Below are positions 1-64,000 of a DNA stretch of 64,000 nucleotides, in pieces. Origin of the DNA: Clostridiales bacterium (GTDB lineage Bacteria; Bacillota; Clostridia; Christensenellales; UBA1242); NCBI GenBank assembly GCA_015055665.1, contig SVHX01000001.1:67873-131872 (forward strand), given 5' to 3'. Numbering within the stretch: the stretch's first letter is position 1; the number at the start of each line of letters is the position of its first letter. The notes below the pieces were generated by a model. That model was not told where the DNA came from. It did no database searches and saw only the letters and a program-made list of their open reading frames with translations. Made by a program: the position numbers and the translations under genes.

Positions 1-464
1 CTGGTTCGTGTATCAAAGTGCTCTTGCTCAAGCATAATCTTATCCCAGAACTCTCTAACTGGCCTAGACAAATCATGCGAAAGTCTGCTATATACTGTCC
101 ACATGAAAGTCCTCTGATTCTCCATGATAGACATAGCGGTATGATAGTTGTAATTCTTGAAGAGTGCTATTTTGTATTCGATATACGCACGAGCATATGG
201 ATTGGCATCTATAACAGTAATATCTTTAGCACCATATAATATTGCATTAAGTGCTTGATCTCCACTAGAGCCAACAGTTGCTACACGCTTATTTTTAAGA
301 TTGATATAACTAGGCTTCATTATTTCATCTAGAAATTCGTTAGTCATTGGATAACACCTATCTGCAATAGATGTATCATAATCAGTTCGCTTGGAATCAG
401 GGGCAAAAATCATATTAGAAAGATAATCGTATTCTTTATCATCATAATATTGTATATCGTCCAT
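1..464 (-). CDS. BtaA/DUF3419-like SAM-binding Rossmann-fold protein, array copy 9 (N-terminal ~154 aa only; the rest lies beyond the left window edge)
   Basis: Absent from the ORF track because it is open at the edge. My minus-strand translation from ATG 464-462 (SD GAGGAGG 6 nt upstream) reads MDDIQYYDDKEYDYLS..DRCYPMTNEFL..KRVATVGSSGDQALNAILYGAKDITVIDANPYARAYIEYKIALFKN..SHDLSRPVREFWDKIMLEQ. These are the same N-terminal motifs as in the eight complete copies. Confidence 0.8.
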   Translation of the reverse strand, partial: MDDIQYYDDKEYDYLSNMIFAPDSKRTDYDTSIADRCYPMTNEFLDEIMKPSYINLKNKRVATVGSSGDQALNAILYGAKDITVIDANPYARAYIEYKIALFKNYNYHTAMSIMENQRTFMWTVYSRLSHDLSRPVREFWDKIMLEQEHFDTRT

Positions 465-499
465 AAATTACCTCCTCATAATTACTAATTGCAAGAATT

Positions 500-1432
500 T
501 TACATACAAGAGCTAGTCCAACTAAATCTTGGCTCAGTTTCGCCCATAGGCTTGTTAACGAGTATACATCTAGTTCCTTTGGGATCAACTGGGACTTCGA
601 TTGTTTCAAGATCGGCAAATATACTCTTGTATGATTCCCACGGATATACAAGTTCATAATGCACTTGAATCTTTCCTCCGGGATTAAGATTGTTATCGTA
701 CAGCCTATCAACTGTATAGCCAAATGTTTCTATATCAACATAATCAATTATATTAGATAGCAATATCATATCAAACTTACCTTGTAATTCGTCTGGGAAT
801 TCATAAACATCAGCGGTTATAAAGTTAAGTTCGAAATCCCCACTTTTAAGGATATTCCTTAGTTTGTTGTAGTTTGCTTCATTTTGATATATACTTATCT
901 TCTTAGTAGAGTGGCTATGTAGCATATTACGTTCTATGTCCATATCGTCAAAGCCATTATCACACCAAGAAACATGCTCACCGGCTTGTTCAAGAATAAT
1001 TTTGTCCCAGAATTGTCGTGTGGGCTCAGATAAGTCATGAGAAATCTTACGATACACACTCCAATGGAACAACCCTCCGATATCTAGGAGTAATTCGGTA
1101 GTGGTATCATAATCAAAATTCTTAATCATGGCAATCTTATATTCAATAAATGCTCTAGAATAAGCATTGGCATCAATAATAGTGACGTCTTTTGCACCAT
1201 TTTGAAGTGCAACTAATGCCTGATCTCCACTAGATCCAACCGTTGCAACTCTTTTGCCAGTTAGATCAAAATAGTACTTATTAATAAAACTATCCAAATG
1301 CTCATTTGTAGTTGGATAACAACGCTCTGTTGTGTTGTTATCATAATCATTTCTCTTAGCACTAGCATAATATAATACTTTGTCTGTAAGATAATCGTAT
1401 TCAATATCTTCGTAATAATTAGGTTGATTCAT
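500..1432 (-). CDS. BtaA/DUF3419-like SAM-binding Rossmann-fold protein, array copy 8
   Basis: 310-aa ORF with SD GGAGA upstream. Motifs: YYEDIEYDYLT, CYPTTNE, KRVATVGSSGDQALVAL, DVTIIDANAYSRAFIEYKIAMIKN, ISHDLSEPTRQFWDKIILEQ, FDMILLSNIIDYV, LNPGGKIQ. Confidence 0.85.
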   Translation of the reverse strand: MNQPNYYEDIEYDYLTDKVLYYASAKRNDYDNNTTERCYPTTNEHLDSFINKYYFDLTGKRVATVGSSGDQALVALQNGAKDVTIIDANAYSRAFIEYKIAMIKNFDYDTTTELLLDIGGLFHWSVYRKISHDLSEPTRQFWDKIILEQAGEHVSWCDNGFDDMDIERNMLHSHSTKKISIYQNEANYNKLRNILKSGDFELNFITADVYEFPDELQGKFDMILLSNIIDYVDIETFGYTVDRLYDNNLNPGGKIQVHYELVYPWESYKSIFADLETIEVPVDPKGTRCILVNKPMGETEPRFSWTSSCM

Positions 1433-1458
1433 ATTTTTCTCCGTTGTGATTTGTTAAA

Positions 1459-2382
1459 TTAATATCCTTTTCCTTCATCTTCTTTTGAAATATAATAGGA
1501 ATAAGTATCTTTGAATTCTTTAACTTCATGTTTTAGTTTGGTTGGATTATGATATTCCCATAAAAAATTATAGTGTGCTTTTTTATTGTAATTATACGCG
1601 TATTGTATTTTGCCTTCAGGATTCAGATGCTTACGCAAATCTTTAATAAGAGTTATGAACGAATAGTAATTTACGTAATGTATTATATTAGAAAGAAATA
1701 TATAATCATAAGTTCCATCAAGACATTTATCAAAGTCAAACACATCAGCGTTAACAAAGTGAAGTTTATAATCATCATTTTTAAGTATTTGTTGTAATTT
1801 TTCATATGCGTAGTTATATCTATAAAAACTTGATGTTTTTAATGCGTACTCTTGAATTAATTTACGGTAGATATTAAATGAGCTTGCAGAATCAGAAATA
1901 GATCTATTATCCTGTTCAAGAATAATTTTATCCCAGAAATTTCTAATTGTCAGAGGCAAATCATGAGAAATGCTTCTATAAATTCTCCAATCAAACATTT
2001 TTGAGCCCAAAATGTTCCAAAATTGGTTTTTATTAAAATTCTTCATAAGAGCAATCTTGTATTCAACAAAAGCTCTTGTAAACGGATTTCCATCTATTAA
2101 AGTAATATCTCTAGAACCATAATATAATGCATTAAGTGCTTGATCTCCACTAGAGCCAACTGTAGCAACTCTTTTACCCGCCATATTCCTTGGCATATGC
2201 CCATATAGTAGTTCGTTGCTTGTAGGATAACATTTGTCTGCTGTAGTGTTTGAATAATCGTTTAAAGAGTATAGATCATTGTCATTAAGAATAATATAAC
2301 CAAGATAATCGTAATCACTATCGTCATATAAGTCTATATCAGGATTGTCGAAGTAATTTGGATTCAGCCTCTTATTAATCAT
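1459..2382 (-). CDS. BtaA/DUF3419-like SAM-binding Rossmann-fold protein, array copy 7
   Basis: 307-aa ORF with SD AGGAGA. Motifs: NPDIDLYDDSDYDYLG, CYPTSNE, KRVATVGSSGDQALNALYYG, ITLIDGNPFTRAFVEYKIALMKN, ISHDLPLTIRNFWDKIILEQ, YDYIFLSNIIHYV, LNPEGKIQ. Confidence 0.85.
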   Translation of the reverse strand: MINKRLNPNYFDNPDIDLYDDSDYDYLGYIILNDNDLYSLNDYSNTTADKCYPTSNELLYGHMPRNMAGKRVATVGSSGDQALNALYYGSRDITLIDGNPFTRAFVEYKIALMKNFNKNQFWNILGSKMFDWRIYRSISHDLPLTIRNFWDKIILEQDNRSISDSASSFNIYRKLIQEYALKTSSFYRYNYAYEKLQQILKNDDYKLHFVNADVFDFDKCLDGTYDYIFLSNIIHYVNYYSFITLIKDLRKHLNPEGKIQYAYNYNKKAHYNFLWEYHNPTKLKHEVKEFKDTYSYYISKEDEGKGY

Positions 2383-2421
2383 TATTTTTCTCCTGTTTTT
2401 TTAGGTGGCGGAATTTCTTAG

Positions 2422-3387
2422 TTACCTGCCCATTTCTTTTTCTTTAGAATTTTGTTTTTTTGTTAGAAAATACGCGTAATGTCCATTACAGTATTTTATT
2501 TTTGCTTTTTGTTTGATTCTAGGGGATGTAAGAAGACAAAATCTTTCATGAGGTCCAAATCTATAAGTATAATTATATTGGATTATGCCGTTGGGATTAA
2601 GTTTCAAATCTCTTAGCCTCTGTAAAAATTGTGTGTACTTATGATAATCTGTATATTCCATTATATTGGATAATAATATTGCATCATATCTCCCCTTCAA
2701 TGCAGAGTTAAAATCGTAAACATCTGCATTTTTAAACTCAAGATTAAAATCACCCTCTCGCAGTATTCGCTGAAGTTTTTTGTATGCTAATGGGTATTTG
2801 TAGAAGGAAGAAGACTTAAACGGGTAATCGTTACATAACCTATAATATATATTTACCGGTTGCAAATCGTCAGGATTATATGAGCCATTATGTCCTTCAG
2901 ATTGTTCGAGCATTATTTTGTCCCAAAAATATCTTGCCTCTTCACTTAGATCATGAGATATTCTTGCATATGTTTCCCAACTAAATAACTTGGTTGTAAA
3001 CTGCTTATCAAGTAATTTCCAGAATTCTCTATATCCTAGATTTTTAATTAACGCCATCTTGTATTCCACGAAAGCTCTAGTATATGGATTGCCGTCAATC
3101 AGTGTTACATCCTTAGATCCATAAAATAATGCGTTAAGTGCTTGATCTCCACTTGAACCTACTGTTGCAACACGCTTGTTCTTTAGGTGCATACGACTCA
3201 TATAACTGTCTAAATGCTCGTTACTAGTAGCATAACACCCTTCACCTGTGGGATTATTATATTGAGTTGTTTGAAAACCATAATCTTTATCTATGATTTT
3301 AGATGTTAGATAATCGTAATCGCTAAAATCATACAAATCTATGTTAGGGTTGTCAAAATGTGATCGATTAAGTTTATTATTTAACAT
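2422..3387 (-). CDS. BtaA/DUF3419-like SAM-binding Rossmann-fold protein, array copy 6
   Basis: I trimmed the ORF-track start (3405) to ATG 3387 (MLNNKLNRSHFDNPNIDLYDFSDYDYLT), which has GGAGG 6 nt upstream. Motifs: CYATSNE, KRVATVGSSGDQALNALFYG, VTLIDGNPYTRAFVEYKMALIKN, ISHDLSEEARYFWDKIMLEQ, YDAILLSNIMEY, LNPNGIIQ. Confidence 0.85.
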   Translation of the reverse strand: MLNNKLNRSHFDNPNIDLYDFSDYDYLTSKIIDKDYGFQTTQYNNPTGEGCYATSNEHLDSYMSRMHLKNKRVATVGSSGDQALNALFYGSKDVTLIDGNPYTRAFVEYKMALIKNLGYREFWKLLDKQFTTKLFSWETYARISHDLSEEARYFWDKIMLEQSEGHNGSYNPDDLQPVNIYYRLCNDYPFKSSSFYKYPLAYKKLQRILREGDFNLEFKNADVYDFNSALKGRYDAILLSNIMEYTDYHKYTQFLQRLRDLKLNPNGIIQYNYTYRFGPHERFCLLTSPRIKQKAKIKYCNGHYAYFLTKKQNSKEKEMGR

Positions 3388-4327
3388 TATCTTCCTCCAA
3401 ATCATCTACTTGAGCTTCTGGTTTGTTAAGTATCCATGCGTACATTTTATGGTTGTGTGTGTGAGGAATTTTTTCTATTAGTTTGCGATATTTTTTCTTA
3501 TTAAAATAATCTAACAATTTATCCCCAGATTTCATGTGAAAATCGTAATGATATTGCATTTTGCCACCTGTATTTAGATTGTTTTTATATAATCTTTTTA
3601 GCGTGCTAACAAAATTACTATCATCACAATAATCAAATATATTGCTTAGCATGATTACATCATATTTTCCATCCAGCAATTTAGGAAAGTCATTATAATC
3701 ACAAGTGATGTAATTGATATTATAATCACCATTAATTAGTTTGTCTTGAAGCATCTTATACAAATGATTATTGAGATAAAACACGCTATTATGAAATCGA
3801 GCAGTTTGGGCAATTAGAGTGGCATGAATCTGAAAGTCAGTTGCTACTCTAATATCAAAATCTGTACCTTGTTCTAATATTAACTTATCCCAAAATATTT
3901 GTACGGGTTTAGATAAATCATGTGAAATTCTTCTGTATGTTTTATAATTAAACATAAATGTTTCGTCATAATCAAAATAAGAACTAAATTCATCTAGATC
4001 CATATTCTTAATCATGGCAATTTTATATTCAATATAAGCTCTAGCATATGGGTTGCCGTCAATTAAGGTTATATCTTTTGCGCCATAATATATAGCATTA
4101 AGTAATTGATCTCCACTGGAGCCTACCGTTGCAACCTTTTTGTCTCTCATATCAAGTGAATTCATATAGCTAATAAGATCTTCATTACTCATGTCGTAGA
4201 TATGTCGTTCGGGCATATTATATTTGTAATTTTCAAAAGTTAATAGCGGATATTTTTCGTCAATGGTATTAAGTGCAAAAGCCGAAAGATAATCGTAGTC
4301 TGTATCATAATAATCTACTTTTGACAT
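3377..4327 (-). CDS. BtaA/DUF3419-like SAM-binding Rossmann-fold protein, array copy 5
   Basis: 316-aa ORF with SD AAGGAGG. Motifs: YYDTDYDYLS, KKVATVGSSGDQLLNAIYYG, ITLIDGNPYARAYIEYKIAMIKN, ISHDLSKPVQIFWDKLILEQ, YDVIMLSNIFDY, LNTGGKMQ. Its 3' end overlaps the start of copy 6 by 11 nt. Confidence 0.85.
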   Translation of the reverse strand: MSKVDYYDTDYDYLSAFALNTIDEKYPLLTFENYKYNMPERHIYDMSNEDLISYMNSLDMRDKKVATVGSSGDQLLNAIYYGAKDITLIDGNPYARAYIEYKIAMIKNMDLDEFSSYFDYDETFMFNYKTYRRISHDLSKPVQIFWDKLILEQGTDFDIRVATDFQIHATLIAQTARFHNSVFYLNNHLYKMLQDKLINGDYNINYITCDYNDFPKLLDGKYDVIMLSNIFDYCDDSNFVSTLKRLYKNNLNTGGKMQYHYDFHMKSGDKLLDYFNKKKYRKLIEKIPHTHNHKMYAWILNKPEAQVDDLEEDNVK

Positions 4328-4346
4328 AATAACCTCCTTTTAATTC

Positions 4347-5288
4347 TTACAATTGCATATTATCAATTTTATCAATATCTTTTGTTTTGTTTATAAACCA
4401 TACTCTAGTTGGAGGGAAGGTCCCCTCAACTGTATAGTAGTTATAATCGAAGTTGGTGTAAAAGTTTCGCCTTTTCCATATTCCGTTTCTTTTCATATCA
4501 TAATATACCTGAATCATCCCATCTTCACTTAGATTATCGTTGTATAGTTTAATAATGGTCTTTTCAAACTTCTCACTATCAAGACTATCGTATATGTAAT
4601 CATAAATATTAGAAAGTAGTATAGAGTCGTATTTTCCATCTAATTTCATAGGGAATTCACTTAATTCTGCTGTAATAAAAGATAGATTATAATCACCGCT
4701 TTTAAGAACATTCTGCATCTTTTTATAATTCTCAAATTTGTAAAATTCACTACTGCAGAATGGATAATCTTGTATCAAGATTCTATACATATCTTCAGAA
4801 GATAGTGTGGAGTTAGGACTATTGTCTTGTTCTATAATTAATTTATCCCAAAATCGTTGACTGTCCTTTGACAAATCATGAGATATTTGTCTGTATGTAA
4901 TCCAACTAAACAGATCTTTCTTGCTAGTCAAGATTTTATGGAATTTATTACAATCAAAGTTCTTAATCATGGCAATTTTATACTCTGTAAAAGCTCGTGA
5001 ATAAGGATTAGCATCAATTAGAGTTACATCCTTTGATCCATAATATATTGCATTGAGCGCTTGATCTCCGCTAGAGCCTACCGTTGCAACTCTCTTATCT
5101 TTTAGAGGCATAAAATACATATAGTTTTCCAAATTCTCGTTACTAGTTATATAACACGCGGAAACTGTGCAATTTATACAATTTTCTTCATCAATGTCTT
5201 TAGTTAAAACCTTTTCGGTAAGATAATCATATTCACTGTCTTCATATAAATCTATATCTGGATTATTAATATAATCTGTCTTTAACAT
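4347..5288 (-). CDS. BtaA/DUF3419-like SAM-binding Rossmann-fold protein, array copy 4
   Basis: 313-aa ORF with SD GAGGAGG. Motifs: NPDIDLYEDSEYDYLT, CYITSNE, KRVATVGSSGDQALNAIYYG, VTLIDANPYSRAFTEYKIAMIKN, ISHDLSKDSQRFWDKLIIEQ, YDSILLSNIYDY. Confidence 0.85.
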   Translation of the reverse strand: MLKTDYINNPDIDLYEDSEYDYLTEKVLTKDIDEENCINCTVSACYITSNENLENYMYFMPLKDKRVATVGSSGDQALNAIYYGSKDVTLIDANPYSRAFTEYKIAMIKNFDCNKFHKILTSKKDLFSWITYRQISHDLSKDSQRFWDKLIIEQDNSPNSTLSSEDMYRILIQDYPFCSSEFYKFENYKKMQNVLKSGDYNLSFITAELSEFPMKLDGKYDSILLSNIYDYIYDSLDSEKFEKTIIKLYNDNLSEDGMIQVYYDMKRNGIWKRRNFYTNFDYNYYTVEGTFPPTRVWFINKTKDIDKIDNMQL

Positions 5289-5299
5289 AACATCCTCCT

Positions 5300-6247
5300 C
5301 TACATTGTTGATTCTGGAAAAACTTGCTCCATTACATTAGGTTTGTTTATAACCCAAACATGACTGCCCCAGCGCACATCAATTGTTTCAAAATCTAATT
5401 CAGATAATCTTGCCTTTAGACCTCCACCACCTTTACTAGAACAGAGCTCGTAGTGTGCTTGAATTTTGCCTCCAGGATTTAGTTTGTTATCATATAAATC
5501 TCGTACGATCGTAGCAAATACGTCGCCATCTTCGTAATCATAAATATTGCTTAAGATAATAGTATCAAATGTACCGTCTAGATCATGAACGAAATTACGG
5601 AGGTCAGAACAAATATAATTAACATTGAAATTATTATCACGCAACAACTTTTGCAAATAGTTATATGATGACTTAAATTTATAAAAATCACTATTTGAGT
5701 AGAAAGTACCTGGATGACACAATGTTACATATGTATTATAAGCAGTTGTATCCATAATGTCCCGAGATTGTTCTAATATAATTTTATCCCAGAACTGTCG
5801 AACAGGTTTACTCAAATCATGAGAGATCTTCCTATAGGTATAATAATTAAATATATCCATGCTAATATTGTCTCCTGACACCGACTTAAATTCTTCATAT
5901 GACAAATTCTTAAGTAGTGCCAGCTTGTATTCAACAAAAGCTCGACTGTATGGATTACCGTCTATAAGTGTAATGTCTTCTGACCCATAGTATATAGCAT
6001 TTAGTAATTGATCTCCACTCGATCCCACAGTAGCTACGCGTTTATCCATCATGTTAAGTCTTTTCATATATGCACTTAAGAGCTCGTTGCTAGTTGTATA
6101 ACATTTTAACTCTGCTGTGTTGGGTTGTTGAGCTTCTGCTAAATACAAAGGATGTGTATTAGTATCTTTATCGTCATAATTATATAAGTTAAAAATATAA
6201 TCTGTTAGATAATCATATTCTGTATCATAGAAATCAAATTTGTCCAT
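5300..6247 (-). CDS. BtaA/DUF3419-like SAM-binding Rossmann-fold protein, array copy 3
   Basis: 315-aa ORF with SD GGGGAG. Motifs: FYDTEYDYLT, CYTTSNE, KRVATVGSSGDQLLNAIYYG, ITLIDGNPYSRAFVEYKLALLKN, ISHDLSKPVRQFWDKIILEQ, FDTIILSNIYDY, LNPGGKIQ. Confidence 0.85.
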   Translation of the reverse strand: MDKFDFYDTEYDYLTDYIFNLYNYDDKDTNTHPLYLAEAQQPNTAELKCYTTSNELLSAYMKRLNMMDKRVATVGSSGDQLLNAIYYGSEDITLIDGNPYSRAFVEYKLALLKNLSYEEFKSVSGDNISMDIFNYYTYRKISHDLSKPVRQFWDKIILEQSRDIMDTTAYNTYVTLCHPGTFYSNSDFYKFKSSYNYLQKLLRDNNFNVNYICSDLRNFVHDLDGTFDTIILSNIYDYEDGDVFATIVRDLYDNKLNPGGKIQAHYELCSSKGGGGLKARLSELDFETIDVRWGSHVWVINKPNVMEQVFPESTM

Positions 6248-6258
6248 TATTAACTCCC

Positions 6259-7221
6259 CTATTCCATACTAGCATCACATTGCTCTATAGCATTTTCTCT
6301 TGGTTTGTGTAGTATGTATGCTCCCATTGGCACTGCTGGTTTATCTAATTTGTATCCTTTGAAATATTCAATTAATTCTTCTGGAAAGTATCTATAACTA
6401 AACGAATAATCTACTTGCATCACTCCACCTGGATTTAATCTACTATTGTATAGATCTTTGGCGTGTCTACAAAAGTTATAATGATCAACATAATCATAAA
6501 TATTAGATAGCATTATTACATCAAACTTGCCATCTAGCACCTCATCAAAATTGCTAATATCTGATCTAATAAAATTTAAGGTAAAATACCCTTTCCTTAA
6601 TATATCTTGTAACTTATTATAGTTTTCTTGACTTGAAATATAATTAACACCTACTTCACAATCAAACTGTATTAATTCCAAACTAATAGCTGCCGCCGTT
6701 ACTCGTTTCGCGTAATATTCTTCACAAAAATCGGTTGAATCGTTATATCCTCCTTGGTATTCTAGATATATTCTGTCCCAGAATTCTTGAGCTGGCTTAG
6801 ACAGGTCGTGAGATATTTTCTTATATATATTAATATCGAATAGCTTAGTGCGAGGATCGTCTATTAAATCAATATATGTAGCATAATCAAGATTCTTGAT
6901 CATAGCCATTTTGTACTCAGCAAATGCTCTTGAATAATAATTGGCATCAATAAGCGTAACATCTTTCGCACCGAGCAATAGAGAATCTAACATTTGATCA
7001 CCGCTAGATCCCACAGTTGCAACTCTCTTACCTTCGAAATATTCTCGTTTCATAAATGCCTTGAGGTCTTCGTTACTAGTTAAATAGCATGTATCGCGTA
7101 TATCGTTGAAACATATATAAGAATCAGTGTCAAGAAATCTACCTGTAAGATAATCATAATAACTAAGGTCATAGCAATTGTCTGGTATAAATAGGTCTTC
7201 TAATTCACTATAATTAATCAT
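6259..7221 (-). CDS. BtaA/DUF3419-like SAM-binding Rossmann-fold protein, array copy 2
   Basis: 320-aa ORF. Its ATG overlaps the stop of copy 1 (ATGA at 7218-7221), and GGAGG lies 4 nt upstream. Motifs: YDLSYYDYLT, CYLTSNE, KRVATVGSSGDQMLDSLLLG, VTLIDANYYSRAFAEYKMAMIKN, ISHDLSKPAQEFWDRIYLEY, FDVIMLSNIYDYV, LNPGGVMQ. Confidence 0.85.
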   Translation of the reverse strand: MINYSELEDLFIPDNCYDLSYYDYLTGRFLDTDSYICFNDIRDTCYLTSNEDLKAFMKREYFEGKRVATVGSSGDQMLDSLLLGAKDVTLIDANYYSRAFAEYKMAMIKNLDYATYIDLIDDPRTKLFDINIYKKISHDLSKPAQEFWDRIYLEYQGGYNDSTDFCEEYYAKRVTAAAISLELIQFDCEVGVNYISSQENYNKLQDILRKGYFTLNFIRSDISNFDEVLDGKFDVIMLSNIYDYVDHYNFCRHAKDLYNSRLNPGGVMQVDYSFSYRYFPEELIEYFKGYKLDKPAVPMGAYILHKPRENAIEQCDASME

Positions 7222-8147
7222 AACGCCTCCATACTCTCGTCTATATAATAATCTTTATTATTTTCTCTTGGTTTGCGTAGCATAAATCCGCCCCAGTCGC
7301 AGTAATAATTGAAGTCACGGAAATACTCTTTGAGAGAACTTGGCATTATAGCACTAAAGACATAGTCAATCTGCATAACTCCATTAGGATTAAGCTTGTG
7401 GTCATATAGGTCATAAAGAAGTGGTATGTATTGATTTGCAGGTACATAATCGTATATGTTAGATAGTAATATTACATCAAATTTGCCTTTTAGCTTATTA
7501 TCAAATTCAAAGACATCAGCAGTAATATAATCTACTTGATAATCTCCTTTGTGGAGAACATCCTGTAGATGGTTGTATGCCTCTTCGGTATTTGTAAAAG
7601 CTGATCCACCAATCATGGCTGAGTCTTGAATTAATTCCGAATAAAAAGACGTTGGGTTGGCGGTAAAGCTATCTTTGTCGTATTCCAGAAAGAGTCTATC
7701 CCAGAACTCTTGTGCAGGCCTTGATAAGTCTTGAGATATTCGACGATATAGACTAAGGCTAAATAATTTAAGTTGAGGTGCTTGTAAGATAGAAATAAAC
7801 TCATCATATGACAAATTTTTTATCATAGCCATCTTATATTCGGTAAACGCTCTAGTGAACTTATTGGCATCAATAAGCGTTACATCCTTTGCTCCTAAAT
7901 ACAGAGCGTTTAATAGTTGATCCCCACTAGACCCTACTGTCGCTACTCTTTTGCCTTCAAAGTCCTTTTTGTGCATGAACGCACAAAGATACTCGTTGCT
8001 AGTAATGTAACAACGATCGCGAATATCCTTAATTCTTTTGTTATAAAGATGCATATTTAATATTTGATACGTTAGATTATCTTCTTCTTCAAAGTTGTAC
8101 CAATCGTCTAGAATAATCTCAGATCTCGATTCTTCGTAATTATTCAT
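7218..8147 (-). CDS. BtaA/DUF3419-like SAM-binding Rossmann-fold protein, array copy 1 (promoter-proximal)
   Basis: 309-aa ORF with a GGGGG SD. Motifs: CYITSNE, KRVATVGSSGDQLLNALYLG, VTLIDANKFTRAFTEYKMAMIKN, ISQDLSRPAQEFWDRLFLEY, FDVILLSNIYDYV, LNPNGVMQ. The N-terminal YDYL motif is degenerate here (NFEEEDNLT). Confidence 0.85.
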   Translation of the reverse strand: MNNYEESRSEIILDDWYNFEEEDNLTYQILNMHLYNKRIKDIRDRCYITSNEYLCAFMHKKDFEGKRVATVGSSGDQLLNALYLGAKDVTLIDANKFTRAFTEYKMAMIKNLSYDEFISILQAPQLKLFSLSLYRRISQDLSRPAQEFWDRLFLEYDKDSFTANPTSFYSELIQDSAMIGGSAFTNTEEAYNHLQDVLHKGDYQVDYITADVFEFDNKLKGKFDVILLSNIYDYVPANQYIPLLYDLYDHKLNPNGVMQIDYVFSAIMPSSLKEYFRDFNYYCDWGGFMLRKPRENNKDYYIDESMEAL

Positions 8148-8182
8148 TATATACCCCCATAATCCCCATTATAGTTATATAT

Positions 8183-8211
8183 ATTATATCATATTATATA
8201 GTCAATTTCAA
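8183..8211 (-). promoter_or_regulatory. sigma-A-type promoter of the paralog array
   Basis: Minus strand reads TTGAAA (8211-8206), a 17-nt spacer, then TGaTATAAT (extended -10; hexamer 8188-8183). It lies about 35 nt upstream of the copy 1 ATG. Confidence 0.5.
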
Positions 8212-8239
8212 TAGGGTTATAAAAATTTGTATATAGCAC

Positions 8240-8267
8240 AAAAAAAGTAAGGATTGAAGCCTTACTT
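8240..8267 (-). terminator. rho-independent terminator after the deacetylase gene
   Basis: Minus strand reads AAGTAAGG-CTTCAAT-CCTTACTT followed by TTTTTTT. The hairpin overlaps the TAA stop at 8262-8264. Confidence 0.6.
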
Positions 8268-8963
8268 TAAACAATTACTAACAGTTGTAGCTGTTAAATT
8301 ATTAACTTTGTAATATTCAAGAATTAGCGGAAGTGCTTTAAGAGTATTCTCAGTAGGATGTGCAAGAACTAGATCTCCGCCTGATATATTGCTTGTAGCT
8401 CGCTTAAATATAATATTGGCATCTTTATCTCGCCAATCGATTGTGTCCTTGCTCCACATGATTGTCGAGTAACCAAGTTCGGCACAGGTATCTAGAGTTG
8501 ATTTGTTAAAGCTTCCACTTGGAGGAGCAAATAAGTTCATTTCGTAATCATGTACTACTTTGACAAGATTATGAGTTGTGTTAATCTCCTCCAAATTTTG
8601 CTCATAGCTTAGATGCTCGTGTTCTTTGTGAAAGTATCCGTGATTGCCAATTTCATGACCCCGTGATATGATTTTATCTAGCATTTCTGGCTCTTTTTCT
8701 ACCCATTGTCCACCTACAAAGAAGGTCGTCTTGACACCAAATTGATCTAATACATCAAGTATGCCATCAATATATTCTGTTCCCCAATAAACATTAAACA
8801 TAATACTTACATTAGTGCTATCTCGGTTGCCATTATATATAACATTTTCGTTATTATAGTTAAACACATACTGGTAGTTACTAGCACCTATGAAAACACA
8901 CATAAATATTAGCATACCAATAATTACAACGTTACTAAGAACTCTATAGGCTTTTAATTTCAT
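8262..8963 (-). CDS. polysaccharide deacetylase (NodB domain; YlxY/PdaB-like) with an N-terminal membrane anchor
   Basis: Contains FFVGGQW..HEIGNHGYFH..LFAPPSG..WSKDTIDW, typical NodB motifs, plus an N-terminal TM segment. It sits immediately downstream of pnp, as ylxY does in B. subtilis. Confidence 0.8.
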   Translation of the reverse strand: MKLKAYRVLSNVVIIGMLIFMCVFIGASNYQYVFNYNNENVIYNGNRDSTNVSIMFNVYWGTEYIDGILDVLDQFGVKTTFFVGGQWVEKEPEMLDKIISRGHEIGNHGYFHKEHEHLSYEQNLEEINTTHNLVKVVHDYEMNLFAPPSGSFNKSTLDTCAELGYSTIMWSKDTIDWRDKDANIIFKRATSNISGGDLVLAHPTENTLKALPLILEYYKVNNLTATTVSNCLK

Positions 8964-9024
8964 ATGTCACCTTTGCGTGTTATTACATAATAATATACTA
9001 AATCAGCTTTGTAGTTATGACTCG

Positions 9025-9061
9025 AAAAAAAGATTTAGTAGATATAATTTCTACTAAATCT
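9025..9061 (-). terminator. rho-independent terminator after pnp
   Basis: Perfect 12-bp stem AGATTTAGTAGA/TCTACTAAATCT with a 7-nt loop, followed by T7 on the minus strand. Confidence 0.75.
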
Positions 9062-9076
9062 ATAATTGTTATTTGA

Positions 9077-11173
9077 TTATTTCTCTTTTTTGTAAGTTCC
9101 AACAAGCTTTAGGTCAACTTTACCATCATTAATCTTGATTACCTCAACTTCAACGGTATCGCCAATATTAACAACGTCCTCAACCTTCTCTACTCTCTTG
9201 CTAGAAAGTTTAGAGATATGAATCATACCTTCTTTGTTAAATCCAATCTCAACAAAAGCACCAAAGTTAAGGATTCTTACAACTTTACCAGTATAGATTT
9301 TACCGATCTCAACATCTTCAGTAATAGATAGAATAATCTCTTTGGCCTTCTGTGATTTCTCAGCGTCAACGCCACAAATCATAACAAGTCCATCATCTTC
9401 GATGTCGATCTTAACGCCTGTTTCGTCAATAATCTTGTTAATCATTTTGCCACCAGAACCGATAACATCTTTGATCTTATCTGGATTAATTGTGAAAGAT
9501 ATAATCTTAGGAGCAAATGGGCTAAGTTCCTTTCTTGGCTCAGAAAGAACTTGATTCATCTTGTTCAATATAAATAGTCTTCCATCTCTAGCTCTAGAAA
9601 GTGCTTCACGCAATATCTTCTCGTCAATACCCTTGATCTTAATATCCATTTGGATAGCTGTGATACCCTTAGTCGTACCAGCAACTTTGAAGTCCATATC
9701 TCCCAAGAAGTCTTCAAGTCCTTGGATATCAGTTAGAATTGCTACCTTACCACTCTTCTCATCTTTGATAAGTCCCATTGCACAACCAGCAACTGGAGCT
9801 TTGATAGGAACGCCGGCGTCCATAAGAGCAAGTGTGCTACCACAAACAGATGCTTGAGATGTAGAACCGTTACTACTTAGAACTTCACTTACTGTACGAA
9901 TTGCATATGGGAATTCTTCTTCGCTAGGAAGAACAGGGATAAGAGATCTCTCTGCAAGTGCACCGTGTCCAATTTCTCTACGACCAGCAGATCTAAGAGG
10001 TCTAGCCTCTCCTGTAGAATATGCTGGGAAGTTGTAGTGATGCATATAACGCTTCTCTTCCTCAGTGTCTAGTCCATCAAGGATTTGAGTATCTCTTAGG
10101 CTACCAAGGGTACAAGTTGTCATAACCTGAGTTTCGCCTCTTGTGAATACGCCACTGCCATGAACTCTAGGAAGTATTCCTGCTTCACACCAGATAGGTC
10201 TAATCTCGTCAAGCTTACGGCCATCAGGTCTAACGCCTTTCTCGATAATCTTAGCACGCATTATTTCCTTCTTAACTTTGTAAAGGACGTCAAGAATCTC
10301 ACGAGTATTCTCAGGATACTTTTCGGCAAAATGCTCTATAATCTCTGCATTGGCTAACTCTTCAGCACGCTCTCTCTCGTGTCTGTCGAAGTTCTCCATT
10401 ACTTTTTCCATGATAGGATAGCCAAATTCTCTTACATCTTTCTCAAGAGTTTCATCAATTACATAATAAGGTAGATTTTCTGCCTTCTTTACGCCAAGTT
10501 CTTTGGCAATTTTCTCTTGGAAAGCAACTTGCTTCTTGATCTCTTCATGAGCGAATAAGATACCTTTAAGCATCTCTTCTTCAGATACCTCATTAGCACC
10601 AGCTTCAACCATCAAGATAGCATCTTTAGTTCCAGCAACTTTAAGATCCATTAATGACTTAGCTTGTTGATCACAAGTTGGGTTAACAATGTACTCGCCA
10701 TCAATATAAGCTACTTGACAACTTCCGGTAGGGCCAGCAAATGGAATATCACTAATAGTTAGTGCAATAGAACTAGCAAACATAGCTAGAGGCTCTGGAG
10801 CAACATCATAATCTACGCTTAATGGAGTAGCTACGACTGTTACGTCATTGAAGAATCCCTTAGGGAACAATGGTCTAAGTGGACGGTCGATAAGTCTAGA
10901 TGTAAGAATTGCCTGATCGGTTGGTCTACCCTCGCGCTTCTTAAATCCCCCAGGAATCTTACCTACTGCGTATAGTTTCTCTTCGTAGTCAACACTTAGT
11001 GGGAAGAAGTCTTGACCTGGTCTTGGCTCTTTGTTCATACAAGTATTAACCATAACCATAGTATCGCCACATTTAACAATACAATGACCATTAGTTTGGA
11101 ACGCGTATTTGCCTACTTCGACTGTAACTTCTTTGCCACCGATTTCTGTCTTAAATTCTTTATAATCGTTCAT
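9077..11173 (-). CDS. pnp: polyribonucleotide nucleotidyltransferase (PNPase)
   Basis: 698 aa with two RNase PH domains, a KH domain and an S1 domain (GKVVRILNFGAFVEI). The similarity pattern to PNPase runs the full length. Confidence 0.97.
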   Translation of the reverse strand: MNDYKEFKTEIGGKEVTVEVGKYAFQTNGHCIVKCGDTMVMVNTCMNKEPRPGQDFFPLSVDYEEKLYAVGKIPGGFKKREGRPTDQAILTSRLIDRPLRPLFPKGFFNDVTVVATPLSVDYDVAPEPLAMFASSIALTISDIPFAGPTGSCQVAYIDGEYIVNPTCDQQAKSLMDLKVAGTKDAILMVEAGANEVSEEEMLKGILFAHEEIKKQVAFQEKIAKELGVKKAENLPYYVIDETLEKDVREFGYPIMEKVMENFDRHERERAEELANAEIIEHFAEKYPENTREILDVLYKVKKEIMRAKIIEKGVRPDGRKLDEIRPIWCEAGILPRVHGSGVFTRGETQVMTTCTLGSLRDTQILDGLDTEEEKRYMHHYNFPAYSTGEARPLRSAGRREIGHGALAERSLIPVLPSEEEFPYAIRTVSEVLSSNGSTSQASVCGSTLALMDAGVPIKAPVAGCAMGLIKDEKSGKVAILTDIQGLEDFLGDMDFKVAGTTKGITAIQMDIKIKGIDEKILREALSRARDGRLFILNKMNQVLSEPRKELSPFAPKIISFTINPDKIKDVIGSGGKMINKIIDETGVKIDIEDDGLVMICGVDAEKSQKAKEIILSITEDVEIGKIYTGKVVRILNFGAFVEIGFNKEGMIHISKLSSKRVEKVEDVVNIGDTVEVEVIKINDGKVDLKLVGTYKKEK

Positions 11174-11190
11174 AATTTCTCCTTTATTTC

Positions 11191-11220
11191 AAAAAAAGCG
11201 AAAGTTTGAAATCTTTCGCT
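11191..11220 (-). terminator. rpsO terminator / pnp leader hairpin
   Basis: Minus strand reads AGCGAAAG-8 nt-CTTTCGCT followed by TTTTTTT, between rpsO and pnp. Confidence 0.6.
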
Positions 11221-11234
11221 TGGATAGATAATAA

Positions 11235-11498
11235 TTATCTAATATTTAACTTGGACTTCAATACTCTATAACCTTCAAGATTAGTTCTTTCCATGTACTT
11301 AAGTAGACTCTTTCTACGGTTAACTAATTTTAGAAGTCCTCTACGAGAATGGTTATCATTAGGGTTCTTTTTTAGGTGGTCAGTAAGCTCGTTAATTCTT
11401 GTAGAAAGAATAGCGATCTGAACTTCGCAAGAACCTGTATCCCCTTCTTTAGTAGCATAAGCTTTGATAACTTCTTGCTTTTTCTCTTTAGAAATCAT
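11235..11498 (-). CDS. rpsO: 30S ribosomal protein S15
   Basis: I trimmed the ORF start to [14 protein letters not shown] (ATG 11498, SD AGGAGAA 7 nt upstream). Contains the [29 protein letters not shown] signature. Confidence 0.95.
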
Positions 11499-11590
11499 AA
11501 TTTTGTTCTCCTTTTTTTTTATAATTTTATTCACCTGAAACCAAGTCTTCCATTGGAGAAAATGGACAAACGTAGTCTAGGTACAATGTA

Positions 11591-11619
11591 AGTATATCAA
11601 ATATATTTCCAAATGTAAA
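11591..11619 (-). promoter_or_regulatory. sigma-A-type promoter of rpsO, followed by a ~90-nt structured leader
   Basis: TTTACA-17 nt-TGaTATACT on the minus strand. The leader contains the hairpin TCCATT-TTCTCC-AATGGA and could be an S15 autoregulatory leader; I did not verify this. Confidence 0.45.
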
Positions 11620-11681
11620 CACTTTTATTAAAAATTTTTCATCAAAATCTCATATATTTTTGTCATTAATATTTGTGTAAT

Positions 11682-12104
11682 TTACATCTCGGGACTGTTT
11701 GTGTTTAGATATTCTTCAAGGTCTTGTTTATAAGGCTCATTTTTGAATTTGTCAGACATCATTTTCCAGTAAGCACGAAGTAAGATTACATCTCTTTCGG
11801 AGAATTCGTCGTCAATAAAGACCCTACAACAGACAAAGTCATTTAATTCGATTATATTAATCTTATGATTATCTACATATTCACTAAGATTTAATCCAGT
11901 TTGATGAGCTATTTTTTTGGCAATAGCATCCATTATTGGATTATTAATCACTTTAGTGTCAAAACATCTTATATAGCACGAAGACTCATTATTTTCGCTG
12001 CAATCATTAAGATTTTCTTCCAAATCATCATCAATAACATATAATCCGTTTTCATTAAGAAAATCAAGTACTTCTTGCATGCTTAGTTTAGTAAAATATT
12101 TCAT
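11682..12104 (-). CDS. hypothetical acidic, Cys-containing protein (140 aa)
   Basis: Clean ORF with SD GGGGA and a textbook promoter upstream. I recognise no family. Confidence 0.6.
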   Translation of the reverse strand: MKYFTKLSMQEVLDFLNENGLYVIDDDLEENLNDCSENNESSCYIRCFDTKVINNPIMDAIAKKIAHQTGLNLSEYVDNHKINIIELNDFVCCRVFIDDEFSERDVILLRAYWKMMSDKFKNEPYKQDLEEYLNTNSPEM

Positions 12105-12136
12105 ATTTAATATATCCCCTACTTTTGTTTGGGAAT

Positions 12137-12165
12137 ATTATAGCATGGTAGTATACGAGTGTCAA
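12137..12165 (-). promoter_or_regulatory. consensus sigma-A promoter of the 140-aa orphan gene
   Basis: TTGACA (12165-12160), a 17-nt spacer, then TGcTATAAT (hexamer 12142-12137) on the minus strand. Confidence 0.6.
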
Positions 12166-12190
12166 TAGCAGATTTCATAATGTTGATTAA

Positions 12191-13600
12191 TTAACTAAAC
12201 AAAGCCTTCTTCTTGTCTATCATCTCATCAATTCTAGTAATATATTCGCTAATATTCTTGAGATTGGCAAATCTCTCTATCTTATTGTTGAGGCTATAAT
12301 ACCTTTTTGAGATAGCATTAGCACCACAAGCGATTATAGATGCAAATTCTTCCATGCTATCTATATTAAATATGGAAACTTTATCTCTAAAATATCCGAT
12401 ATTTTCAAGATTTCCTAGCATGTTCTTCTGCTTGTACATATAATATGGCTTGTAGCCAGCATTAATTAGCGTAGGATACGAGTATTCGATCATCTTGGAT
12501 ACGACATCTTCGGTCGAAGTTTCTCCGCCTTCAGTTTTTAGTTCGCTTCCACGCTTAATGCTTAGTGTATGAACTGTAATATTGTCTGGATAACACTCTA
12601 TTGCCTTATTAAGGCTCTTTTTAAACGTTAGAAGACTCTCTCCGCCTAGCCCTGCAATTAAATCCATATTGATGCTAAAATTATAATTAAGTGCTAGTTT
12701 GTAGGCATCTAAGATATCTTGAGATGTGTGATTTCTGCCAATTGTTTTGAGCGTTTTGTTACAAAAGGTTTGTGGATTGATACTAATTCTAGTTACATTA
12801 TGTTTTTTAAGTACGTCAAGTTTATCAGCTGTAATTGTGTCTGGTCTACCACACTCAACCGTAAATTCTGCGACGTTGTAATCTATTGCCGATAATAACC
12901 TATCCATTTGGTTAGCATCCAAAATTGTAGGAGTTCCACCGCCAATATAAATAGATTTTACAATATAATTTTTGGTTGAGATTAATTCTTTTGTTGCTGA
13001 TATTTCCTTAATTAAAGCCTCTAAATAAGGCTCGACCTGATCTCTGCACTTATCTATTGGAGCAGAGATAAACGAGCAATAATAGCACTTTGATGGACAA
13101 AATGGAATATTGATATATAAATCTACTAAATTATCATTTTTTATAATATTCTTTTGATTTTTTATTATTTCTTTAACAAGTTGTGCCTTGGCTGGGGTTA
13201 CTTTGAAGGTATCTATAAGCATATTCATAGCTTTCATGTAGTCACCACTACACTCTTTGATTAACTCATAATATAATTTTGTTGGCCTAATACCTGTCAA
13301 ACTACCCCATGGCAATATTTTATCTGGTTTAATACTTTGTAAAATGTCAAAAACAGCCAGTTTTGCGTATCTTTTTAGATATCTATCCGGAAAATTTCTA
13401 TCAACAATTTTATCTTCCCTATTTACTTTGCAATCATTATAATTACAAGTTGCATGAGTAGAAATTGAGTCACCTTTGACATCCTGATCAATACAAATTT
13501 CATAATCTAAATCGTTTATTTCTTCCTCGCAAAAGAATAATTTGACAACCAAATTAAGTTCGTCTATTAACTTTTCGTTACTTGAAATAATGTTTATCAT
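12191..13600 (-). CDS. radical SAM protein, HemZ/HemN-like (oxygen-independent coproporphyrinogen dehydrogenase family)
   Basis: Contains the CPSKCYYCSF CxxxCxxC motif and GGGTPT. I trimmed the start to MINIISSNEKL (ATG 13600), 1 nt after the rel stop. Confidence 0.7.
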   Translation of the reverse strand: MINIISSNEKLIDELNLVVKLFFCEEEINDLDYEICIDQDVKGDSISTHATCNYNDCKVNREDKIVDRNFPDRYLKRYAKLAVFDILQSIKPDKILPWGSLTGIRPTKLYYELIKECSGDYMKAMNMLIDTFKVTPAKAQLVKEIIKNQKNIIKNDNLVDLYINIPFCPSKCYYCSFISAPIDKCRDQVEPYLEALIKEISATKELISTKNYIVKSIYIGGGTPTILDANQMDRLLSAIDYNVAEFTVECGRPDTITADKLDVLKKHNVTRISINPQTFCNKTLKTIGRNHTSQDILDAYKLALNYNFSINMDLIAGLGGESLLTFKKSLNKAIECYPDNITVHTLSIKRGSELKTEGGETSTEDVVSKMIEYSYPTLINAGYKPYYMYKQKNMLGNLENIGYFRDKVSIFNIDSMEEFASIIACGANAISKRYYSLNNKIERFANLKNISEYITRIDEMIDKKKALFS

Positions 13601-13601
13601 A

Positions 13602-15785
13602 TTAGTTCGTCCTATAAACTTCGAGTGCAATATTGAGTTGTTTAATTTTAACAATCAATGCGTCCAGATCAGCTTTGTCTTTGATGTTAAGATGGATGGT
13701 AACTACAACCTTGTTGTCTTCAATCTTCTTGGCAAGTAGACCAACCATATTAATCTTCTCATCATTAAGCTTCTTGGTAATGACAGATACTAGTCCTGGG
13801 GTATCTGTTGCGATAATAGTGATAGAGCCAACAAAATTCTTATTGGATGTTGTGTTCCAAGAACACTCGATTAGTCTTTCGAATTCGTAGTTCTTGAGAG
13901 CTTCGCAATCTCTTCTGTGTATTGTTACACCATTGCCCCTAGAAATGTATCCTATAATATCATCTCCTGGCAATGGACTACAACATTTTGCAAGCTTAGT
14001 AAGTAGATTCGAGAACCCTTTGACTTCGATATCACCTTCATTTTTGATATTATTAAGTTGATATTCTTTGTTAGGTGCAAATAATTCTTTATTATCGGCT
14101 TTATATAGGGCATTTAGCTTATTAAGTACTTGACCTGCTGTAATAGATCCAAAGCCAAGGGAGGCGTACATATCATCAATTCCTTGAAAGCTGTACTTCT
14201 CGTATAACTCTTCAAGATACTCGTTAACAAGGAGTTTAGATAAATTAAGTGCTTTCGTTTTTGCGTAATTCTCAAGAATTGCCTTGCCTTTCTTGATGTT
14301 TTCTTCCTTCATAGCTTTCTTAAAGAAAGTATTAATCTTTGACTTGGCGGAACTGGTTTTTGCTAATTTTAACCAATCTCTCGAAGGCCCATTGGAATTA
14401 GGATTGGTAATGATTTCTATAATATCGCCATTATTCATTGGTGTTGATAACGGAACCATCCTATCGTTAATTTTTGCACCAACGCAAGTATTACCAATAT
14501 TACTATGTATTGCATAAGCAAAATCAATTGGTGTAGCACCTTCTGGGAATTCTATAATCTTGCCTTGTGGAGATTGTACGAATATCTTACCGCTATAAAC
14601 GTCAGTATTCATAATCTCAAGTAGTTCGTCATTACTCTTCTCTTTATGAAGATCCATGATGGAACGGATGTAATTAATCTTAACACCACTTTCGTCAACT
14701 TTCTTCTTCTCTTTGTATGCCCAGTGAGCAGCAAATCCATATTCTGCATAAGTGTGCATATCGAAAGTTCTTATCTGGACTTCAACCGGGTCGCCGTTAT
14801 CTAGAACGATTGCTGTATGAAGAGATTGGTATCCATTTTCTTTAGGGTTAGCAATGTAGTCTTTGAAATTTCCAAGAGGCTTAAAGGTTGTAAAGACTTT
14901 GCCAAGAGCCGCATAACACTCTTCTACCCTATCAACTAAAATTCTAACTGCAAGAATATCCATTATCTGATTTAATTTGTTTTCATTGAAAGATACGTTG
15001 TCTGCAACATCATGCAAATAATTGTTACGTCCATAAATATCAGTAATAGTACTAACTGCCATATTTTTGCTTTGAAGTTTCTTAGCAATACTGAAGAGTT
15101 GCTTTTGTCTACCGTATACAACAGCATTAGGACATATCTGCACTAGCTCAGTTTTTAGTCTAGAGATTACTTCCTGAATATTATTATTTCTTTCTTCCAT
15201 AAATGTATTAAGTGCCTCTGATAGTTCCTTATACATTGCAGGTTTGTAATATTTGAAAGTAGCATTCCCAAAGTTGTTTTTTATGGTATTAAGTCCTAAC
15301 ATCTGGCATAACGGAAAGTATACATCTGACACAGATTTCATATAGTTTTCGACAAGTTCTTCAGACATATTGTCAATAAAGTCGAGTTTAGACTCTTCAA
15401 TGCAGAGTTTAATAATGATAACACGAATATCCTTTGCAAGAGCAATAAACATATTTTTTATATTGTCTAACTGTTCTTGATGGGTTGTCAAATTAAGGTT
15501 GTCAATTTTTGCAATACGATTAAATATCCCCTTAATCTCTTCATCAAAAATATCTAAGTCAACTATGCTTGGCTCTATTCTAAAGATTGGATACATTAGC
15601 CCAACGACGATTGATTTGTAGTCGAGCCTATTATCAAGAATAGCCTCTGCTATTTTAACTGCAAATCTTTGAGATTCAAGATCGTTGCCTTTGTATTTAT
15701 CCTTCATTAGATTATAAGTATTCCTAACATATTCATAATCTTTTTGTGCCAAAACATTGCCAATCTTTTCAAAAAATTTTTCCAT
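13602..15785 (-). CDS. relA: RelA/SpoT-homolog (p)ppGpp synthetase with a degenerate hydrolase domain
   Basis: Synthetase motifs are present: GRQKQLFSIAKK, ILAVRILV, KDYIANPKENGYQSLHT, EVQIRTFDMHTYAEYGFAAHWAYKE. TGS and ACT-like C-terminal regions are present. The N-terminal ~190 aa lack the HD, ED and RLHN hydrolase residues. Confidence 0.9.
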   Translation of the reverse strand: MEKFFEKIGNVLAQKDYEYVRNTYNLMKDKYKGNDLESQRFAVKIAEAILDNRLDYKSIVVGLMYPIFRIEPSIVDLDIFDEEIKGIFNRIAKIDNLNLTTHQEQLDNIKNMFIALAKDIRVIIIKLCIEESKLDFIDNMSEELVENYMKSVSDVYFPLCQMLGLNTIKNNFGNATFKYYKPAMYKELSEALNTFMEERNNNIQEVISRLKTELVQICPNAVVYGRQKQLFSIAKKLQSKNMAVSTITDIYGRNNYLHDVADNVSFNENKLNQIMDILAVRILVDRVEECYAALGKVFTTFKPLGNFKDYIANPKENGYQSLHTAIVLDNGDPVEVQIRTFDMHTYAEYGFAAHWAYKEKKKVDESGVKINYIRSIMDLHKEKSNDELLEIMNTDVYSGKIFVQSPQGKIIEFPEGATPIDFAYAIHSNIGNTCVGAKINDRMVPLSTPMNNGDIIEIITNPNSNGPSRDWLKLAKTSSAKSKINTFFKKAMKEENIKKGKAILENYAKTKALNLSKLLVNEYLEELYEKYSFQGIDDMYASLGFGSITAGQVLNKLNALYKADNKELFAPNKEYQLNNIKNEGDIEVKGFSNLLTKLAKCCSPLPGDDIIGYISRGNGVTIHRRDCEALKNYEFERLIECSWNTTSNKNFVGSITIIATDTPGLVSVITKKLNDEKINMVGLLAKKIEDNKVVVTIHLNIKDKADLDALIVKIKQLNIALEVYRTN

Positions 15786-15797
15786 TATTATCTCCTA

Positions 15798-18173
15798 CTA
15801 TAGATTTAAGAATTTCTTAATAAAATAATATATACTAGAATTTTCTAATTTGCTCTTAATATCTGTTTCTACAATTGTGCCGTCTTCGAATTTAAGAATA
15901 CCTAGTTCTTCCATTGTAAGCATAAAGAATACGAACTGATTGTATTTGATATTCTTATCAAAGTGATTTGTTCTACGCAAATAATTAAAGTAAGTAATTA
16001 GATCTGGTGCTGGATTGGTAACAAGCTTAGATTTAATTGAATTATGAATCTTTGCAAAAGTATTTCTTGATACATCAAGGTTGTTAAACAATCCAATATT
16101 TATCTTATTGTCTACACAATACACATGATTGAATTTGGTACATAGACTCGAAATGTAGCCTTGACAAAGATAACTATCCATAACAAAGATATTCTGGTAA
16201 TCTTTGTAACTTACATCACTATGTGGTGCAAAAATTATAACATTTTCGCCACAAGCATTGTTTATATCAAATAACTCATAATTAGTAACATTAGGAATAG
16301 CTTTAACCACATCAAAATATGTATCCATATTATTAACGATAATAGCTGTGCCAAATCTACTCTTAGTGGTCATCTTATTAATACGACTAAGTGCCTCAGT
16401 ATACGAAATTACTTTAGAATTATCATAATCATTTCGACAATTGATGTATTTAAGCTGAGTAAGGTAATTAGCAGATATAATTTCACTCTTTGTAGCAGTA
16501 TTTAGCTTAGAGTAATTAACGTGACGAATAAAGCCCGATACTTTTTGTTTATTGTCGCCTTTCTCAAATGCAAGCTCTGCAATAACCTCTTTGTTACAAT
16601 TTACATTTAAATTATAATAGTAATCGCCTTTGCCAAATCCAATAAGGCTTATATTGTTTTGCTTAATTCTAAGGTGTTGATGATGATTAATCATACGTGT
16701 TGCATTGTTGTCTGTAATATTGACTCTAAATAGTGGCTTTTCGTTCTTGAATCCACAAGGCTCAAATATTTGAAGGTCTTTCACAAATTCTGGTGTGAGG
16801 TCAATATCTGAGATGTCAACATCATAATATTTACGCGAAACCATCTCGTCTTCATTAGTATTATTTAATACAAAATCGTTAATTCTTGTGCGGAATTCTT
16901 TAAGATATTTGCGTTCAATAGAGAGTCCACCTGCTTGATTGTGACCACCAAATCTAATCAAAATATCGCTAACACTTGTAAGTGCGTCAAATATATTGAC
17001 GCCTGGTATGCTACGGCAACTACCTTTAAATTCATTATCGACTAAACTTAACAAACAGACGGGTTTGTTATACTTTTCGACAAGTTTAGAGCAGATAATG
17101 CCAAGAACTCCACTTTCCCAGTCTTCCTTATAAAGAACTATCATACCTAATCTGGATACATTTGTATCTTCAAGCATTTGGCACGCAGACTCAAAAATTT
17201 CGTTAGTCTTAGTTACTCTTAGGTCGTTGAGAGCTATTAACTCATCCAAATTTTTCTGAAGTATAGCATCATCATTTTCGACATATAGTCTAAACGAAAT
17301 TATCGCATCTCCCATCCTTCCGGTTGCGTTAATCTTAGGTGCTATTTTAAAAGATATATCTGTGCTAGATAGAGGCAAAGGTATTTTGAGATATTTGCAT
17401 AACATCTTGATACCTTTGGGCAATTGTTCCTTCTGTTGTTCAAGTCCAAGCTTGACAATAGCTCTATTCTCATCTACTAGAGGTACAATATCTGCGACTG
17501 TTGCAAGCGTCGCTATTGCAACATAATTAAGAGCCTCGGTTATTCCACCTAATGCTTGAATAAGTTTCAACGCTACGCCTGCTCCGCATAATTCCTTGAA
17601 AGGATAAATTTGATCAGGAAGCTTAGGATTAATAATTAAAGTATCCGGCGTAACGCTTGGTATGTCATGATGGTCTGTAACAATAATATCAATTCCAATA
17701 TCTTTGCAGTACTTAATTTCGTCGACGCAAGTGATTCCGCAGTCAACTGTTATAATAAGATCTGGTTTATATAGATTATTAACCTTGTTAATCGTATCAA
17801 TTGTTAACCCATATCCATCAACAAATCTATTAGGGAGAAAGACGTCTGTACTAATCCCCTGCTTTTCGAAATACTTATATAATATAGCAGCAGCACTAAT
17901 GCCATCAGTGTCATAGTCTCCCATGATCAGAATATGCTTGTTATTATTGATATAGTAGTTAATCTTGTCAACGACCTCTTGCATATTCTTTAACATAAAT
18001 GGATTATAAAGCTGTGTTTCGCCAGCGTTAACAAATTTGTTAATCTCGTCATCAGTTGTGTATCCACGTGCAAAAAGTAATCTAACAACATCTTTATGTA
18101 TGTTAAATTTGCTTGATAATCGGTCAATATCAGCGTTATTAAATTGCTGTGTTTGTTTCTTAATAAATTCCAT
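15798..18173 (-). CDS. recJ: single-stranded-DNA-specific exonuclease RecJ
   Basis: DHH motifs are present: IMGDYDTDGISAAAIL, ITVDCGI, IVTDHHD. The DHHA1 motif GGHNQAGG is also present. 791 aa. Confidence 0.93.
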   Translation of the reverse strand: MEFIKKQTQQFNNADIDRLSSKFNIHKDVVRLLFARGYTTDDEINKFVNAGETQLYNPFMLKNMQEVVDKINYYINNNKHILIMGDYDTDGISAAAILYKYFEKQGISTDVFLPNRFVDGYGLTIDTINKVNNLYKPDLIITVDCGITCVDEIKYCKDIGIDIIVTDHHDIPSVTPDTLIINPKLPDQIYPFKELCGAGVALKLIQALGGITEALNYVAIATLATVADIVPLVDENRAIVKLGLEQQKEQLPKGIKMLCKYLKIPLPLSSTDISFKIAPKINATGRMGDAIISFRLYVENDDAILQKNLDELIALNDLRVTKTNEIFESACQMLEDTNVSRLGMIVLYKEDWESGVLGIICSKLVEKYNKPVCLLSLVDNEFKGSCRSIPGVNIFDALTSVSDILIRFGGHNQAGGLSIERKYLKEFRTRINDFVLNNTNEDEMVSRKYYDVDISDIDLTPEFVKDLQIFEPCGFKNEKPLFRVNITDNNATRMINHHQHLRIKQNNISLIGFGKGDYYYNLNVNCNKEVIAELAFEKGDNKQKVSGFIRHVNYSKLNTATKSEIISANYLTQLKYINCRNDYDNSKVISYTEALSRINKMTTKSRFGTAIIVNNMDTYFDVVKAIPNVTNYELFDINNACGENVIIFAPHSDVSYKDYQNIFVMDSYLCQGYISSLCTKFNHVYCVDNKINIGLFNNLDVSRNTFAKIHNSIKSKLVTNPAPDLITYFNYLRRTNHFDKNIKYNQFVFFMLTMEELGILKFEDGTIVETDIKSKLENSSIYYFIKKFLNL

Positions 18174-18180
18174 AATTTAG

Positions 18181-18214
18181 AAAATAAGCCCCTATAAAAG
18201 TATTATAAGGGCTT
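18181..18214 (-). terminator. hairpin / weak terminator after secF
   Basis: Minus strand reads AAGCCCTTATAA-5 nt-TTATAGGGGCTT (one mismatch) followed by ATTTTCT. It abuts the recJ start. Confidence 0.4.
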
Positions 18215-18227
18215 TGAAAATATTAAA

Positions 18228-19256
18228 TTAGACAACAACTTTGTCATCTGGCTTTTGGCCAGCTTTGCGTTGTTCTTCCTTGATCTTAGCTTGCTCAATT
18301 CTACGCTTAAGAACTGTGTCTTTATCTCTCTTATAGGTCAAAGCCCAGAAAGATGTATTAACATATAGACTAGCCAAATATGCTATAATCAGTCCCACAA
18401 TAATTGCAAGTCCTAGATAAATTAAGCTTGCGCCACCAAAGAACATTACTATCATTATTGCAACAACGATAAACAAAGATACAATGCCAAGAGGTAACAA
18501 GAATCGCTTAGTAGTTTCTGCAACTCTTTCGCTATTAGTTACTTTATCATATTTTTCGTTGCTTAAAGTGTTTTTGATATAGTTATTCATGATAGTGCTA
18601 TAGATAACTGTAGTTAGTATCATTACAACGAAAGGAACTACAAAATAAGTATTAAGTGGTATACGGAAACAGATTATTGCAGCAAGCAATGTAACAACCT
18701 CGATTGCAAGGGTTGATATTAAACTACAACCTGCCATTAAGTTGAATCTAATCCACATATAAGCAAATACGAATAGTAAAATGCAAGCAAATGTAAGTAC
18801 AGATAACCATATCATCTTGGTTACATTTTTTGGTAATGAAAAACCTGTATCACTAGTCGATACCACAACATCACTCTCAATCGATTCTACACTTGAAATC
18901 AAAGTTTCTTCGATTGTAGCCTTGATACTTTCGATCTTGTCATCAAGTTTATCACAATCATTGGCGATACGTACAAAAACGCCATTTTGAGCACCTTTAC
19001 CGACTCTCTCGAGTCTATAATCAGATATATCATTATCGCTAATAATCTTATCAATTCCTTGCTCTAATGTCTTGTAATCAGACTCTGTTACAGTAGTATT
19101 AAATTTAACTGTAAAGTTAGAAATCTTCCTAAAGTCATAATCAAGATTAAAGTTAAATATTGCACCAATTATAATTGATACAAGTACCAATACAATTGGA
19201 ACAAGCATGAGATATTTGAATATAGATACATAGTTATTTGATTTAGTTGACTTCAT
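18228..19256 (-). CDS. secF: protein translocase subunit SecF (diverged)
   Basis: 342 aa with an N-terminal TM, a periplasmic-type domain and a C-terminal 5-TM bundle (RFNLMAG..). It overlaps and follows secD. Confidence 0.6.
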   Translation of the reverse strand: MKSTKSNNYVSIFKYLMLVPIVLVLVSIIIGAIFNFNLDYDFRKISNFTVKFNTTVTESDYKTLEQGIDKIISDNDISDYRLERVGKGAQNGVFVRIANDCDKLDDKIESIKATIEETLISSVESIESDVVVSTSDTGFSLPKNVTKMIWLSVLTFACILLFVFAYMWIRFNLMAGCSLISTLAIEVVTLLAAIICFRIPLNTYFVVPFVVMILTTVIYSTIMNNYIKNTLSNEKYDKVTNSERVAETTKRFLLPLGIVSLFIVVAIMIVMFFGGASLIYLGLAIIVGLIIAYLASLYVNTSFWALTYKRDKDTVLKRRIEQAKIKEEQRKAGQKPDDKVVV

Positions 19257-20529
19257 CTATCTCGACCTCCCTCTTGAAATTAACCTTTTGGATATTCTTT
19301 GTGTTAAATGCAGTATAATTAACTGCAAGAACTTTGTTTAGGAACATAGATGTAAATGCAGTACCAGGAATAGTCATAAGAAGGTTATATGCAAATGCAT
19401 CAATTAGATTACTAGGAATAATTAGAGTAATTGCAACGACACCACTTGTGATTAGTAATATATCTAATATATTAAATAACGCACCCCTGTATCCAGACGA
19501 GAACGAAACTGTAAACTTCTTACCCATTGCGAATTCTCTACGAATAACATTTAGATAATAGATATGAAGTCCCCAGTTAAGCATTGTTCCAACAAGGAAA
19601 CCTAACCATCCACCAAAGGATACTTGAAGATCAACAATAGCAGAAATAAGTACAGTTACACATAGACCAAATAACATAGAAAGCATAGAAACTAAGCCTA
19701 ATTGTTTAAATAAAATGTATGCAATAATGGCACTTATAACAATAACTGCAATAGTCACAATTGTAATTACAAGTCTAGTATTAGTTCCAAAAACTCCTTG
19801 GATATCAATAGCCTCGACATCACTGGACATATTAACGCCAATTGTAGCACTCATAATCTTGTCGGCATACATCTTACCAGACCTTTTATCTTTGATACTA
19901 GAACCCGAAATAAATGTGTATCCATAGGTATTCTCTTCGGTTACAGTAGTCTGAGAGAAAGCATTGTCGTAGTCCTTGTCCATATAGATATACATTGTTT
20001 GACCTTCGCTAGCACTAACAGTCTTAGTAAGTTCGCGGAATTTCTCCTTGCCTTCTTTGGTAAACTCAATATAAACTCCATGAGTTGTACCGTTAACAGT
20101 GTACTCAGCTTTCTCGATATCAGCACCTGTTACCAAGGCTTCTGCATCTTCTCCAGAAGCTGCCTTCATTTCGATAAATCCTACAGTTAAGTTAGAACTA
20201 ATTGCAGTATCAGGAACTTCGATAGTAACCTGATTATCACCGCTTAAATAAACTTTGGCATCTGAGTAGTATTTGTCTAGCAATTTCTGAACGCGGTTAA
20301 CCGCATCGATATGAGCTTTGCTGTCTTCTCCTTTGTACCAATCAGCTACTTCAAGATCGTAAGTGTTCTTAACTCCACCACCAAACTCAAGTCCTAGGTG
20401 AAGATTAGCTAGTCCTACAAAATCATATGTAGTACCCGGAACTGGGAACGATACAAATGTAAGGACAAGAACAGCTACAACGAAAAGACTAACTAGCACG
20501 TAATTCCTAATAGCTCTTTTTTTCTTCAT
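19243..20529 (-). CDS. secD: protein translocase subunit SecD (diverged)
   Basis: Contains LGLEFGGG near the N-terminus and a C-terminal 6-TM region ending ..NILDILLITSGVVAITL. Positioned upstream of secF. Confidence 0.7.
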   Translation of the reverse strand: MKKKRAIRNYVLVSLFVVAVLVLTFVSFPVPGTTYDFVGLANLHLGLEFGGGVKNTYDLEVADWYKGEDSKAHIDAVNRVQKLLDKYYSDAKVYLSGDNQVTIEVPDTAISSNLTVGFIEMKAASGEDAEALVTGADIEKAEYTVNGTTHGVYIEFTKEGKEKFRELTKTVSASEGQTMYIYMDKDYDNAFSQTTVTEENTYGYTFISGSSIKDKRSGKMYADKIMSATIGVNMSSDVEAIDIQGVFGTNTRLVITIVTIAVIVISAIIAYILFKQLGLVSMLSMLFGLCVTVLISAIVDLQVSFGGWLGFLVGTMLNWGLHIYYLNVIRREFAMGKKFTVSFSSGYRGALFNILDILLITSGVVAITLIIPSNLIDAFAYNLLMTIPGTAFTSMFLNKVLAVNYTAFNTKNIQKVNFKREVEIDEVN

Positions 20530-20703
20530 TATGTCACTCCAAATAAGTTATTTTTGCAAGTTCTGCTTGCCAATATACAAAGTATATTAAATATCCTTTG
20601 TAAACATCTACAAAACAATTATTGACAGATATTAATTAATAAAGCCCTTAAAAAATATAAATTAACAGCCGACAATAGATGCATTGTATAATTTTACTCA
20701 ATT

Positions 20704-20732
20704 ATTATACAATAATAGCCTAATGTAGTCAA
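20704..20732 (-). promoter_or_regulatory. sigma-A-type promoter upstream of secD (leader ~170 nt)
   Basis: TTGACT-17 nt-TATAAT on the minus strand. Confidence 0.45.
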
Positions 20733-20777
20733 TTGTTTTGATTAATGTTTATCTATATTTTAATTGATTTTTTCAAT

Positions 20778-20810
20778 AAAAAAAGATTCTGCTATATGAA
20801 AAACAGAATC
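20778..20810 (-). terminator. rho-independent terminator after the YrzE-like gene
   Basis: GATTCTG-12 nt-CAGAATC followed by TTTTTTT on the minus strand. Confidence 0.55.
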
Positions 20811-20819
20811 AATATTGTG

Positions 20820-21215
20820 CTATTTTATTATATGTACAGATATTAGTCCTATAATACCACCCATAATTGCGGTAAGGATAATATCTAATAGATTGTTTAT
20901 TCCAAAAGTTAATCCACCCTGCAAAATTCCAAAAATCAAGTAACTTATAGCGTAATAAAGTAAGCCAACAATGAGTCCATTAACAAGTCCTTTTGACTTA
21001 GCTTTTTTGACAACGAGTAATATTCCAACAAACAAACTAATTATCTTAATTAATTGGTTTACTGGGAAAATTGCCGCATCTGGCACATTAAAGAATCTTA
21101 TAATAACAGCAAATAACAAAATAAGGACTAATGTAATAGCAATCGAACATAATACTCCGCCGGTAATCGCTAATACATTAGATCTTTTACTCTTATCAAC
21201 TCCACTTTCCAACAT
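20820..21215 (-). CDS. small 4-TM membrane protein (YrzE/TIGR04086-like)
   Basis: I trimmed the start to ATG 21215 (MLESGVDK). Four hydrophobic helices. Its position between yajC and secD matches yrzE in B. subtilis as I recall. Confidence 0.45.
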   Translation of the reverse strand: MLESGVDKSKRSNVLAITGGVLCSIAITLVLILLFAVIIRFFNVPDAAIFPVNQLIKIISLFVGILLVVKKAKSKGLVNGLIVGLLYYAISYLIFGILQGGLTFGINNLLDIILTAIMGGIIGLISVHIIK

Positions 21216-21301
21216 ACACCCTCGCAAATTTTATATACTTTACTACATAAATATATGATATTAATCAAAGCAATATGACGTATGTAAGAATAGTTTATAA
21301 T

Positions 21302-21336
21302 AAAAAATCCCTAATAGAATATTATCCTAATAGGGA
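21302..21336 (-). terminator. rho-independent terminator after yajC
   Basis: TCCCTATTAG-9 nt-CTATTAGGGA (one mismatch) followed by T6 on the minus strand. Confidence 0.45.
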
Positions 21337-21349
21337 AACAAATAATTAA

Positions 21350-21811
21350 TTATTTAGTTGATTTCTTTGAACTGGATTTTTTAGTAGATTTAGGAGCAGT
21401 TTCTTCTGCAGGCGTTTCTTCTACAACTTCCTCTTCCACTTCTTCTACAGATTCGGCTACTTCTTCAACAATTTCATCTTCGTATACAACAGGTTTCTTA
21501 TTATCAATACCCATAATTGCATTAATATGGATTGTCATTGTGCAGGCTGTTTTGCTAGATCCTGTCTTAATAGTAACAATCTTACCATCAGTTGTTTCCT
21601 CAACTGATTCAACTACACCATACACTCCGGCAGTAGTAACAATTTTAGTTCCTTTCTTAATTGAGCTAGTTAGTTCGTTACGATTATTAATTTCCTTCCT
21701 CTGTTTAAGAAATGTTGTGATAATAAAGAACGCACAGAAAGCAACAAGAACAAGTAGCATCCAATTCTGACCCAACCAAGTCAATAATGAAAATTCTAAT
21801 AAATTATTCAT
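21350..21811 (-). CDS. yajC: preprotein translocase subunit YajC with an acidic/Lys-Ser-rich C-terminal extension
   Basis: I trimmed the start to ATG 21811 (GGAGG 5 nt upstream). Single TM followed by KKGTKIVTTAGVYGVVESV, then ~60 aa of E/V/K/S low-complexity sequence. Confidence 0.8.
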   Translation of the reverse strand: MNNLLEFSLLTWLGQNWMLLVLVAFCAFFIITTFLKQRKEINNRNELTSSIKKGTKIVTTAGVYGVVESVEETTDGKIVTIKTGSSKTACTMTIHINAIMGIDNKKPVVYEDEIVEEVAESVEEVEEEVVEETPAEETAPKSTKKSSSKKSTK

Positions 21812-21940
21812 ATAATCCTCCGATAATGTTGACATCAAAGTCAATCATTTATTAATATTTAACTTAAGTATTATAACAAACATCAATAAATTCTCAAAAA
21901 CATTTAGCATGATAATTGCAAATATTTTGTTAAATTTTGG

Positions 21941-23297
<1,357 letters not shown>

Positions 23298-23309
23298 TAA
23301 TCAATACTC

Positions 23310-24356
23310 CTATATCAAGAGGGTTGCATCTCCAAAGCTAAAGAATCTATATCTATCTTCTACCGCAATTTTGTACATATTCATAGTTTTGTCGTATCCA
23401 AGAAAAGCAGATACTAACATTATAAGGGTACTTTCTGGAAGGTGGAAGTTAGTAATCAACCCGTCAACAACCTTAAACTTGTATCCAGGATATATAAATA
23501 TCTTTGTTTCCTTCTGACAAGGCACAATTACCCCGTTATCGTCACACGAACTTTCAAGTACTCTTACACTTGTAGTTCCAACCGCAATAATTCTTCTGCC
23601 TTGCGACTTTGCCTCGTTAAGTAATCTTGCGTTTTCTTCGGACATCTCAATATATTCGCTATGCATATCGTGATCAAGGATATTATCTTCGTCAACAGGT
23701 CTAAATGTTCCAAGTCCTACGTGCAACAATACCTCAATAATCGTCACACCTTTCGCCTTAATTCTGTCAAGTAGCTCAGGAGTAAAATGCAACCCTGCTG
23801 TAGGAGCAGCACTACTACCTGATACCTTATTATAAACAGTCTGATACCTACTTGGATCTTTGTATTGCTTCTTAATATAAGGAGGTAGAGGCATTACGCC
23901 GACCCCAGCTATTACATCCTCAAAAACTCCTTCATAATGGAATTTAATGATCTTTCCGCCAAAGTCTGTGTCAGATACAATTTCGCCTTTTAGTTTGTCC
24001 GAATAGACAATCTCTGTTCCTACTTTAAGTCTTTTACCTGGTTTTGCAAGACACTCCCAAGTATTAATATCAATTCTCTTAAGCAATAATGTTTCGATAT
24101 TAGCTCCAGTTGATTTCTTGCCATATAGTCTAGCTGGTAGAACTTTGGTATTATTAACGACAAGAACATCACCCGCATTAAAATACTCAACAATATCACT
24201 AAATACTCTATGATCAATGGCTCCCGAGTCTTTATGACACACAAGAAGCCTAGAACTATCCCTAGGCTCTGCAGGAGTCTGCGCTATTAATTCTTCCGGC
24301 AAGTCATAATAATATGCCTTAGTTGTAAGTAAATCTATATTTTTTTCGTTATTCAT
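23310..24356 (-). CDS. queA: S-adenosylmethionine:tRNA ribosyltransferase-isomerase
   Basis: Contains [32 protein letters not shown] and FFSFGDA. Confidence 0.95.
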
Positions 24357-25398
24357 CTTCTTCGCTTTCTATAAACATTTTTAAATATTCTTGGTTTTTA
24401 GCAGATAATTTCTTGCCAAGGTGCTTATAAGCATTAGGAAGAGCTATTCTTCCCCTTGGAGTACGAGCAACAAATCCTAATTGTAATAGATATGGCTCAT
24501 ATACATCTTCGATAGTGTTGGCATCTTCGCCAGTAGCAGCAGATAGAGTATTAAGTCCCACTGGCCCGCCGTGAAATTTATCAATAATTGTATTAAGGAC
24601 TACCCTATCAGTGTAATCTAGTCCAAGATCATCAACTTCAAGAATCTCAAGTGCTTGTTTGCATATACCAATTGTTATTCTATCACTACCTTCGACCTCT
24701 GCAAAATCTCTAATACGTCTAAGTAATCTATTGGCAAGCCTAGGAGTCCCTCTACTACGTTTAGCAAGCTCCATACACGCATCAGGATCAATTGGAGTTC
24801 CTAGTATACTTGCACTTCGTGTAATAATCCTTCCTAGTTCTTCAGGAGTGTACATCTCTAGCCTACACACAACACCAAATCTATCTCTTAGCGGGCCAGT
24901 TAGCATACCGGCTTTGGTTGTAGCTCCTATTAAGGTAAATGGTTCAACATTAATACGCATTGTTCTAGCTCCTGGGCCTTTGCCTAGGATTATATCAAGA
25001 GCAAAGTCTTCCATAGCCGGATACAATACTTCTTCAACAGACCTACTAAGCCTGTGAATTTCATCAATAAAGAGCACTTCGTTGCGTTGCATATTACTAA
25101 GAATACTAGCAAGGTCAGCAACCTTCTCGATTGCAGGACCACTTGTAATTTTGATATTAGTGCCAAGCTCGTTAGCAATGATATGCGATAGAGTTGTTTT
25201 CCCTAGTCCTGGAGGCCCATATAGGAGCACATGGTCTAGAGCATCACCTCTATTCTTGGCAGCCTTGATGTAAATGTTAAGATTTTTCTTGATTTTCTCT
25301 TGTCCAACATAATCATCCATTGTAGTTGGACGAAGAGTATTCTCAACCTCAGTTTCTGTAAGGTTTCTTGTTGATGTTATAAATCTTTCGTCTTCCAT
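24349..25398 (-). CDS. ruvB: Holliday junction branch migration helicase RuvB
   Basis: Walker [10 protein letters not shown] and the FIDEIHRL motif. Confidence 0.97.
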
Positions 25399-25406
25399 AA
25401 ATACCC

Positions 25407-26000
25407 TTATTTGTTCATATTTTTAAGACTTTTCTTGATTATATCCTCTGCCTTATCGTTTGGCTCGGATACAGATTTGACAATATCAGTTGCTTGCATC
25501 CTGCTAAGCCCCATAGCTATTAATGTTTCGATAGCCTCGTTGCAAGCACTAGAAACAGTAGAACCAGTCTTTGCAGTAGCAAACATTGTTATCTGCAAGT
25601 CATCTAAGCTATTCTTAAGCTCGACAACAAGTCTTTCGGCAGTCTTTTTGCCAAGACCTTTGACAGATGATAATAACTTAATATTCTCACTAACGATTGC
25701 ATCAACAAGATTAGCAACAGGCATTGCAGATAGTATTGCAATAGCCATCTTACCACCAATGCCACTAACATTAATTAGTTTAAGGAAGGCAGACTTCTCT
25801 TCCAAGCTAGCAAATCCAAATAGTGTTATAGCATCTTCTCTAACTGCCATATAGGTATGCAACTTAGCAAGTTGACCAACCTCAGGTAGTTCGAATATAG
25901 TGGTTTCGCTAACATTAACTTCGAATCCAACGCCATTACAACTGATTACAGCAATATTATTTCCTTTCTCAACAAGTTCACCTGTTAAAAACGATAACAT
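25407..26000 (-). CDS. ruvA: Holliday junction DNA helicase RuvA
   Basis: 197 aa with HhH motifs ([17 protein letters not shown]). Confidence 0.93.
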
Positions 26001-26022
26001 ATATCTCTCCTAATTAACAACA

Positions 26023-26517
26023 TTATTTTATATCAGTACCAGCGAGTAACTGATTTGTTTGACTATGACAGAGTGCCGCAGCGAGGCCATCAGCAGCATC
26101 ATCTGGTCTTGGTATAGAATTAAGTTTAAGAATTGCCTTAACCATGAATTGCACTTGATGTTTATCTGCCCTTCCGTTACCGGTAAGTGCTTGTTTGATT
26201 TGAAGTGGTGTATACTCAAACAATTTGCATCCTTTATTCATGCAAGCCAGTATAATTACACCCCTTGCCTCAGCAACGGCTATACCGGTTGTGATATTTG
26301 TATTAAAGAACAACTCCTCAATCGCTACCTGATCAGGCTTGTATTGGTCTATTAGGGCACACATACCTTTGTAGATTTTTTCAAGTCGAACAGGGAGAGT
26401 ATCTTCCTTAGGCGTATTAATTACGCCATAATCAACAACTTCAGTTCTACCCTTTTGTTTATCAAGCACACCAAAGCCTACTATTGCAAGCCCCGGATCA
26501 ATTCCTAAAATAATCAT
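26023..26517 (-). CDS. ruvC: crossover junction endodeoxyribonuclease RuvC
   Basis: Starts MIILGIDPG and contains IEELFF and DAADGLAAALCH. Confidence 0.93.
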   Translation of the reverse strand: MIILGIDPGLAIVGFGVLDKQKGRTEVVDYGVINTPKEDTLPVRLEKIYKGMCALIDQYKPDQVAIEELFFNTNITTGIAVAEARGVIILACMNKGCKLFEYTPLQIKQALTGNGRADKHQVQFMVKAILKLNSIPRPDDAADGLAAALCHSQTNQLLAGTDIK

Positions 26518-26538
26518 TATTCACCTACTATACTATAT

Positions 26539-26568
26539 AGTATATCTTAAAGTATAATTGCAAGTCAA
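26539..26568 (-). promoter_or_regulatory. sigma-A-type promoter of ruvCAB
   Basis: TTGACT-18 nt-TATACT on the minus strand. Confidence 0.4.
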
Positions 26569-26579
26569 ACAAATGTTCT
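26566..26579 (-). promoter_or_regulatory. candidate LexA (Cheo) box overlapping the ruvC -35
   Basis: Minus strand reads AGAACATTTGTTTG versus the Firmicute consensus CGAAC-N4-GTTCG. The core GAAC-N4-GTT is intact. Confidence 0.35.
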
Positions 26580-26619
26580 TGATAATTCAAATTTATGTTT
26601 AGTAATCTATTCAAATGAT

Positions 26620-26647
26620 GAAAAAGAGATAGCTAATCTATCCCTTT
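26620..26647 (-). terminator. terminator after yebC
   Basis: AGGGATAG-5 nt-CTATCTCT followed by TTTT on the minus strand. Confidence 0.4.
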
Positions 26648-26668
26648 ATTTCAAATTAATAAATTTAA

Positions 26669-27397
26669 TTATTCTGATATATCTACATTATGATAAACTC
26701 CTTGAACATCATCATAATCTTCAAGATAATCAATCATCTTCTGGAAAGTTGCTTCCTTCTCTTCCTCAAGAGTAACGTAGTTGGAAGGAATCATATCAAG
26801 TACACTATCAGCTATAGTAACACCGTTACCTTCCAAGGCTACCTTAACATCATCAAAAGTTTCTGGTGTGGTATATATTTCGAATACATCATCTTCAATA
26901 TTAATATCCTCAGCACCACAGTCAAGAGCAATCATCATCATATCATCATCAGAAATTCCAGTACCTTTCTGAACATAGATAACGCCTTTCTTAGTAAATA
27001 AATAAGATACACAGCCATTGCTACCAAGTGATCCACCAAATTTATCAAATGCGTGTCTAACGTCGCTTGCAGTTCTGTTCTTGTTATCAGTAAGTGCGTA
27101 TACAATTACAGCACTACCACCAACACCATAACCTTCGTAAGTCATACTCTCGTAGTTAACGGTATTAAGTTCTCCACTTGCTTTCTTGATGCTACGATTA
27201 ATATTATCGTTAGGCATATTAATGGCTTTTGCTTTAGCAATAATATTCTTAAGCTGATTGTTCGAATTAGGGTCTGGACCACCCAATTTAACTGCTACAG
27301 CAATTTCTCTACCGATTTTAGTAAACATTTTTGCATTTTGTTGGTCGTTCTTCTCTTTTGCATTTTTTATCTTCGACCACTTATTATGTCCTGACAT
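26669..27397 (-). CDS. yebC: YebC/PmpR family DNA-binding transcriptional regulator
   Basis: Starts MSGHNKWSKIKNAKEKND, a family-typical N-terminus. 242 aa. Confidence 0.93.
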   Translation of the reverse strand: MSGHNKWSKIKNAKEKNDQQNAKMFTKIGREIAVAVKLGGPDPNSNNQLKNIIAKAKAINMPNDNINRSIKKASGELNTVNYESMTYEGYGVGGSAVIVYALTDNKNRTASDVRHAFDKFGGSLGSNGCVSYLFTKKGVIYVQKGTGISDDDMMMIALDCGAEDINIEDDVFEIYTTPETFDDVKVALEGNGVTIADSVLDMIPSNYVTLEEEKEATFQKMIDYLEDYDDVQGVYHNVDISE

Positions 27398-27413
27398 AAT
27401 TCACTCCTTAATT

Positions 27414-28148
27414 TTATCTTAATAAATACATTATAATTCCAGCACTAACACTAGCATTTAGACTCTCAACACTATTCTCCATTGGAATCGAAATAATAGT
27501 ATCAGCCATATTTTCTATTTCTTCACAAACTCCATTGCCTTCGTTACCAATAACAATAGCATAAGCTCCTAATTTTTCTTTATCAATCTTATCTATGCTT
27601 ACGCCATCCATGTCGGCAGCAATGATATTTAGATTATATGCATCTTTTAGCTTAATCAACTCATCAATAGATATATCTAAGAAATTAACATTAAATACCT
27701 GCCCCATGCTAGATCTGATACATTTGGCTGTATATGGGTACACAGATTCTAGAGATAGTATTGTATTATATCCAAATGCACAAGCGCTACGAATAATCGC
27801 CCCCATATTGCTTGGATCTTGTATATGGTCAAGAATCAAACATTTAGAATAATCAACCTTCCCATCATGAGGAATATTAGCAATTGCAAATACTCCATCT
27901 GTAGTGATAGTTTCGGACAAATACTCAGCGATTGCTGATGATATTATCATAACCTTATCACATGGCAAGTTTTTCACCAAGTCTTCCTTACCCTCAACCA
28001 CAAGAATTGTATCGACCATATTCCTATTAGCAAGCTCCCTTACTAACTTGATACTCTCGACAAGTGCTTGTCCTAGTTGGCGAGAATACTTCTTACTTTT
28101 AATATTTAGACAAGTCTTAATAATTTCATTACTTTTGCTGGTAATCAT
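27414..28148 (-). CDS. TrmH/SpoU-family RNA 2'-O-methyltransferase
   Basis: I trimmed the start to MITSKS (ATG 28148, AAGGAG 4 nt upstream). Contains DPSNMGAIIRSA, GNEGNGV and SLNASVSAGIIMY. Confidence 0.85.
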   Translation of the reverse strand: MITSKSNEIIKTCLNIKSKKYSRQLGQALVESIKLVRELANRNMVDTILVVEGKEDLVKNLPCDKVMIISSAIAEYLSETITTDGVFAIANIPHDGKVDYSKCLILDHIQDPSNMGAIIRSACAFGYNTILSLESVYPYTAKCIRSSMGQVFNVNFLDISIDELIKLKDAYNLNIIAADMDGVSIDKIDKEKLGAYAIVIGNEGNGVCEEIENMADTIISIPMENSVESLNASVSAGIIMYLLR

Positions 28149-28164
28149 AACACTCCTTAACAAA

Positions 28165-28193
28165 AGTTAAAACAAGTATAAAATATACTTGTC
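28165..28193 (-). terminator. hairpin / weak terminator after rplT
   Basis: ACAAGTATA-TTT-TATACTTGT followed by TTTAAC on the minus strand. The U tract is poor. Confidence 0.3.
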
Positions 28194-28211
28194 TTAAATC
28201 TAATAATTAAA

Positions 28212-28568
28212 TTATTTAGCAATTGCTTTCTTAGCAGTTGCAACAAGGCTTGCAAATGCCTTCTCATCTGTAGCAGCAAGATCTGCAAGAACCTTACGGT
28301 TAAGGTCGATATTAGCAACCTTTAGGCCATGCATGAATTGGCTGTAAGACATATCGTTAGCTCTACATCCAGCGTTAATTCTTGCAATCCATAGTTGTCT
28401 AAAATCTCTCTTCTTAAGTCTTCTACCAATATAAGCATACTGACCAGCTTTCATAACAGCTTGTCTAGCTACTCTATATAATTTGCTTCTTGCTCCCCAG
28501 TAACCTTTAGCACTTCTAAGGATTTTTCTTCTCTTCTTTAATGCGTTTACACTTCTCTTAATTCTCAT
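28212..28568 (-). CDS. rplT: 50S ribosomal protein L20
   Basis: Starts [17 protein letters not shown] and contains [13 protein letters not shown]. Confidence 0.97.
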
Positions 28569-28588
28569 AAGTTATCCTCCTCTTTGCT

Positions 28589-28783
28589 TTATGCAGAAAG
28601 CAATCCTTTAATGTTTTTCTCGTCAGCTTTAGATACATATCCAGCTTTTCTTAAGTGTCTCTTTCTGTCTGGAGACTTCTTAGTTAAGATGTGACGTCTG
28701 TTCATCTTATTTCTTTTGATAAGTCCTGATTTTTTAAGTTTAAATCTCTTTTTTGCTCCTGTGTGAGTCTTTTGCTTAGGCAT
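28589..28783 (-). CDS. rpmI: 50S ribosomal protein L35
   Basis: Starts [20 protein letters not shown]. Confidence 0.97.
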
Positions 28784-28806
28784 AATTTTCTCTCCTTTGT
28801 TTTTAA

Positions 28807-29370
28807 TTATTTAGTATTCTTTGGTGATAATACCATTACTATTTGTCTACCATTAATCTCAGGCTTGCTAGTCAGTTCGCAAACATCAGACAACATCTCA
28901 TAGAACTTCTCCATAATAGGTAGTCCCATCTGAGGATTGGCTAGCTGTCTACCAAACATCCTTAGCGATACTTTAACCTTGTCACCGTTGGTAAGGAACT
29001 TACGCACGTTCTTAGCCTTAAACTGCATATCATTATCAGCAATATTCATGCTAAGTTGCATACCTTTGACTTCCGATACCTTCTGCTTCTTCTTAGCTTC
29101 CTTCTCTTTCTTCATGGTATCGAATCTGTGCTTACCATAGTCCATAATCTTACAAACTGGTGGTGTAGCATTAGGAGACATAAGCACTAGGTCTAGATTC
29201 TCCTCCTCGGCCTTCTGCATAGCCTCTTTGTAACTAACGATGCCAAGAGCTTCGCCTTGACTTCCTATAAGCCTTACCTGTTGAACACGAATTTGTTCGT
29301 TAATAAGTAACTCTTTAATAGTGGTGTACCCCCAAAACATATTTATAGCTAGAAAAAAGTGAGTAAACAT
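28807..29370 (-). CDS. infC: translation initiation factor IF-3 (start uncertain)
   Basis: Contains ..[23 protein letters not shown].. and the C-terminal domain. ATG 29370 has GAGGAG 9 nt upstream. An alternative classic AUU start at 29319 (ATT AAA GAG, GGGGG 10 nt upstream) would remove 17 atypical N-terminal residues. Confidence 0.9.
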
Positions 29371-29477
29371 ATTTACCCACTCCTCAACAAATAAATAAAA
29401 AATTATCTATTATCTTTACCACACCAAAACGATATTCGGAGGGTGAGAAGTGGAACTTCTTCTTTAACTACGATACA

Positions 29478-29506
29478 ATTATATATGCAATTAATACATT
29501 TGTCAA
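29478..29506 (-). promoter_or_regulatory. consensus sigma-A promoter of infC-rpmI-rplT (leader ~100 nt)
   Basis: TTGACA (29506-29501), a 17-nt spacer, then TATAAT (29483-29478) on the minus strand. Confidence 0.55.
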
Positions 29507-29599
29507 TGCTTTTTAGCAATATTTTTCATATTTTATAATATTATAAAAGCAAAACTCAAAAATCTACCACAATCAATTGTCTAGCTATGACAATGTTGC

Positions 29600-29642
29600 A
29601 AAAAAAACACAAACATCAAAAGATATCCCTTCTGATGTTTGT
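29600..29642 (-). terminator. rho-independent terminator downstream of spoIVB
   Basis: ACAAACATCAGAAG-6 nt-CTTTTGATGTTTGT followed by G TTTTTTTT on the minus strand. Confidence 0.7.
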
Positions 29643-29648
29643 CTAATC

Positions 29649-29677
29649 ACTATAGCATACAATTATTCATTTGTCAA
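29649..29677 (-). promoter_or_regulatory. second promoter-like element (near-duplicate of the infC promoter) facing directly into the terminator
   Basis: TTGACA-17 nt-TATAGT on the minus strand. It shares ATTGACAAATG..TAATTG with the promoter at 29478-29506. Confidence 0.35.
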
Positions 29678-29707
29678 TAGTTTTTATAAAAATTTTTAAT
29701 AAAATTA

Positions 29708-30907
29708 TTACTGCTCAATCATCCAATCGATATAAAGTCCAAAACCTTTGGTAGCGTCATTTACAAACACATGAGTCACTGCTCCAATAAGCTTGCCGTT
29801 CTGAATTATTGGGCTACCACTCATACCTTGCACTATTCCACCAGTTCGTTCGATAAGATCCTTGTCGGTTACACGGATAACCATACTCTTCTGATTACTG
29901 GATGATTGGAAGTTTGTTTTAATTATCTCTATGTCAAATTCCTCAATCGTTTCACCATCTATACAAGAAAGTATTGTTGCATTACCAGGTCTAGCAGATA
30001 GTCTTCCACCTATATCAATTGAAGTTTTACCATCAGTTAGGATACCAACATCATCAACATAACCATATACACCATATTCACAATTTTTATCAACAGAGCC
30101 AATTACGTTCTCGCGACTAAAAGTACCCATTAGTTCGCCCGCTCTACCAGATACGCCTCTTTTGACACCAAGAATTTTGGATCTGTAAATATTACCACCA
30201 CTAACCTCTAGGCACTCGTTAGTTTCGCTATCATTAATCGAGTGACCCAGAGAGCCAAAGCGACCAGTTGTCGCATTAATAAATGTCAAAGTTCCAACGC
30301 CAACTGCATCTTCTTTAACCCATAAACCTAGCTTATAAGTATTACTAAGTTTATCTAGTGCTGGCTGTATTCCGATAGTAAGCACCTCGCCTTGTCTCTT
30401 TACAGTTAGAAGCAGTTCGCTACCATCATAATCATTTAGGATATTATTAATATCTGTAACTGTATTTACCTCTATATCATTAATATGTGTTATGATATCA
30501 CCCGTCTGCAAATCGCTATCTTCAAACGGTTTAGCTATGCCGTTATTCGACAATATATAATTACCACCGATTAAGATAAGACCTTTTGACTGCAATGTAA
30601 AACCAAGACTGTTGCCTCCAGCAAAGTATCTATCTGGCTCAATTACATTAACTCTAAGTCTCTTGATATTAAATAAATCAAACAACTTATAATCAAGTAC
30701 GAATTGCTGATTGTCTTGAGGATCGGTTGAGGTTGTTACAACACTTGGACTAATGAAGAAATTACCACTAAGCATTTCGGCAAATTCTTCGGTAGTAACA
30801 TACATATCGTTCTCGAGTGTTGTGTATGTTTGGTATGGAAAGCAAAGAGAAATTACGACAAAAATCGCTGCTAAAAAAATTTTTAAAATCTTACGATTTT
30901 TTGCCAT
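29708..30907 (-). CDS. spoIVB: SpoIVB peptidase (S55 sporulation signalling protease)
   Basis: N-terminal TM, a PDZ-like segment (GDIITHINDIEV), GTLTFINATTGRFGSLGHSI and the catalytic-Ser region GMSGSPI. Confidence 0.88.
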   Translation of the reverse strand: MAKNRKILKIFLAAIFVVISLCFPYQTYTTLENDMYVTTEEFAEMLSGNFFISPSVVTTSTDPQDNQQFVLDYKLFDLFNIKRLRVNVIEPDRYFAGGNSLGFTLQSKGLILIGGNYILSNNGIAKPFEDSDLQTGDIITHINDIEVNTVTDINNILNDYDGSELLLTVKRQGEVLTIGIQPALDKLSNTYKLGLWVKEDAVGVGTLTFINATTGRFGSLGHSINDSETNECLEVSGGNIYRSKILGVKRGVSGRAGELMGTFSRENVIGSVDKNCEYGVYGYVDDVGILTDGKTSIDIGGRLSARPGNATILSCIDGETIEEFDIEIIKTNFQSSSNQKSMVIRVTDKDLIERTGGIVQGMSGSPIIQNGKLIGAVTHVFVNDATKGFGLYIDWMIEQ

Positions 30908-30914
30908 AAAAAAT

Positions 30915-30948
30915 ACTCCTATATAAATGTAAAAATACTTATAGGAGT
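30915..30948 (-). promoter_or_regulatory. hairpin sequestering the spoIVB SD
   Basis: Minus strand reads ACTCCTATA-16 nt-TATAGGAGT followed by ATTTTTT ATG. The 3' arm contains the only SD (AGGAG) of spoIVB. Confidence 0.4.
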
Positions 30949-31007
30949 AGTTTATATAAAATTAACGATATTATGCACTTATTAACTTGGTAATCTTTGC
31001 TATTAGA

Positions 31008-32711
31008 TTAATTGGAATAGCTCTTAAATCCTCTTGCCATTGTAATTAATTCTCTCGCATGATTGATTGATGTTTCGCTATTATTACCACTAAGCATACG
31101 AGCAATTTCTTGTACTTTAGAGTCTTCGTCTAATCTTCTAACAGATGTAACAGTCATATTGTTTTCATCATATTTCTCAATCTTGAAGTTGATATCTCCA
31201 AAGCTCGCAATCTGAGCAAGGTGCGTAATACATATTACTTGGTTGGTTCGACTAATCTGACATATCTTCTCACCAACAACGCCACCAATCTCTCCACCGA
31301 TTCCAGTATCAATTTCGTCAAATATACAAGTTTTATTATTATCGCTATTCATAATAGACTTAAATGCTAGCATAAATCTACTCATTTCTCCACCAGAAAT
31401 TATCTGAGCAAGAGGTCGTGGCTCAACTCCTAGATTGGCACTAAATAAAAATTCAACCTCATCTGCGCCATCTGGATTAACTTGACTTTCTATAACATCA
31501 ATATTAAGGTCATTTTTAAACTCAACCACAAATCTAGAATTCTTCATGCCAAGCAATTTGAGTTCGGATTCTAGTTTAACCGAGAACTTCTCAATCTCTT
31601 TAGTCCTCACTGCTCTTAATTGTTGGCAAAGCTCCAATATCTCCCTTAAGACATTGCTCTTGTTACTAGATAATCGTGCTAGTTCCTCATCAGCATTAAT
31701 CAGTAATTGCAAGCGATCATTTAACTTAGCTCGGTGCGAAAGTACATCCTCTATAGAATTGCCGTACTTTCGCTCAAGGTCATTAATCAGCATAAGCCTA
31801 TCCTCTAGCCTGTCTAGCTCACGCTCATCATAAACAACCGAATCCGATAGCGACTCAATTGTGGAAGTGATATCTTGGAATTCGTATCTAAGGGATGCCA
31901 GCCTTCTGTTTAGATCTTCCGCACCATCCAAATATTCTTCGGCTGATGTAAGCGCACTAATAGCTGTTTTGATAGCTCCATCTATCGAATATTCACCGCT
32001 AAGCGATTCTCTTGCTACATTGATAGATGCAGCAATCTTTTCGGCGTTCTGCATTGCTTTGATTTGTATCTTTAAATTCTCTTCCTCTCCAATCTCTAGA
32101 TTAGCATTGTCAATCTCCGATATCTGGAATTTGAGCAAGTCTATACTATTTTCTCTATCTTTATCAAGACCACCGAGTTCCTTAATAGCAGAATTAATAT
32201 CGTGTAGTTCGTTCAATTGAATAAATAAATTGTTTTTCACTCCTCTCAACGAATCTTCAAACAAGCTATCAAGCAGGTTTAAATGATTATTGCTATCAAG
32301 CAATATCTGGCTATCATTTTGACCAAATATATCCAGTACATGAGAAGATAACTTGCGGATAATATTAAGGGTAACAATTTCGCCATTAACCCTACACTCA
32401 TTTTTGCCACTGATATTAAATTGCCTAGAAATGATAAGAGTGCCCTCGTTCTCGAGTCCAATAGAAGATAATATCTCGTTAATCCCCTCGTTGTCTTCCG
32501 CAATAGAAAATACTCCCTCTACACGAGAGAATTCTTCTCCAGACTTAATAAAAGTCTTATCTGCACGAACTCCTGTCAAGAAGACCAACGCATCAACAAT
32601 AAGGGATTTACCAGCACCCGTTTCGCCAGTCAGAACATTAAACCCCTCGCCAAATTCTACACTAGACTGAGATATCAGTGCGAAATTGGTTATCCTAATA
32701 CACTCTAACAT
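31008..32711 (-). CDS. recN: DNA repair protein RecN
   Basis: I trimmed the start to MLECIRITNFALI (ATG 32711, SD GAGGT). Contains Walker A GETGAGKS, a coiled-coil middle region and the SGGEMSR signature. Confidence 0.93.
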   Translation of the reverse strand: MLECIRITNFALISQSSVEFGEGFNVLTGETGAGKSLIVDALVFLTGVRADKTFIKSGEEFSRVEGVFSIAEDNEGINEILSSIGLENEGTLIISRQFNISGKNECRVNGEIVTLNIIRKLSSHVLDIFGQNDSQILLDSNNHLNLLDSLFEDSLRGVKNNLFIQLNELHDINSAIKELGGLDKDRENSIDLLKFQISEIDNANLEIGEEENLKIQIKAMQNAEKIAASINVARESLSGEYSIDGAIKTAISALTSAEEYLDGAEDLNRRLASLRYEFQDITSTIESLSDSVVYDERELDRLEDRLMLINDLERKYGNSIEDVLSHRAKLNDRLQLLINADEELARLSSNKSNVLREILELCQQLRAVRTKEIEKFSVKLESELKLLGMKNSRFVVEFKNDLNIDVIESQVNPDGADEVEFLFSANLGVEPRPLAQIISGGEMSRFMLAFKSIMNSDNNKTCIFDEIDTGIGGEIGGVVGEKICQISRTNQVICITHLAQIASFGDINFKIEKYDENNMTVTSVRRLDEDSKVQEIARMLSGNNSETSINHARELITMARGFKSYSN

Positions 32712-32723
32712 ATTTACCTCTAT

Positions 32724-32737
32724 AAAACTTATGTTCG
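32724..32737 (-). promoter_or_regulatory. candidate LexA (Cheo) box just downstream of the recN -10
   Basis: Minus strand reads CGAACATAAGTTTT versus the consensus CGAAC-N4-GTTCG. recN is a canonical SOS gene. Confidence 0.5.
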
Positions 32738-32742
32738 CATAT

Positions 32743-32771
32743 ATTCTAACAAATTTTATAAGAATCTCCAA
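32743..32771 (-). promoter_or_regulatory. sigma-A-type promoter of recN
   Basis: TTGGAG-17 nt-TGtTAGAAT on the minus strand. Confidence 0.45.
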
Positions 32772-32782
32772 ATTAATAAAAT

Positions 32783-32812
32783 AAAAAAATACAATTCCCA
32801 CCTGAATTGTAT
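32783..32812 (-). terminator. rho-independent terminator after argR
   Basis: ATACAATTC-6 nt-GAATTGTAT followed by a T-run on the minus strand. Confidence 0.65.
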
Positions 32813-32832
32813 TTTCAAAAAATAATTACAAA

Positions 32833-33285
32833 TTAATTAATAAGTGAATTCAATTTGTCCTTAACAAATAGAGCATCATCTTGATCACTAGTAATAATCA
32901 TTACGGTATCATCACCAAATGTACACCCCAACACCTGTGATAGTGACATCTGATCTATAAGTCCGCTAACCATACCCGCAGTCCCCTTGATAACCTTAAC
33001 AACGGTTAGGTTCATAGCAGATTTAACAGATATCACACACTCCTTAAAAATGTTAAGACATTTATTAGATAATGCTTGAGTTGACGAATTAACTATAGCG
33101 TACTTATACTTCTTGCTGTCAGTAAGAATTTTAATGAGCCCCAACTCCTTAATATCTCTACTGATAGTAGCTTGTGTAACATCAAAGTTAGCATTTCTTA
33201 ATGCTGTAACTAGTTCTTCTTGAGTCTCTATCTCTTGCAAGGAAATAAGTTCTAGTATTTTAGATTGCCTTGAATTACGAGCCAT
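32833..33285 (-). CDS. argR: arginine repressor ArgR/AhrC
   Basis: Contains RQSKILELI..EIETQEELVTALR..VTQATISRDIKELGL and a C-terminal GTIAGDDT-like region (GCTFGDDTVMII). Confidence 0.93.
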   Translation of the reverse strand: MARNSRQSKILELISLQEIETQEELVTALRNANFDVTQATISRDIKELGLIKILTDSKKYKYAIVNSSTQALSNKCLNIFKECVISVKSAMNLTVVKVIKGTAGMVSGLIDQMSLSQVLGCTFGDDTVMIITSDQDDALFVKDKLNSLIN

Positions 33286-33320
33286 AATTGTTCCACCTCA
33301 ATAAACTATAATTAATTTGC

Positions 33321-33351
33321 TACAATAGTTATTCCACCAATAACTATTGTA
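33321..33351 (-). promoter_or_regulatory. perfect 12-bp hairpin in the argR leader presenting a GGUGGA loop
   Basis: Minus strand reads TACAATAGTTAT-TGGTGGA-ATAACTATTGTA. The motif GGTGGAA also occurs at 33370-33376 and within the argR SD (33291-33297). Confidence 0.4.
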
Positions 33352-33508
33352 ACTATATGTGAGTCTACGTTCCACCAACATAGCCGTCACACACAATCTA
33401 ATATAACTATTAGATTAAGATTAACTTGTCTGCAACATCCAAATCATATCCCCATATAACCAGCGGTTGCATACAATTAATCCTATCACATGATTAGTGA
33501 TTGCTATA

Positions 33509-33537
33509 ATTATACACCATGTTTAATGTTTATGCAA
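33509..33537 (-). promoter_or_regulatory. sigma-A-type promoter upstream of argR (leader ~220 nt)
   Basis: TTGCAT-17 nt-TATAAT on the minus strand. Confidence 0.45.
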
Positions 33538-33543
33538 GGGGTT

Positions 33544-33561
33544 TTTGAATATTTATTCATA
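33544..33561 (-). promoter_or_regulatory. ARG box (ArgR operator)
   Basis: TTTGAATATTTATTCATA matches the 18-nt consensus wnTGAATwwwwATTCAnw at every defined position. A partial second box, TTCATAAAAATTCA, lies at 33568-33581 (centres 22 bp apart). Confidence 0.5.
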
Positions 33562-33833
33562 AAATTTTTCATAAAAATTCAGAGCTGTGAATATTGAAAA
33601 TTGCAAATGTATATTTATGCAGTTTTATGTATAATGGCTTAATGTAGCCATTTAACAACTATAAATTTAGGCAAAACGCGACAATTTTCGACTTTTATGC
33701 ATAATTTTGGTATATTTATACTTTGATAACTAATAATAAAATTTTTGTTAATGAATTTTACCCTATCACTTATTTTGAAATAATGCAGAATATTGTATAG
33801 TAAGATTATTACACTATTAAAATTTAATACATG

Positions 33834-33872
33834 AAAAAAAGTTGCCATATATTATCCATATATAGCAACTTT
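33834..33872 (-). terminator. rho-independent terminator after proS
   Basis: 15-bp stem AAAGTTGCTATATAT/ATATATGGCAACTTT (one mismatch) with a 5-nt loop and a T-run. Confidence 0.65.
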
Positions 33873-33884
33873 ACTTAGTCAAAA

Positions 33885-35567
33885 TTAATTATTAGGCTTT
33901 AACTTAGCAATAAGGTCATCAATATTAATTTCTATCTTATCAAGAGTTCGGCGATTAATCAACTCAACAACACCATCCTTAGCACCCCTACCCACAATGA
34001 CAATGTATGGAACACCAATAAGCTCTGCATCATTTAGTTTAACACCAAACGACTCCTTCCTATCATCAAGGAGAACATCATCATTTTCGTCAATAAGTGT
34101 TTGATATAGATTATTAGCAACCTGTGTCTGAACTTCATCTTTGTGGTTAGCAATTACTATTGAGATCTTATATGGAGCTACAATCTCAGGCCAAACAATA
34201 CCCTTCTCATCACAATTTTGCTCAACCAAAGCACTAAACGTTCTACTAATACCTATTCCATAACAACCCATAATCATGTATTGCTCTTTGCCATTTTCGT
34301 CAAGGAACTTACACTCAAGAGCTTTGGAATACTTAGTACCCAATTTGAATATATGTCCAACCTCAATGCCCCTAACTGTATGGACTTTGCCACCACATTT
34401 AGGACAAGTATCTCCGGCACGCATAGTCTTGATATCAGCAAAGTAATCGACTTTGATATCTTCTAGATTAGCACCAGTATAATGATAATCTACTTGGTTA
34501 GCACCGATTACGAAATTAAACATATTCTTAACATCATTATCAGCTACAACAATTACATCTTTAAGATCTCTTGCTCCTACGAATCCAGCAACCGATCCAA
34601 TCGAAACAATTTCTTCAGGAGTTGCCATCTCTAGAGTTGTTGCACCCACATTATTCCTTAGCTTAACCTCTTCAACCTCTCTATCGCCTCTTACAAGAGC
34701 AACAACAATACCCTTATCAGTCGAATACACAACAGCCTTTAGGAAGTTCTCCTCACTAACGCCAAGCATATTAGTAAGATCCTCAATAGTTTTCGCATTA
34801 GGAGTATGAGTAAGGGTTAATGTCTGCTTAAAGCTGTCATCATGTTTAACCTCTTCAAAGACACACTCAGCCTTCTCGGTATTAGCAGCATATCCGCAAT
34901 CACAGACAATTATCTCGTCCTCACCAATATCTGCCTTAACCATAAATTCGGTAGATCCAGAACCACCCATTACGCCATTGTCTGCATCAACCATAGCAAA
35001 GTCAAAGCCAAGCCTTGTAAACACATTAACATACGCAGTCTTCATCTTATCAAACGAAATATCAAGTCCGCTAGTTGTTGTATCAAAAGAATATGCGTCT
35101 TTCATGATAAATTCTTTAGCTCTTTGAAGACCAAATCTTGCCCTAATCTCGTCACGATACTTGTTCTGTATTTGATACAATGTAACCGGTAATTGCTTGT
35201 AACTACTAATGCTTTCCTTAACTAAATAAGTAAACGGCTCTTCGTGTGTTGGACCCAAGCAATAATCTTTACCCGTATTATCCTTAAGCTTGTACATTGT
35301 ACTACCAAAAGTATTAATACGATTAGCATAAATTTCTTGAGGAAGAAGTATTGGCATTTGTATCTCAATCGCACCAGCACGATTCATCTCTTGCCTAACT
35401 ACATTTTTAATCTTCTCTAGAACTTTAAGCCCCATAGGCAAATAACTAAATATACCATTACCCATTTGCTTAATATATCCAGCCCTTACAAGCAACTTGT
35501 GACTATTAATCTCAGCATTAGCTGGATCTTCTCTAAATGTTTTAAAAAACATATTTGTTAATTTCAT
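33885..35567 (-). CDS. proS: proline--tRNA ligase (bacterial type with an INS editing domain)
   Basis: 560 aa with class II motifs (LGPTHEE, FRDE-like YRDEIRARFGL) and a C-terminal anticodon-binding domain. Confidence 0.95.
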   Translation of the reverse strand: MKLTNMFFKTFREDPANAEINSHKLLVRAGYIKQMGNGIFSYLPMGLKVLEKIKNVVRQEMNRAGAIEIQMPILLPQEIYANRINTFGSTMYKLKDNTGKDYCLGPTHEEPFTYLVKESISSYKQLPVTLYQIQNKYRDEIRARFGLQRAKEFIMKDAYSFDTTTSGLDISFDKMKTAYVNVFTRLGFDFAMVDADNGVMGGSGSTEFMVKADIGEDEIIVCDCGYAANTEKAECVFEEVKHDDSFKQTLTLTHTPNAKTIEDLTNMLGVSEENFLKAVVYSTDKGIVVALVRGDREVEEVKLRNNVGATTLEMATPEEIVSIGSVAGFVGARDLKDVIVVADNDVKNMFNFVIGANQVDYHYTGANLEDIKVDYFADIKTMRAGDTCPKCGGKVHTVRGIEVGHIFKLGTKYSKALECKFLDENGKEQYMIMGCYGIGISRTFSALVEQNCDEKGIVWPEIVAPYKISIVIANHKDEVQTQVANNLYQTLIDENDDVLLDDRKESFGVKLNDAELIGVPYIVIVGRGAKDGVVELINRRTLDKIEINIDDLIAKLKPNN

Positions 35568-35575
35568 ATTTTCTC

Positions 35576-35782
35576 CTAATCTAGAGCCTCTTCTCTGTAA
35601 GCATCTAGCTCTTTTCTAATAACATTAATTTTGCCTTTCACACCTTCAATTTGTTTTAGGCAATCCTTAGCAATTATAACACCTTCTTCATAAAGTTTCA
35701 ACCCCTCTTCGATAGTTAAATCAGGATTTTCTAACTTCGAAGCAATTTCGGTTACTTTATTTAATCCTTCATCAAGATTCAT
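35576..35782 (-). CDS. xseB: exodeoxyribonuclease VII small subunit
   Basis: I trimmed the start to MNLDEGLNKV (ATG 35782, 1 nt after the xseA stop). Contains LEEGLKLYEEG. Confidence 0.9.
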   Translation of the reverse strand: MNLDEGLNKVTEIASKLENPDLTIEEGLKLYEEGVIIAKDCLKQIEGVKGKINVIRKELDAYREEALD

Positions 35783-35783
35783 A

Positions 35784-36962
35784 TTACACAACCTCCTCAA
35801 CACTACTAACAATCTGACCATCCATCATAGAAATATTAATCTTGTCACCAACCTTAATATCTTTTATAGATGCAATATTTTTGCCACCCTTCAACACCTT
35901 GGAATAGCCTAAGCTTGTAACCTTTCTAGGATTAAGCGAGTCAAGCAAAATAATTGACTTATCCAGCTTATGACCATAGTTATCTACCAATCGATCAATC
36001 AAGGACAAATTAGACACACTCATATCTAGTCGCAAATTGTACCTAGCAATCAAATTATCTATATTAGAACTGCAACCATCCATATTATCAATAATGGTAC
36101 TTGATACATCATGAATTAGTGCATCAATGGATCTATTCATAGATCTAATAACAGAGTTAACCTTCTCAATTTCAAGAGTCTTATCCCACGCCACAAGCTC
36201 TGCCGCAGCCGATGGAGTCGGTGCACGCAAGTCCGCAACAAAATCAATTATAGTAAAATCCGTTTCGTGACCAACTGCAGAAACAACTGGCTTAGTACAG
36301 TTATAAGTAGCAGTTGCAACAATCTCAGAGTTAAACGGCTCAAGATCTTCCATGCTACCACCGCCACGTGCAACAATTACAACATCAACGTCATCATAGC
36401 ATGAGAAGAAATCTATACCCATTGCAATCTCGTGATCTGCACCAAGACCTTGCACTTTAACAGGAAACAAGACAATATCTATACCATCATTTCGCCTATG
36501 TGTAACATCTATTATATCTCTAATAACCGCTCCAGTTTCGCTAGAAACAACACCTATACGCTTAACCCTACCTGGCAATGTGCGTTTGCGTGCAGGATCA
36601 AAGTACCCTCTAGACTCAAGCTCTGCCTTAAGTGCCAAGAATTTCTCATATAACAATCCCTTACCATAAGGCATTATAGATATGGCGTTAAAGGATAACT
36701 TACCACCCTTGGCATAATAACTCATGCTACCCCTAACGAGAACCATATCTCCAATCTTAGGGGCATCAAATCTGCCAGCACCAAATAATACACAAGCTAA
36801 CATGCCAGACTCATCTTTGAGATTAAAATAAGCATTTCCACCAGAAACACTATAACTACTAACCTCGCCATACACGCAAATATTCTGAAGCATGACTTCT
36901 GCCTCAAATATATTGCGAATATAAGTATTAATCTGTGAAATAGATATATATGGTTCAGACAT
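35784..36962 (-). CDS. xseA: exodeoxyribonuclease VII large subunit
   Basis: N-terminal OB fold (ISQINTYIRNIFE..VYGEVS), GVVSSETGAVIRDI and RGGGSMEDL. Confidence 0.95.
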   Translation of the reverse strand: MSEPYISISQINTYIRNIFEAEVMLQNICVYGEVSSYSVSGGNAYFNLKDESGMLACVLFGAGRFDAPKIGDMVLVRGSMSYYAKGGKLSFNAISIMPYGKGLLYEKFLALKAELESRGYFDPARKRTLPGRVKRIGVVSSETGAVIRDIIDVTHRRNDGIDIVLFPVKVQGLGADHEIAMGIDFFSCYDDVDVVIVARGGGSMEDLEPFNSEIVATATYNCTKPVVSAVGHETDFTIIDFVADLRAPTPSAAAELVAWDKTLEIEKVNSVIRSMNRSIDALIHDVSSTIIDNMDGCSSNIDNLIARYNLRLDMSVSNLSLIDRLVDNYGHKLDKSIILLDSLNPRKVTSLGYSKVLKGGKNIASIKDIKVGDKINISMMDGQIVSSVEEVV

Positions 36963-37348
36963 TATGCAACAACCTTGGCAAGTACACCATTTATAAAGCT
37001 ATAACTCTTGTCGGTCGAATATTTCTTCGCAAGTTCAACCGCCTCGTTAATCACAACAATTTTGTCAGCACCATCAGCGAACTTAATCTCATACACTGCA
37101 AGAACAAGAATTGCAAGGTCAACCTTATAAATTCTATCAATATCATACCCAACAACATTGCTTGATATGATGTCATTTATCTCCTGATAATGTTCATTAA
37201 TACCACCGATTAGACTATTGGCAAATTCTTTGTCAGTATCTTCAAGAACGATATCCTCGTTCATCACATCAAAGTACTCATCACTATCATGAAAGAAGTT
37301 CTCAAACACATACCTAAAAGCATACTCTCTACTTTTTTTCCTACTCAT
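36962..37348 (-). CDS. nusB: transcription antitermination factor NusB
   Basis: Starts MSRKKSREYAFRYVF and contains LAILVLAVYE..INEAVELAKKY..FINGVL. Confidence 0.92.
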   Translation of the reverse strand: MSRKKSREYAFRYVFENFFHDSDEYFDVMNEDIVLEDTDKEFANSLIGGINEHYQEINDIISSNVVGYDIDRIYKVDLAILVLAVYEIKFADGADKIVVINEAVELAKKYSTDKSYSFINGVLAKVVA

Positions 37349-37395
37349 CTCAATCTCCTACCAAAAAGAAATAAACCCTTGGGTTACAAGGGTTA

Positions 37396-37773
37396 CTATA
37401 CTAATTCATCCTTAGGAATATCTACTCCCAATACATGGACATTAATCCTATTAATTTTAACATCAATCATGCCAGACAAACTATTCTTAATATTCTCTTG
37501 TACTCTAAACGCTACTTCTGTTACATTATAGCCAAAATAGACATTAATATAAACATCAATATTCATAGCATCTTTGTTATATGTAATTTTAACACCGTCA
37601 TAATAGTTGTTACTAAACCAACGCTTAAGCGCCGATCCAAATTTAGTAACAATACTACTAACTCCAGCTATCTCCTTAGTTGCTAGATTAATAACAGACA
37701 ATACTATATCGCTGCCATAAGTAACATTACCTTTAGCCTGTTTCTTTATGCTATTCTTGTTATCATACATCAT
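37396..37773 (-). CDS. Asp23/Gls24 family envelope-stress protein (YqhY-like)
   Basis: 125 aa with the family pattern ..VLSVINLATKEIAGVSS..V..VYINVYFGYNV. It lies upstream of nusB, as yqhY does. Confidence 0.8.
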   Translation of the reverse strand: MMYDNKNSIKKQAKGNVTYGSDIVLSVINLATKEIAGVSSIVTKFGSALKRWFSNNYYDGVKITYNKDAMNIDVYINVYFGYNVTEVAFRVQENIKNSLSGMIDVKINRINVHVLGVDIPKDELV

Positions 37774-37909
37774 AAATAATCTTCCTTAACTGTTATGCTA
37801 TTAGGTTGTGAAGCACACATTAAACCCATGTTATATTATTAATATATCACAAACAACCAAAATATGCAATTAGTTAGATTACAAATAATATTGATTTTTA
37901 CTAAAATTT

Positions 37910-38425
37910 TTATACTTCAATAATCTTAATATTATCTATAGCATAATCAGAATTATTAACTACAACATCAACAATTTGAGCAACCTCTGTGCTTGTAAGA
38001 CCTGCCGACTCAACCATTACGCTAATATTACCAGAAGATGTTGATACAGCAACATCACTAAATCCCTTGGCAAGAATTAAGTTCTCAAGGTTAAGAACAA
38101 CATCCATATTAGTAATAAGCTCTAGTCTTTCTGCCTCTGCCAATGCTTTAGACTCTGCAGATGTAGCCTCGCTTGCTATAATAGCATCCAAATATAATAT
38201 CTCTTGCTTGCGGGTATCTTGACGATCAGTTCTGTAATTGCTAAAGAAACTTGCATTAGCTGATACTTGCTTGCTAGGCTCAGATGTTGCCATATTATTA
38301 ATCATAATATTAACACCACCAGTTACAAGTAATAATACACAGAACCCGCTAAGGATTAATACTTTCTTTAGTTTTCCTGACATCTTTTTCTTAGTTTTTG
38401 GCTGTTTAATTTTCTTTTCCTTCAT
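37910..38425 (-). CDS. spoIIIAH: stage III sporulation protein AH
   Basis: N-terminal TM and a C-terminal EscJ/YscJ-like region (ENLILAKGFSDVAVSTSSGNISVMVES). It is the last gene of the spoIIIA cluster. Confidence 0.8.
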   Translation of the reverse strand: MKEKKIKQPKTKKKMSGKLKKVLILSGFCVLLLVTGGVNIMINNMATSEPSKQVSANASFFSNYRTDRQDTRKQEILYLDAIIASEATSAESKALAEAERLELITNMDVVLNLENLILAKGFSDVAVSTSSGNISVMVESAGLTSTEVAQIVDVVVNNSDYAIDNIKIIEV

Positions 38426-38446
38426 AACAAATACTCCTTATAAAAA

Positions 38447-39049
38447 TTATTTTATTCCCTTCAAGACACTTACTTTATCTCTAGATATCCCAAGCAATGT
38501 AGATACAGCGTTAAGAATATCGAGCTTAACAGCAACATTACCAGCACCAGTTGCTACAACAATCACCCCCTTTATATCTGGTAACGACTCTGTTAATATC
38601 AAAGCACTACTACTCGCACCAGCTCCAACTATAATCGGACTAGAGGAGCTAGAAGAGCTAGTAATACCACTTGAATTACTACTGCTTGTGGAATTATTAT
38701 CCGACGCGTATACATACTCTGGACTACCATCTACAGTAACCATCACTTCCACATCTCCTGCATTATCTATCTGAGAAATAATACTCTTAAGTCTTAGCTC
38801 AATCTGCTCACAATAATCAAGTGTACTAAGATAAGAACTGGTTGATAGCGTTTCTTTGCTACTTAACTTTTCGTCCTTGCTATACGATAACACAATCATC
38901 ATAACAGCAATAATAGCAAGAACTAACAATAATATTATCTTAGCTTTTCTCTGCGTCATCAATGAGGTAAGTTTAGAAAGTAACGTATTATCACTCTTCA
39001 CCTTATCAAGACCTACATCATCATCAATTCGAATTATCTTATTGTCCAT
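38447..39049 (-). CDS. spoIIIAG: stage III sporulation protein AG
   Basis: TM segment, DVEVMVTVDGSPEYVYA, a Ser-rich linker and PDIKGVIVVATGAGNVAVKLDILNAV. Confidence 0.85.
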   Translation of the reverse strand: MDNKIIRIDDDVGLDKVKSDNTLLSKLTSLMTQRKAKIILLLVLAIIAVMMIVLSYSKDEKLSSKETLSTSSYLSTLDYCEQIELRLKSIISQIDNAGDVEVMVTVDGSPEYVYASDNNSTSSSNSSGITSSSSSSSPIIVGAGASSSALILTESLPDIKGVIVVATGAGNVAVKLDILNAVSTLLGISRDKVSVLKGIK

Positions 39050-39500
39050 ACACCACCACCCGTTCTTTATTTACACCTGTCACCTCTGTCACACAGCTAG
39101 CTATAACTTCATACTTATTTATATTCGCAAGTTTGTCCGTTAGAACCAAATTTGTTATATCCACATAAACATTGTTAATTGTATAATCATTATTATCAAT
39201 TTTGCTATCTATTTCGACAACAACATTGCTTAATCCCGATTCGTTTAGTTTACTAGTTATTAACCTTATATACGAATCATCTCTAGCATCAATGAGCCCC
39301 TTGTCTAAGCTTATATTTGTAGAGAAATTAGAAAACGCACTATCTATATCCCAGCTTAAGATTGGAGAGATAATTACGAAAACCGCAATTGCACCAAATA
39401 TACCTTTGCATAATTTGTTTGTCTTGCCAGCTGGGTACAACAAATCCATCATCACACCTAAGAAAATTACTCCAACTATCGATAATAACCATTTACTCAT
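39039..39500 (-). CDS. spoIIIAF: stage III sporulation protein AF
   Basis: 153 aa with two N-terminal TMs. Its position and size fit SpoIIIAF. Confidence 0.75.
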   Translation of the reverse strand: MSKWLLSIVGVIFLGVMMDLLYPAGKTNKLCKGIFGAIAVFVIISPILSWDIDSAFSNFSTNISLDKGLIDARDDSYIRLITSKLNESGLSNVVVEIDSKIDNNDYTINNVYVDITNLVLTDKLANINKYEVIASCVTEVTGVNKERVVVYGQ

Positions 39501-39507
39501 ATTAACC

Positions 39508-40731
39508 TCAGAATATATTAGCAGTACACATAATTAACGCAACTGTAATTATATACATGAAAGCCACACCAAGTATAAGTACAATCGGATAAATTAATAT
39601 TTTTGCACACATTGATACGAAATTAGACATTTTGTCAGCTCCAGACATTTCTAACACAGCAGAGGTTAACTGAAGCCCCAGCTTAAGCGTTAATATCATA
39701 ATAATTGGACTAATAATGGTTATAAATAGTATCAGAATTCCAACAAGGCCGATTGTATTCTTAACAAGTACCGATCCTAGTGCAATAAAGTCCATACCAT
39801 CAGCAATATAAGACCCAATAATTGGAATATAACTCTTAACTGCAAACTTAGTAGCCTTAATGCTAACGCCATCAAACTTGCCAGCAGTTATTCCTTGAAT
39901 TGTAAGAAATCCACTAAAAAGTGTAAATATTATCCCAACAATCCACTTAAACGAACTTGTTAGAAATCCTTGCATCTTATCAAGTTTAAGACTATTAGTC
40001 AAATTGCCAAGTATTGATAAAATAAACATTAGTATAAACATTGGATATAATAACTTGTCAAAAACAACACTAACGACAGTTGACAGTACCGCAACCAAAG
40101 GATTAAATATCGAAATACTAGTAAGAGATCCTATTGAAGTAAGTAATGTAATAAGTATTGGAAAAATAATATGTATTTGCTTTAATATAAGATTCAGAGT
40201 ATCGCTTGTATACGAAAGAACATCCTTAAAGACTATAAGAATAGTTGTTATCATAATACCAAAGCAAGCAAAGTGTACTATATCACCAACTGATGAATTG
40301 TTATCAATCCTAAACTCTGTCATCAAACTCGCAAGTATTCCAACCGCTAATATACTTAGAAAAAAAGGCAAAAACTCTCTAATATCACCAACTACTAGCG
40401 ACAGCAATGCCTTTAGTAAATTCGAATAATTACTAAAGTACTCTCCCGATACAATACTTACAATCTTGTCTTTGACCGATCCATCGAACAATCCAAAATC
40501 GTCGATATCCTGAACTATATCTTCAAGCTCACCAAGATTGAGGCCACCTATAATATCATAAACAACTTGCGAAATCTCAATTTCTATATCATTTTCACTA
40601 CTATCCGCACTTACGTACTTTGAATTACATCCAAGCAATAACACAAGAACTAAAAGTAGAAATATTAATAAAAAGACACGCTTTCGCCAATTAATATTGT
40701 ATATTAAATTCTTATTTAACCTTATTGTCAT
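39508..40731 (-). CDS. spoIIIAE: stage III sporulation protein AE
   Basis: 407-aa polytopic membrane protein with a signal-like N-terminus. Its position fits. Confidence 0.8.
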   Translation of the reverse strand: MTIRLNKNLIYNINWRKRVFLLIFLLLVLVLLLGCNSKYVSADSSENDIEIEISQVVYDIIGGLNLGELEDIVQDIDDFGLFDGSVKDKIVSIVSGEYFSNYSNLLKALLSLVVGDIREFLPFFLSILAVGILASLMTEFRIDNNSSVGDIVHFACFGIMITTILIVFKDVLSYTSDTLNLILKQIHIIFPILITLLTSIGSLTSISIFNPLVAVLSTVVSVVFDKLLYPMFILMFILSILGNLTNSLKLDKMQGFLTSSFKWIVGIIFTLFSGFLTIQGITAGKFDGVSIKATKFAVKSYIPIIGSYIADGMDFIALGSVLVKNTIGLVGILILFITIISPIIMILTLKLGLQLTSAVLEMSGADKMSNFVSMCAKILIYPIVLILGVAFMYIITVALIMCTANIF

Positions 40732-41111
40732 ATTAAATCCAATATCATATTAAATAAATTACTTATAATAGGTAGACTTACAACGAAAATTATTAGTTTG
40801 CCAGCAAGAACAACCTTATCAGCCATAGAAGAATTACCTGTATCCCTACAAGTACTCGCGGAGAATTCCACCAGATAACCAATTCCAATAATCTTAAGAC
40901 AGCCGATATATAAATCTTCACTAATTCCTGTCTTATTAACAACAGCTCTAAAAAAATCTAAAATATCTGCAACATATCCAATGATATATCCAATAATAAC
41001 AATACTACCAATAATAATACATAATATCGAGTACTCTGGCTTAACCTCTTTTAGCACCAATGCAAGTACCGATACAATAATTGCAAATACAAGGATCTTA
41101 ATGATATCCAT
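40728..41111 (-). CDS. spoIIIAD: stage III sporulation protein AD
   Basis: I trimmed the start to MDIIKILVFAIIV (ATG 41111, SD GAGGG). 127-aa, 4-TM protein. Confidence 0.8.
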   Translation of the reverse strand: MDIIKILVFAIIVSVLALVLKEVKPEYSILCIIIGSIVIIGYIIGYVADILDFFRAVVNKTGISEDLYIGCLKIIGIGYLVEFSASTCRDTGNSSMADKVVLAGKLIIFVVSLPIISNLFNMILDLI

Positions 41112-41118
41112 ATTTCCC

Positions 41119-41313
41119 TCAGATTGCAAATAGAGTTTTAACTGTATTAAATAGATCACTAATCATATCTGTAACACTAAAAAGCACTATAATAATCCCG
41201 GCTAATGTAACAAATGTTGCTATATCATCCTTTCCGCTAACTTTAAGTATTTGATTAATAACGGCTGTAAGAACACCAACCCCCGCAATCTTAAAAATTA
41301 TACTTATATCCAT
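41119..41313 (-). CDS. spoIIIAC: stage III sporulation protein AC
   Basis: 64-aa, 2-TM protein starting MDISIIFKIAGVGVLTAVINQILK. Confidence 0.85.
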   Translation of the reverse strand: MDISIIFKIAGVGVLTAVINQILKVSGKDDIATFVTLAGIIIVLFSVTDMISDLFNTVKTLFAI

Positions 41314-41329
41314 AATAGTTCCTCCGTAA

Positions 41330-41782
41330 TTATATCATCAATATACAAATAGCTATACCCACTCCTATTATTAACTTAAGATACATCTTGCCGTTCTTAT
41401 CTAGATTAATTCTTGCTTCATCTTCCATATCCGCAAAGGTCTTCTCATAATACAACAAATTCTCTTGTTCGTATCCAATATCGCCCTTGCCGATTGAACT
41501 TATGAATTGAGCAACAAAGTTAATATCCCGTGCATGATACATCCATGGGAGCAAACTACCTCTATTAGATATCACTCGCTCTGTATTTTTGCTTGTATTA
41601 GCTAAACTTTCATCTATGATTTGCGATATGTTATTTTTGCTAAAAGCAATGTTATTTCTAATATATTTGCTTATGTAAACCATGTCTTTGAACAAAGTGT
41701 ACCTAAGCCTATATCTATAGTAAACATACAAGGCGATAAGTACGAAAATAAGCATTACAAAAATCAAACAAATTATTTTCAT
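41330..41782 (-). CDS. spoIIIAB: stage III sporulation protein AB
   Basis: 150 aa with TM segments at both ends. Its position fits. Confidence 0.75.
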   Translation of the reverse strand: MKIICLIFVMLIFVLIALYVYYRYRLRYTLFKDMVYISKYIRNNIAFSKNNISQIIDESLANTSKNTERVISNRGSLLPWMYHARDINFVAQFISSIGKGDIGYEQENLLYYEKTFADMEDEARINLDKNGKMYLKLIIGVGIAICILMI

Positions 41783-42691
41783 CTACACACCGATAAGTTT
41801 TAAATTTTGATTATATACACCCTCAATTGTTCCAATACCATTAGCACAGGAAAGAACGATATATCTATCAAATAGTCCTTTGTCTATTATATCTTTCATC
41901 CCCTTCTTGGACTTCAATTCAAATACACTGCTAGCATGAATACTTGCAAAGACTTTAACCCCAGATGTAAGAGCATTTTCGATATCATCAATATCTCTAT
42001 CAATATTAATCTCATCAGTTACAATCACATCCGGCTTCATACTTCTAATTCCGTTATTGAAAGCAAATTTTTTGGAACAATTATCATATACATCAACATT
42101 TTGTACTTTGCTGATTTCTTTGCCGTCGAATAGATTGGTTAGTTCTTGTCTTTCATCAACAACAAGAATATTAATCAAATTAAGGCGTGTGCTGAGCTGA
42201 TATAGTATATCTCTTAGCATTGTTGTTTTCCCGGCTCCTGGGGGAGAAATAATAAGCGTGTTCTTGATATCACCATCATAGATATACTGATAAATTCCCA
42301 GCGAACAATTTCGAATTTCGTGAGGAAATCGAAAATTAAGCGAGGAGATATTCTTTATAGTTTTTACCTTACCATCATTGCTAACAACCTCTCCACAAAC
42401 CCCAACTCGTATTCCTCCGTCATATGATATGTACCCATCTATTAATTGATCGTTAATACTGTATAACGAGTACTTTGACAACTTTTGCATAGTACTTTGC
42501 AATACACCCATACTCACACTCAGAGAGCCTTCAATATTTTCGCTAATGCAATCATCTTTCAGATAATAGTTCTTACCCATAGAGTTAACAACTATTGGCG
42601 ACTCTGCTCTTAGCCTTAATTCGCATAACGAGCTGTACTTGATATTGTCAAGAGCCTTTGATATTCTTTCTGGCAACAATTCGTTTAACAT
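41783..42691 (-). CDS. spoIIIAA: stage III sporulation protein AA (secretion-type ATPase)
   Basis: Walker A ISPPGAGKTTMLRDI and Walker B VIVTDEI. 302 aa. Confidence 0.88.
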   Translation of the reverse strand: MLNELLPERISKALDNIKYSSLCELRLRAESPIVVNSMGKNYYLKDDCISENIEGSLSVSMGVLQSTMQKLSKYSLYSINDQLIDGYISYDGGIRVGVCGEVVSNDGKVKTIKNISSLNFRFPHEIRNCSLGIYQYIYDGDIKNTLIISPPGAGKTTMLRDILYQLSTRLNLINILVVDERQELTNLFDGKEISKVQNVDVYDNCSKKFAFNNGIRSMKPDVIVTDEINIDRDIDDIENALTSGVKVFASIHASSVFELKSKKGMKDIIDKGLFDRYIVLSCANGIGTIEGVYNQNLKLIGV

Positions 42692-42750
42692 TGCAACCTC
42701 CGATATATCAATACAATATTACATAACAATTCGATTAATTAATCATAAAC

Positions 42751-42780
42751 AAAAAAAGGACTCGCAAATCTAGCGAATCC
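42751..42780 (-). terminator. rho-independent terminator after the TIM-barrel gene
   Basis: GGATTCGC-7 nt-GCGAGTCC followed by T7 on the minus strand. Confidence 0.6.
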
Positions 42781-42829
42781 ATCATAAATTAACATAATAT
42801 TACACTTATCATTACAAAATCTTATAAGA

Positions 42830-43678
42830 CTACTTAATCGATTGATATATGTCTTTGAGTATCTTGGCATCACGAGCCATATATTCCTTAGACTCGGAGA
42901 TAACTACTCCACACAATCCATACTCCTTAGCAACTTGAGCAAGAGGCTCAAATTCCGGTCCATATACAGTATCTTCAAGAGTCAAATGTTTAACTTCTCC
43001 CTTAGCAGAATATTCAATCTTGCTAAAATGTATATGTGCTAGCCTTGTTCTTTCGAGTCCAATAACATCTATGCTCCTTTCAATAATTTTCTTATAGTCA
43101 TCATAACCTTTAAGAGTGCCTTGTGTTAGAGCATTAATGTGACCAAAGTCAAATGTCGGGATATATTTATCATAAATTGTGCAGAAATCTAGGATTTCCT
43201 CGTAAGTACCAATTTGAGCAGACTTGCCCATAGTTTCGAGGCAAATGTACATATCACCAAATCCTGCCTCAATAATCTTGTCTTTGAGGATTGTCAGCCT
43301 CTCCTTTGCAAGACTAACAGCTTCCTCACGTGTCATCTTGCCTTGGGATGCAGGATGAACAACCAACCTATTACCACCAAGAATTCTTAGCTTCTTAAGC
43401 GAATCTAATACGTACCCATAGCTCTTCTCTGCCATTTCATCAGTCGGAGTAGCAAAATTAATATAGTAAGGAGCATGTATTGATACTTCTATATTGTATT
43501 TTTTCATTTCCTCGGCTATTTTTCTCGCTGTATCATCAGTAAGCTTAATTCCTTTGCCAAAGGAGTATTCATAAGCATCAAGCCCCTGCTCACTCAGCCA
43601 CTTAGGTGCTTCATATGTATGCTTATATCCACTTTCATAAAACGTTATACAATTACCCGCTGGTCCAAATTTTAACAT
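42830..43678 (-). CDS. endonuclease IV-like TIM-barrel protein (AP endonuclease family 2)
   Basis: Metal-site pattern resembling Nfo: SIHAPYYINFA, VVHPAS, CLETMG, TFDFGHINA, HIHFSK and a C-terminal ISES. Confidence 0.6.
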   Translation of the reverse strand: MLKFGPAGNCITFYESGYKHTYEAPKWLSEQGLDAYEYSFGKGIKLTDDTARKIAEEMKKYNIEVSIHAPYYINFATPTDEMAEKSYGYVLDSLKKLRILGGNRLVVHPASQGKMTREEAVSLAKERLTILKDKIIEAGFGDMYICLETMGKSAQIGTYEEILDFCTIYDKYIPTFDFGHINALTQGTLKGYDDYKKIIERSIDVIGLERTRLAHIHFSKIEYSAKGEVKHLTLEDTVYGPEFEPLAQVAKEYGLCGVVISESKEYMARDAKILKDIYQSIK

Positions 43679-43679
43679 A

Positions 43680-44549
43680 TTAATCGTTACCTTCCTCGTA
43701 TAAAAAAGTATCTAATTTTAATTTGTCATTTGACTGTTTAACAACACCAACAATATTTTCATTGTGCATCACAAATGTAGGCGTATTGATAGGCTTTGTT
43801 GTTATTGACTTGCCATTAAGAATATCTGCCAAGTCTTGATCTGATATTGTTATTCTATCAAACTTAGGCAATACTTTAAGTGGCGAGATTAGGTATTCAT
43901 CTAGGCTATCTTGACTAAGTAGATCTTCCAGATCAATAGCATTATCTATATCAAATTCGCCACATCTTACCCTGTTGAGCACACTCATACAAGCATATGT
44001 ATCAAGCTTAGATGCGATATCTCTCGCGATTGATCTAATATATGTCCCCGAACTACATACAATATCGAAAATATAACGACCGCCTCCTAAGTCTTGGGTA
44101 CAGGTTAGACTGTGTATGGTAATTTCTTTTGGTCTAAGGTCTACTTGAATTCCTTGTCTAGCCAATTCATATGCTCTAACACCATTAACATTTTTGGCAC
44201 TAAACATAGGAGGAATCTGATCCTGAGAGCCTATCATATCAGAACAAACACTACTAATTTCTGATATTGTCGGAATATACCCACCAGATGATGTTACATT
44301 TCCAGTAATATCAAGTGTGTCAGTTGTGTAGCCGAAATCAAATACAGCAATATACCTCTTGTCCTTTGCTAAGGTATAATCAAATAGCCTTGTTGCCTTG
44401 CCAATAGCAATAGGAAGTACTCCTGATGCCAATGGATCTAGAGTCCCTAAATGGCCAATCTTCTTAATATGAAATTTATGTTTAATCCTCTGAACAACAT
44501 AATTACTAGTAACCCCAGAAGGCTTGTTAATATTAAGAAATCCTAACAT
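43680..44549 (-). CDS. truB: tRNA pseudouridine(55) synthase
   Basis: I trimmed the start to MLGFLNINKPSG. Contains the catalytic GHLGTLDPLASGVLPI motif. Confidence 0.95.
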   Translation of the reverse strand: MLGFLNINKPSGVTSNYVVQRIKHKFHIKKIGHLGTLDPLASGVLPIAIGKATRLFDYTLAKDKRYIAVFDFGYTTDTLDITGNVTSSGGYIPTISEISSVCSDMIGSQDQIPPMFSAKNVNGVRAYELARQGIQVDLRPKEITIHSLTCTQDLGGGRYIFDIVCSSGTYIRSIARDIASKLDTYACMSVLNRVRCGEFDIDNAIDLEDLLSQDSLDEYLISPLKVLPKFDRITISDQDLADILNGKSITTKPINTPTFVMHNENIVGVVKQSNDKLKLDTFLYEEGND

Positions 44550-44611
44550 ATTTCTCCCCATAAGTAAAAATTAGAGATAGCAAGAAAAATCCCACTACCT
44601 CTTGTAATAAA

Positions 44612-44959
44612 TTATTGTCTATCTTGATTAATCTTCTCGAGAGTTTCGTCAATCTTTCTTCCATAATCATACGAATCATCTAGAAAGAAAGTTAGGAAAG
44701 GAACTTTCCTAAGGTCAACCCTACTAGCAAGCTCACGTCTTATGAATCCTGCAGAGTGCTTAATGGCGTTGATAACATCATCTCTAGTAGATTCTTCGAA
44801 TACAGATATATATATCTTAGATTGATCAAGATCTTGAGTTGTATCTACCTTAGTTACCGTAATAAGCCCTTTAATTGCAGGATGCTTAAGTTCGGTAGCA
44901 ATAATATCACTAATAGCCTTCTGAATTTCGCTATTAACTCTCAATATTCTCTCGCTCAT
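44612..44959 (-). CDS. rbfA: ribosome-binding factor A
   Basis: Contains RVNSEIQKAISDII..ITVTKVDTTQDL. Confidence 0.92.
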   Translation of the reverse strand: MSERILRVNSEIQKAISDIIATELKHPAIKGLITVTKVDTTQDLDQSKIYISVFEESTRDDVINAIKHSAGFIRRELASRVDLRKVPFLTFFLDDSYDYGRKIDETLEKINQDRQ

Positions 44960-44969
44960 AAATAAACTC

Positions 44970-47429
44970 CTATACTTGTTTTAATTCGTACGCCTCTAAG
45001 ATATCTCCAACCTCAATATCATTAAAGTTCTTAAGTTTAATACCGCACTCGTAACCCATCTTAGCAGACTTAACCTGATCCTTTTCGTGTTGAAGAGTAT
45101 CAATAGCAGTATCGATAACAAGCTCGCCTTTACGCATAACTCTAATCTTGCTATCTCTATTAACCACACCATCTGTAACATAAGATCCAGCGATATTACC
45201 AATGCTACTAATCTTGAATATCTGTCTAACCTCAACATGACCAGTAACAACTTCCTCATATTTAGGAGCTTGCATACCATTAATCTTAGCAGTTATATCA
45301 TCAACAGCGTCATAGATAACTTTGTATAGAGATACCTCAACCTTATCACGTTCAGCAAGTTGCTTAGCCTTGGCTTCAGGTTTAACATTAAATCCAATTA
45401 ATATAGCCTTACTAGCATTAGCAAGGATAACATCACTTTCGTTAATTCCACCAACACCAGAGTGAATAACCTGCACCTTGGCCTCTTCGTTACAAATTTT
45501 CTCCAAAGTAGACTTAAGAGCTTCGCACGATCCCTTAACGTCTGCTTTGATTATAACTTTAAGAACCTTAATTTCGCTATCTGCAGATTGTTGCAAGAAG
45601 TCTTCAAATACAACACCGTTGCCTTGCTCAATCTTCTCAGCCTGTAGTCTGCTATTACGCTCATCAATGATATTCTTAGCCATCTTCTCGTTAACAACAT
45701 ATACCATGTCGCCAGCATCAGGAACTATGTTAAATCCAAGAACAGATACCGGCATACTAGGAGGTGCAACCTTAACACTATTACCCTTGTAATCCATCAT
45801 AGCTCTAATTCTACCAGAGGCAACTCCACACACAACAAAGTCGCCTATCTTAAGAGTTCCGTTCTTGATAAGAATTGTAGCCATTATACCTCTACCCTTA
45901 TCAACCTTACTCTCAATAATAGTACCACTTGCGTCTTGGTTGCTATCGCACTTAAGTTCTTGCATCTCAGCAACAAGTAGTATTGACTCAAGCAATCCAT
46001 CAATGTTCATATTGTTCTTAGCCGAGATAGGTACACAGATTACATCTCCGCCCCACTCCTCAGGAAGAACGTCGTATTCGGTTAATTGTTGTTTAACTCT
46101 ATCGATATTAGCTTCTGGCTTGTCAATCTTATTAATTGCAACAATCATTGGAACGCCAGCAGATTTAATATGGTTAATTGCCTCAACTGTTTGTGGCATT
46201 ATACCATCATCAGCAGCAACCACTAGAACAGCAATATCAGTAAGCTTAGCACCACGTGCTCTAATTGCGGTGAACGCAGCATGTCCTGGGGTATCAATAA
46301 ATGTAATTGATTGTCCCTTGCAATCAACAGTATAAGCACCGATATGCTGAGTAATACCACCAGCCTCACCACCAGTAACATTAGTATTTCTGATAGCATC
46401 AAGTAGAGATGTCTTACCATGGTCAACGTGACCCATAACAGTAACAACTGGAGGTCTTGCTTCAGAATTGTTAGATTGATTATCGAACATTTCCTTCAAT
46501 TTTTCTTCGTAATTCTTAGATATATTTTGCTCCAAAGTAACACCAAATTCTTGTGCAACTAATTCTGCCGTTGCATAATCAATTACACTATTGATATTAG
46601 GCATCATACCAAGCATCATAAATTTCTTAATAATATCTACAGCAGGTTTACCAATCTTCTCAGATAATATCTTAACTGTTAGATTCTCGGTATCGATTAC
46701 AGCTTTCTCTATAACAATCTTCTCTGGAACAGCTTGAACTTTAGGCTTCTTAGTATTCTTAGTTCTTACTCTGCCTAATCTTTCCTCGCCATCCATATAA
46801 TTGTCATCAATATCAATATAGCCCATCTTAATCTTGGCTTTCTTGCTAAGCTCCTTCTTCTCACTATCAAAGGTCTTAGTTTTATTCTTGTTACCAAAAT
46901 TTCTTTCTGGCTTATTGACAATGGTGTCTGCTACCTCGTGCTTAACAACTTTAGGCTTAAATCCATTGTTATCTCTTGGAACGAAATTAGTTTTCTTGTC
47001 AAATGCAGGCTTGTTACGCTCATCTTTAGAATTATCTTTATCGCGACCTTGATAAGATTGACGATCATTTCGTGGTGGTCTAGCATCCTTTTGAGGAACT
47101 TTGCTAAACTTAATTTCGCTAGTTTTATTATCATTACGATTAAGCTTATCGGTGTTTGAAGAAGGTCTAGGAGCTGCTTGACTAGGAGCTTCACTCCTAA
47201 CTGCCACTTTCTCTTCAACAGATTCCTTCTTAGGCTCTACATTAACTACAGTTTGCTTCTTTAGGGAATTTTCATGATTTTTTAAGTTCTTGCAAAAAAC
47301 ATCCAAAGCCGCACGTGACTTTGCGATATTAGCAACTATCTGACTAAGTTCATTTCCACCCAAAATAGCATTAAGCTTCTTTAAGTTCTCAAACGAAACT
47401 GCTTTCTTATTTTCTACTTGTTTATCCAA
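44970..47429 (-). CDS. infB: translation initiation factor IF-2
   Basis: G domain (VVTVMGHVDHGKTSLLD, DTPGH, NKID) and a Lys/Asn-rich N-terminal region. 819 aa. Confidence 0.97.
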   Translation of the reverse strand: MDKQVENKKAVSFENLKKLNAILGGNELSQIVANIAKSRAALDVFCKNLKNHENSLKKQTVVNVEPKKESVEEKVAVRSEAPSQAAPRPSSNTDKLNRNDNKTSEIKFSKVPQKDARPPRNDRQSYQGRDKDNSKDERNKPAFDKKTNFVPRDNNGFKPKVVKHEVADTIVNKPERNFGNKNKTKTFDSEKKELSKKAKIKMGYIDIDDNYMDGEERLGRVRTKNTKKPKVQAVPEKIVIEKAVIDTENLTVKILSEKIGKPAVDIIKKFMMLGMMPNINSVIDYATAELVAQEFGVTLEQNISKNYEEKLKEMFDNQSNNSEARPPVVTVMGHVDHGKTSLLDAIRNTNVTGGEAGGITQHIGAYTVDCKGQSITFIDTPGHAAFTAIRARGAKLTDIAVLVVAADDGIMPQTVEAINHIKSAGVPMIVAINKIDKPEANIDRVKQQLTEYDVLPEEWGGDVICVPISAKNNMNIDGLLESILLVAEMQELKCDSNQDASGTIIESKVDKGRGIMATILIKNGTLKIGDFVVCGVASGRIRAMMDYKGNSVKVAPPSMPVSVLGFNIVPDAGDMVYVVNEKMAKNIIDERNSRLQAEKIEQGNGVVFEDFLQQSADSEIKVLKVIIKADVKGSCEALKSTLEKICNEEAKVQVIHSGVGGINESDVILANASKAILIGFNVKPEAKAKQLAERDKVEVSLYKVIYDAVDDITAKINGMQAPKYEEVVTGHVEVRQIFKISSIGNIAGSYVTDGVVNRDSKIRVMRKGELVIDTAIDTLQHEKDQVKSAKMGYECGIKLKNFNDIEVGDILEAYELKQV

Positions 47430-47455
47430 ATCATTACCTCTTACAAAAATCGATA

Positions 47456-47758
47456 TTATTTCCCATTATCCAATTCATTTAATATTGCACTAACCAAATT
47501 CTCATCTAGCAAACCTATAACCTTGCAATTATCTCGCCCTATGATGTCTGCAAGCTTAACATCCTTAAATGTAATTAATCTAATATTTAGATTCTCACAG
47601 TAACGGGCAACCTTGGTTGCAACCTTATTACTCTGAGAACTACACATTATAACACACTTAGGATACTTCTTGGAAGACATCAAATTATCATAACCAAATA
47701 TAATCTTACCACTCTTAATTGAGAAAGATAAATATGTCTTAATCTTGTTGTAATCCAA
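47456..47758 (-). CDS. ylxQ: L7Ae-family RNA-binding protein YlxQ
   Basis: 100 aa. Its position between ylxR and infB fits, and it has the KSGKIIFG motif. Confidence 0.8.
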   Translation of the reverse strand: MDYNKIKTYLSFSIKSGKIIFGYDNLMSSKKYPKCVIMCSSQSNKVATKVARYCENLNIRLITFKDVKLADIIGRDNCKVIGLLDENLVSAILNELDNGK

Positions 47759-48008
47759 CCAACTTCTCCTTCAGATCATCATAAACTTCTTGAGGAATAT
47801 TACATTTAAATACCTTATTGAGTACTCTTTGCTTAATCAGCAAATTCATACACTCGATAGAATTACATACGTAACTACCTCTGCCATTGAGTTTGCCAGT
47901 CTTATCAACAACGAATCCTTCGTCAGTCTTAACAATTCTAACAAGGCTCTTCTTGTCCTTAGACTCTCTGCAAACTATACACATCCTCTGTGGAATTTTC
48001 TTATCCAT
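47739..48008 (-). CDS. ylxR: YlxR family (DUF448) RNA-binding protein
   Basis: Contains PQRMCIVCRESKDKKSLVRIV..GRGSYVC. Confidence 0.88.
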   Translation of the reverse strand: MDKKIPQRMCIVCRESKDKKSLVRIVKTDEGFVVDKTGKLNGRGSYVCNSIECMNLLIKQRVLNKVFKCNIPQEVYDDLKEKLVGLQQD

Positions 48009-48017
48009 TAATACTCC

Positions 48018-49142
48018 TTAGTTAAAGTCGTCAAATGCATCTTCGCCATCAAATAAATCATCAAAGTTATCGTCATCCTTGTTGTCATCTAGGTTAAGAG
48101 ATGGCACAGCACTCTTTGCTTTAACATCTATCTTCCAACCAGTAAGTCTAGCAGCAAGTCTAACGTTTTGTCCAGATTTGCCAATTGCAAGACTAAGTTT
48201 GTCATCAGGAACGACTGCTAGAGATGTCTTATCTTCTGGATTAGTATGGATATACAATACAGTTGCAGGACTAAGAGCGCTTACAATATATTCGCCAGCG
48301 TCTTCAGAATATGGAACTATATCAATCTTCTCGCCATTAAGTTCGTTAACAATATTATTAACACGCATACCCTTATTACCAACACAAGCACCTATGCAAT
48401 CCAAAGTCTGATTGCTACTATATACAGACATCTTGGTACGATATCCAGGCTCTCTTACAATATTCTTAATAACTATCTCACCAGATGCAATCTCAGGTAC
48501 TTCTAGCTCAAATAGTTTACGAACGAAACTAGCACTGCTTCTTGACAACTGAACATAAGGCGAATTAAATCCTTCCTTAACAGCTCTTACAACAACTTTG
48601 ATTCTATCGTTAATCTTATATTTCTCGCCAGGAATCTGATCCTTAAGGGCAAGGATTCCATCTACTTGAGTAATTCCAAGGTCAACATATACGTTGTCAC
48701 CTTCAATTCTTCTAACAATACCAGTAACAAGCTCATCTTGTTTGGTATATACTTCATCCATTACTTTGCTACGCTCAGCCTCTCTAAGTCTTTGCATAAC
48801 GACTTGTTTAGCAGTCTGTGCAGCAATACGACCAAAGTTCTTTGGAGTTTCCTCTTGCTGAACTGTATCTCCAACCTTGTAGCTCTTCTTAATTAATCTA
48901 GCCTCTGCTAAACTAATCTCCTTATCTCCATCTACAACTTCCTCAACTACTGTCTTATAAGAGTAGATCTTAATTGTGTTCTTCTCGGGATTTAATTTAA
49001 CATAAGCAGACTTAGCTTCACCAAAGTTCTTCTTATACGCACTAGTAAGTGCAGACTCAAGCGACTCTATAAAATAAGCACTATCAATACCTCTCTGCTC
49101 CTCTAAATCTAATAAAGCCTGAAAAAAATCCTTATTAACCAT
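48018..49142 (-). CDS. nusA: transcription termination/antitermination factor NusA
   Basis: N-terminal domain, S1 domain and two KH domains (GACVGNKGMRV, AIGKSGQNVRLA), plus an acidic C-terminal tail. Confidence 0.96.
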   Translation of the reverse strand: MVNKDFFQALLDLEEQRGIDSAYFIESLESALTSAYKKNFGEAKSAYVKLNPEKNTIKIYSYKTVVEEVVDGDKEISLAEARLIKKSYKVGDTVQQEETPKNFGRIAAQTAKQVVMQRLREAERSKVMDEVYTKQDELVTGIVRRIEGDNVYVDLGITQVDGILALKDQIPGEKYKINDRIKVVVRAVKEGFNSPYVQLSRSSASFVRKLFELEVPEIASGEIVIKNIVREPGYRTKMSVYSSNQTLDCIGACVGNKGMRVNNIVNELNGEKIDIVPYSEDAGEYIVSALSPATVLYIHTNPEDKTSLAVVPDDKLSLAIGKSGQNVRLAARLTGWKIDVKAKSAVPSLNLDDNKDDDNFDDLFDGEDAFDDFN

Positions 49143-49151
49143 ATGTTCCTC

Positions 49152-49613
49152 CTAAAAATCTAAATGCATACAAATAGATGCTATTTTCTTTCGTTCGATA
49201 TTAATCTCAATATCATTGTCAAGTACAGTAATAGTATCAGAATCAAAACCAAGTAAAGTGGCAGTAATTAACTTCTTGCCGTTAAATGGTGCATAAAATT
49301 TAACATCAACTAGTACACCAATATGCTTGTTAAAATCATAGTCATTTTTGAATTGTCTATCAAGACCATATGATGATACGTTAAAATTATAAGGAGCACC
49401 ACTTGTAACATCATTAATATCAAGCGGTTCGTCAAGTGCTCTTGATACCCTCTCGCAATCGTTAATATTAACACCGCCTTGCTTGTCAATAATTAGCTCA
49501 AGTACATTACCCGAGTAGTCCTTGCGGTATTCCAAGTCTACGAAAACATACCCTAGTTCTTCAACAACCGGCCTAATAATTGCCTCAGCCTTATCTACGA
49601 TTCTCTCTGCCAT
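49152..49613 (-). CDS. rimP: ribosome maturation factor RimP
   Basis: 153 aa with ..VEELGYVFVDLEY.. Positioned upstream of nusA. Confidence 0.9.
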   Translation of the reverse strand: MAERIVDKAEAIIRPVVEELGYVFVDLEYRKDYSGNVLELIIDKQGGVNINDCERVSRALDEPLDINDVTSGAPYNFNVSSYGLDRQFKNDYDFNKHIGVLVDVKFYAPFNGKKLITATLLGFDSDTITVLDNDIEINIERKKIASICMHLDF

Positions 49614-49629
49614 AATTCCTCACTATAAC

Positions 49630-49667
49630 TATACAAAACTAAGAGTGAACTAATTATAGTCCACTCT
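49630..49667 (-). promoter_or_regulatory. leader hairpin plus U-rich tract upstream of rimP (candidate attenuator)
   Basis: AGAGTGGAC-8 nt-GTTCACTCT followed by TAGTTTTGT on the minus strand, between the promoter and the rimP SD. Confidence 0.35.
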
Positions 49668-49689
49668 ATCATATTTAGTATTACTATTA

Positions 49690-49718
49690 TATAATACCAC
49701 ACCAAGTATCATAAATCA
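49690..49718 (-). promoter_or_regulatory. sigma-A-type promoter of the rimP-nusA-infB operon
   Basis: TTGATT-17 nt-TATTAT on the minus strand. Confidence 0.45.
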
Positions 49719-49745
49719 AGGCTTTTTTTAATAAAAAACTTAATT

Positions 49746-51323
49746 TTATGTTATATTTGGGCTTAATTTAATAACAACTTCGGCAGTAGCCATTGCATCA
49801 TGAACAGCTCTATGGGCATTTTCGAGCGAAATTCCGAGAGCTTTACACGCTGAAGTTAGGTTAAATTTCTTTAGCCCTGGGATAAACATCCTTGACAAAT
49901 ACAAGACGTCAATCTGCTCATTATCAAAGACATACCCCATCTTCTGACCAGCGATACTTAGGAACTTATAGTCAAAATCAATATTATAAGCCATAATTGT
50001 GCAACCATAGCAGAACTTATAGAAGTCTGGTAATACTTGCTTAATATTAGGAGCATTGGCAACCATTTCGTCATTAATTCCAGTTATGCCTGTAATCTCA
50101 TCTGGAATAGAAGTGCTTGGCTTAATAAGGGTTTCAAATGTTTCTGTAATTCTTCCACCACTTACCTTAACTGCACCAATCTCAATAATTTCACATCTAG
50201 ATGCCTCAATACCTGTTGTCTCAAAGTCAAACACAACAACATCATGATCAAGTAGATATTGCCCAATTTCCTGTTTCTCAGCGAACAAATTATCCTGAAA
50301 CACATCAACGTGCTTTTCTGGCTTAATAGTGATATATTCGGCGTTAGGCTCTTTAATAATTGCCACACTCTCAACTTTTTCTTCCTCAACAAGAACTTCT
50401 GCAAAGGCAATAGATTTTACCTTAAAGTTAACTCTTCCGCCAAATTCTTCAACATCACCGGCTACAATAACGTTCTTCTCCTCCCCGTTATTAATTGCTT
50501 CCATCAAGACCTCAGCCTTAGATATATCAGCTTTATTAGGAAAATAAACACAATTCATCCTACCAGTCTTGCCTTGTACAACAAAGCTAAAGTATCTTCG
50601 GATAACGGCGTTGCCTTCTTTGTCTTTTCTCTTGCTTTCAAAGGACTTTTCGTTTAAAAATTTCATAGTCCCCGCAATTTCAATATTTTCCATTACACCC
50701 TTAATGCAAGCAATATGGATTGGATATCCTTTGACCTCGCCAACAAATTGCTCTATCTGACCAACCTTGTGATATTTGTATTGTTCGCCAGCATCAGATG
50801 ACAAATCTATATTAATTACAGGAACAACCTCGTCTTCAATTTTTAGTTTCTTAGAATTCTCATCAACAACTAGGTTAAGGACGAAATCTTCAAAAAAGAA
50901 CGAATTAGCATAATCAATAATTTCGCGATCAATAGAGTTAGAGAGTATGTGCTCTCTTTGAAATTCGGTGCATTTCATATTGACAACTATTGAGTTATCT
51001 ATCTCAACATTAATATCTTTTTTGCTAAAATTAACCTCTAGACTACTATAATTTCGCACAACAAAGTTAAATATAACATCTCTAACCAAATCAGAATCTA
51101 CATATGCCTTCTTACACTTAACCACAATAGCAATATCTTCAGCCAAATAATCCCTTATTAACTTAGTTAGTTCGTCTTTAGCATTGTCACCCAGCTCATC
51201 TTTGTATAAGAACTTAAATGTAGCCTCAATTTTAGTTTCGTCAAAAATAACACTTACAAGTTTGTAATCCTTGTAAGCGTTATTAGTCTTTTCGTTAATA
51301 AAATCTAGTAACTTCATACTCAA
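49746..51323 (-). CDS. PolC-like N-terminal region + OB-like segment + DEDDh 3'-5' exonuclease; no PHP or polymerase domains
   Basis: C-terminal DnaQ motifs are intact: VVFDFETTG, MAYNIDFDYKFL, HRAVHDAMATAEV. The middle segment (..IEIAGTMKFLNEKSFESKRKDKEGNAVIRRYFSFVVQGKTGRMNCVYF..VIVAGDVEEFGGRVNFKV) resembles the PolC OB insert. It occupies the polC slot between rseP and rimP. Confidence 0.7.
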   Translation of the reverse strand: MSMKLLDFINEKTNNAYKDYKLVSVIFDETKIEATFKFLYKDELGDNAKDELTKLIRDYLAEDIAIVVKCKKAYVDSDLVRDVIFNFVVRNYSSLEVNFSKKDINVEIDNSIVVNMKCTEFQREHILSNSIDREIIDYANSFFFEDFVLNLVVDENSKKLKIEDEVVPVINIDLSSDAGEQYKYHKVGQIEQFVGEVKGYPIHIACIKGVMENIEIAGTMKFLNEKSFESKRKDKEGNAVIRRYFSFVVQGKTGRMNCVYFPNKADISKAEVLMEAINNGEEKNVIVAGDVEEFGGRVNFKVKSIAFAEVLVEEEKVESVAIIKEPNAEYITIKPEKHVDVFQDNLFAEKQEIGQYLLDHDVVVFDFETTGIEASRCEIIEIGAVKVSGGRITETFETLIKPSTSIPDEITGITGINDEMVANAPNIKQVLPDFYKFCYGCTIMAYNIDFDYKFLSIAGQKMGYVFDNEQIDVLYLSRMFIPGLKKFNLTSACKALGISLENAHRAVHDAMATAEVVIKLSPNIT

Positions 51324-51332
51324 CCTTTTTCA

Positions 51333-52406
51333 TTAGAATAAGAATATATGCAATAAGTCAATAAATATGACAAATCCAAATAACACCATAAGACCTATGC
51401 TATGAATTTGTGCCTCGACTTCTCTTGGAACAGGTTTGCGGAATATCCACTCAATTAGTACAAAGACCATCCTTGCTCCGTCTAAAGCTGGTATTGGCAA
51501 CAAGTTAAATACTGCCAAGTTAACAGCTAATAGCGGGAACAATAGGAGTAGGTTCTTCATACTATTCTGAGTAGTAACAACTATTGTCTGAACTGTAGTA
51601 ATAGGACCGCCGACATTTTCAAGACCTAATTGTCCAGTAAGTAATTTGCCAATAACAGCAAGACACTCCCAAGCCATATTAAATGTATATGGTACGCTAT
51701 GCAGAACTGCTTTGCCAAAGGACATAGGAACATATTTAGTGGTGATACCGATTAATGTGTTCTTAACAATCTTGTTACCATCAGCATCTAACTTAAAGTC
51801 CTCACCTTCCATTTCGTATTCATTATACTTCTTAACTGGCACTTTAATCATTTCGCCATCACGCTCAATGGTAAGGATTATCTCCTCTCCTACTTCTTTG
51901 TCAGCCATAAGGCCTACAATACCACCATTTAAGAAAGTTGGATCTTTGCCATCAACCTCATGAATAATATCCCCGTTATGCAATACTTCGATATTAACAC
52001 TGTTGTCCTCAATTTTGTCTATCTTACAGATACCAGAACCAACTGAAGAAAGAAGAATAATAACAAAGAATATGCCAGAAACGAAATTAAAGAACGCTCC
52101 ACAGAACAAGACAATCAATCTCTTCCAACAAGCATAAGAGTTAAAAGTTCCAGTCTTGTCTGTAGCCTCGTCCTCTTCATCCTCATCTTCTCCCTTGAAA
52201 GCACAGAATCCACCAAGAGGAATCCACCTTACAGAGAATTTCTCCCCACTCTTCAAAGTTTTGGAAAATATCGGAGGGCCAAAGCCAATCGAAAATTCTT
52301 CTATCTCAAATTTAAGGATTTTGCCAGCAATATAATGACCAGCCTCATGAATCATTATCATTAGCATAAGAACAACAACTGCCAGCAAAATATAAAGTAC
52401 AACCAT
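51333..52406 (-). CDS. rseP: RIP metalloprotease RseP (M50 site-2 protease)
   Basis: HEAGHY motif, a PDZ segment and the LAVFNLLPIPALDG motif. Confidence 0.93.
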   Translation of the reverse strand: MVVLYILLAVVVLMLMIMIHEAGHYIAGKILKFEIEEFSIGFGPPIFSKTLKSGEKFSVRWIPLGGFCAFKGEDEDEEDEATDKTGTFNSYACWKRLIVLFCGAFFNFVSGIFFVIILLSSVGSGICKIDKIEDNSVNIEVLHNGDIIHEVDGKDPTFLNGGIVGLMADKEVGEEIILTIERDGEMIKVPVKKYNEYEMEGEDFKLDADGNKIVKNTLIGITTKYVPMSFGKAVLHSVPYTFNMAWECLAVIGKLLTGQLGLENVGGPITTVQTIVVTTQNSMKNLLLLFPLLAVNLAVFNLLPIPALDGARMVFVLIEWIFRKPVPREVEAQIHSIGLMVLFGFVIFIDLLHIFLF

Positions 52407-52417
52407 TTTTCACTCCA

Positions 52418-53368
52418 TTATAATACAATAAACATAACTATCAACACAGCGACTGCATTAAAGATCAATGCATCAACTCTATCCATAACACCGCCGTGTC
52501 CAGGGAAAATTGTGCCATAATCTTTGACTCTTGCACTACGCTTAAGAGCACTTGCAACAATATCTCCTATCTGACCAATAACAGATACAATTAGTCCAAT
52601 TATAAGTATCTTCCACCAAGATATTTCTAGATACTCCATCATCTCTTTGAATACTTTATTCGCACCAAAGATCCAATATGTCACTAGTCCACCAAAAGCT
52701 CCAAAAGTTAGACCGCCAACAGCACCACTAATAGTCTTATTTGGACTAATCAATGGGCAAAGTTTAGGTCCTTTGAAATATGAACCAACAACATACGCCA
52801 TACTATCTGTAACCATAGTAACAACATAAGTGTATACTAGGAAAAATACTACAATTAAGTTAGTATCGGCAAGACCAGTTTTATCAACAAAAGCAAAGTC
52901 ATAGAAGTGGTTAATTACAAACAAAGCAGTAAATAATAACGCAGGATATATCATAACAAATGCAGAATTAAGACACTTAGTTGCTGCAAACTTGGTAACA
53001 GACATATCGCTAACACTGTATTTATTCATCTCTTTAAGCGTAATCTTACGGAAAATCACAGTATATAGGAAATTAATAAGTGCTAGAGCAAGCAATGCAA
53101 TTAGGAAATATGCAATATAATGAGTCCAGCCCCTCTCATTAATTATACCTATCGACATAGCCACATAAAGTACTGCTGGGAAACATCCTATAAAAATAAT
53201 ATTAGTATATATTTTCTTTCTCTCTAATACCCTTGACACTTCCACACAACCCATTACCGCTATTACGCCAACAAAGACGTCAAATGCGTATGGTGTGAAT
53301 CTAGTAGTAAAGAGAAACAATGCAGTAACAAGCAAAATAATGCTACCGGTAATCAATCTTTTCTTCAT
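52418..53368 (-). CDS. cdsA: phosphatidate cytidylyltransferase
   Basis: Polytopic membrane protein with the C-terminal signature KRSARVKDYGTIFPGHGGVMDRVDALIF. Confidence 0.92.
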   Translation of the reverse strand: MKKRLITGSIILLVTALFLFTTRFTPYAFDVFVGVIAVMGCVEVSRVLERKKIYTNIIFIGCFPAVLYVAMSIGIINERGWTHYIAYFLIALLALALINFLYTVIFRKITLKEMNKYSVSDMSVTKFAATKCLNSAFVMIYPALLFTALFVINHFYDFAFVDKTGLADTNLIVVFFLVYTYVVTMVTDSMAYVVGSYFKGPKLCPLISPNKTISGAVGGLTFGAFGGLVTYWIFGANKVFKEMMEYLEISWWKILIIGLIVSVIGQIGDIVASALKRSARVKDYGTIFPGHGGVMDRVDALIFNAVAVLIVMFIVL

Positions 53369-53379
53369 TAGTCTAGTCC

Positions 53380-53949
53380 TTATACTTCCATAATTTCTTT
53401 TTCTTTAGTAGATGTTATCTTGTCTATAGAGGCAACTGCGTCATCAAGATATTTCTGGACATCTTTCTCTAGAGATGCCATCTCATCTTCAGTAACCGTG
53501 CTATCTTTCTTCATCTTCTTAAATACATCAAGAACATCTCTTCTTGCATTACGGCAAGTTACCTTGGCAGACTCGGTATACTTGTTAATATCTTTGACAA
53601 GCTCCTTTCTACGCTCCTCAGTAAGTTGAGGGAATACAAGTCTAATAACCTTACCATCATCACTTGGATTAAGACCAAGGTTAGCCGCCTCAATTGCTTT
53701 GGCAACTGTCTTGAGCATAGATATATCCCACAAAGACACAAGAATCATCCTAGCCTCAGGAACAGATATAGTTGCCATTTGACTAATTGGAGTCATAGTA
53801 CCATAGTAATCTACCATAATTCTTTCGATAATCTTAGGATTAGCTCGACCTGCTCTTATTTGAAGCAGTTCGTTGCTATGATGCTCTACAGCCTTATTAA
53901 GATCACTCTTAAATTCATCAAGATACATTTCAATTTCTTCTGTATACAT
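53380..53949 (-). CDS. frr: ribosome recycling factor
   Basis: Contains LLQIRAGRANPKIIERIMVDYYG..LGLNPSDDGKVIRLVFPQLTEERR. Confidence 0.95.
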   Translation of the reverse strand: MYTEEIEMYLDEFKSDLNKAVEHHSNELLQIRAGRANPKIIERIMVDYYGTMTPISQMATISVPEARMILVSLWDISMLKTVAKAIEAANLGLNPSDDGKVIRLVFPQLTEERRKELVKDINKYTESAKVTCRNARRDVLDVFKKMKKDSTVTEDEMASLEKDVQKYLDDAVASIDKITSTKEKEIMEV

Positions 53950-54111
53950 AAAAAATAAAACCTTCCTAAATAAAAATTCTAATTAATTGTACTACAAAAA
54001 CACCCCTATCACCAAACAAAATACCCGACTTAGTCAAATAATTATTGCAAAAATATCTATATTGATTGATATTTCGCATAATAATCTGAGCTGTCGGGTA
54101 AATTCTTTAAA

Positions 54112-56766
54112 TTAATTTTTATGCTTAATTATATTAATTGGCTTAATTTTGCTTAATTTGATAAGTGGGATAATTGCAGAAATTATCGAAATTATTAAGA
54201 TAAACACAATATCAAGCACAAGTATCAGCGGATTTATTTGGATAATTGATATAGTTGTAAGCGTTTCGTTCTTGATAAAATAAAGCATAGATGTTGCAAG
54301 AACACTATTGACCATATTGCTAAGAGCAATTGTTGCTATAGTTGATAACAAGCAAACAACCAGCCCGACCGAAATAATCTGAATAACAAATATCTTGCCC
54401 ACTTGAGCAGTCTGCCCACCCATAGCCTTCATAACACCAATTTCGAACTTTCTTCTCCTAATATTGCCAGCACCAAAGTTGACTAACAATAGTAATATCG
54501 CAGTATATAGTACAACTGTAATTATATTAAAGAACCCTTCAAATATATCTACAACCTCTACTATAGAAGACACCGAATTATACGCACTTGAGTCCATACT
54601 AATAGCACAATCTCTAGTCACATCATAGGTATAACCAATGCAATCTACACCATCAAGATATATTGCATAATCAAAATTTTCAACTCTTCTTATGGCGTCG
54701 AAGTTGTCGCTATTAACTATTATACTATTTTGCTTACCAGCATCAAATAGTTTGGTAATATAGCAACTATTTGTGTATTTAGGATCAGTATTTTCCGTAT
54801 CAAACCTATAGTATTTTTTCAATTTTACTTCTGTCGTTCCAAGGTAAGTATCGAGATTATCAGCATTATAGTTAGTGCCGAAAATTGTATTATAAGTATA
54901 TGTGCTCATTGCAATTTCAGCTCCACCAAGGCTTGTATTTAGATAACTATTAGCAATATCTTCGTATACAGTCATTGACTCAAAGTAGTTAGAAAATTCA
55001 GAATCTTTGGAACTAATATTTGTATAGTCCAGTCGAGAATAACTTTTTGAATTACTCGACACATAATCTTCGTAATAATTAGGATTAAAAGAGTAAGAAA
55101 CTCCTAAGTATTTTTCAACATAATCAGCAAATTCAAGGAATTTAGGAGTATTATATATGTTAGATGACTGTCCCTTAGACACATACATTTCGTATTCTCT
55201 CATTATGCTTGCTTTGATTCCGGCAAAGAGCGACTCGTAATCGGTATCAATTATTGCATTGATATAATGATTATAATTGCCGTTACCTTCGTATTTGAGT
55301 CCTAATATATCATTGTAATCAATATATTCTCCATCACTATAATATATAATCGAATCAGCAACATAATCTGTTATTACTATACCATATGTTTTAGCAAGCG
55401 GATCACCAATATACTTTATTTGATCAACACCTAAAGAATTACACAAATATTGCTCGTTGCATACTAGAGTACCATAAGTTTCGAGCAAATAGAAATTAGC
55501 AAGATTCTTAGGAGCATACAGTCTAATTTCTTGTCTAAGCAAATTCGAAGCCCCTGTTACACTTATTGCATCATTATATAACGAATATACATTGCCATCA
55601 TATTTAGATTTTTTGATAGACTGATAGTCACTAGGCAACATATCATAGATAAATGAAGTATTAAAGACCTTAAGGTCTTCATCTATATATCTACTTTTGT
55701 ATCCAACTACGACATTGCGATTTTCAGTAGCCACTGCTTTGTTAATAGCTTTGCAATAATCAAACTGAACAAAGAACTGACAAACGCCTAGCACTGCGAC
55801 AATTAAGGTAACGATTAATGATGTTACAATGTAACTCAGTCTTCGCCTTTTTAGGAATACTCCAGCAAGTGCAAATGACTTGGCAAAACTTAATTTAGAT
55901 TTATGAGTCGGTACAAATTTGTTAGAATCGATATCATTTGATGATGGATAGAATCCAGATTGACGTTGTTCGACAGAAACAACCTCCGAATTCTTCTGCC
56001 ACTTGTTAATTTGTTTAATTTCGTCTTCGCTTAGATCTTTATGCCTTGGCAAAATCAATCTGCCATTAATAAGTTCTAGTCTGTCTTCGTAGCCGACCAT
56101 CTTCTCTTCATCACGAATAATAACCCCATCAGCTAACTCAAGTATCCTATCGCCATACAACTCGGCATCTTCAATATTATGAGAAACAACAACAACCAAT
56201 GTAGTCTTAGATAGTTCCTTAAGGATCTTCATAATTTGCTTAGCTGTCTTGGAGTCAAGGTTGCCGGTTGGCTCATCAGCAAGAATCACATGGGGGTCTT
56301 TTGCAAGAGCTCTAGCAATGGCAACTCTTTGCTTTTGACCACCAGAAAGTTCCCTTGGATACCTATTCTCACAATTACTTAGGTGAACCTTATCTAAGAT
56401 ATATTTAATAATACTTTTGTCTTTTCGCTGGTTAAGATCTAATACCAATTCAATATTCTGATATACAGTAAGATCATCAAGCAAACAATAGTCTTGAAAT
56501 ACAAACCCAATGTAAGAATTACGAAACTTATCGAAATCAGAAGACGAAAAAGCTGAGAACTTGTTACCATCAGCAATAATATCGCCTTTGGTAATACTAT
56601 CCAGTCCCCCTAGCATATTTAATAATGTAGATTTTCCACTTCCACTCTTACCAGTTATAAAGACAAGACCTTTGTCTGGTAGTTTAAAACTTATATTCTT
56701 AAGAGCTGTTAGTGATGTTTTGTCGTGACCTGTATATACCTTGGTCAGCTTGTTTACGGTTATCAC
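54112..56766 (-). CDS. fused ABC ATPase + MacB/FtsX-type permease with a ~420-aa extracytoplasmic domain
   Basis: GTG start with an AGGGGG SD. N-terminal GKSGSGKSTLLNMLGGLD, LSGGQKQRVAIARAL and LADEPTGNLD. One TM at ~aa 300, a long Tyr/Asn/Asp-rich domain, then a C-terminal FtsX-like 3-TM bundle. Confidence 0.85.
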   Translation of the reverse strand: MITVNKLTKVYTGHDKTSLTALKNISFKLPDKGLVFITGKSGSGKSTLLNMLGGLDSITKGDIIADGNKFSAFSSSDFDKFRNSYIGFVFQDYCLLDDLTVYQNIELVLDLNQRKDKSIIKYILDKVHLSNCENRYPRELSGGQKQRVAIARALAKDPHVILADEPTGNLDSKTAKQIMKILKELSKTTLVVVVSHNIEDAELYGDRILELADGVIIRDEEKMVGYEDRLELINGRLILPRHKDLSEDEIKQINKWQKNSEVVSVEQRQSGFYPSSNDIDSNKFVPTHKSKLSFAKSFALAGVFLKRRRLSYIVTSLIVTLIVAVLGVCQFFVQFDYCKAINKAVATENRNVVVGYKSRYIDEDLKVFNTSFIYDMLPSDYQSIKKSKYDGNVYSLYNDAISVTGASNLLRQEIRLYAPKNLANFYLLETYGTLVCNEQYLCNSLGVDQIKYIGDPLAKTYGIVITDYVADSIIYYSDGEYIDYNDILGLKYEGNGNYNHYINAIIDTDYESLFAGIKASIMREYEMYVSKGQSSNIYNTPKFLEFADYVEKYLGVSYSFNPNYYEDYVSSNSKSYSRLDYTNISSKDSEFSNYFESMTVYEDIANSYLNTSLGGAEIAMSTYTYNTIFGTNYNADNLDTYLGTTEVKLKKYYRFDTENTDPKYTNSCYITKLFDAGKQNSIIVNSDNFDAIRRVENFDYAIYLDGVDCIGYTYDVTRDCAISMDSSAYNSVSSIVEVVDIFEGFFNIITVVLYTAILLLLVNFGAGNIRRRKFEIGVMKAMGGQTAQVGKIFVIQIISVGLVVCLLSTIATIALSNMVNSVLATSMLYFIKNETLTTISIIQINPLILVLDIVFILIISIISAIIPLIKLSKIKPINIIKHKN

Positions 56767-56793
56767 TACGTAACCCCCTATTAATACATTATC

Positions 56794-56822
56794 ATTATAA
56801 CAAATATTAATTCAAATCAAAA
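56794..56822 (-). promoter_or_regulatory. extended -10 promoter candidate for the ABC gene
   Basis: TGtTATAAT (hexamer 56799-56794) on the minus strand. The -35 is weak. Confidence 0.3.
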
Positions 56823-56875
56823 CAAATTTGCACTATATTAATAATATTGGTATGTCATTATTGAGTTTTGCGTAC

Positions 56876-56912
56876 AAAAAAAGAAGAAGTTATATTAACT
56901 ATAACCTCTTCT
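56876..56912 (-). terminator. rho-independent terminator after the collagen-like gene
   Basis: 13-bp stem AGAAGAGGTTATA/TATAACTTCTTCT (one G-U pair) with a 5-nt loop, followed by a T-run. Confidence 0.65.
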
Positions 56913-56934
56913 ATATATTTACAAAATCAACAAA

Positions 56935-59214
56935 TTATTTGTTAAGATCTGTAGTAAGCTTCATTGACATTTCTTCGGTAGCACCAGTGATTGTTGTTGC
57001 ATTATCAATATCAAGAACTGATAGATAAGAAGCACCAGTAGTTCCAGCAGGAGCAGTAACAACCTCAAGTAGTCCATAACCGTTAACACTAGTAATTGTA
57101 CAACCGTTAATATCAAATGTCATAGCAGGATTATTCTTGTATCCTGATGCCGAATCAATTACAAGTCCAGATCCTGTGTTATTAGCACCATTACCATTGT
57201 AATCTGCATCACTAGCTGCACCAACACCTGTTAACTTACAGTTAGTGTATACATGAGTACCAGCCTTAGCATAAACACCATCATAACCACTGAATTCGCA
57301 ACCAACAAATTCATAGTTGTAGTTAGCTGGCAAATATGCACCTAGTTCCTCTCCAGAGAATTTAGAATTAGTAGCCTTAATTGAGCCATTTTCTCTATAT
57401 CCATTAGTAGCAATACCACCATATAATCCAGAAAGCTCTACATTATCAAGTGTAATAGCAATATTATTACCATTAGCAAGCATACCATACCAAGTATCAG
57501 ACTCAGCTGTTTTGTTAATTATACCATTTCTAAAAATTACATTAACATGATTTGCAGTTTGAACTTTGTTGACATATGTTCTAACACCAATAACACCATT
57601 GATACCAGTATTAGCTGTATTAGTAATTGTATGACCATTTAGATCAATTACAACATTAAGGTCGCCATTTTCTGCATTAACCTTGATTTCTTGATCAGTT
57701 ACAATATCTGCAGTAAGAATAATGTAAGATCCATCAACTTGAGCATATTTTATAAGATCTTCTACTGTAGAAACATAATGAGTAGATGTATAAACTGCAT
57801 TTTCTAGATCAGCATTAGCAGTAGTAATTACAGTATCAGCATCAATATTAAGCTCTGCCAAGTAAGACTTAGGTTCTACATTTGCTGCACTAGTTACAAC
57901 TTCTGACACACCGTAACCGTTGTCACTAGTAATATCACAATCAACAATATCAAATGTCATATCTGTAATATTGTTATATCCGCTAGCAGAATCAATTACA
58001 AGTCCAGAACCTGTACTATTAGCACCATTACCGTTATGCTGAGGAGCAGTAAACGCACCATGAGCTACAATTGAACATCTAGTATAAGAGTGTTGTCCGG
58101 CTTTGGTATAGATACCATCATTTCCCTCAAAGTGAGAATCTACAATATTGTACTCATAATTAGCAGCCAAATAAGCTCCAACCTTATCTAGAACATTGTA
58201 TGGATAGAAAGCTGAATCAATAACAGTCAGCGAACCTACTTTACCATTACCATTGGCGTACAATCCACCATAGTTACCGTATGCTTCAACATTTTCAATT
58301 GTAAGATCAATGTTGTCACCATTAGTCATCACACCATAAACAGCAGCAGTTTCGCTAGCACGAACTTTACCATTACGAATAACAGCCTTGATGCTTGTTC
58401 CTGGAGCTTTGATAGTTCTAAGAGCAACCATGTTATTAATTGTATGACCATTTAAGTCTAAGATAAAGTCGAAATCATGATCAACTGTATTAATTGCAAT
58501 ATCATTAGCAGTTCCTGTGATATCACAAGCTAGGATAATATATGCGTTAGGAACAGTAGCAGCAACAGCTAATTGCTCAGCAGATGTTACAACGAAACCA
58601 ACTCTACCAGTTTCGCCCTTCTCTCCTTGCTCGCCTTGTTCTCCCTGCTCACCTTGGATACCTTGAGCTCCTTGATCGCCCTTATCTCCTTTGTCACCTT
58701 TTTCACCCTGTGCTCCAGTATCTCCCTTGTCGCCCTTTTCTCCGGCTACACCTTGATCACCTTTGTCACCTTTATCACCTTTTTCGCCTTGAGCACCAGT
58801 TGCACCGGTATCACCTTTATCTCCTTTAGCACCAGCTTCGCCTTGCTCGCCCTGGATACCTTGGATACCTTGTTCTCCCTGATCGCCCTTGTCGCCTTTA
58901 TCACCTTTGTCACCCTTCTCACCTTGAGCTCCTTGTTCTCCAGCAACATGACCAGCGTTAACCTCAGTTCCATCGCCAAGAGTGATAATTAGATCTCCAT
59001 CCTGATTAACAGTAACATCACCAATACTTGTTAGGTGGTCCAAGAACTCCTCAAATGTTCCTGTAAATCCTTTAGACTGTGCAGCAGTATAAGCAGATCT
59101 GATTGTCCAAGATTGAGTTAGATCAGTATTAGGATCTTCTCCACAACCAGATAGTAACATTGTTCCTGCCATTGCACATGCAGCGAACATCTTAACAAAT
59201 TTCTTATTATTCAT
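56935..59214 (-). CDS. collagen-triple-helix-repeat lipoprotein with two tandem beta-helix-like domains
   Basis: Lipoprotein signal [23 protein letters not shown]|C. There are 38 uninterrupted G-X-Y triplets (aa 92-205). Two homologous ~275-aa modules follow (DLNGHTINN../DLNGHTITN..; [20 protein letters not shown]../[20 protein letters not shown]..). Confidence 0.85.
58600..58941 (-). repeat. collagen-like (G-X-Y)38 coding repeat
   Basis: [18 protein letters not shown] triplets without interruption. At DNA level these are imperfect 9-nt tandem units (ggtgataaaggtgacaaa..). Confidence 0.9.
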
Positions 59215-59245
59215 ACATCTCCTCCCATGAATTTAAGTTGATTAT

Positions 59246-59274
59246 AGTATACTCCTATATAAACATAATGTCAA
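59246..59274 (-). promoter_or_regulatory. sigma-A-type promoter of the collagen-like gene
   Basis: TTGACA-17 nt-TATACT on the minus strand, about 30 nt upstream of the GGGAGGAG SD. Confidence 0.5.
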
Positions 59275-59373
59275 TAGTTTTATTTAAAGTTATAAAGTTA
59301 TAATTATTCACAATATTCTATATTATGCATTATTATAATATGATTTTAGCCTATTATATATTACTAAAGTTTT

Positions 59374-59399
59374 AAAAAGACCCTACATTACGTAGGATC
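59374..59399 (-). terminator. rho-independent terminator after tsf
   Basis: GATCCTAC-5 nt-GTAGGGTC followed by TTTTT on the minus strand. Confidence 0.55.
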
Positions 59400-59412
59400 A
59401 AATAATTAATAA

Positions 59413-60057
59413 TTATTTCATTTGAGACATAACTTCTTCAGCAAAGTTATCACTTCTCTTCTCTAGACCTTCGCCCATTTCGTAACGAGTAAATCTTCTG
59501 ATAGAGATCTTCTCACCAATTGTAAGGATAGCCTCGTTAACAATATCTCTAATTGTTTTGCTTGGATCTTTAACAAATGGTTGGTCTAATAGACAAACGT
59601 CTTCGTAGAACTTCTTAACTCTTCCTTCGATCATCTTATCAACGATAGCCTCAGGCTTACCTTCGTTAAGAGCTTGAGTTCTAAGAATCTCTTTCTCATG
59701 ATTAAGAACATCTACAGGAACCTCTGTTTGGTCAACATATAGAGGCTTGCTTGCAGCAATATGAAGAGCAATATCCTTACATAGTGCAACGAAATTATCA
59801 CTACGAGAAACGAAATCTGTCTCACAGTTAACTTCTACAAGAACACCAATCTTACCACCCATATGGATATAAGAATATACTAGACCTTCTGCAGCAATTC
59901 TATCTGCTTTCTTAGCAGCCTTAGCGATACCCTTCTCTCTTAGCCACTCAGTAGCCTTGTCAAGATCGCCATTAGTTTCTGTTAACGCATTTTTGCAATC
60001 CATCATACCTGCGTTAGTTCTTTTTCTTAGTTTTACAATATCTTCGTTAGTAAACAT
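59413..60057 (-). CDS. tsf: elongation factor Ts (short form)
   Basis: I trimmed the start to [25 protein letters not shown] (AAGGAG 7 nt upstream). Confidence 0.95.
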
Positions 60058-60090
60058 AATCATACTCCTTAAATTTAAATTTTTAGCAAA

Positions 60091-60867
60091 TTATTCTTGA
60101 GTAGTAGTTTCTTCAGCTGCAACTTCTTCTGCAACTTCAACGCTTTCGGTAGCCTCAGCAGTTTCCTCTTCGATAACAGGTGCAACGCCTTCTTTAGCTT
60201 CAATTACAGCATTAGCCATAGCTCCAGCTATAAGTGATACAGCTCTAATTGCATCATCATTACCAGGGATAACGTAATCAATTGGCTCAGGATCACAGTT
60301 AGTATCAAGTAATGCTACAACTGGGATATTAAGAGTCTTAGCTTCTTTAACTGCGATATGCTCTTTCTTAGTATCAACTACGAAAAGTACATCAGGAAGC
60401 TTAGTCATATCTTTGATACCACCAAGGTTCTTCTCTAGTTTGTCTCTCTCAGCCTTAAGCTTAATAACCTCTTTCTTAGGAAGAAGATTAAATTCTCCAA
60501 CTTTCTCCATAGTGTTAAGCTTGTTTAATCTCTCAATTCTACTTCTGATTGTCTTAAAGTTAGTAAGAGTACCACCCAACCAACGAGAATTGATATAGAA
60601 CATTCCACATCTCTTAGCTTCGTCTTCGATAGCCTTCTGAGCTTGCTTCTTAGTTCCTACGAATAAGATAGTTTTTCCTTGACTAGCCATCTCTCTTACG
60701 TACTCGTATGCCTTGTCAATCAAAACTACTGTGTCTTCTAGGTTAATGATATGGATATCATTTCTAGAATTGAAAATGTATTTGCTCATCTTTGGGTTCC
60801 ACTTTCTTGTCTGATGACCAAAGTGTACACCAGCTTCGAGCAATTGCTTCATTGAAATTACTGACAT
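60091..60867 (-). CDS. rpsB: 30S ribosomal protein S2 (acidic C-terminal tail)
   Basis: Starts [27 protein letters not shown]. Confidence 0.97.
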
Positions 60868-61051
60868 TATTATTTCCTCCTTGTTTTTCCTCCCCGATAT
60901 TTTAACTCTACAAGACTAGCAATATCGCCAACAATCTTGCAAATCACCAATTAACCGGAATTAATTGCCGTCTATAACTTGCCGAAAACTCAAGTATTTT
61001 TTCTTCAACAAACCAATAGATTTATCGGGTGCGTAATTATTCAACTTAAGT

Positions 61052-61080
61052 ATAATATCATATATTTTAACAAAAATCAA
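61052..61080 (-). promoter_or_regulatory. sigma-A-type promoter of rpsB-tsf (leader ~175 nt)
   Basis: TTGATT-17 nt-TGaTATTAT on the minus strand. Confidence 0.4.
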
Positions 61081-61112
61081 TAATTTATTAAGAATTTTTA
61101 AGAAAAATTTTA

Positions 61113-61148
61113 TTAAAAAATACATCTCATTTCGCGAGATGTATTTTT
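61113..61148 (-). terminator. rho-independent terminator after the DUF1292 gene
   Basis: AAATACATCTC-7 nt-GAGATGTATTT followed by a T-run on the minus strand. Confidence 0.65.
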
Positions 61149-61176
61149 CATATCAAAAATTAAATTAAAATAATAA

Positions 61177-61506
61177 TTACTCAGCGTCTTCTTCTACTTC
61201 AACGCCTTCTTCTTTAAGCATCTTGTAGTACTCTTCGAAAACCTTATCGATAATTGGGTCTTCGTCTACAATTACAAGACAATCTTCATCATCAATTTCA
61301 TCAATAACGAAAACTAATGCTTCATCATCAGCAATACCGTCCATCTGTTTAACAGGCTTTAGGATTGCATAGGTCTTCTCCTCAATAGGAACAAGAGCTA
61401 TTTGCTCGAACTCTACTTCTTGGTTGTCCTCGTTATATAATTTAATGTTATCGGTATTGTTCTCATCAAGTAACATATCGATTGGGGATAAAAAGTCTTC
61501 TGCCAT
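61177..61506 (-). CDS. DUF1292 family protein (YrzB-like)
   Basis: Acidic 109-aa protein. It follows ruvX, as yrzB does in B. subtilis. Contains the EFEQIALVPIEEKTYAILKP pattern. Confidence 0.75.
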   Translation of the reverse strand: MAEDFLSPIDMLLDENNTDNIKLYNEDNQEVEFEQIALVPIEEKTYAILKPVKQMDGIADDEALVFVIDEIDDEDCLVIVDEDPIIDKVFEEYYKMLKEEGVEVEEDAE

Positions 61507-61527
61507 AATTCGCTTCTCCTTTATACA

Positions 61528-61968
61528 TTATATAATATTTTTCCCAAAATTCATATCTAGATAATCTTGCAGTATAATTGTAGCAGATAGTTTATCTAAT
61601 ACATTTTTTCGCTTCTTTCTAGATACATCTGCTGAGATTAGGATTTTCTCGGCAGAAACAGATGTTAATCTTTCGTCAAGATAATCTATCTTGCAATCAA
61701 TATAACGACTAAGTTCTTGAGCAAATTCTTTAGTCTTATCCACTCTAACACCTGCAGAACCATCCATATTGAGAGGAAGTCCGAGAACTACAACTTTGAC
61801 ATTGTTATCTCGCACTATATCAGCGATATGTTGACAATCTTTCTCTAGGCTCACACGAGTATAATTCTCGAGTCCTGAGGCAAGAAATCTAGTAACATCA
61901 CTAAGAGCAAGCCCTATTCTCACATCACCATAATCAATCGCCAATACTCTATAATATGAATTTTCCAT
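61528..61968 (-). CDS. ruvX: putative pre-16S rRNA nuclease / Holliday junction resolvase-like YqgF
   Basis: Contains RVLAIDYGDVRIGLALSD..LPLNMDGS..DERLTS. There is no SD upstream of ATG 61968. Confidence 0.88.
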   Translation of the reverse strand: MENSYYRVLAIDYGDVRIGLALSDVTRFLASGLENYTRVSLEKDCQHIADIVRDNNVKVVVLGLPLNMDGSAGVRVDKTKEFAQELSRYIDCKIDYLDERLTSVSAEKILISADVSRKKRKNVLDKLSATIILQDYLDMNFGKNII

Positions 61969-61974
61969 ATATGT

Positions 61975-62002
61975 ATAATATCACATAATTATCAAATTTC
62001 AA
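61975..62002 (-). promoter_or_regulatory. extended -10 promoter placing the TSS at or next to the ruvX ATG
   Basis: TTGAAA-16 nt-TGaTATTAT on the minus strand. The A of the ATG is the 7th nt after the -10 hexamer. Confidence 0.4.
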
Positions 62003-62051
62003 AATTAATTATGAGGTAAAAATGCAAATTTGACAAATTTTTCTATAAATT

Positions 62052-62189
62052 TTAATCAGTAATCTTCTTAACTTGGTCTTTTACAGCTCTTTTACCCTTC
62101 TCAACAATTTTTTTTGCGTCACTATTACTTGTAACAAGAACAGCTCCAGCTATAAATCCCAATGCCATACATACCAAACAATCTCTCAT
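62052..62189 (-). CDS. small membrane-anchored protein (45 aa), below the ORF-track cutoff
   Basis: GGAGG lies 5 nt upstream of ATG 62189. My translation is MRDCLVCMALGFIAGAVLVTSNSDAKKIVEKGKRAVKDQVKKITD: one TM helix plus a Lys-rich amphipathic tail (YtxH-like flavour). Confidence 0.55.
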   Translation of the reverse strand: MRDCLVCMALGFIAGAVLVTSNSDAKKIVEKGKRAVKDQVKKITD

Positions 62190-62261
62190 ATAATCCTCCA
62201 AAAATATTTTTACTGGCAACAGTAATTAATTTATTTTGAGTAATTATTGTAATTTTATACT

Positions 62262-62290
62262 AAAAATACACTCCCCAATAAGAGAGCGTA
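62262..62290 (-). terminator. terminator candidate after the IscU-like gene
   Basis: ACGCTCTC-6 nt-GGGAGTGT (two G-U pairs) followed by ATTTTT on the minus strand. Confidence 0.4.
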
Positions 62291-62299
62291 TTATATAAA

Positions 62300-63118
62300 T
62301 TATTCTTTATGATTATTATTTCTCATCTTAGATAAGCTCTGTTGCAAAGAATTTAATTTCCTCTCGCTAGAGTCCATAGGCTTTTCTTCTGGTTCACCAT
62401 TGAGCTTATGAATCATATTGTTAAGAGTATTAAGCTTTGCATCTTTTTGTTCAGAATCAACATCATCAGACTTAGAATTTTCGGTATTCTTAACCATAGA
62501 CTTAAGTGCAAGTATGTTGGTTGCTTGTTTTTTCTTACTTTCATCTTCGATAATAGCAACTTTGTCTTTGGTTATTTCATCAGCTTTAGAACGTGTTTCT
62601 TTCTTAGATTCTTTTGCCTTATCTTTCTTCTTATCTTTCTTCTTTGCTATAGTCTTTTTAGGTGATTTAACAGACTTAGAATCACTAGGCTTTGATGTTT
62701 TTGCTGTTTTCTTTTCTTCGGTTTTCTTATCATCTTTGCCATCATCTGCTTTTGCGGTTTGCTTGCGATATTTCTTAACAAGCAAGGCAAATGTTGCTAG
62801 TATAATATCTATAACATGCCTTTTGCTATCATCAAGTTCAACAAACGCCTCAAGCTTGGCACTATTAATCTTAAGTGCGTCTTGAAGAGTCTTACCCTCA
62901 ACTATGCTACAAAAGTAATTGCAGAACACTAGAAAATATGTACATCCAGATGCCTTATAAGATATCTTGGTAATTACTTCACTATCATCAATCTGAGCAT
63001 AGAATTTAACCGAGTCACCAAAAGCATTACGCTTAGAAACAACATTAACAGTACTCTTCTTCATAGGAGTAAGATAATCAAGAGAGTTAAGCTGTGCAAG
63101 TATCTTCTCGTTATACAT
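62300..63118 (-). CDS. IscU/NifU-N-like domain protein lacking two of three Cys ligands, with a ~150-aa Lys-rich tail
   Basis: The N-terminal 120 aa align by eye to IscU. The CGD motif is replaced by FGD, the GC motif is retained (ASGC), and HC is replaced by HV. A K/D/E/S-rich low-complexity C-terminus follows. It lies directly downstream of the cysteine desulfurase gene. Confidence 0.65.
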   Translation of the reverse strand: MYNEKILAQLNSLDYLTPMKKSTVNVVSKRNAFGDSVKFYAQIDDSEVITKISYKASGCTYFLVFCNYFCSIVEGKTLQDALKINSAKLEAFVELDDSKRHVIDIILATFALLVKKYRKQTAKADDGKDDKKTEEKKTAKTSKPSDSKSVKSPKKTIAKKKDKKKDKAKESKKETRSKADEITKDKVAIIEDESKKKQATNILALKSMVKNTENSKSDDVDSEQKDAKLNTLNNMIHKLNGEPEEKPMDSSERKLNSLQQSLSKMRNNNHKE

Positions 63119-63121
63119 ATA

Positions 63122-64000
63122 CTAATTCTCCTTTTTTGCCTTTGCCTTAACTGGGCTAGTTTTTCTAAGCTTAGCTACTAGTTCACTTAAAACCCTAACA
63201 ACATAGTCTATGTCATCTCTGGTAATATTGATATCAAATGAGAATCTAACAGTTCCCCTAATCTCCTCGTTGGTTAGCCCCATAGCAGTCAGTACATGAC
63301 TCTTCTCAAGTGAACCAGACGCACAAGCAGATCCAGTAGATACCGCAATGCCTTGCATATCCAACATCATAATAAGGTTCTCACCTTCCACACCTCTAAA
63401 AGATACCGAAACAATACCATTAGCCTTCTGATGGACATGACCATTAATCTTGATGTCAGGAATCTCATACTCTATCTTGCTGATAAAATATGTAGACAAC
63501 TCAAACATCTTCTTATCTCTAAATTCGAAATCTCTCTGATTAATCTCACAAGCCTTGCCAAAGCCAACGATAGCAGGAACATTTTGAGTACCGCCACGCT
63601 TAGAGTGTTCTTGCTCGCCACCAATCATAAATGGGTTAATGTTAACACCATTGCGAACATAAAGAGCACCTGCTCCCTTAGGGCCATGAATCTTATGGGC
63701 AGATAGACTCATAAGGTCAATACCCAAAGCCTCTACATCAAGAGGCATAACACCAAGACCTTGAACTGCATCTACGTGGAAATTAACATTGTAGAACTTA
63801 ACAATCTCGCTAATAGCTCTAATGTTCTGGATTGTTCCAACTTCATTATTAACAGCCATTACAGAAACAAGTATAGTTGTAGGTCTTATCTCGTGCAAAA
63901 GCTCAGAAATTGACACAAGCCCACTAGCATCAACAGGAAGATATGTAATCTCAAAGCCTTCCTTGGCTAGTTGTTTACAAATATCAATAATACTGTGATG
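63122..64000 (-). CDS. cysteine desulfurase NifS/IscS family (C-terminal ~290 aa; N-terminus beyond the right window edge)
   Basis: The reading frame stays open to position 64000 (..HHSIIDICKQLAKEGFEITYLPVDASGLVSISELL..). Contains the PLP lysine motif SLSAHKIHGPKG and the active-site loop STGSACASG. Confidence 0.9.
   Translation of the reverse strand, partial: HHSIIDICKQLAKEGFEITYLPVDASGLVSISELLHEIRPTTILVSVMAVNNEVGTIQNIRAISEIVKFYNVNFHVDAVQGLGVMPLDVEALGIDLMSLSAHKIHGPKGAGALYVRNGVNINPFMIGGEQEHSKRGGTQNVPAIVGFGKACEINQRDFEFRDKKMFELSTYFISKIEYEIPDIKINGHVHQKANGIVSVSFRGVEGENLIMMLDMQGIAVSTGSACASGSLEKSHVLTAMGLTNEEIRGTVRFSFDINITRDDIDYVVRVLSELVAKLRKTSPVKAKAKKEN

Follow-up and report, generated by a model that had tools for sequence, protein, structure and literature searches.

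The window analyzed here, a 64,000-nucleotide stretch of DNA from an uncultured, low-GC Firmicute of the gut, carries at its left edge a tandem array of diverged paralogs that profile searches place in a short-form subfamily of DUF3419 (Pfam PF11899) and that structural modeling shows to have a class I SAM-dependent transferase (Rossmann-like) fold. The reading we favor, at a probability of about one-half, is that they act as independent enzymes, which have the SAM site in common and differ in the acceptor site, and that they are expressed as one transcription unit. BtaA of Rhodobacter sphaeroides, a SAM:diacylglycerol 3-amino-3-carboxypropyl transferase, is the only characterized DUF3419 member (PMC6642084; PMC6302742), and the array proteins belong to a large short-form branch beside it. 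The array also brings nine naturally occurring variants of the enzyme chassis together in one organism, a handy start for substrate finding. If the group transferred were 3-amino-3-carboxypropyl, the array would represent a rare SAM reaction put to a new use in bacteria; if ordinary metabolites were simply methylated, it would be a routine family expansion.

Organization of the array

Eight complete genes (307 to 321 aa) lie head to tail on the minus strand, together with a ninth truncated at position 1 (Table 1), and gene calling reproduced the sizes given in the initial annotation. The latter had counted at least nine copies, possibly running past position 1. In longer contigs, the array consists of exactly nine, bounded by ylxY and ftsK: c9 is completed to the left (full gene of 304 aa, L002 6247-7161) and is followed only by a terminator-like hairpin and then ftsK. 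The intergenic gaps from c1 to c9 are −4, 11, 11, 19, −11, 39, 26, and 35 nt, as expected from the claimed spacing of 11 to 39 nt or overlap, and each gene start has its own Shine-Dalgarno sequence of the GGAG, GGAGG, or GGGGG type, another feature noted before. The TGA stop of c1 overlaps the ATG of c2 (ATGA). The sole basic copy, c6 (pI 8.9), shares 11 nt with c5; its start was placed at the ATG at 3387, which has an upstream GGAGG, while the longer open reading frame from 3405 lacks one.

Table 1. Coordinates of the array genes and of the putative transcription signals around them (window positions unless L002 is given).
Feature	Position	Strand	Length	PF11899 score (bits)	Remarks
Copy 1 (c1)	7218-8147	-	309 aa	49.2	All invariant residues present
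Copy 2 (c2)	6259-7221	-	320 aa	52.0	
Copy 3 (c3)	5300-6247	-	315 aa	52.3	Copy used for AF2 model
Copy 4 (c4)	4347-5288	-	313 aa	49.1	
Copy 5 (c5)	3377-4327	-	316 aa	55.1	
Copy 6 (c6)	2422-3387	-	321 aa	51.5	Scored on 327-aa ORF from 3405
Copy 7 (c7)	1459-2382	-	307 aa	41.8	
Copy 8 (c8)	500-1432	-	310 aa	53.3	
Copy 9 (c9)	1-464	-			N-terminal 154 residues inside window
Sigma-70-type promoter-like site	8183..8211	-			TTGAAA, 17 nt, TG-TATAAT; 11/12 consensus matches
Terminator-like hairpin + T-run	8244..8268	-			Immediately after ylxY stop codon
Terminator-like hairpin	L002 7228-7246				After c9, before ftsK

The copies have pairwise identities of 38 to 53%, in line with the heavy divergence outside the motifs that had been reported, and the listed motif string is common to all copies in the alignment. 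Judging from their sequences, all copies look intact, as first proposed: no frameshift or lost invariant residue was found in any of the nine. Transmembrane segments, which had not been expected either, were found in none of the copies (19-residue Kyte-Doolittle mean of ≤1.26). Each copy would be a soluble protein of ~310 residues.

The promoter-like site lies ~35 nt upstream of the c1 ATG, although the scan is based on consensus only and this AT-rich DNA gives 72 matches versus 62 expected in shuffled sequence; further promoter-like matches are found within the array at 3356-3328 and 774-747. Ahead of the array, Rfam revealed neither a riboswitch nor a leader. The hairpin at 8244..8268 is terminator-like and would form the upstream boundary of the array transcription unit. 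The array had been described as a single operon that follows pnp and ylxY. Gene spacing, the promoter-like site, and the terminator-like hairpins on either side are consistent with one unit, whereas the upstream hairpin divides the array from pnp-ylxY. From these consensus scans and the spacing, the nine paralogous genes are probably cotranscribed from one promoter.

Predicted fold and cofactor site

The AF2 model of c3 (pLDDT of 89.2 and pTM of 0.90) contains strands at 70-73, 91-96, 208-213, 227-231, 256-267, 285-290, and 296-301. At a probability of 1.00, Foldseek retrieved only SAM-dependent methyltransferases and spermidine synthases, so that model and search agree on the class I SAM-binding fold that had been predicted. 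Strands 2 and 3 are separated by an insert of 111 residues, all helical, matching the ~110 aa estimated initially. The Gly-rich GSSGDQ at 75-80, after strand 1, and D96, which ends strand 2, are both invariant. Among 104 homologs, 11 residues are invariant and 3 more near-invariant (N54, T73, and G75), and these 14 family-conserved residues are present in all nine copies. Conservation among the copies is highest at 46-120, 136-165, and 226-240 and lowest at 16-45, 121-135, 166-195, and 271-315.

These motifs suggest that the copies bind SAM, and the proteins are predicted to be catalytically active. Three invariant elements would hold the cofactor, namely the VGSSGDQ loop that follows strand 1, D96, and the Ser-Asn past strand 4, and the helical insert, in which the invariant EYK-motif Lys and the ISHDLS..FWD helix are located, may form a lid that caps the active site. 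Each enzyme would act alone, using SAM to alkylate a nucleophilic acceptor with methyl or, like BtaA, with 3-amino-3-carboxypropyl. Variation among the copies lies in the N-terminal linker, the lid's second half, and the sheet at the C terminus; by analogy with general methyltransferase architecture, these variable segments probably make up the acceptor site. The combination of a common cofactor site with varied regions points to the same chemistry with different acceptor specificities, and variable surfaces could also mean relaxed constraint rather than new specificities.

The structural neighbors are generic. Comparison with PDB and viral models by Foldseek gave methyltransferase cores at TM-scores of ≤0.5 and no specific functional relative, and searches of PDB sequences, with a single protein and with a profile, found no solved-structure relative. 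NNMT, TehB, NodS, AviRa, and spermidine synthases share the SAM-binding core (Foldseek probability of 1.00 and E values of 1e-5 to 4e-4) but align with TM-scores of 0.33 to 0.41 and identities of 10 to 15%, and they lack the 111-residue helical lid. A PDB match to apolipoprotein A-I was discarded as chance level (E = 0.02) and partly located in its tag sequence. Also rejected was a DNA methyltransferase of a restriction-modification system, as strand 4 is followed by L-S-N-I instead of (D/N/S)PP(Y/F) and no nuclease gene is found nearby.

Distribution and genome context

The short-form family comprises ~1,000 clusters at 50% identity, and the sources seen here are gut and rumen Firmicute metagenomes only. 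It occurs as a single copy at 124 of the 155 loci that carry it, with the single-copy members sitting amid housekeeping genes, and arrays of 2 to 8 copies recur in other lineages, among them separate arrays with 8 copies (L075), at least 5 (L095), and at least 4 (L124). Across 65 loci of the family, no neighbor gene family recurred, and within sub-lineages the only recurring neighbors are unrelated housekeeping genes, e.g., mutL-X-miaA. Starting from P0107, the member most distant, a second homolog search returned only further unnamed metagenome proteins. Longer homologs showed no fused domains besides a double-domain fusion (see below), and their N-terminal extensions contained no known domain and no signal peptide. 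The initial annotation knew of no described array of this type; we found no account of one in the literature searched, where DUF3419/BtaA-like proteins appear only in betaine-lipid papers and as one flanking gene in a cyanobacterial cluster.

The predominance of single-copy loci and the lack of a recurring neighbor, together with a close relative that has six copies (L073) and a c9 frameshifted in one sample, suggest that the copies work independently. Two functional ideas had been put forward, a combinatorial pathway and a diversified substrate specificity; single-copy genomes without partners and the six-copy relative favor the second.

Evolution of the array

In 94 of 100 bootstrap trees, the nine copies group with the six of L073 as a single clade, which indicates an expansion within this lineage, and adjacent genes are nearest relatives in three cases (c1-c2, c6-c7, and c8-c9, with bootstrap values of 89, 85, and 84). 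The site between ylxY and ftsK recurs only in L073, which is without c3, c4, and c7. While the flanks of the two are ~90% identical (dS of 0.49 to 0.62 and dN of ~0.02), array segments range from 60 to 100%. c1 is 85% identical to the first copy of L073 and c8 has 95.8% amino acid identity to the fifth. c5 and the third copy have 97.6% nucleotide identity and a dS of 0.04, far under the flanks, and dS between c6 and the fourth copy reaches 1.76. For c2, c6, and c9, dN is 0.19 to 0.21, ~10 times that of the flanks. The first ~120 codons of c2 have 98 to 100% nucleotide identity to the second copy of L073 and the remainder only 40 to 78%, with the abrupt break just past the conserved cofactor block; this mosaic pattern comes from a single comparison genome, a metagenome contig that is possibly chimeric. 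All orthologous pairs have dN/dS values of 0.12 to 0.50, indicating purifying selection.

Copy number and sequence of the array change much faster than the housekeeping neighbors. Sequence comparison shows a lineage-specific origin with variation in copy number and mosaic structure, and the array probably arose by repeated tandem duplication in this lineage and probably continues to change through gene gain and loss and recombination. Fast mosaic evolution hints at an ecological rather than a housekeeping function.

A possible, if rather unlikely, reason for this pace is that the array is a conflict locus, where diversified transferases would neutralize varied harmful gut molecules (small-molecule antimicrobials or the toxins of plants or of a competitor) or shield cellular targets by modification. 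The chemistry would be that of the favored reading, and the difference lies in why the array exists. Selection would favor many divergent alleles and frequent exchange of cassettes, which fits with the fast and uneven divergence from L073 (dN of c2, c6, and c9, dS of c5, and the break in c2), six versus nine copies in close relatives, the frameshifted c9, and the independent arrays in other lineages. Recombination via conserved blocks in strings of nonidentical tandem paralogs is typical of Firmicute immunity genes, e.g., esaG and tipC (PMC9484751), which share with the array diverged head-to-tail paralogs with common conserved blocks, a copy number that varies among close relatives, and signs of intragenic recombination. 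However, esaG and tipC encode small nonenzymatic binding proteins beside toxin and secretion genes (PMC9484751), whereas the array encodes predicted enzymes of 310 residues with a strictly conserved cofactor site, and no toxin, secretion, or mobile-element genes were found near it. PADLOC defense models gave no significant match, and the family is essentially absent from plasmids and viral contigs (one marginal match). Resistance-type methyltransferases (AviRa, TehB, and XrdM) are among the Foldseek matches, but these are generic (TM-score of ≤0.41). The location of single-copy members among housekeeping genes and the dependence of the mosaic on one contig also speak against a conflict locus.

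More speculative still is a new type of hypervariable cassette locus, in which a fixed SAM-binding chassis is combined with rapidly swapped acceptor-recognition modules. Its diversity would be kept by conflict with antimicrobials, competitors, or phages in populations of gut Firmicutes. Among enzymes, such a locus would be the equivalent of the immunity-gene strings, and its chemistry might be the rare transfer of 3-amino-3-carboxypropyl.

Relationship to BtaA

DUF3419 had been named as the family, and the profile search agrees: all eight complete copies score above the PF11899 threshold (41.8 to 55.1 bits versus 28.2), which distant homologs of the short-form family pass as well. The copies share family and kind of core fold with BtaA and with the BtaA-like domain of algal BTA1, and the profile aligns with the G-rich loop, the acidic residue that ends strand 2, and the region where the helical insert begins. 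Nevertheless, the match (E values of 1e-11 to 1e-14) covers only positions ~8 to 143 of 385, the N-terminal third of the profile, and is ~90 orders of magnitude weaker than that of BtaA itself (P = 2e-106) (PMC6642084). At ~310 residues, the array proteins also fall ~90 residues short of the profile with its 385 positions. Their C-terminal halves gave matches to Methyltransf_11/12/23/25 (12 and 25 in c7), all sub-threshold. No Pfam or NCBIfam methyltransferase model was passed by the array proteins, and no NCBIfam family came near its cutoff. Of the proposed likeness to BtaA, common superfamily membership stands, while the remote and partial match predicts no betaine-lipid function; on sequence grounds, the array proteins are not BtaA orthologs.

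It is accordingly improbable, in our view, that these are true BtaA-type lipid enzymes kept in nine copies for different lipid acceptors, even if BtaA is the sole characterized member of a family whose threshold every complete copy passes (PMC6642084; PMC6302742). Also in its favor, the top structural match among viral models is a giant-virus protein of 632 residues (TMq of 0.50), a size that would presumably fit a BTA1-like fusion, and the lid helix resembles, weakly and at chance level (E = 0.02), the amphipathic helices by which apolipoprotein A-I binds lipids. Against this reading, besides the partial profile coverage and the short length, a membrane segment is missing, and no btaB-like N-methyltransferase gene was found beside the tandem array (ylxY and ftsK flanks) or recurring across the 65 loci. 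The hosts are anaerobic gut Firmicutes, whose niche is not known to be phosphate starved, and not phototrophs, rhizobia, or algae.

Possible cooperation between copies and integrity of the array

Less probable again is an obligate hetero-oligomer, or a pathway in which the copies act sequentially and combinatorially on one scaffold molecule. The overlapping, translationally coupled genes point to matched protein amounts, and P0108, a 611-aa protein in which two family domains are naturally fused, could mean by Rosetta-stone logic that paralogs pair, which would argue against full independence. On the other hand, most genomes have one copy without a partner, six copies suffice in the close relative, c9 is frameshifted in one sample, and no scaffold-making gene lies in or beside the array.

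An assembly artifact, a concern raised at the outset, or a set of decaying pseudogenes can practically be dismissed: every source is a metagenome assembly and one sample has a frameshifted c9, but six independent assemblies from different samples contain the array at 100% identity (99.96 to 99.99% in two), copies that share just 38 to 53% of their residues are not made by read misjoining, and nine intact copies with every invariant residue and dN/dS values below 1 do not look like pseudogenes. The exact c8 protein was found in 16 contigs, in the same array every time. At the DNA level, a block of 177 nt is repeated nine times across the array, 920 to 1,002 nt apart and with 63 to 75% identity.

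Structure and boundaries of the array

Eight complete ORFs and a partial ninth (c1 to c9, numbered from the most upstream copy) lie on the minus strand at the left end of the window, forming an array that is real, intact and unusually long. The complete proteins c1 to c8 have 307 to 321 residues, the intergenic gaps measure 11 to 39 nt, with two overlaps of 4 and 11 nt, and a separate Shine-Dalgarno sequence precedes every gene. For c6, the ATG at 3387, preceded by GGAGG, was taken as the start in place of the ORF's first ATG, at 3405. Pairwise protein identity between copies is 38 to 53%, and a 177-nt DNA block recurs nine times at a spacing of 920 to 1,002 nt with 63 to 75% identity. The tandem paralogy described in the initial annotation is present beyond chance, and every motif that it listed was found in the alignment.

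The exact c8 protein is present on 16 public metagenome contigs, and six fetched contigs carrying it were 99.96 to 100% identical to the window at the nucleotide level. The copy number had been given as at least nine, perhaps continuing past position 1; the longer contigs show exactly nine, the extension being only the remainder of c9, whose complete product has 304 residues. Past the hairpin downstream of c9, the gene order is ftsK/spoIIIE, a MiaB/RimO-like radical SAM gene, pgsA and recA. The array had also been read as a single operon following pnp and ylxY. Because a terminator-like hairpin and a promoter-like site precede c1 and no internal terminator-like site of good quality was found within the array, it looks like a separate transcription unit with a vegetative-type promoter, rather than part of the pnp-ylxY unit. 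These promoter and terminator calls are consensus matches only, and in the AT-rich DNA of the window promoter-like matches overall hardly exceed expectation. No Rfam element was found upstream of the array.

Coordinates of the array and other features (window positions unless stated)
Feature	Position	Strand	Remarks
Terminator-like hairpin	8268-8244	-	End of ylxY-like polysaccharide deacetylase gene, upstream of array
Sigma-70-type promoter-like site	8211-8183	-	TTGAAA, 17 nt, TG-TATAAT; near-consensus; ~35 nt 5' of c1 start
c1	7218-8147	-	Complete ORF
c2	6259-7221	-	Complete ORF
c3	5300-6247	-	Complete ORF
c4	4347-5288	-	Complete ORF
c5	3377-4327	-	Complete ORF
c6	2422-3387	-	Complete ORF
c7	1459-2382	-	Complete ORF
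c8	500-1432	-	Complete ORF
c9	Start at 464, past position 1	-	Cut by window edge
Terminator-like hairpin	7228-7246 of metagenome contig L002		Downstream of c9
140-aa acidic ORF	11682-12104	-	Between rpsO and radical SAM gene; no Pfam match
Ribosomal protein L20 leader	29345-29470	-	Rfam RF00558, 65.7 bits; upstream of infC; sole Rfam match in window
SpoIVB	29708-30907

Eleven residues are invariant in 104 homologues (E55, S76, S77, G78, D79, Q80, D96, K108, S233, N234 and G260, in c3 numbering) and three more are nearly so (N54, T73 and G75). All 14 are kept in each of the nine copies, which agrees with the earlier view that all of them look functional. Conservation among the nine peaks in the cofactor-binding strands, the first helix (EYK) of the lid (the helical insert between strands 2 and 3) and the ISHDLS..FWD helix. 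The N-terminal linker (16-45), parts of the lid (121-135 and 166-195) and the last 45 residues of the protein are freely variable. No membrane segment was found in the array copies; eight have acidic to near-neutral isoelectric points (4.6 to 6.3) and c6 is basic.

Two discrepancies were seen in public assemblies. In sample JGI 3300032167 (contig L001, ~11050-11103), c9 has a 1-nt deletion of a G at window position 383 (GAACTGATTATG to GAACTATTATG), outside any homopolymer run, and the frameshift leaves reading frames of 44 and 265 aa; c9 is intact in five other assemblies. The public call for c1 (L001 3286-4233) has 315 aa, six more than the table-11 ORF, which is the length obtained if the TGA stop at window 7218-7220 is read as Trp until the next stop. 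Of the 55 large ORFs in the window, only 3 end in TGA, and none requires an in-frame TGA; the long call looks like a gene caller picking a Mycoplasma-type code on a low-GC contig rather than true recoding.

Family assignment and predicted fold

The initial annotation had named the BtaA/DUF3419 family, correctly: all eight complete copies score 41.8 to 55.1 bits against PF11899 (DUF3419), above the curated threshold of 28.2, and by this measure they are formal members. The match is limited to approximately positions 8 to 143 of the 385-position profile, and in the C-terminal halves generic methyltransferase models were matched only below threshold. These proteins are not covered by any NCBIfam model. 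BtaA, the betaine-lipid enzyme, matches the DUF3419 profile at P = 2e-106 (PMC6642084) and acts together with BtaB (PMC6302742). In contrast, the match of the array copies spans one third of the profile at E values of 1e-11 to 1e-14, the proteins are ~90 residues shorter than the profile, and no BtaB partner adjoins the array or recurs at homologue loci; orthology to BtaA was rejected on these grounds.

A confident AlphaFold2 model of c3 built with 104 homologues (mean pLDDT 89.2, pTM 0.90) has a Rossmann-like sheet with the Gly-rich loop GSSGDQ (75-80) after strand 1, D96 at the end of strand 2 and a 111-residue helical insert ahead of strand 3, matching the insertion of ~110 aa noted before. 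Neither a single-protein query nor the 104-sequence profile found a solved structure of a sequence relative. At probability 1.00, Foldseek retrieved only SAM-dependent enzymes from the PDB (an uncharacterised Leptospira protein, NNMT, Dam, TehB, AviRa, NodS and spermidine synthases), as expected from the class I SAM-transferase fold proposed at the outset; TM-scores were at most 0.41 and therefore the core alone matches. The best structural match overall, viral and PDB, was A0A5K0UB36 of Yasminevirus (632 aa, TMq 0.50, 18% identity), followed among viral models by generic methyltransferases. A protein of that length would be consistent with a giant-virus betaine-lipid synthase fusion of the BTA1 type, as a candidate only. 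The family profile also weakly matched the amphipathic lipid-binding helices of apolipoprotein A-I (E = 0.02) at c3 ~123-178 (window ~5714-5881), centred around ...L..P....FWD.L..E.... and partly on that protein's tag sequence. This match is probably due to chance; the lid helix may be amphipathic.

Distribution and genomic neighbourhood

When 1.84 billion cluster representatives were searched with a profile, 4,304 proteins scored E ≤ 1e-3, of which 1,046 reached E ≤ 1e-30, and a second search seeded with the most distant member added nothing. Nearly all of the best 150 matches have 290 to 350 residues, and the sole name for relatives in any source was "DUF3419 family protein". Among one-genome-per-species GTDB contigs, 66 loci carried a relative, none from the window's own species and all of them in metagenome-assembled genomes from guts or rumens (hosts including deer, sheep, goat, yak, rabbit, chicken and human) labelled Clostridia (several Candidatus Onthoplasma or Christensenellaceae), Bacilli, Erysipelotrichaceae or "Mycoplasma sp. 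CAG:877". The family is essentially absent from plasmids and from viral contigs, where one match was marginal, and no PADLOC defence model matched it. The literature searched made no mention of short-form DUF3419 proteins or of arrays of them, in line with the initial impression that such a system had not been described. What is new here is a gut-restricted, uncharacterised short-form branch of a known family, prone to tandem amplification.

Clustering of all ORFs within 7 kb of family genes at 65 loci gave no recurrent neighbour beyond shared ancestry, which explains mutL-X-miaA in one Bacilli group and gyrA/B, der and uvrC in others. No BtaB-like, biosynthetic scaffold, toxin or mobile-element gene was found adjoining the array. 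Longer homologues had no informative additional domain; one protein, P0108 (611 aa), is a natural fusion of two family domains, reflecting either paralogues able to pair or loss of the stop codon that once separated tandem genes.

Family ORFs were tallied for each fetched locus, with repeat contigs of one array included: 124 loci had one copy, 13 had two, 7 had three, 4 had four, 2 had five, and one each had six and nine; the three with eight are a single array seen three times. This array (L075, 8013-15970) belongs to an unrelated organism, with a TrmA-like methyltransferase region on one side and efp on the other; Pfam misses two of its copies, which were matched by the family profile built here. 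Five of the eight cluster together (67 of 100 bootstraps), which suggests a separate expansion.

Local duplication and mosaic divergence

The six-copy array (L073) occupies the same ylxY-ftsK site in a close relative (amino acid identity of 98% for pnp and 96% for both ylxY and ftsK). In a neighbour-joining tree of 87 members, the nine window and six L073 copies form one clade (94 of 100 bootstraps) and adjacent genes tend to pair as closest relatives (c1-c2, 89; c6-c7, 85; c8-c9, 84; also c3-c5, 81), values that are lower bounds since undefined distances spoiled some replicates. Stepwise tandem duplication inside this lineage would be expected to give such a pattern.

Divergence between the window and L073
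Gene	dN	dS	dN/dS	Remarks
ylxY	0.018	0.49	0.037	Flank
ftsK	0.023	0.62	0.037	Flank
c1	0.085	0.62	0.14
c2	0.193	0.68	0.28
c5	0.021	0.04	0.50	97.6% nucleotide identity
c6	0.212	1.76	0.12
c8	0.022	0.16	0.14
c9	0.188	Saturated	Not computable

Counterparts of c3, c4 and c7 are absent from L073. In a sliding comparison, c2 (L073 2432-3394 versus window 6259-7221) was 98 to 100% identical at the nucleotide level over its first ~120 codons, including the conserved cofactor block, and dropped to 40 to 78% beyond, with no window copy a better donor. This points to a sharp recombination breakpoint inside c2, at the end of the cofactor-binding block. With the segment identities in c2 and the gene-wise dS so uneven, some segments appear to have been exchanged recently and others to predate the split of the two organisms. 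The array thus appears to evolve as a mosaic, faster than its flanks, as read from one comparison contig, a metagenome assembly that is possibly chimeric; the L073 counterpart of c5 was confirmed on a second contig from a different run (L074).

Proposed function

Most likely, each gene encodes an independent soluble SAM-dependent transferase. SAM would be bound by the invariant loop together with D96 and the Ser-Asn pair that follows strand 4, and the acceptor site would comprise the helical lid and the variable segments at both termini. Nine enzymes co-produced from one promoter would share one chemistry and differ in their acceptors. The group transferred could be methyl or, BtaA-style, 3-amino-3-carboxypropyl, between which the sequence does not discriminate. 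Independence of the copies is argued by three observations: most genomes have a single copy, partner genes do not recur, and individual copies have been lost or gained between close relatives. The same observations fit poorly with a hetero-complex of fixed composition or with successive steps on a single scaffold; of the two functions first considered, the combinatorial one-scaffold pathway is thus disfavoured and diversified specificity favoured. A role of these diversified transferases in resistance or conflict is a tentative possibility, raised by one resemblance: the fast mosaic evolution of the array is like that of the tandem immunity-gene strings of Firmicutes, which recombine via conserved blocks (PMC9484751). 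Lineage-specific expansion of an enzyme family is in itself unsurprising; the experimental appeal of this array lies in its rapid cassette-like turnover and possible rare chemistry.

Other features of the window

The presence of SpoIVB and ylxY indicates that the organism is probably an endospore-forming type of Firmicute. Besides SpoIVB, the gene content is housekeeping (rpsO, pnp, relA, recJ, secDF, yajC, tgt, queA, ruvABC, yebC, infC, recN, argR and proS). Every real-looking ORF of at least 130 aa is encoded on the minus strand, with negative GC skew across positions 1-64000; the window lies wholly on one replichore, with its genes co-oriented with replication.
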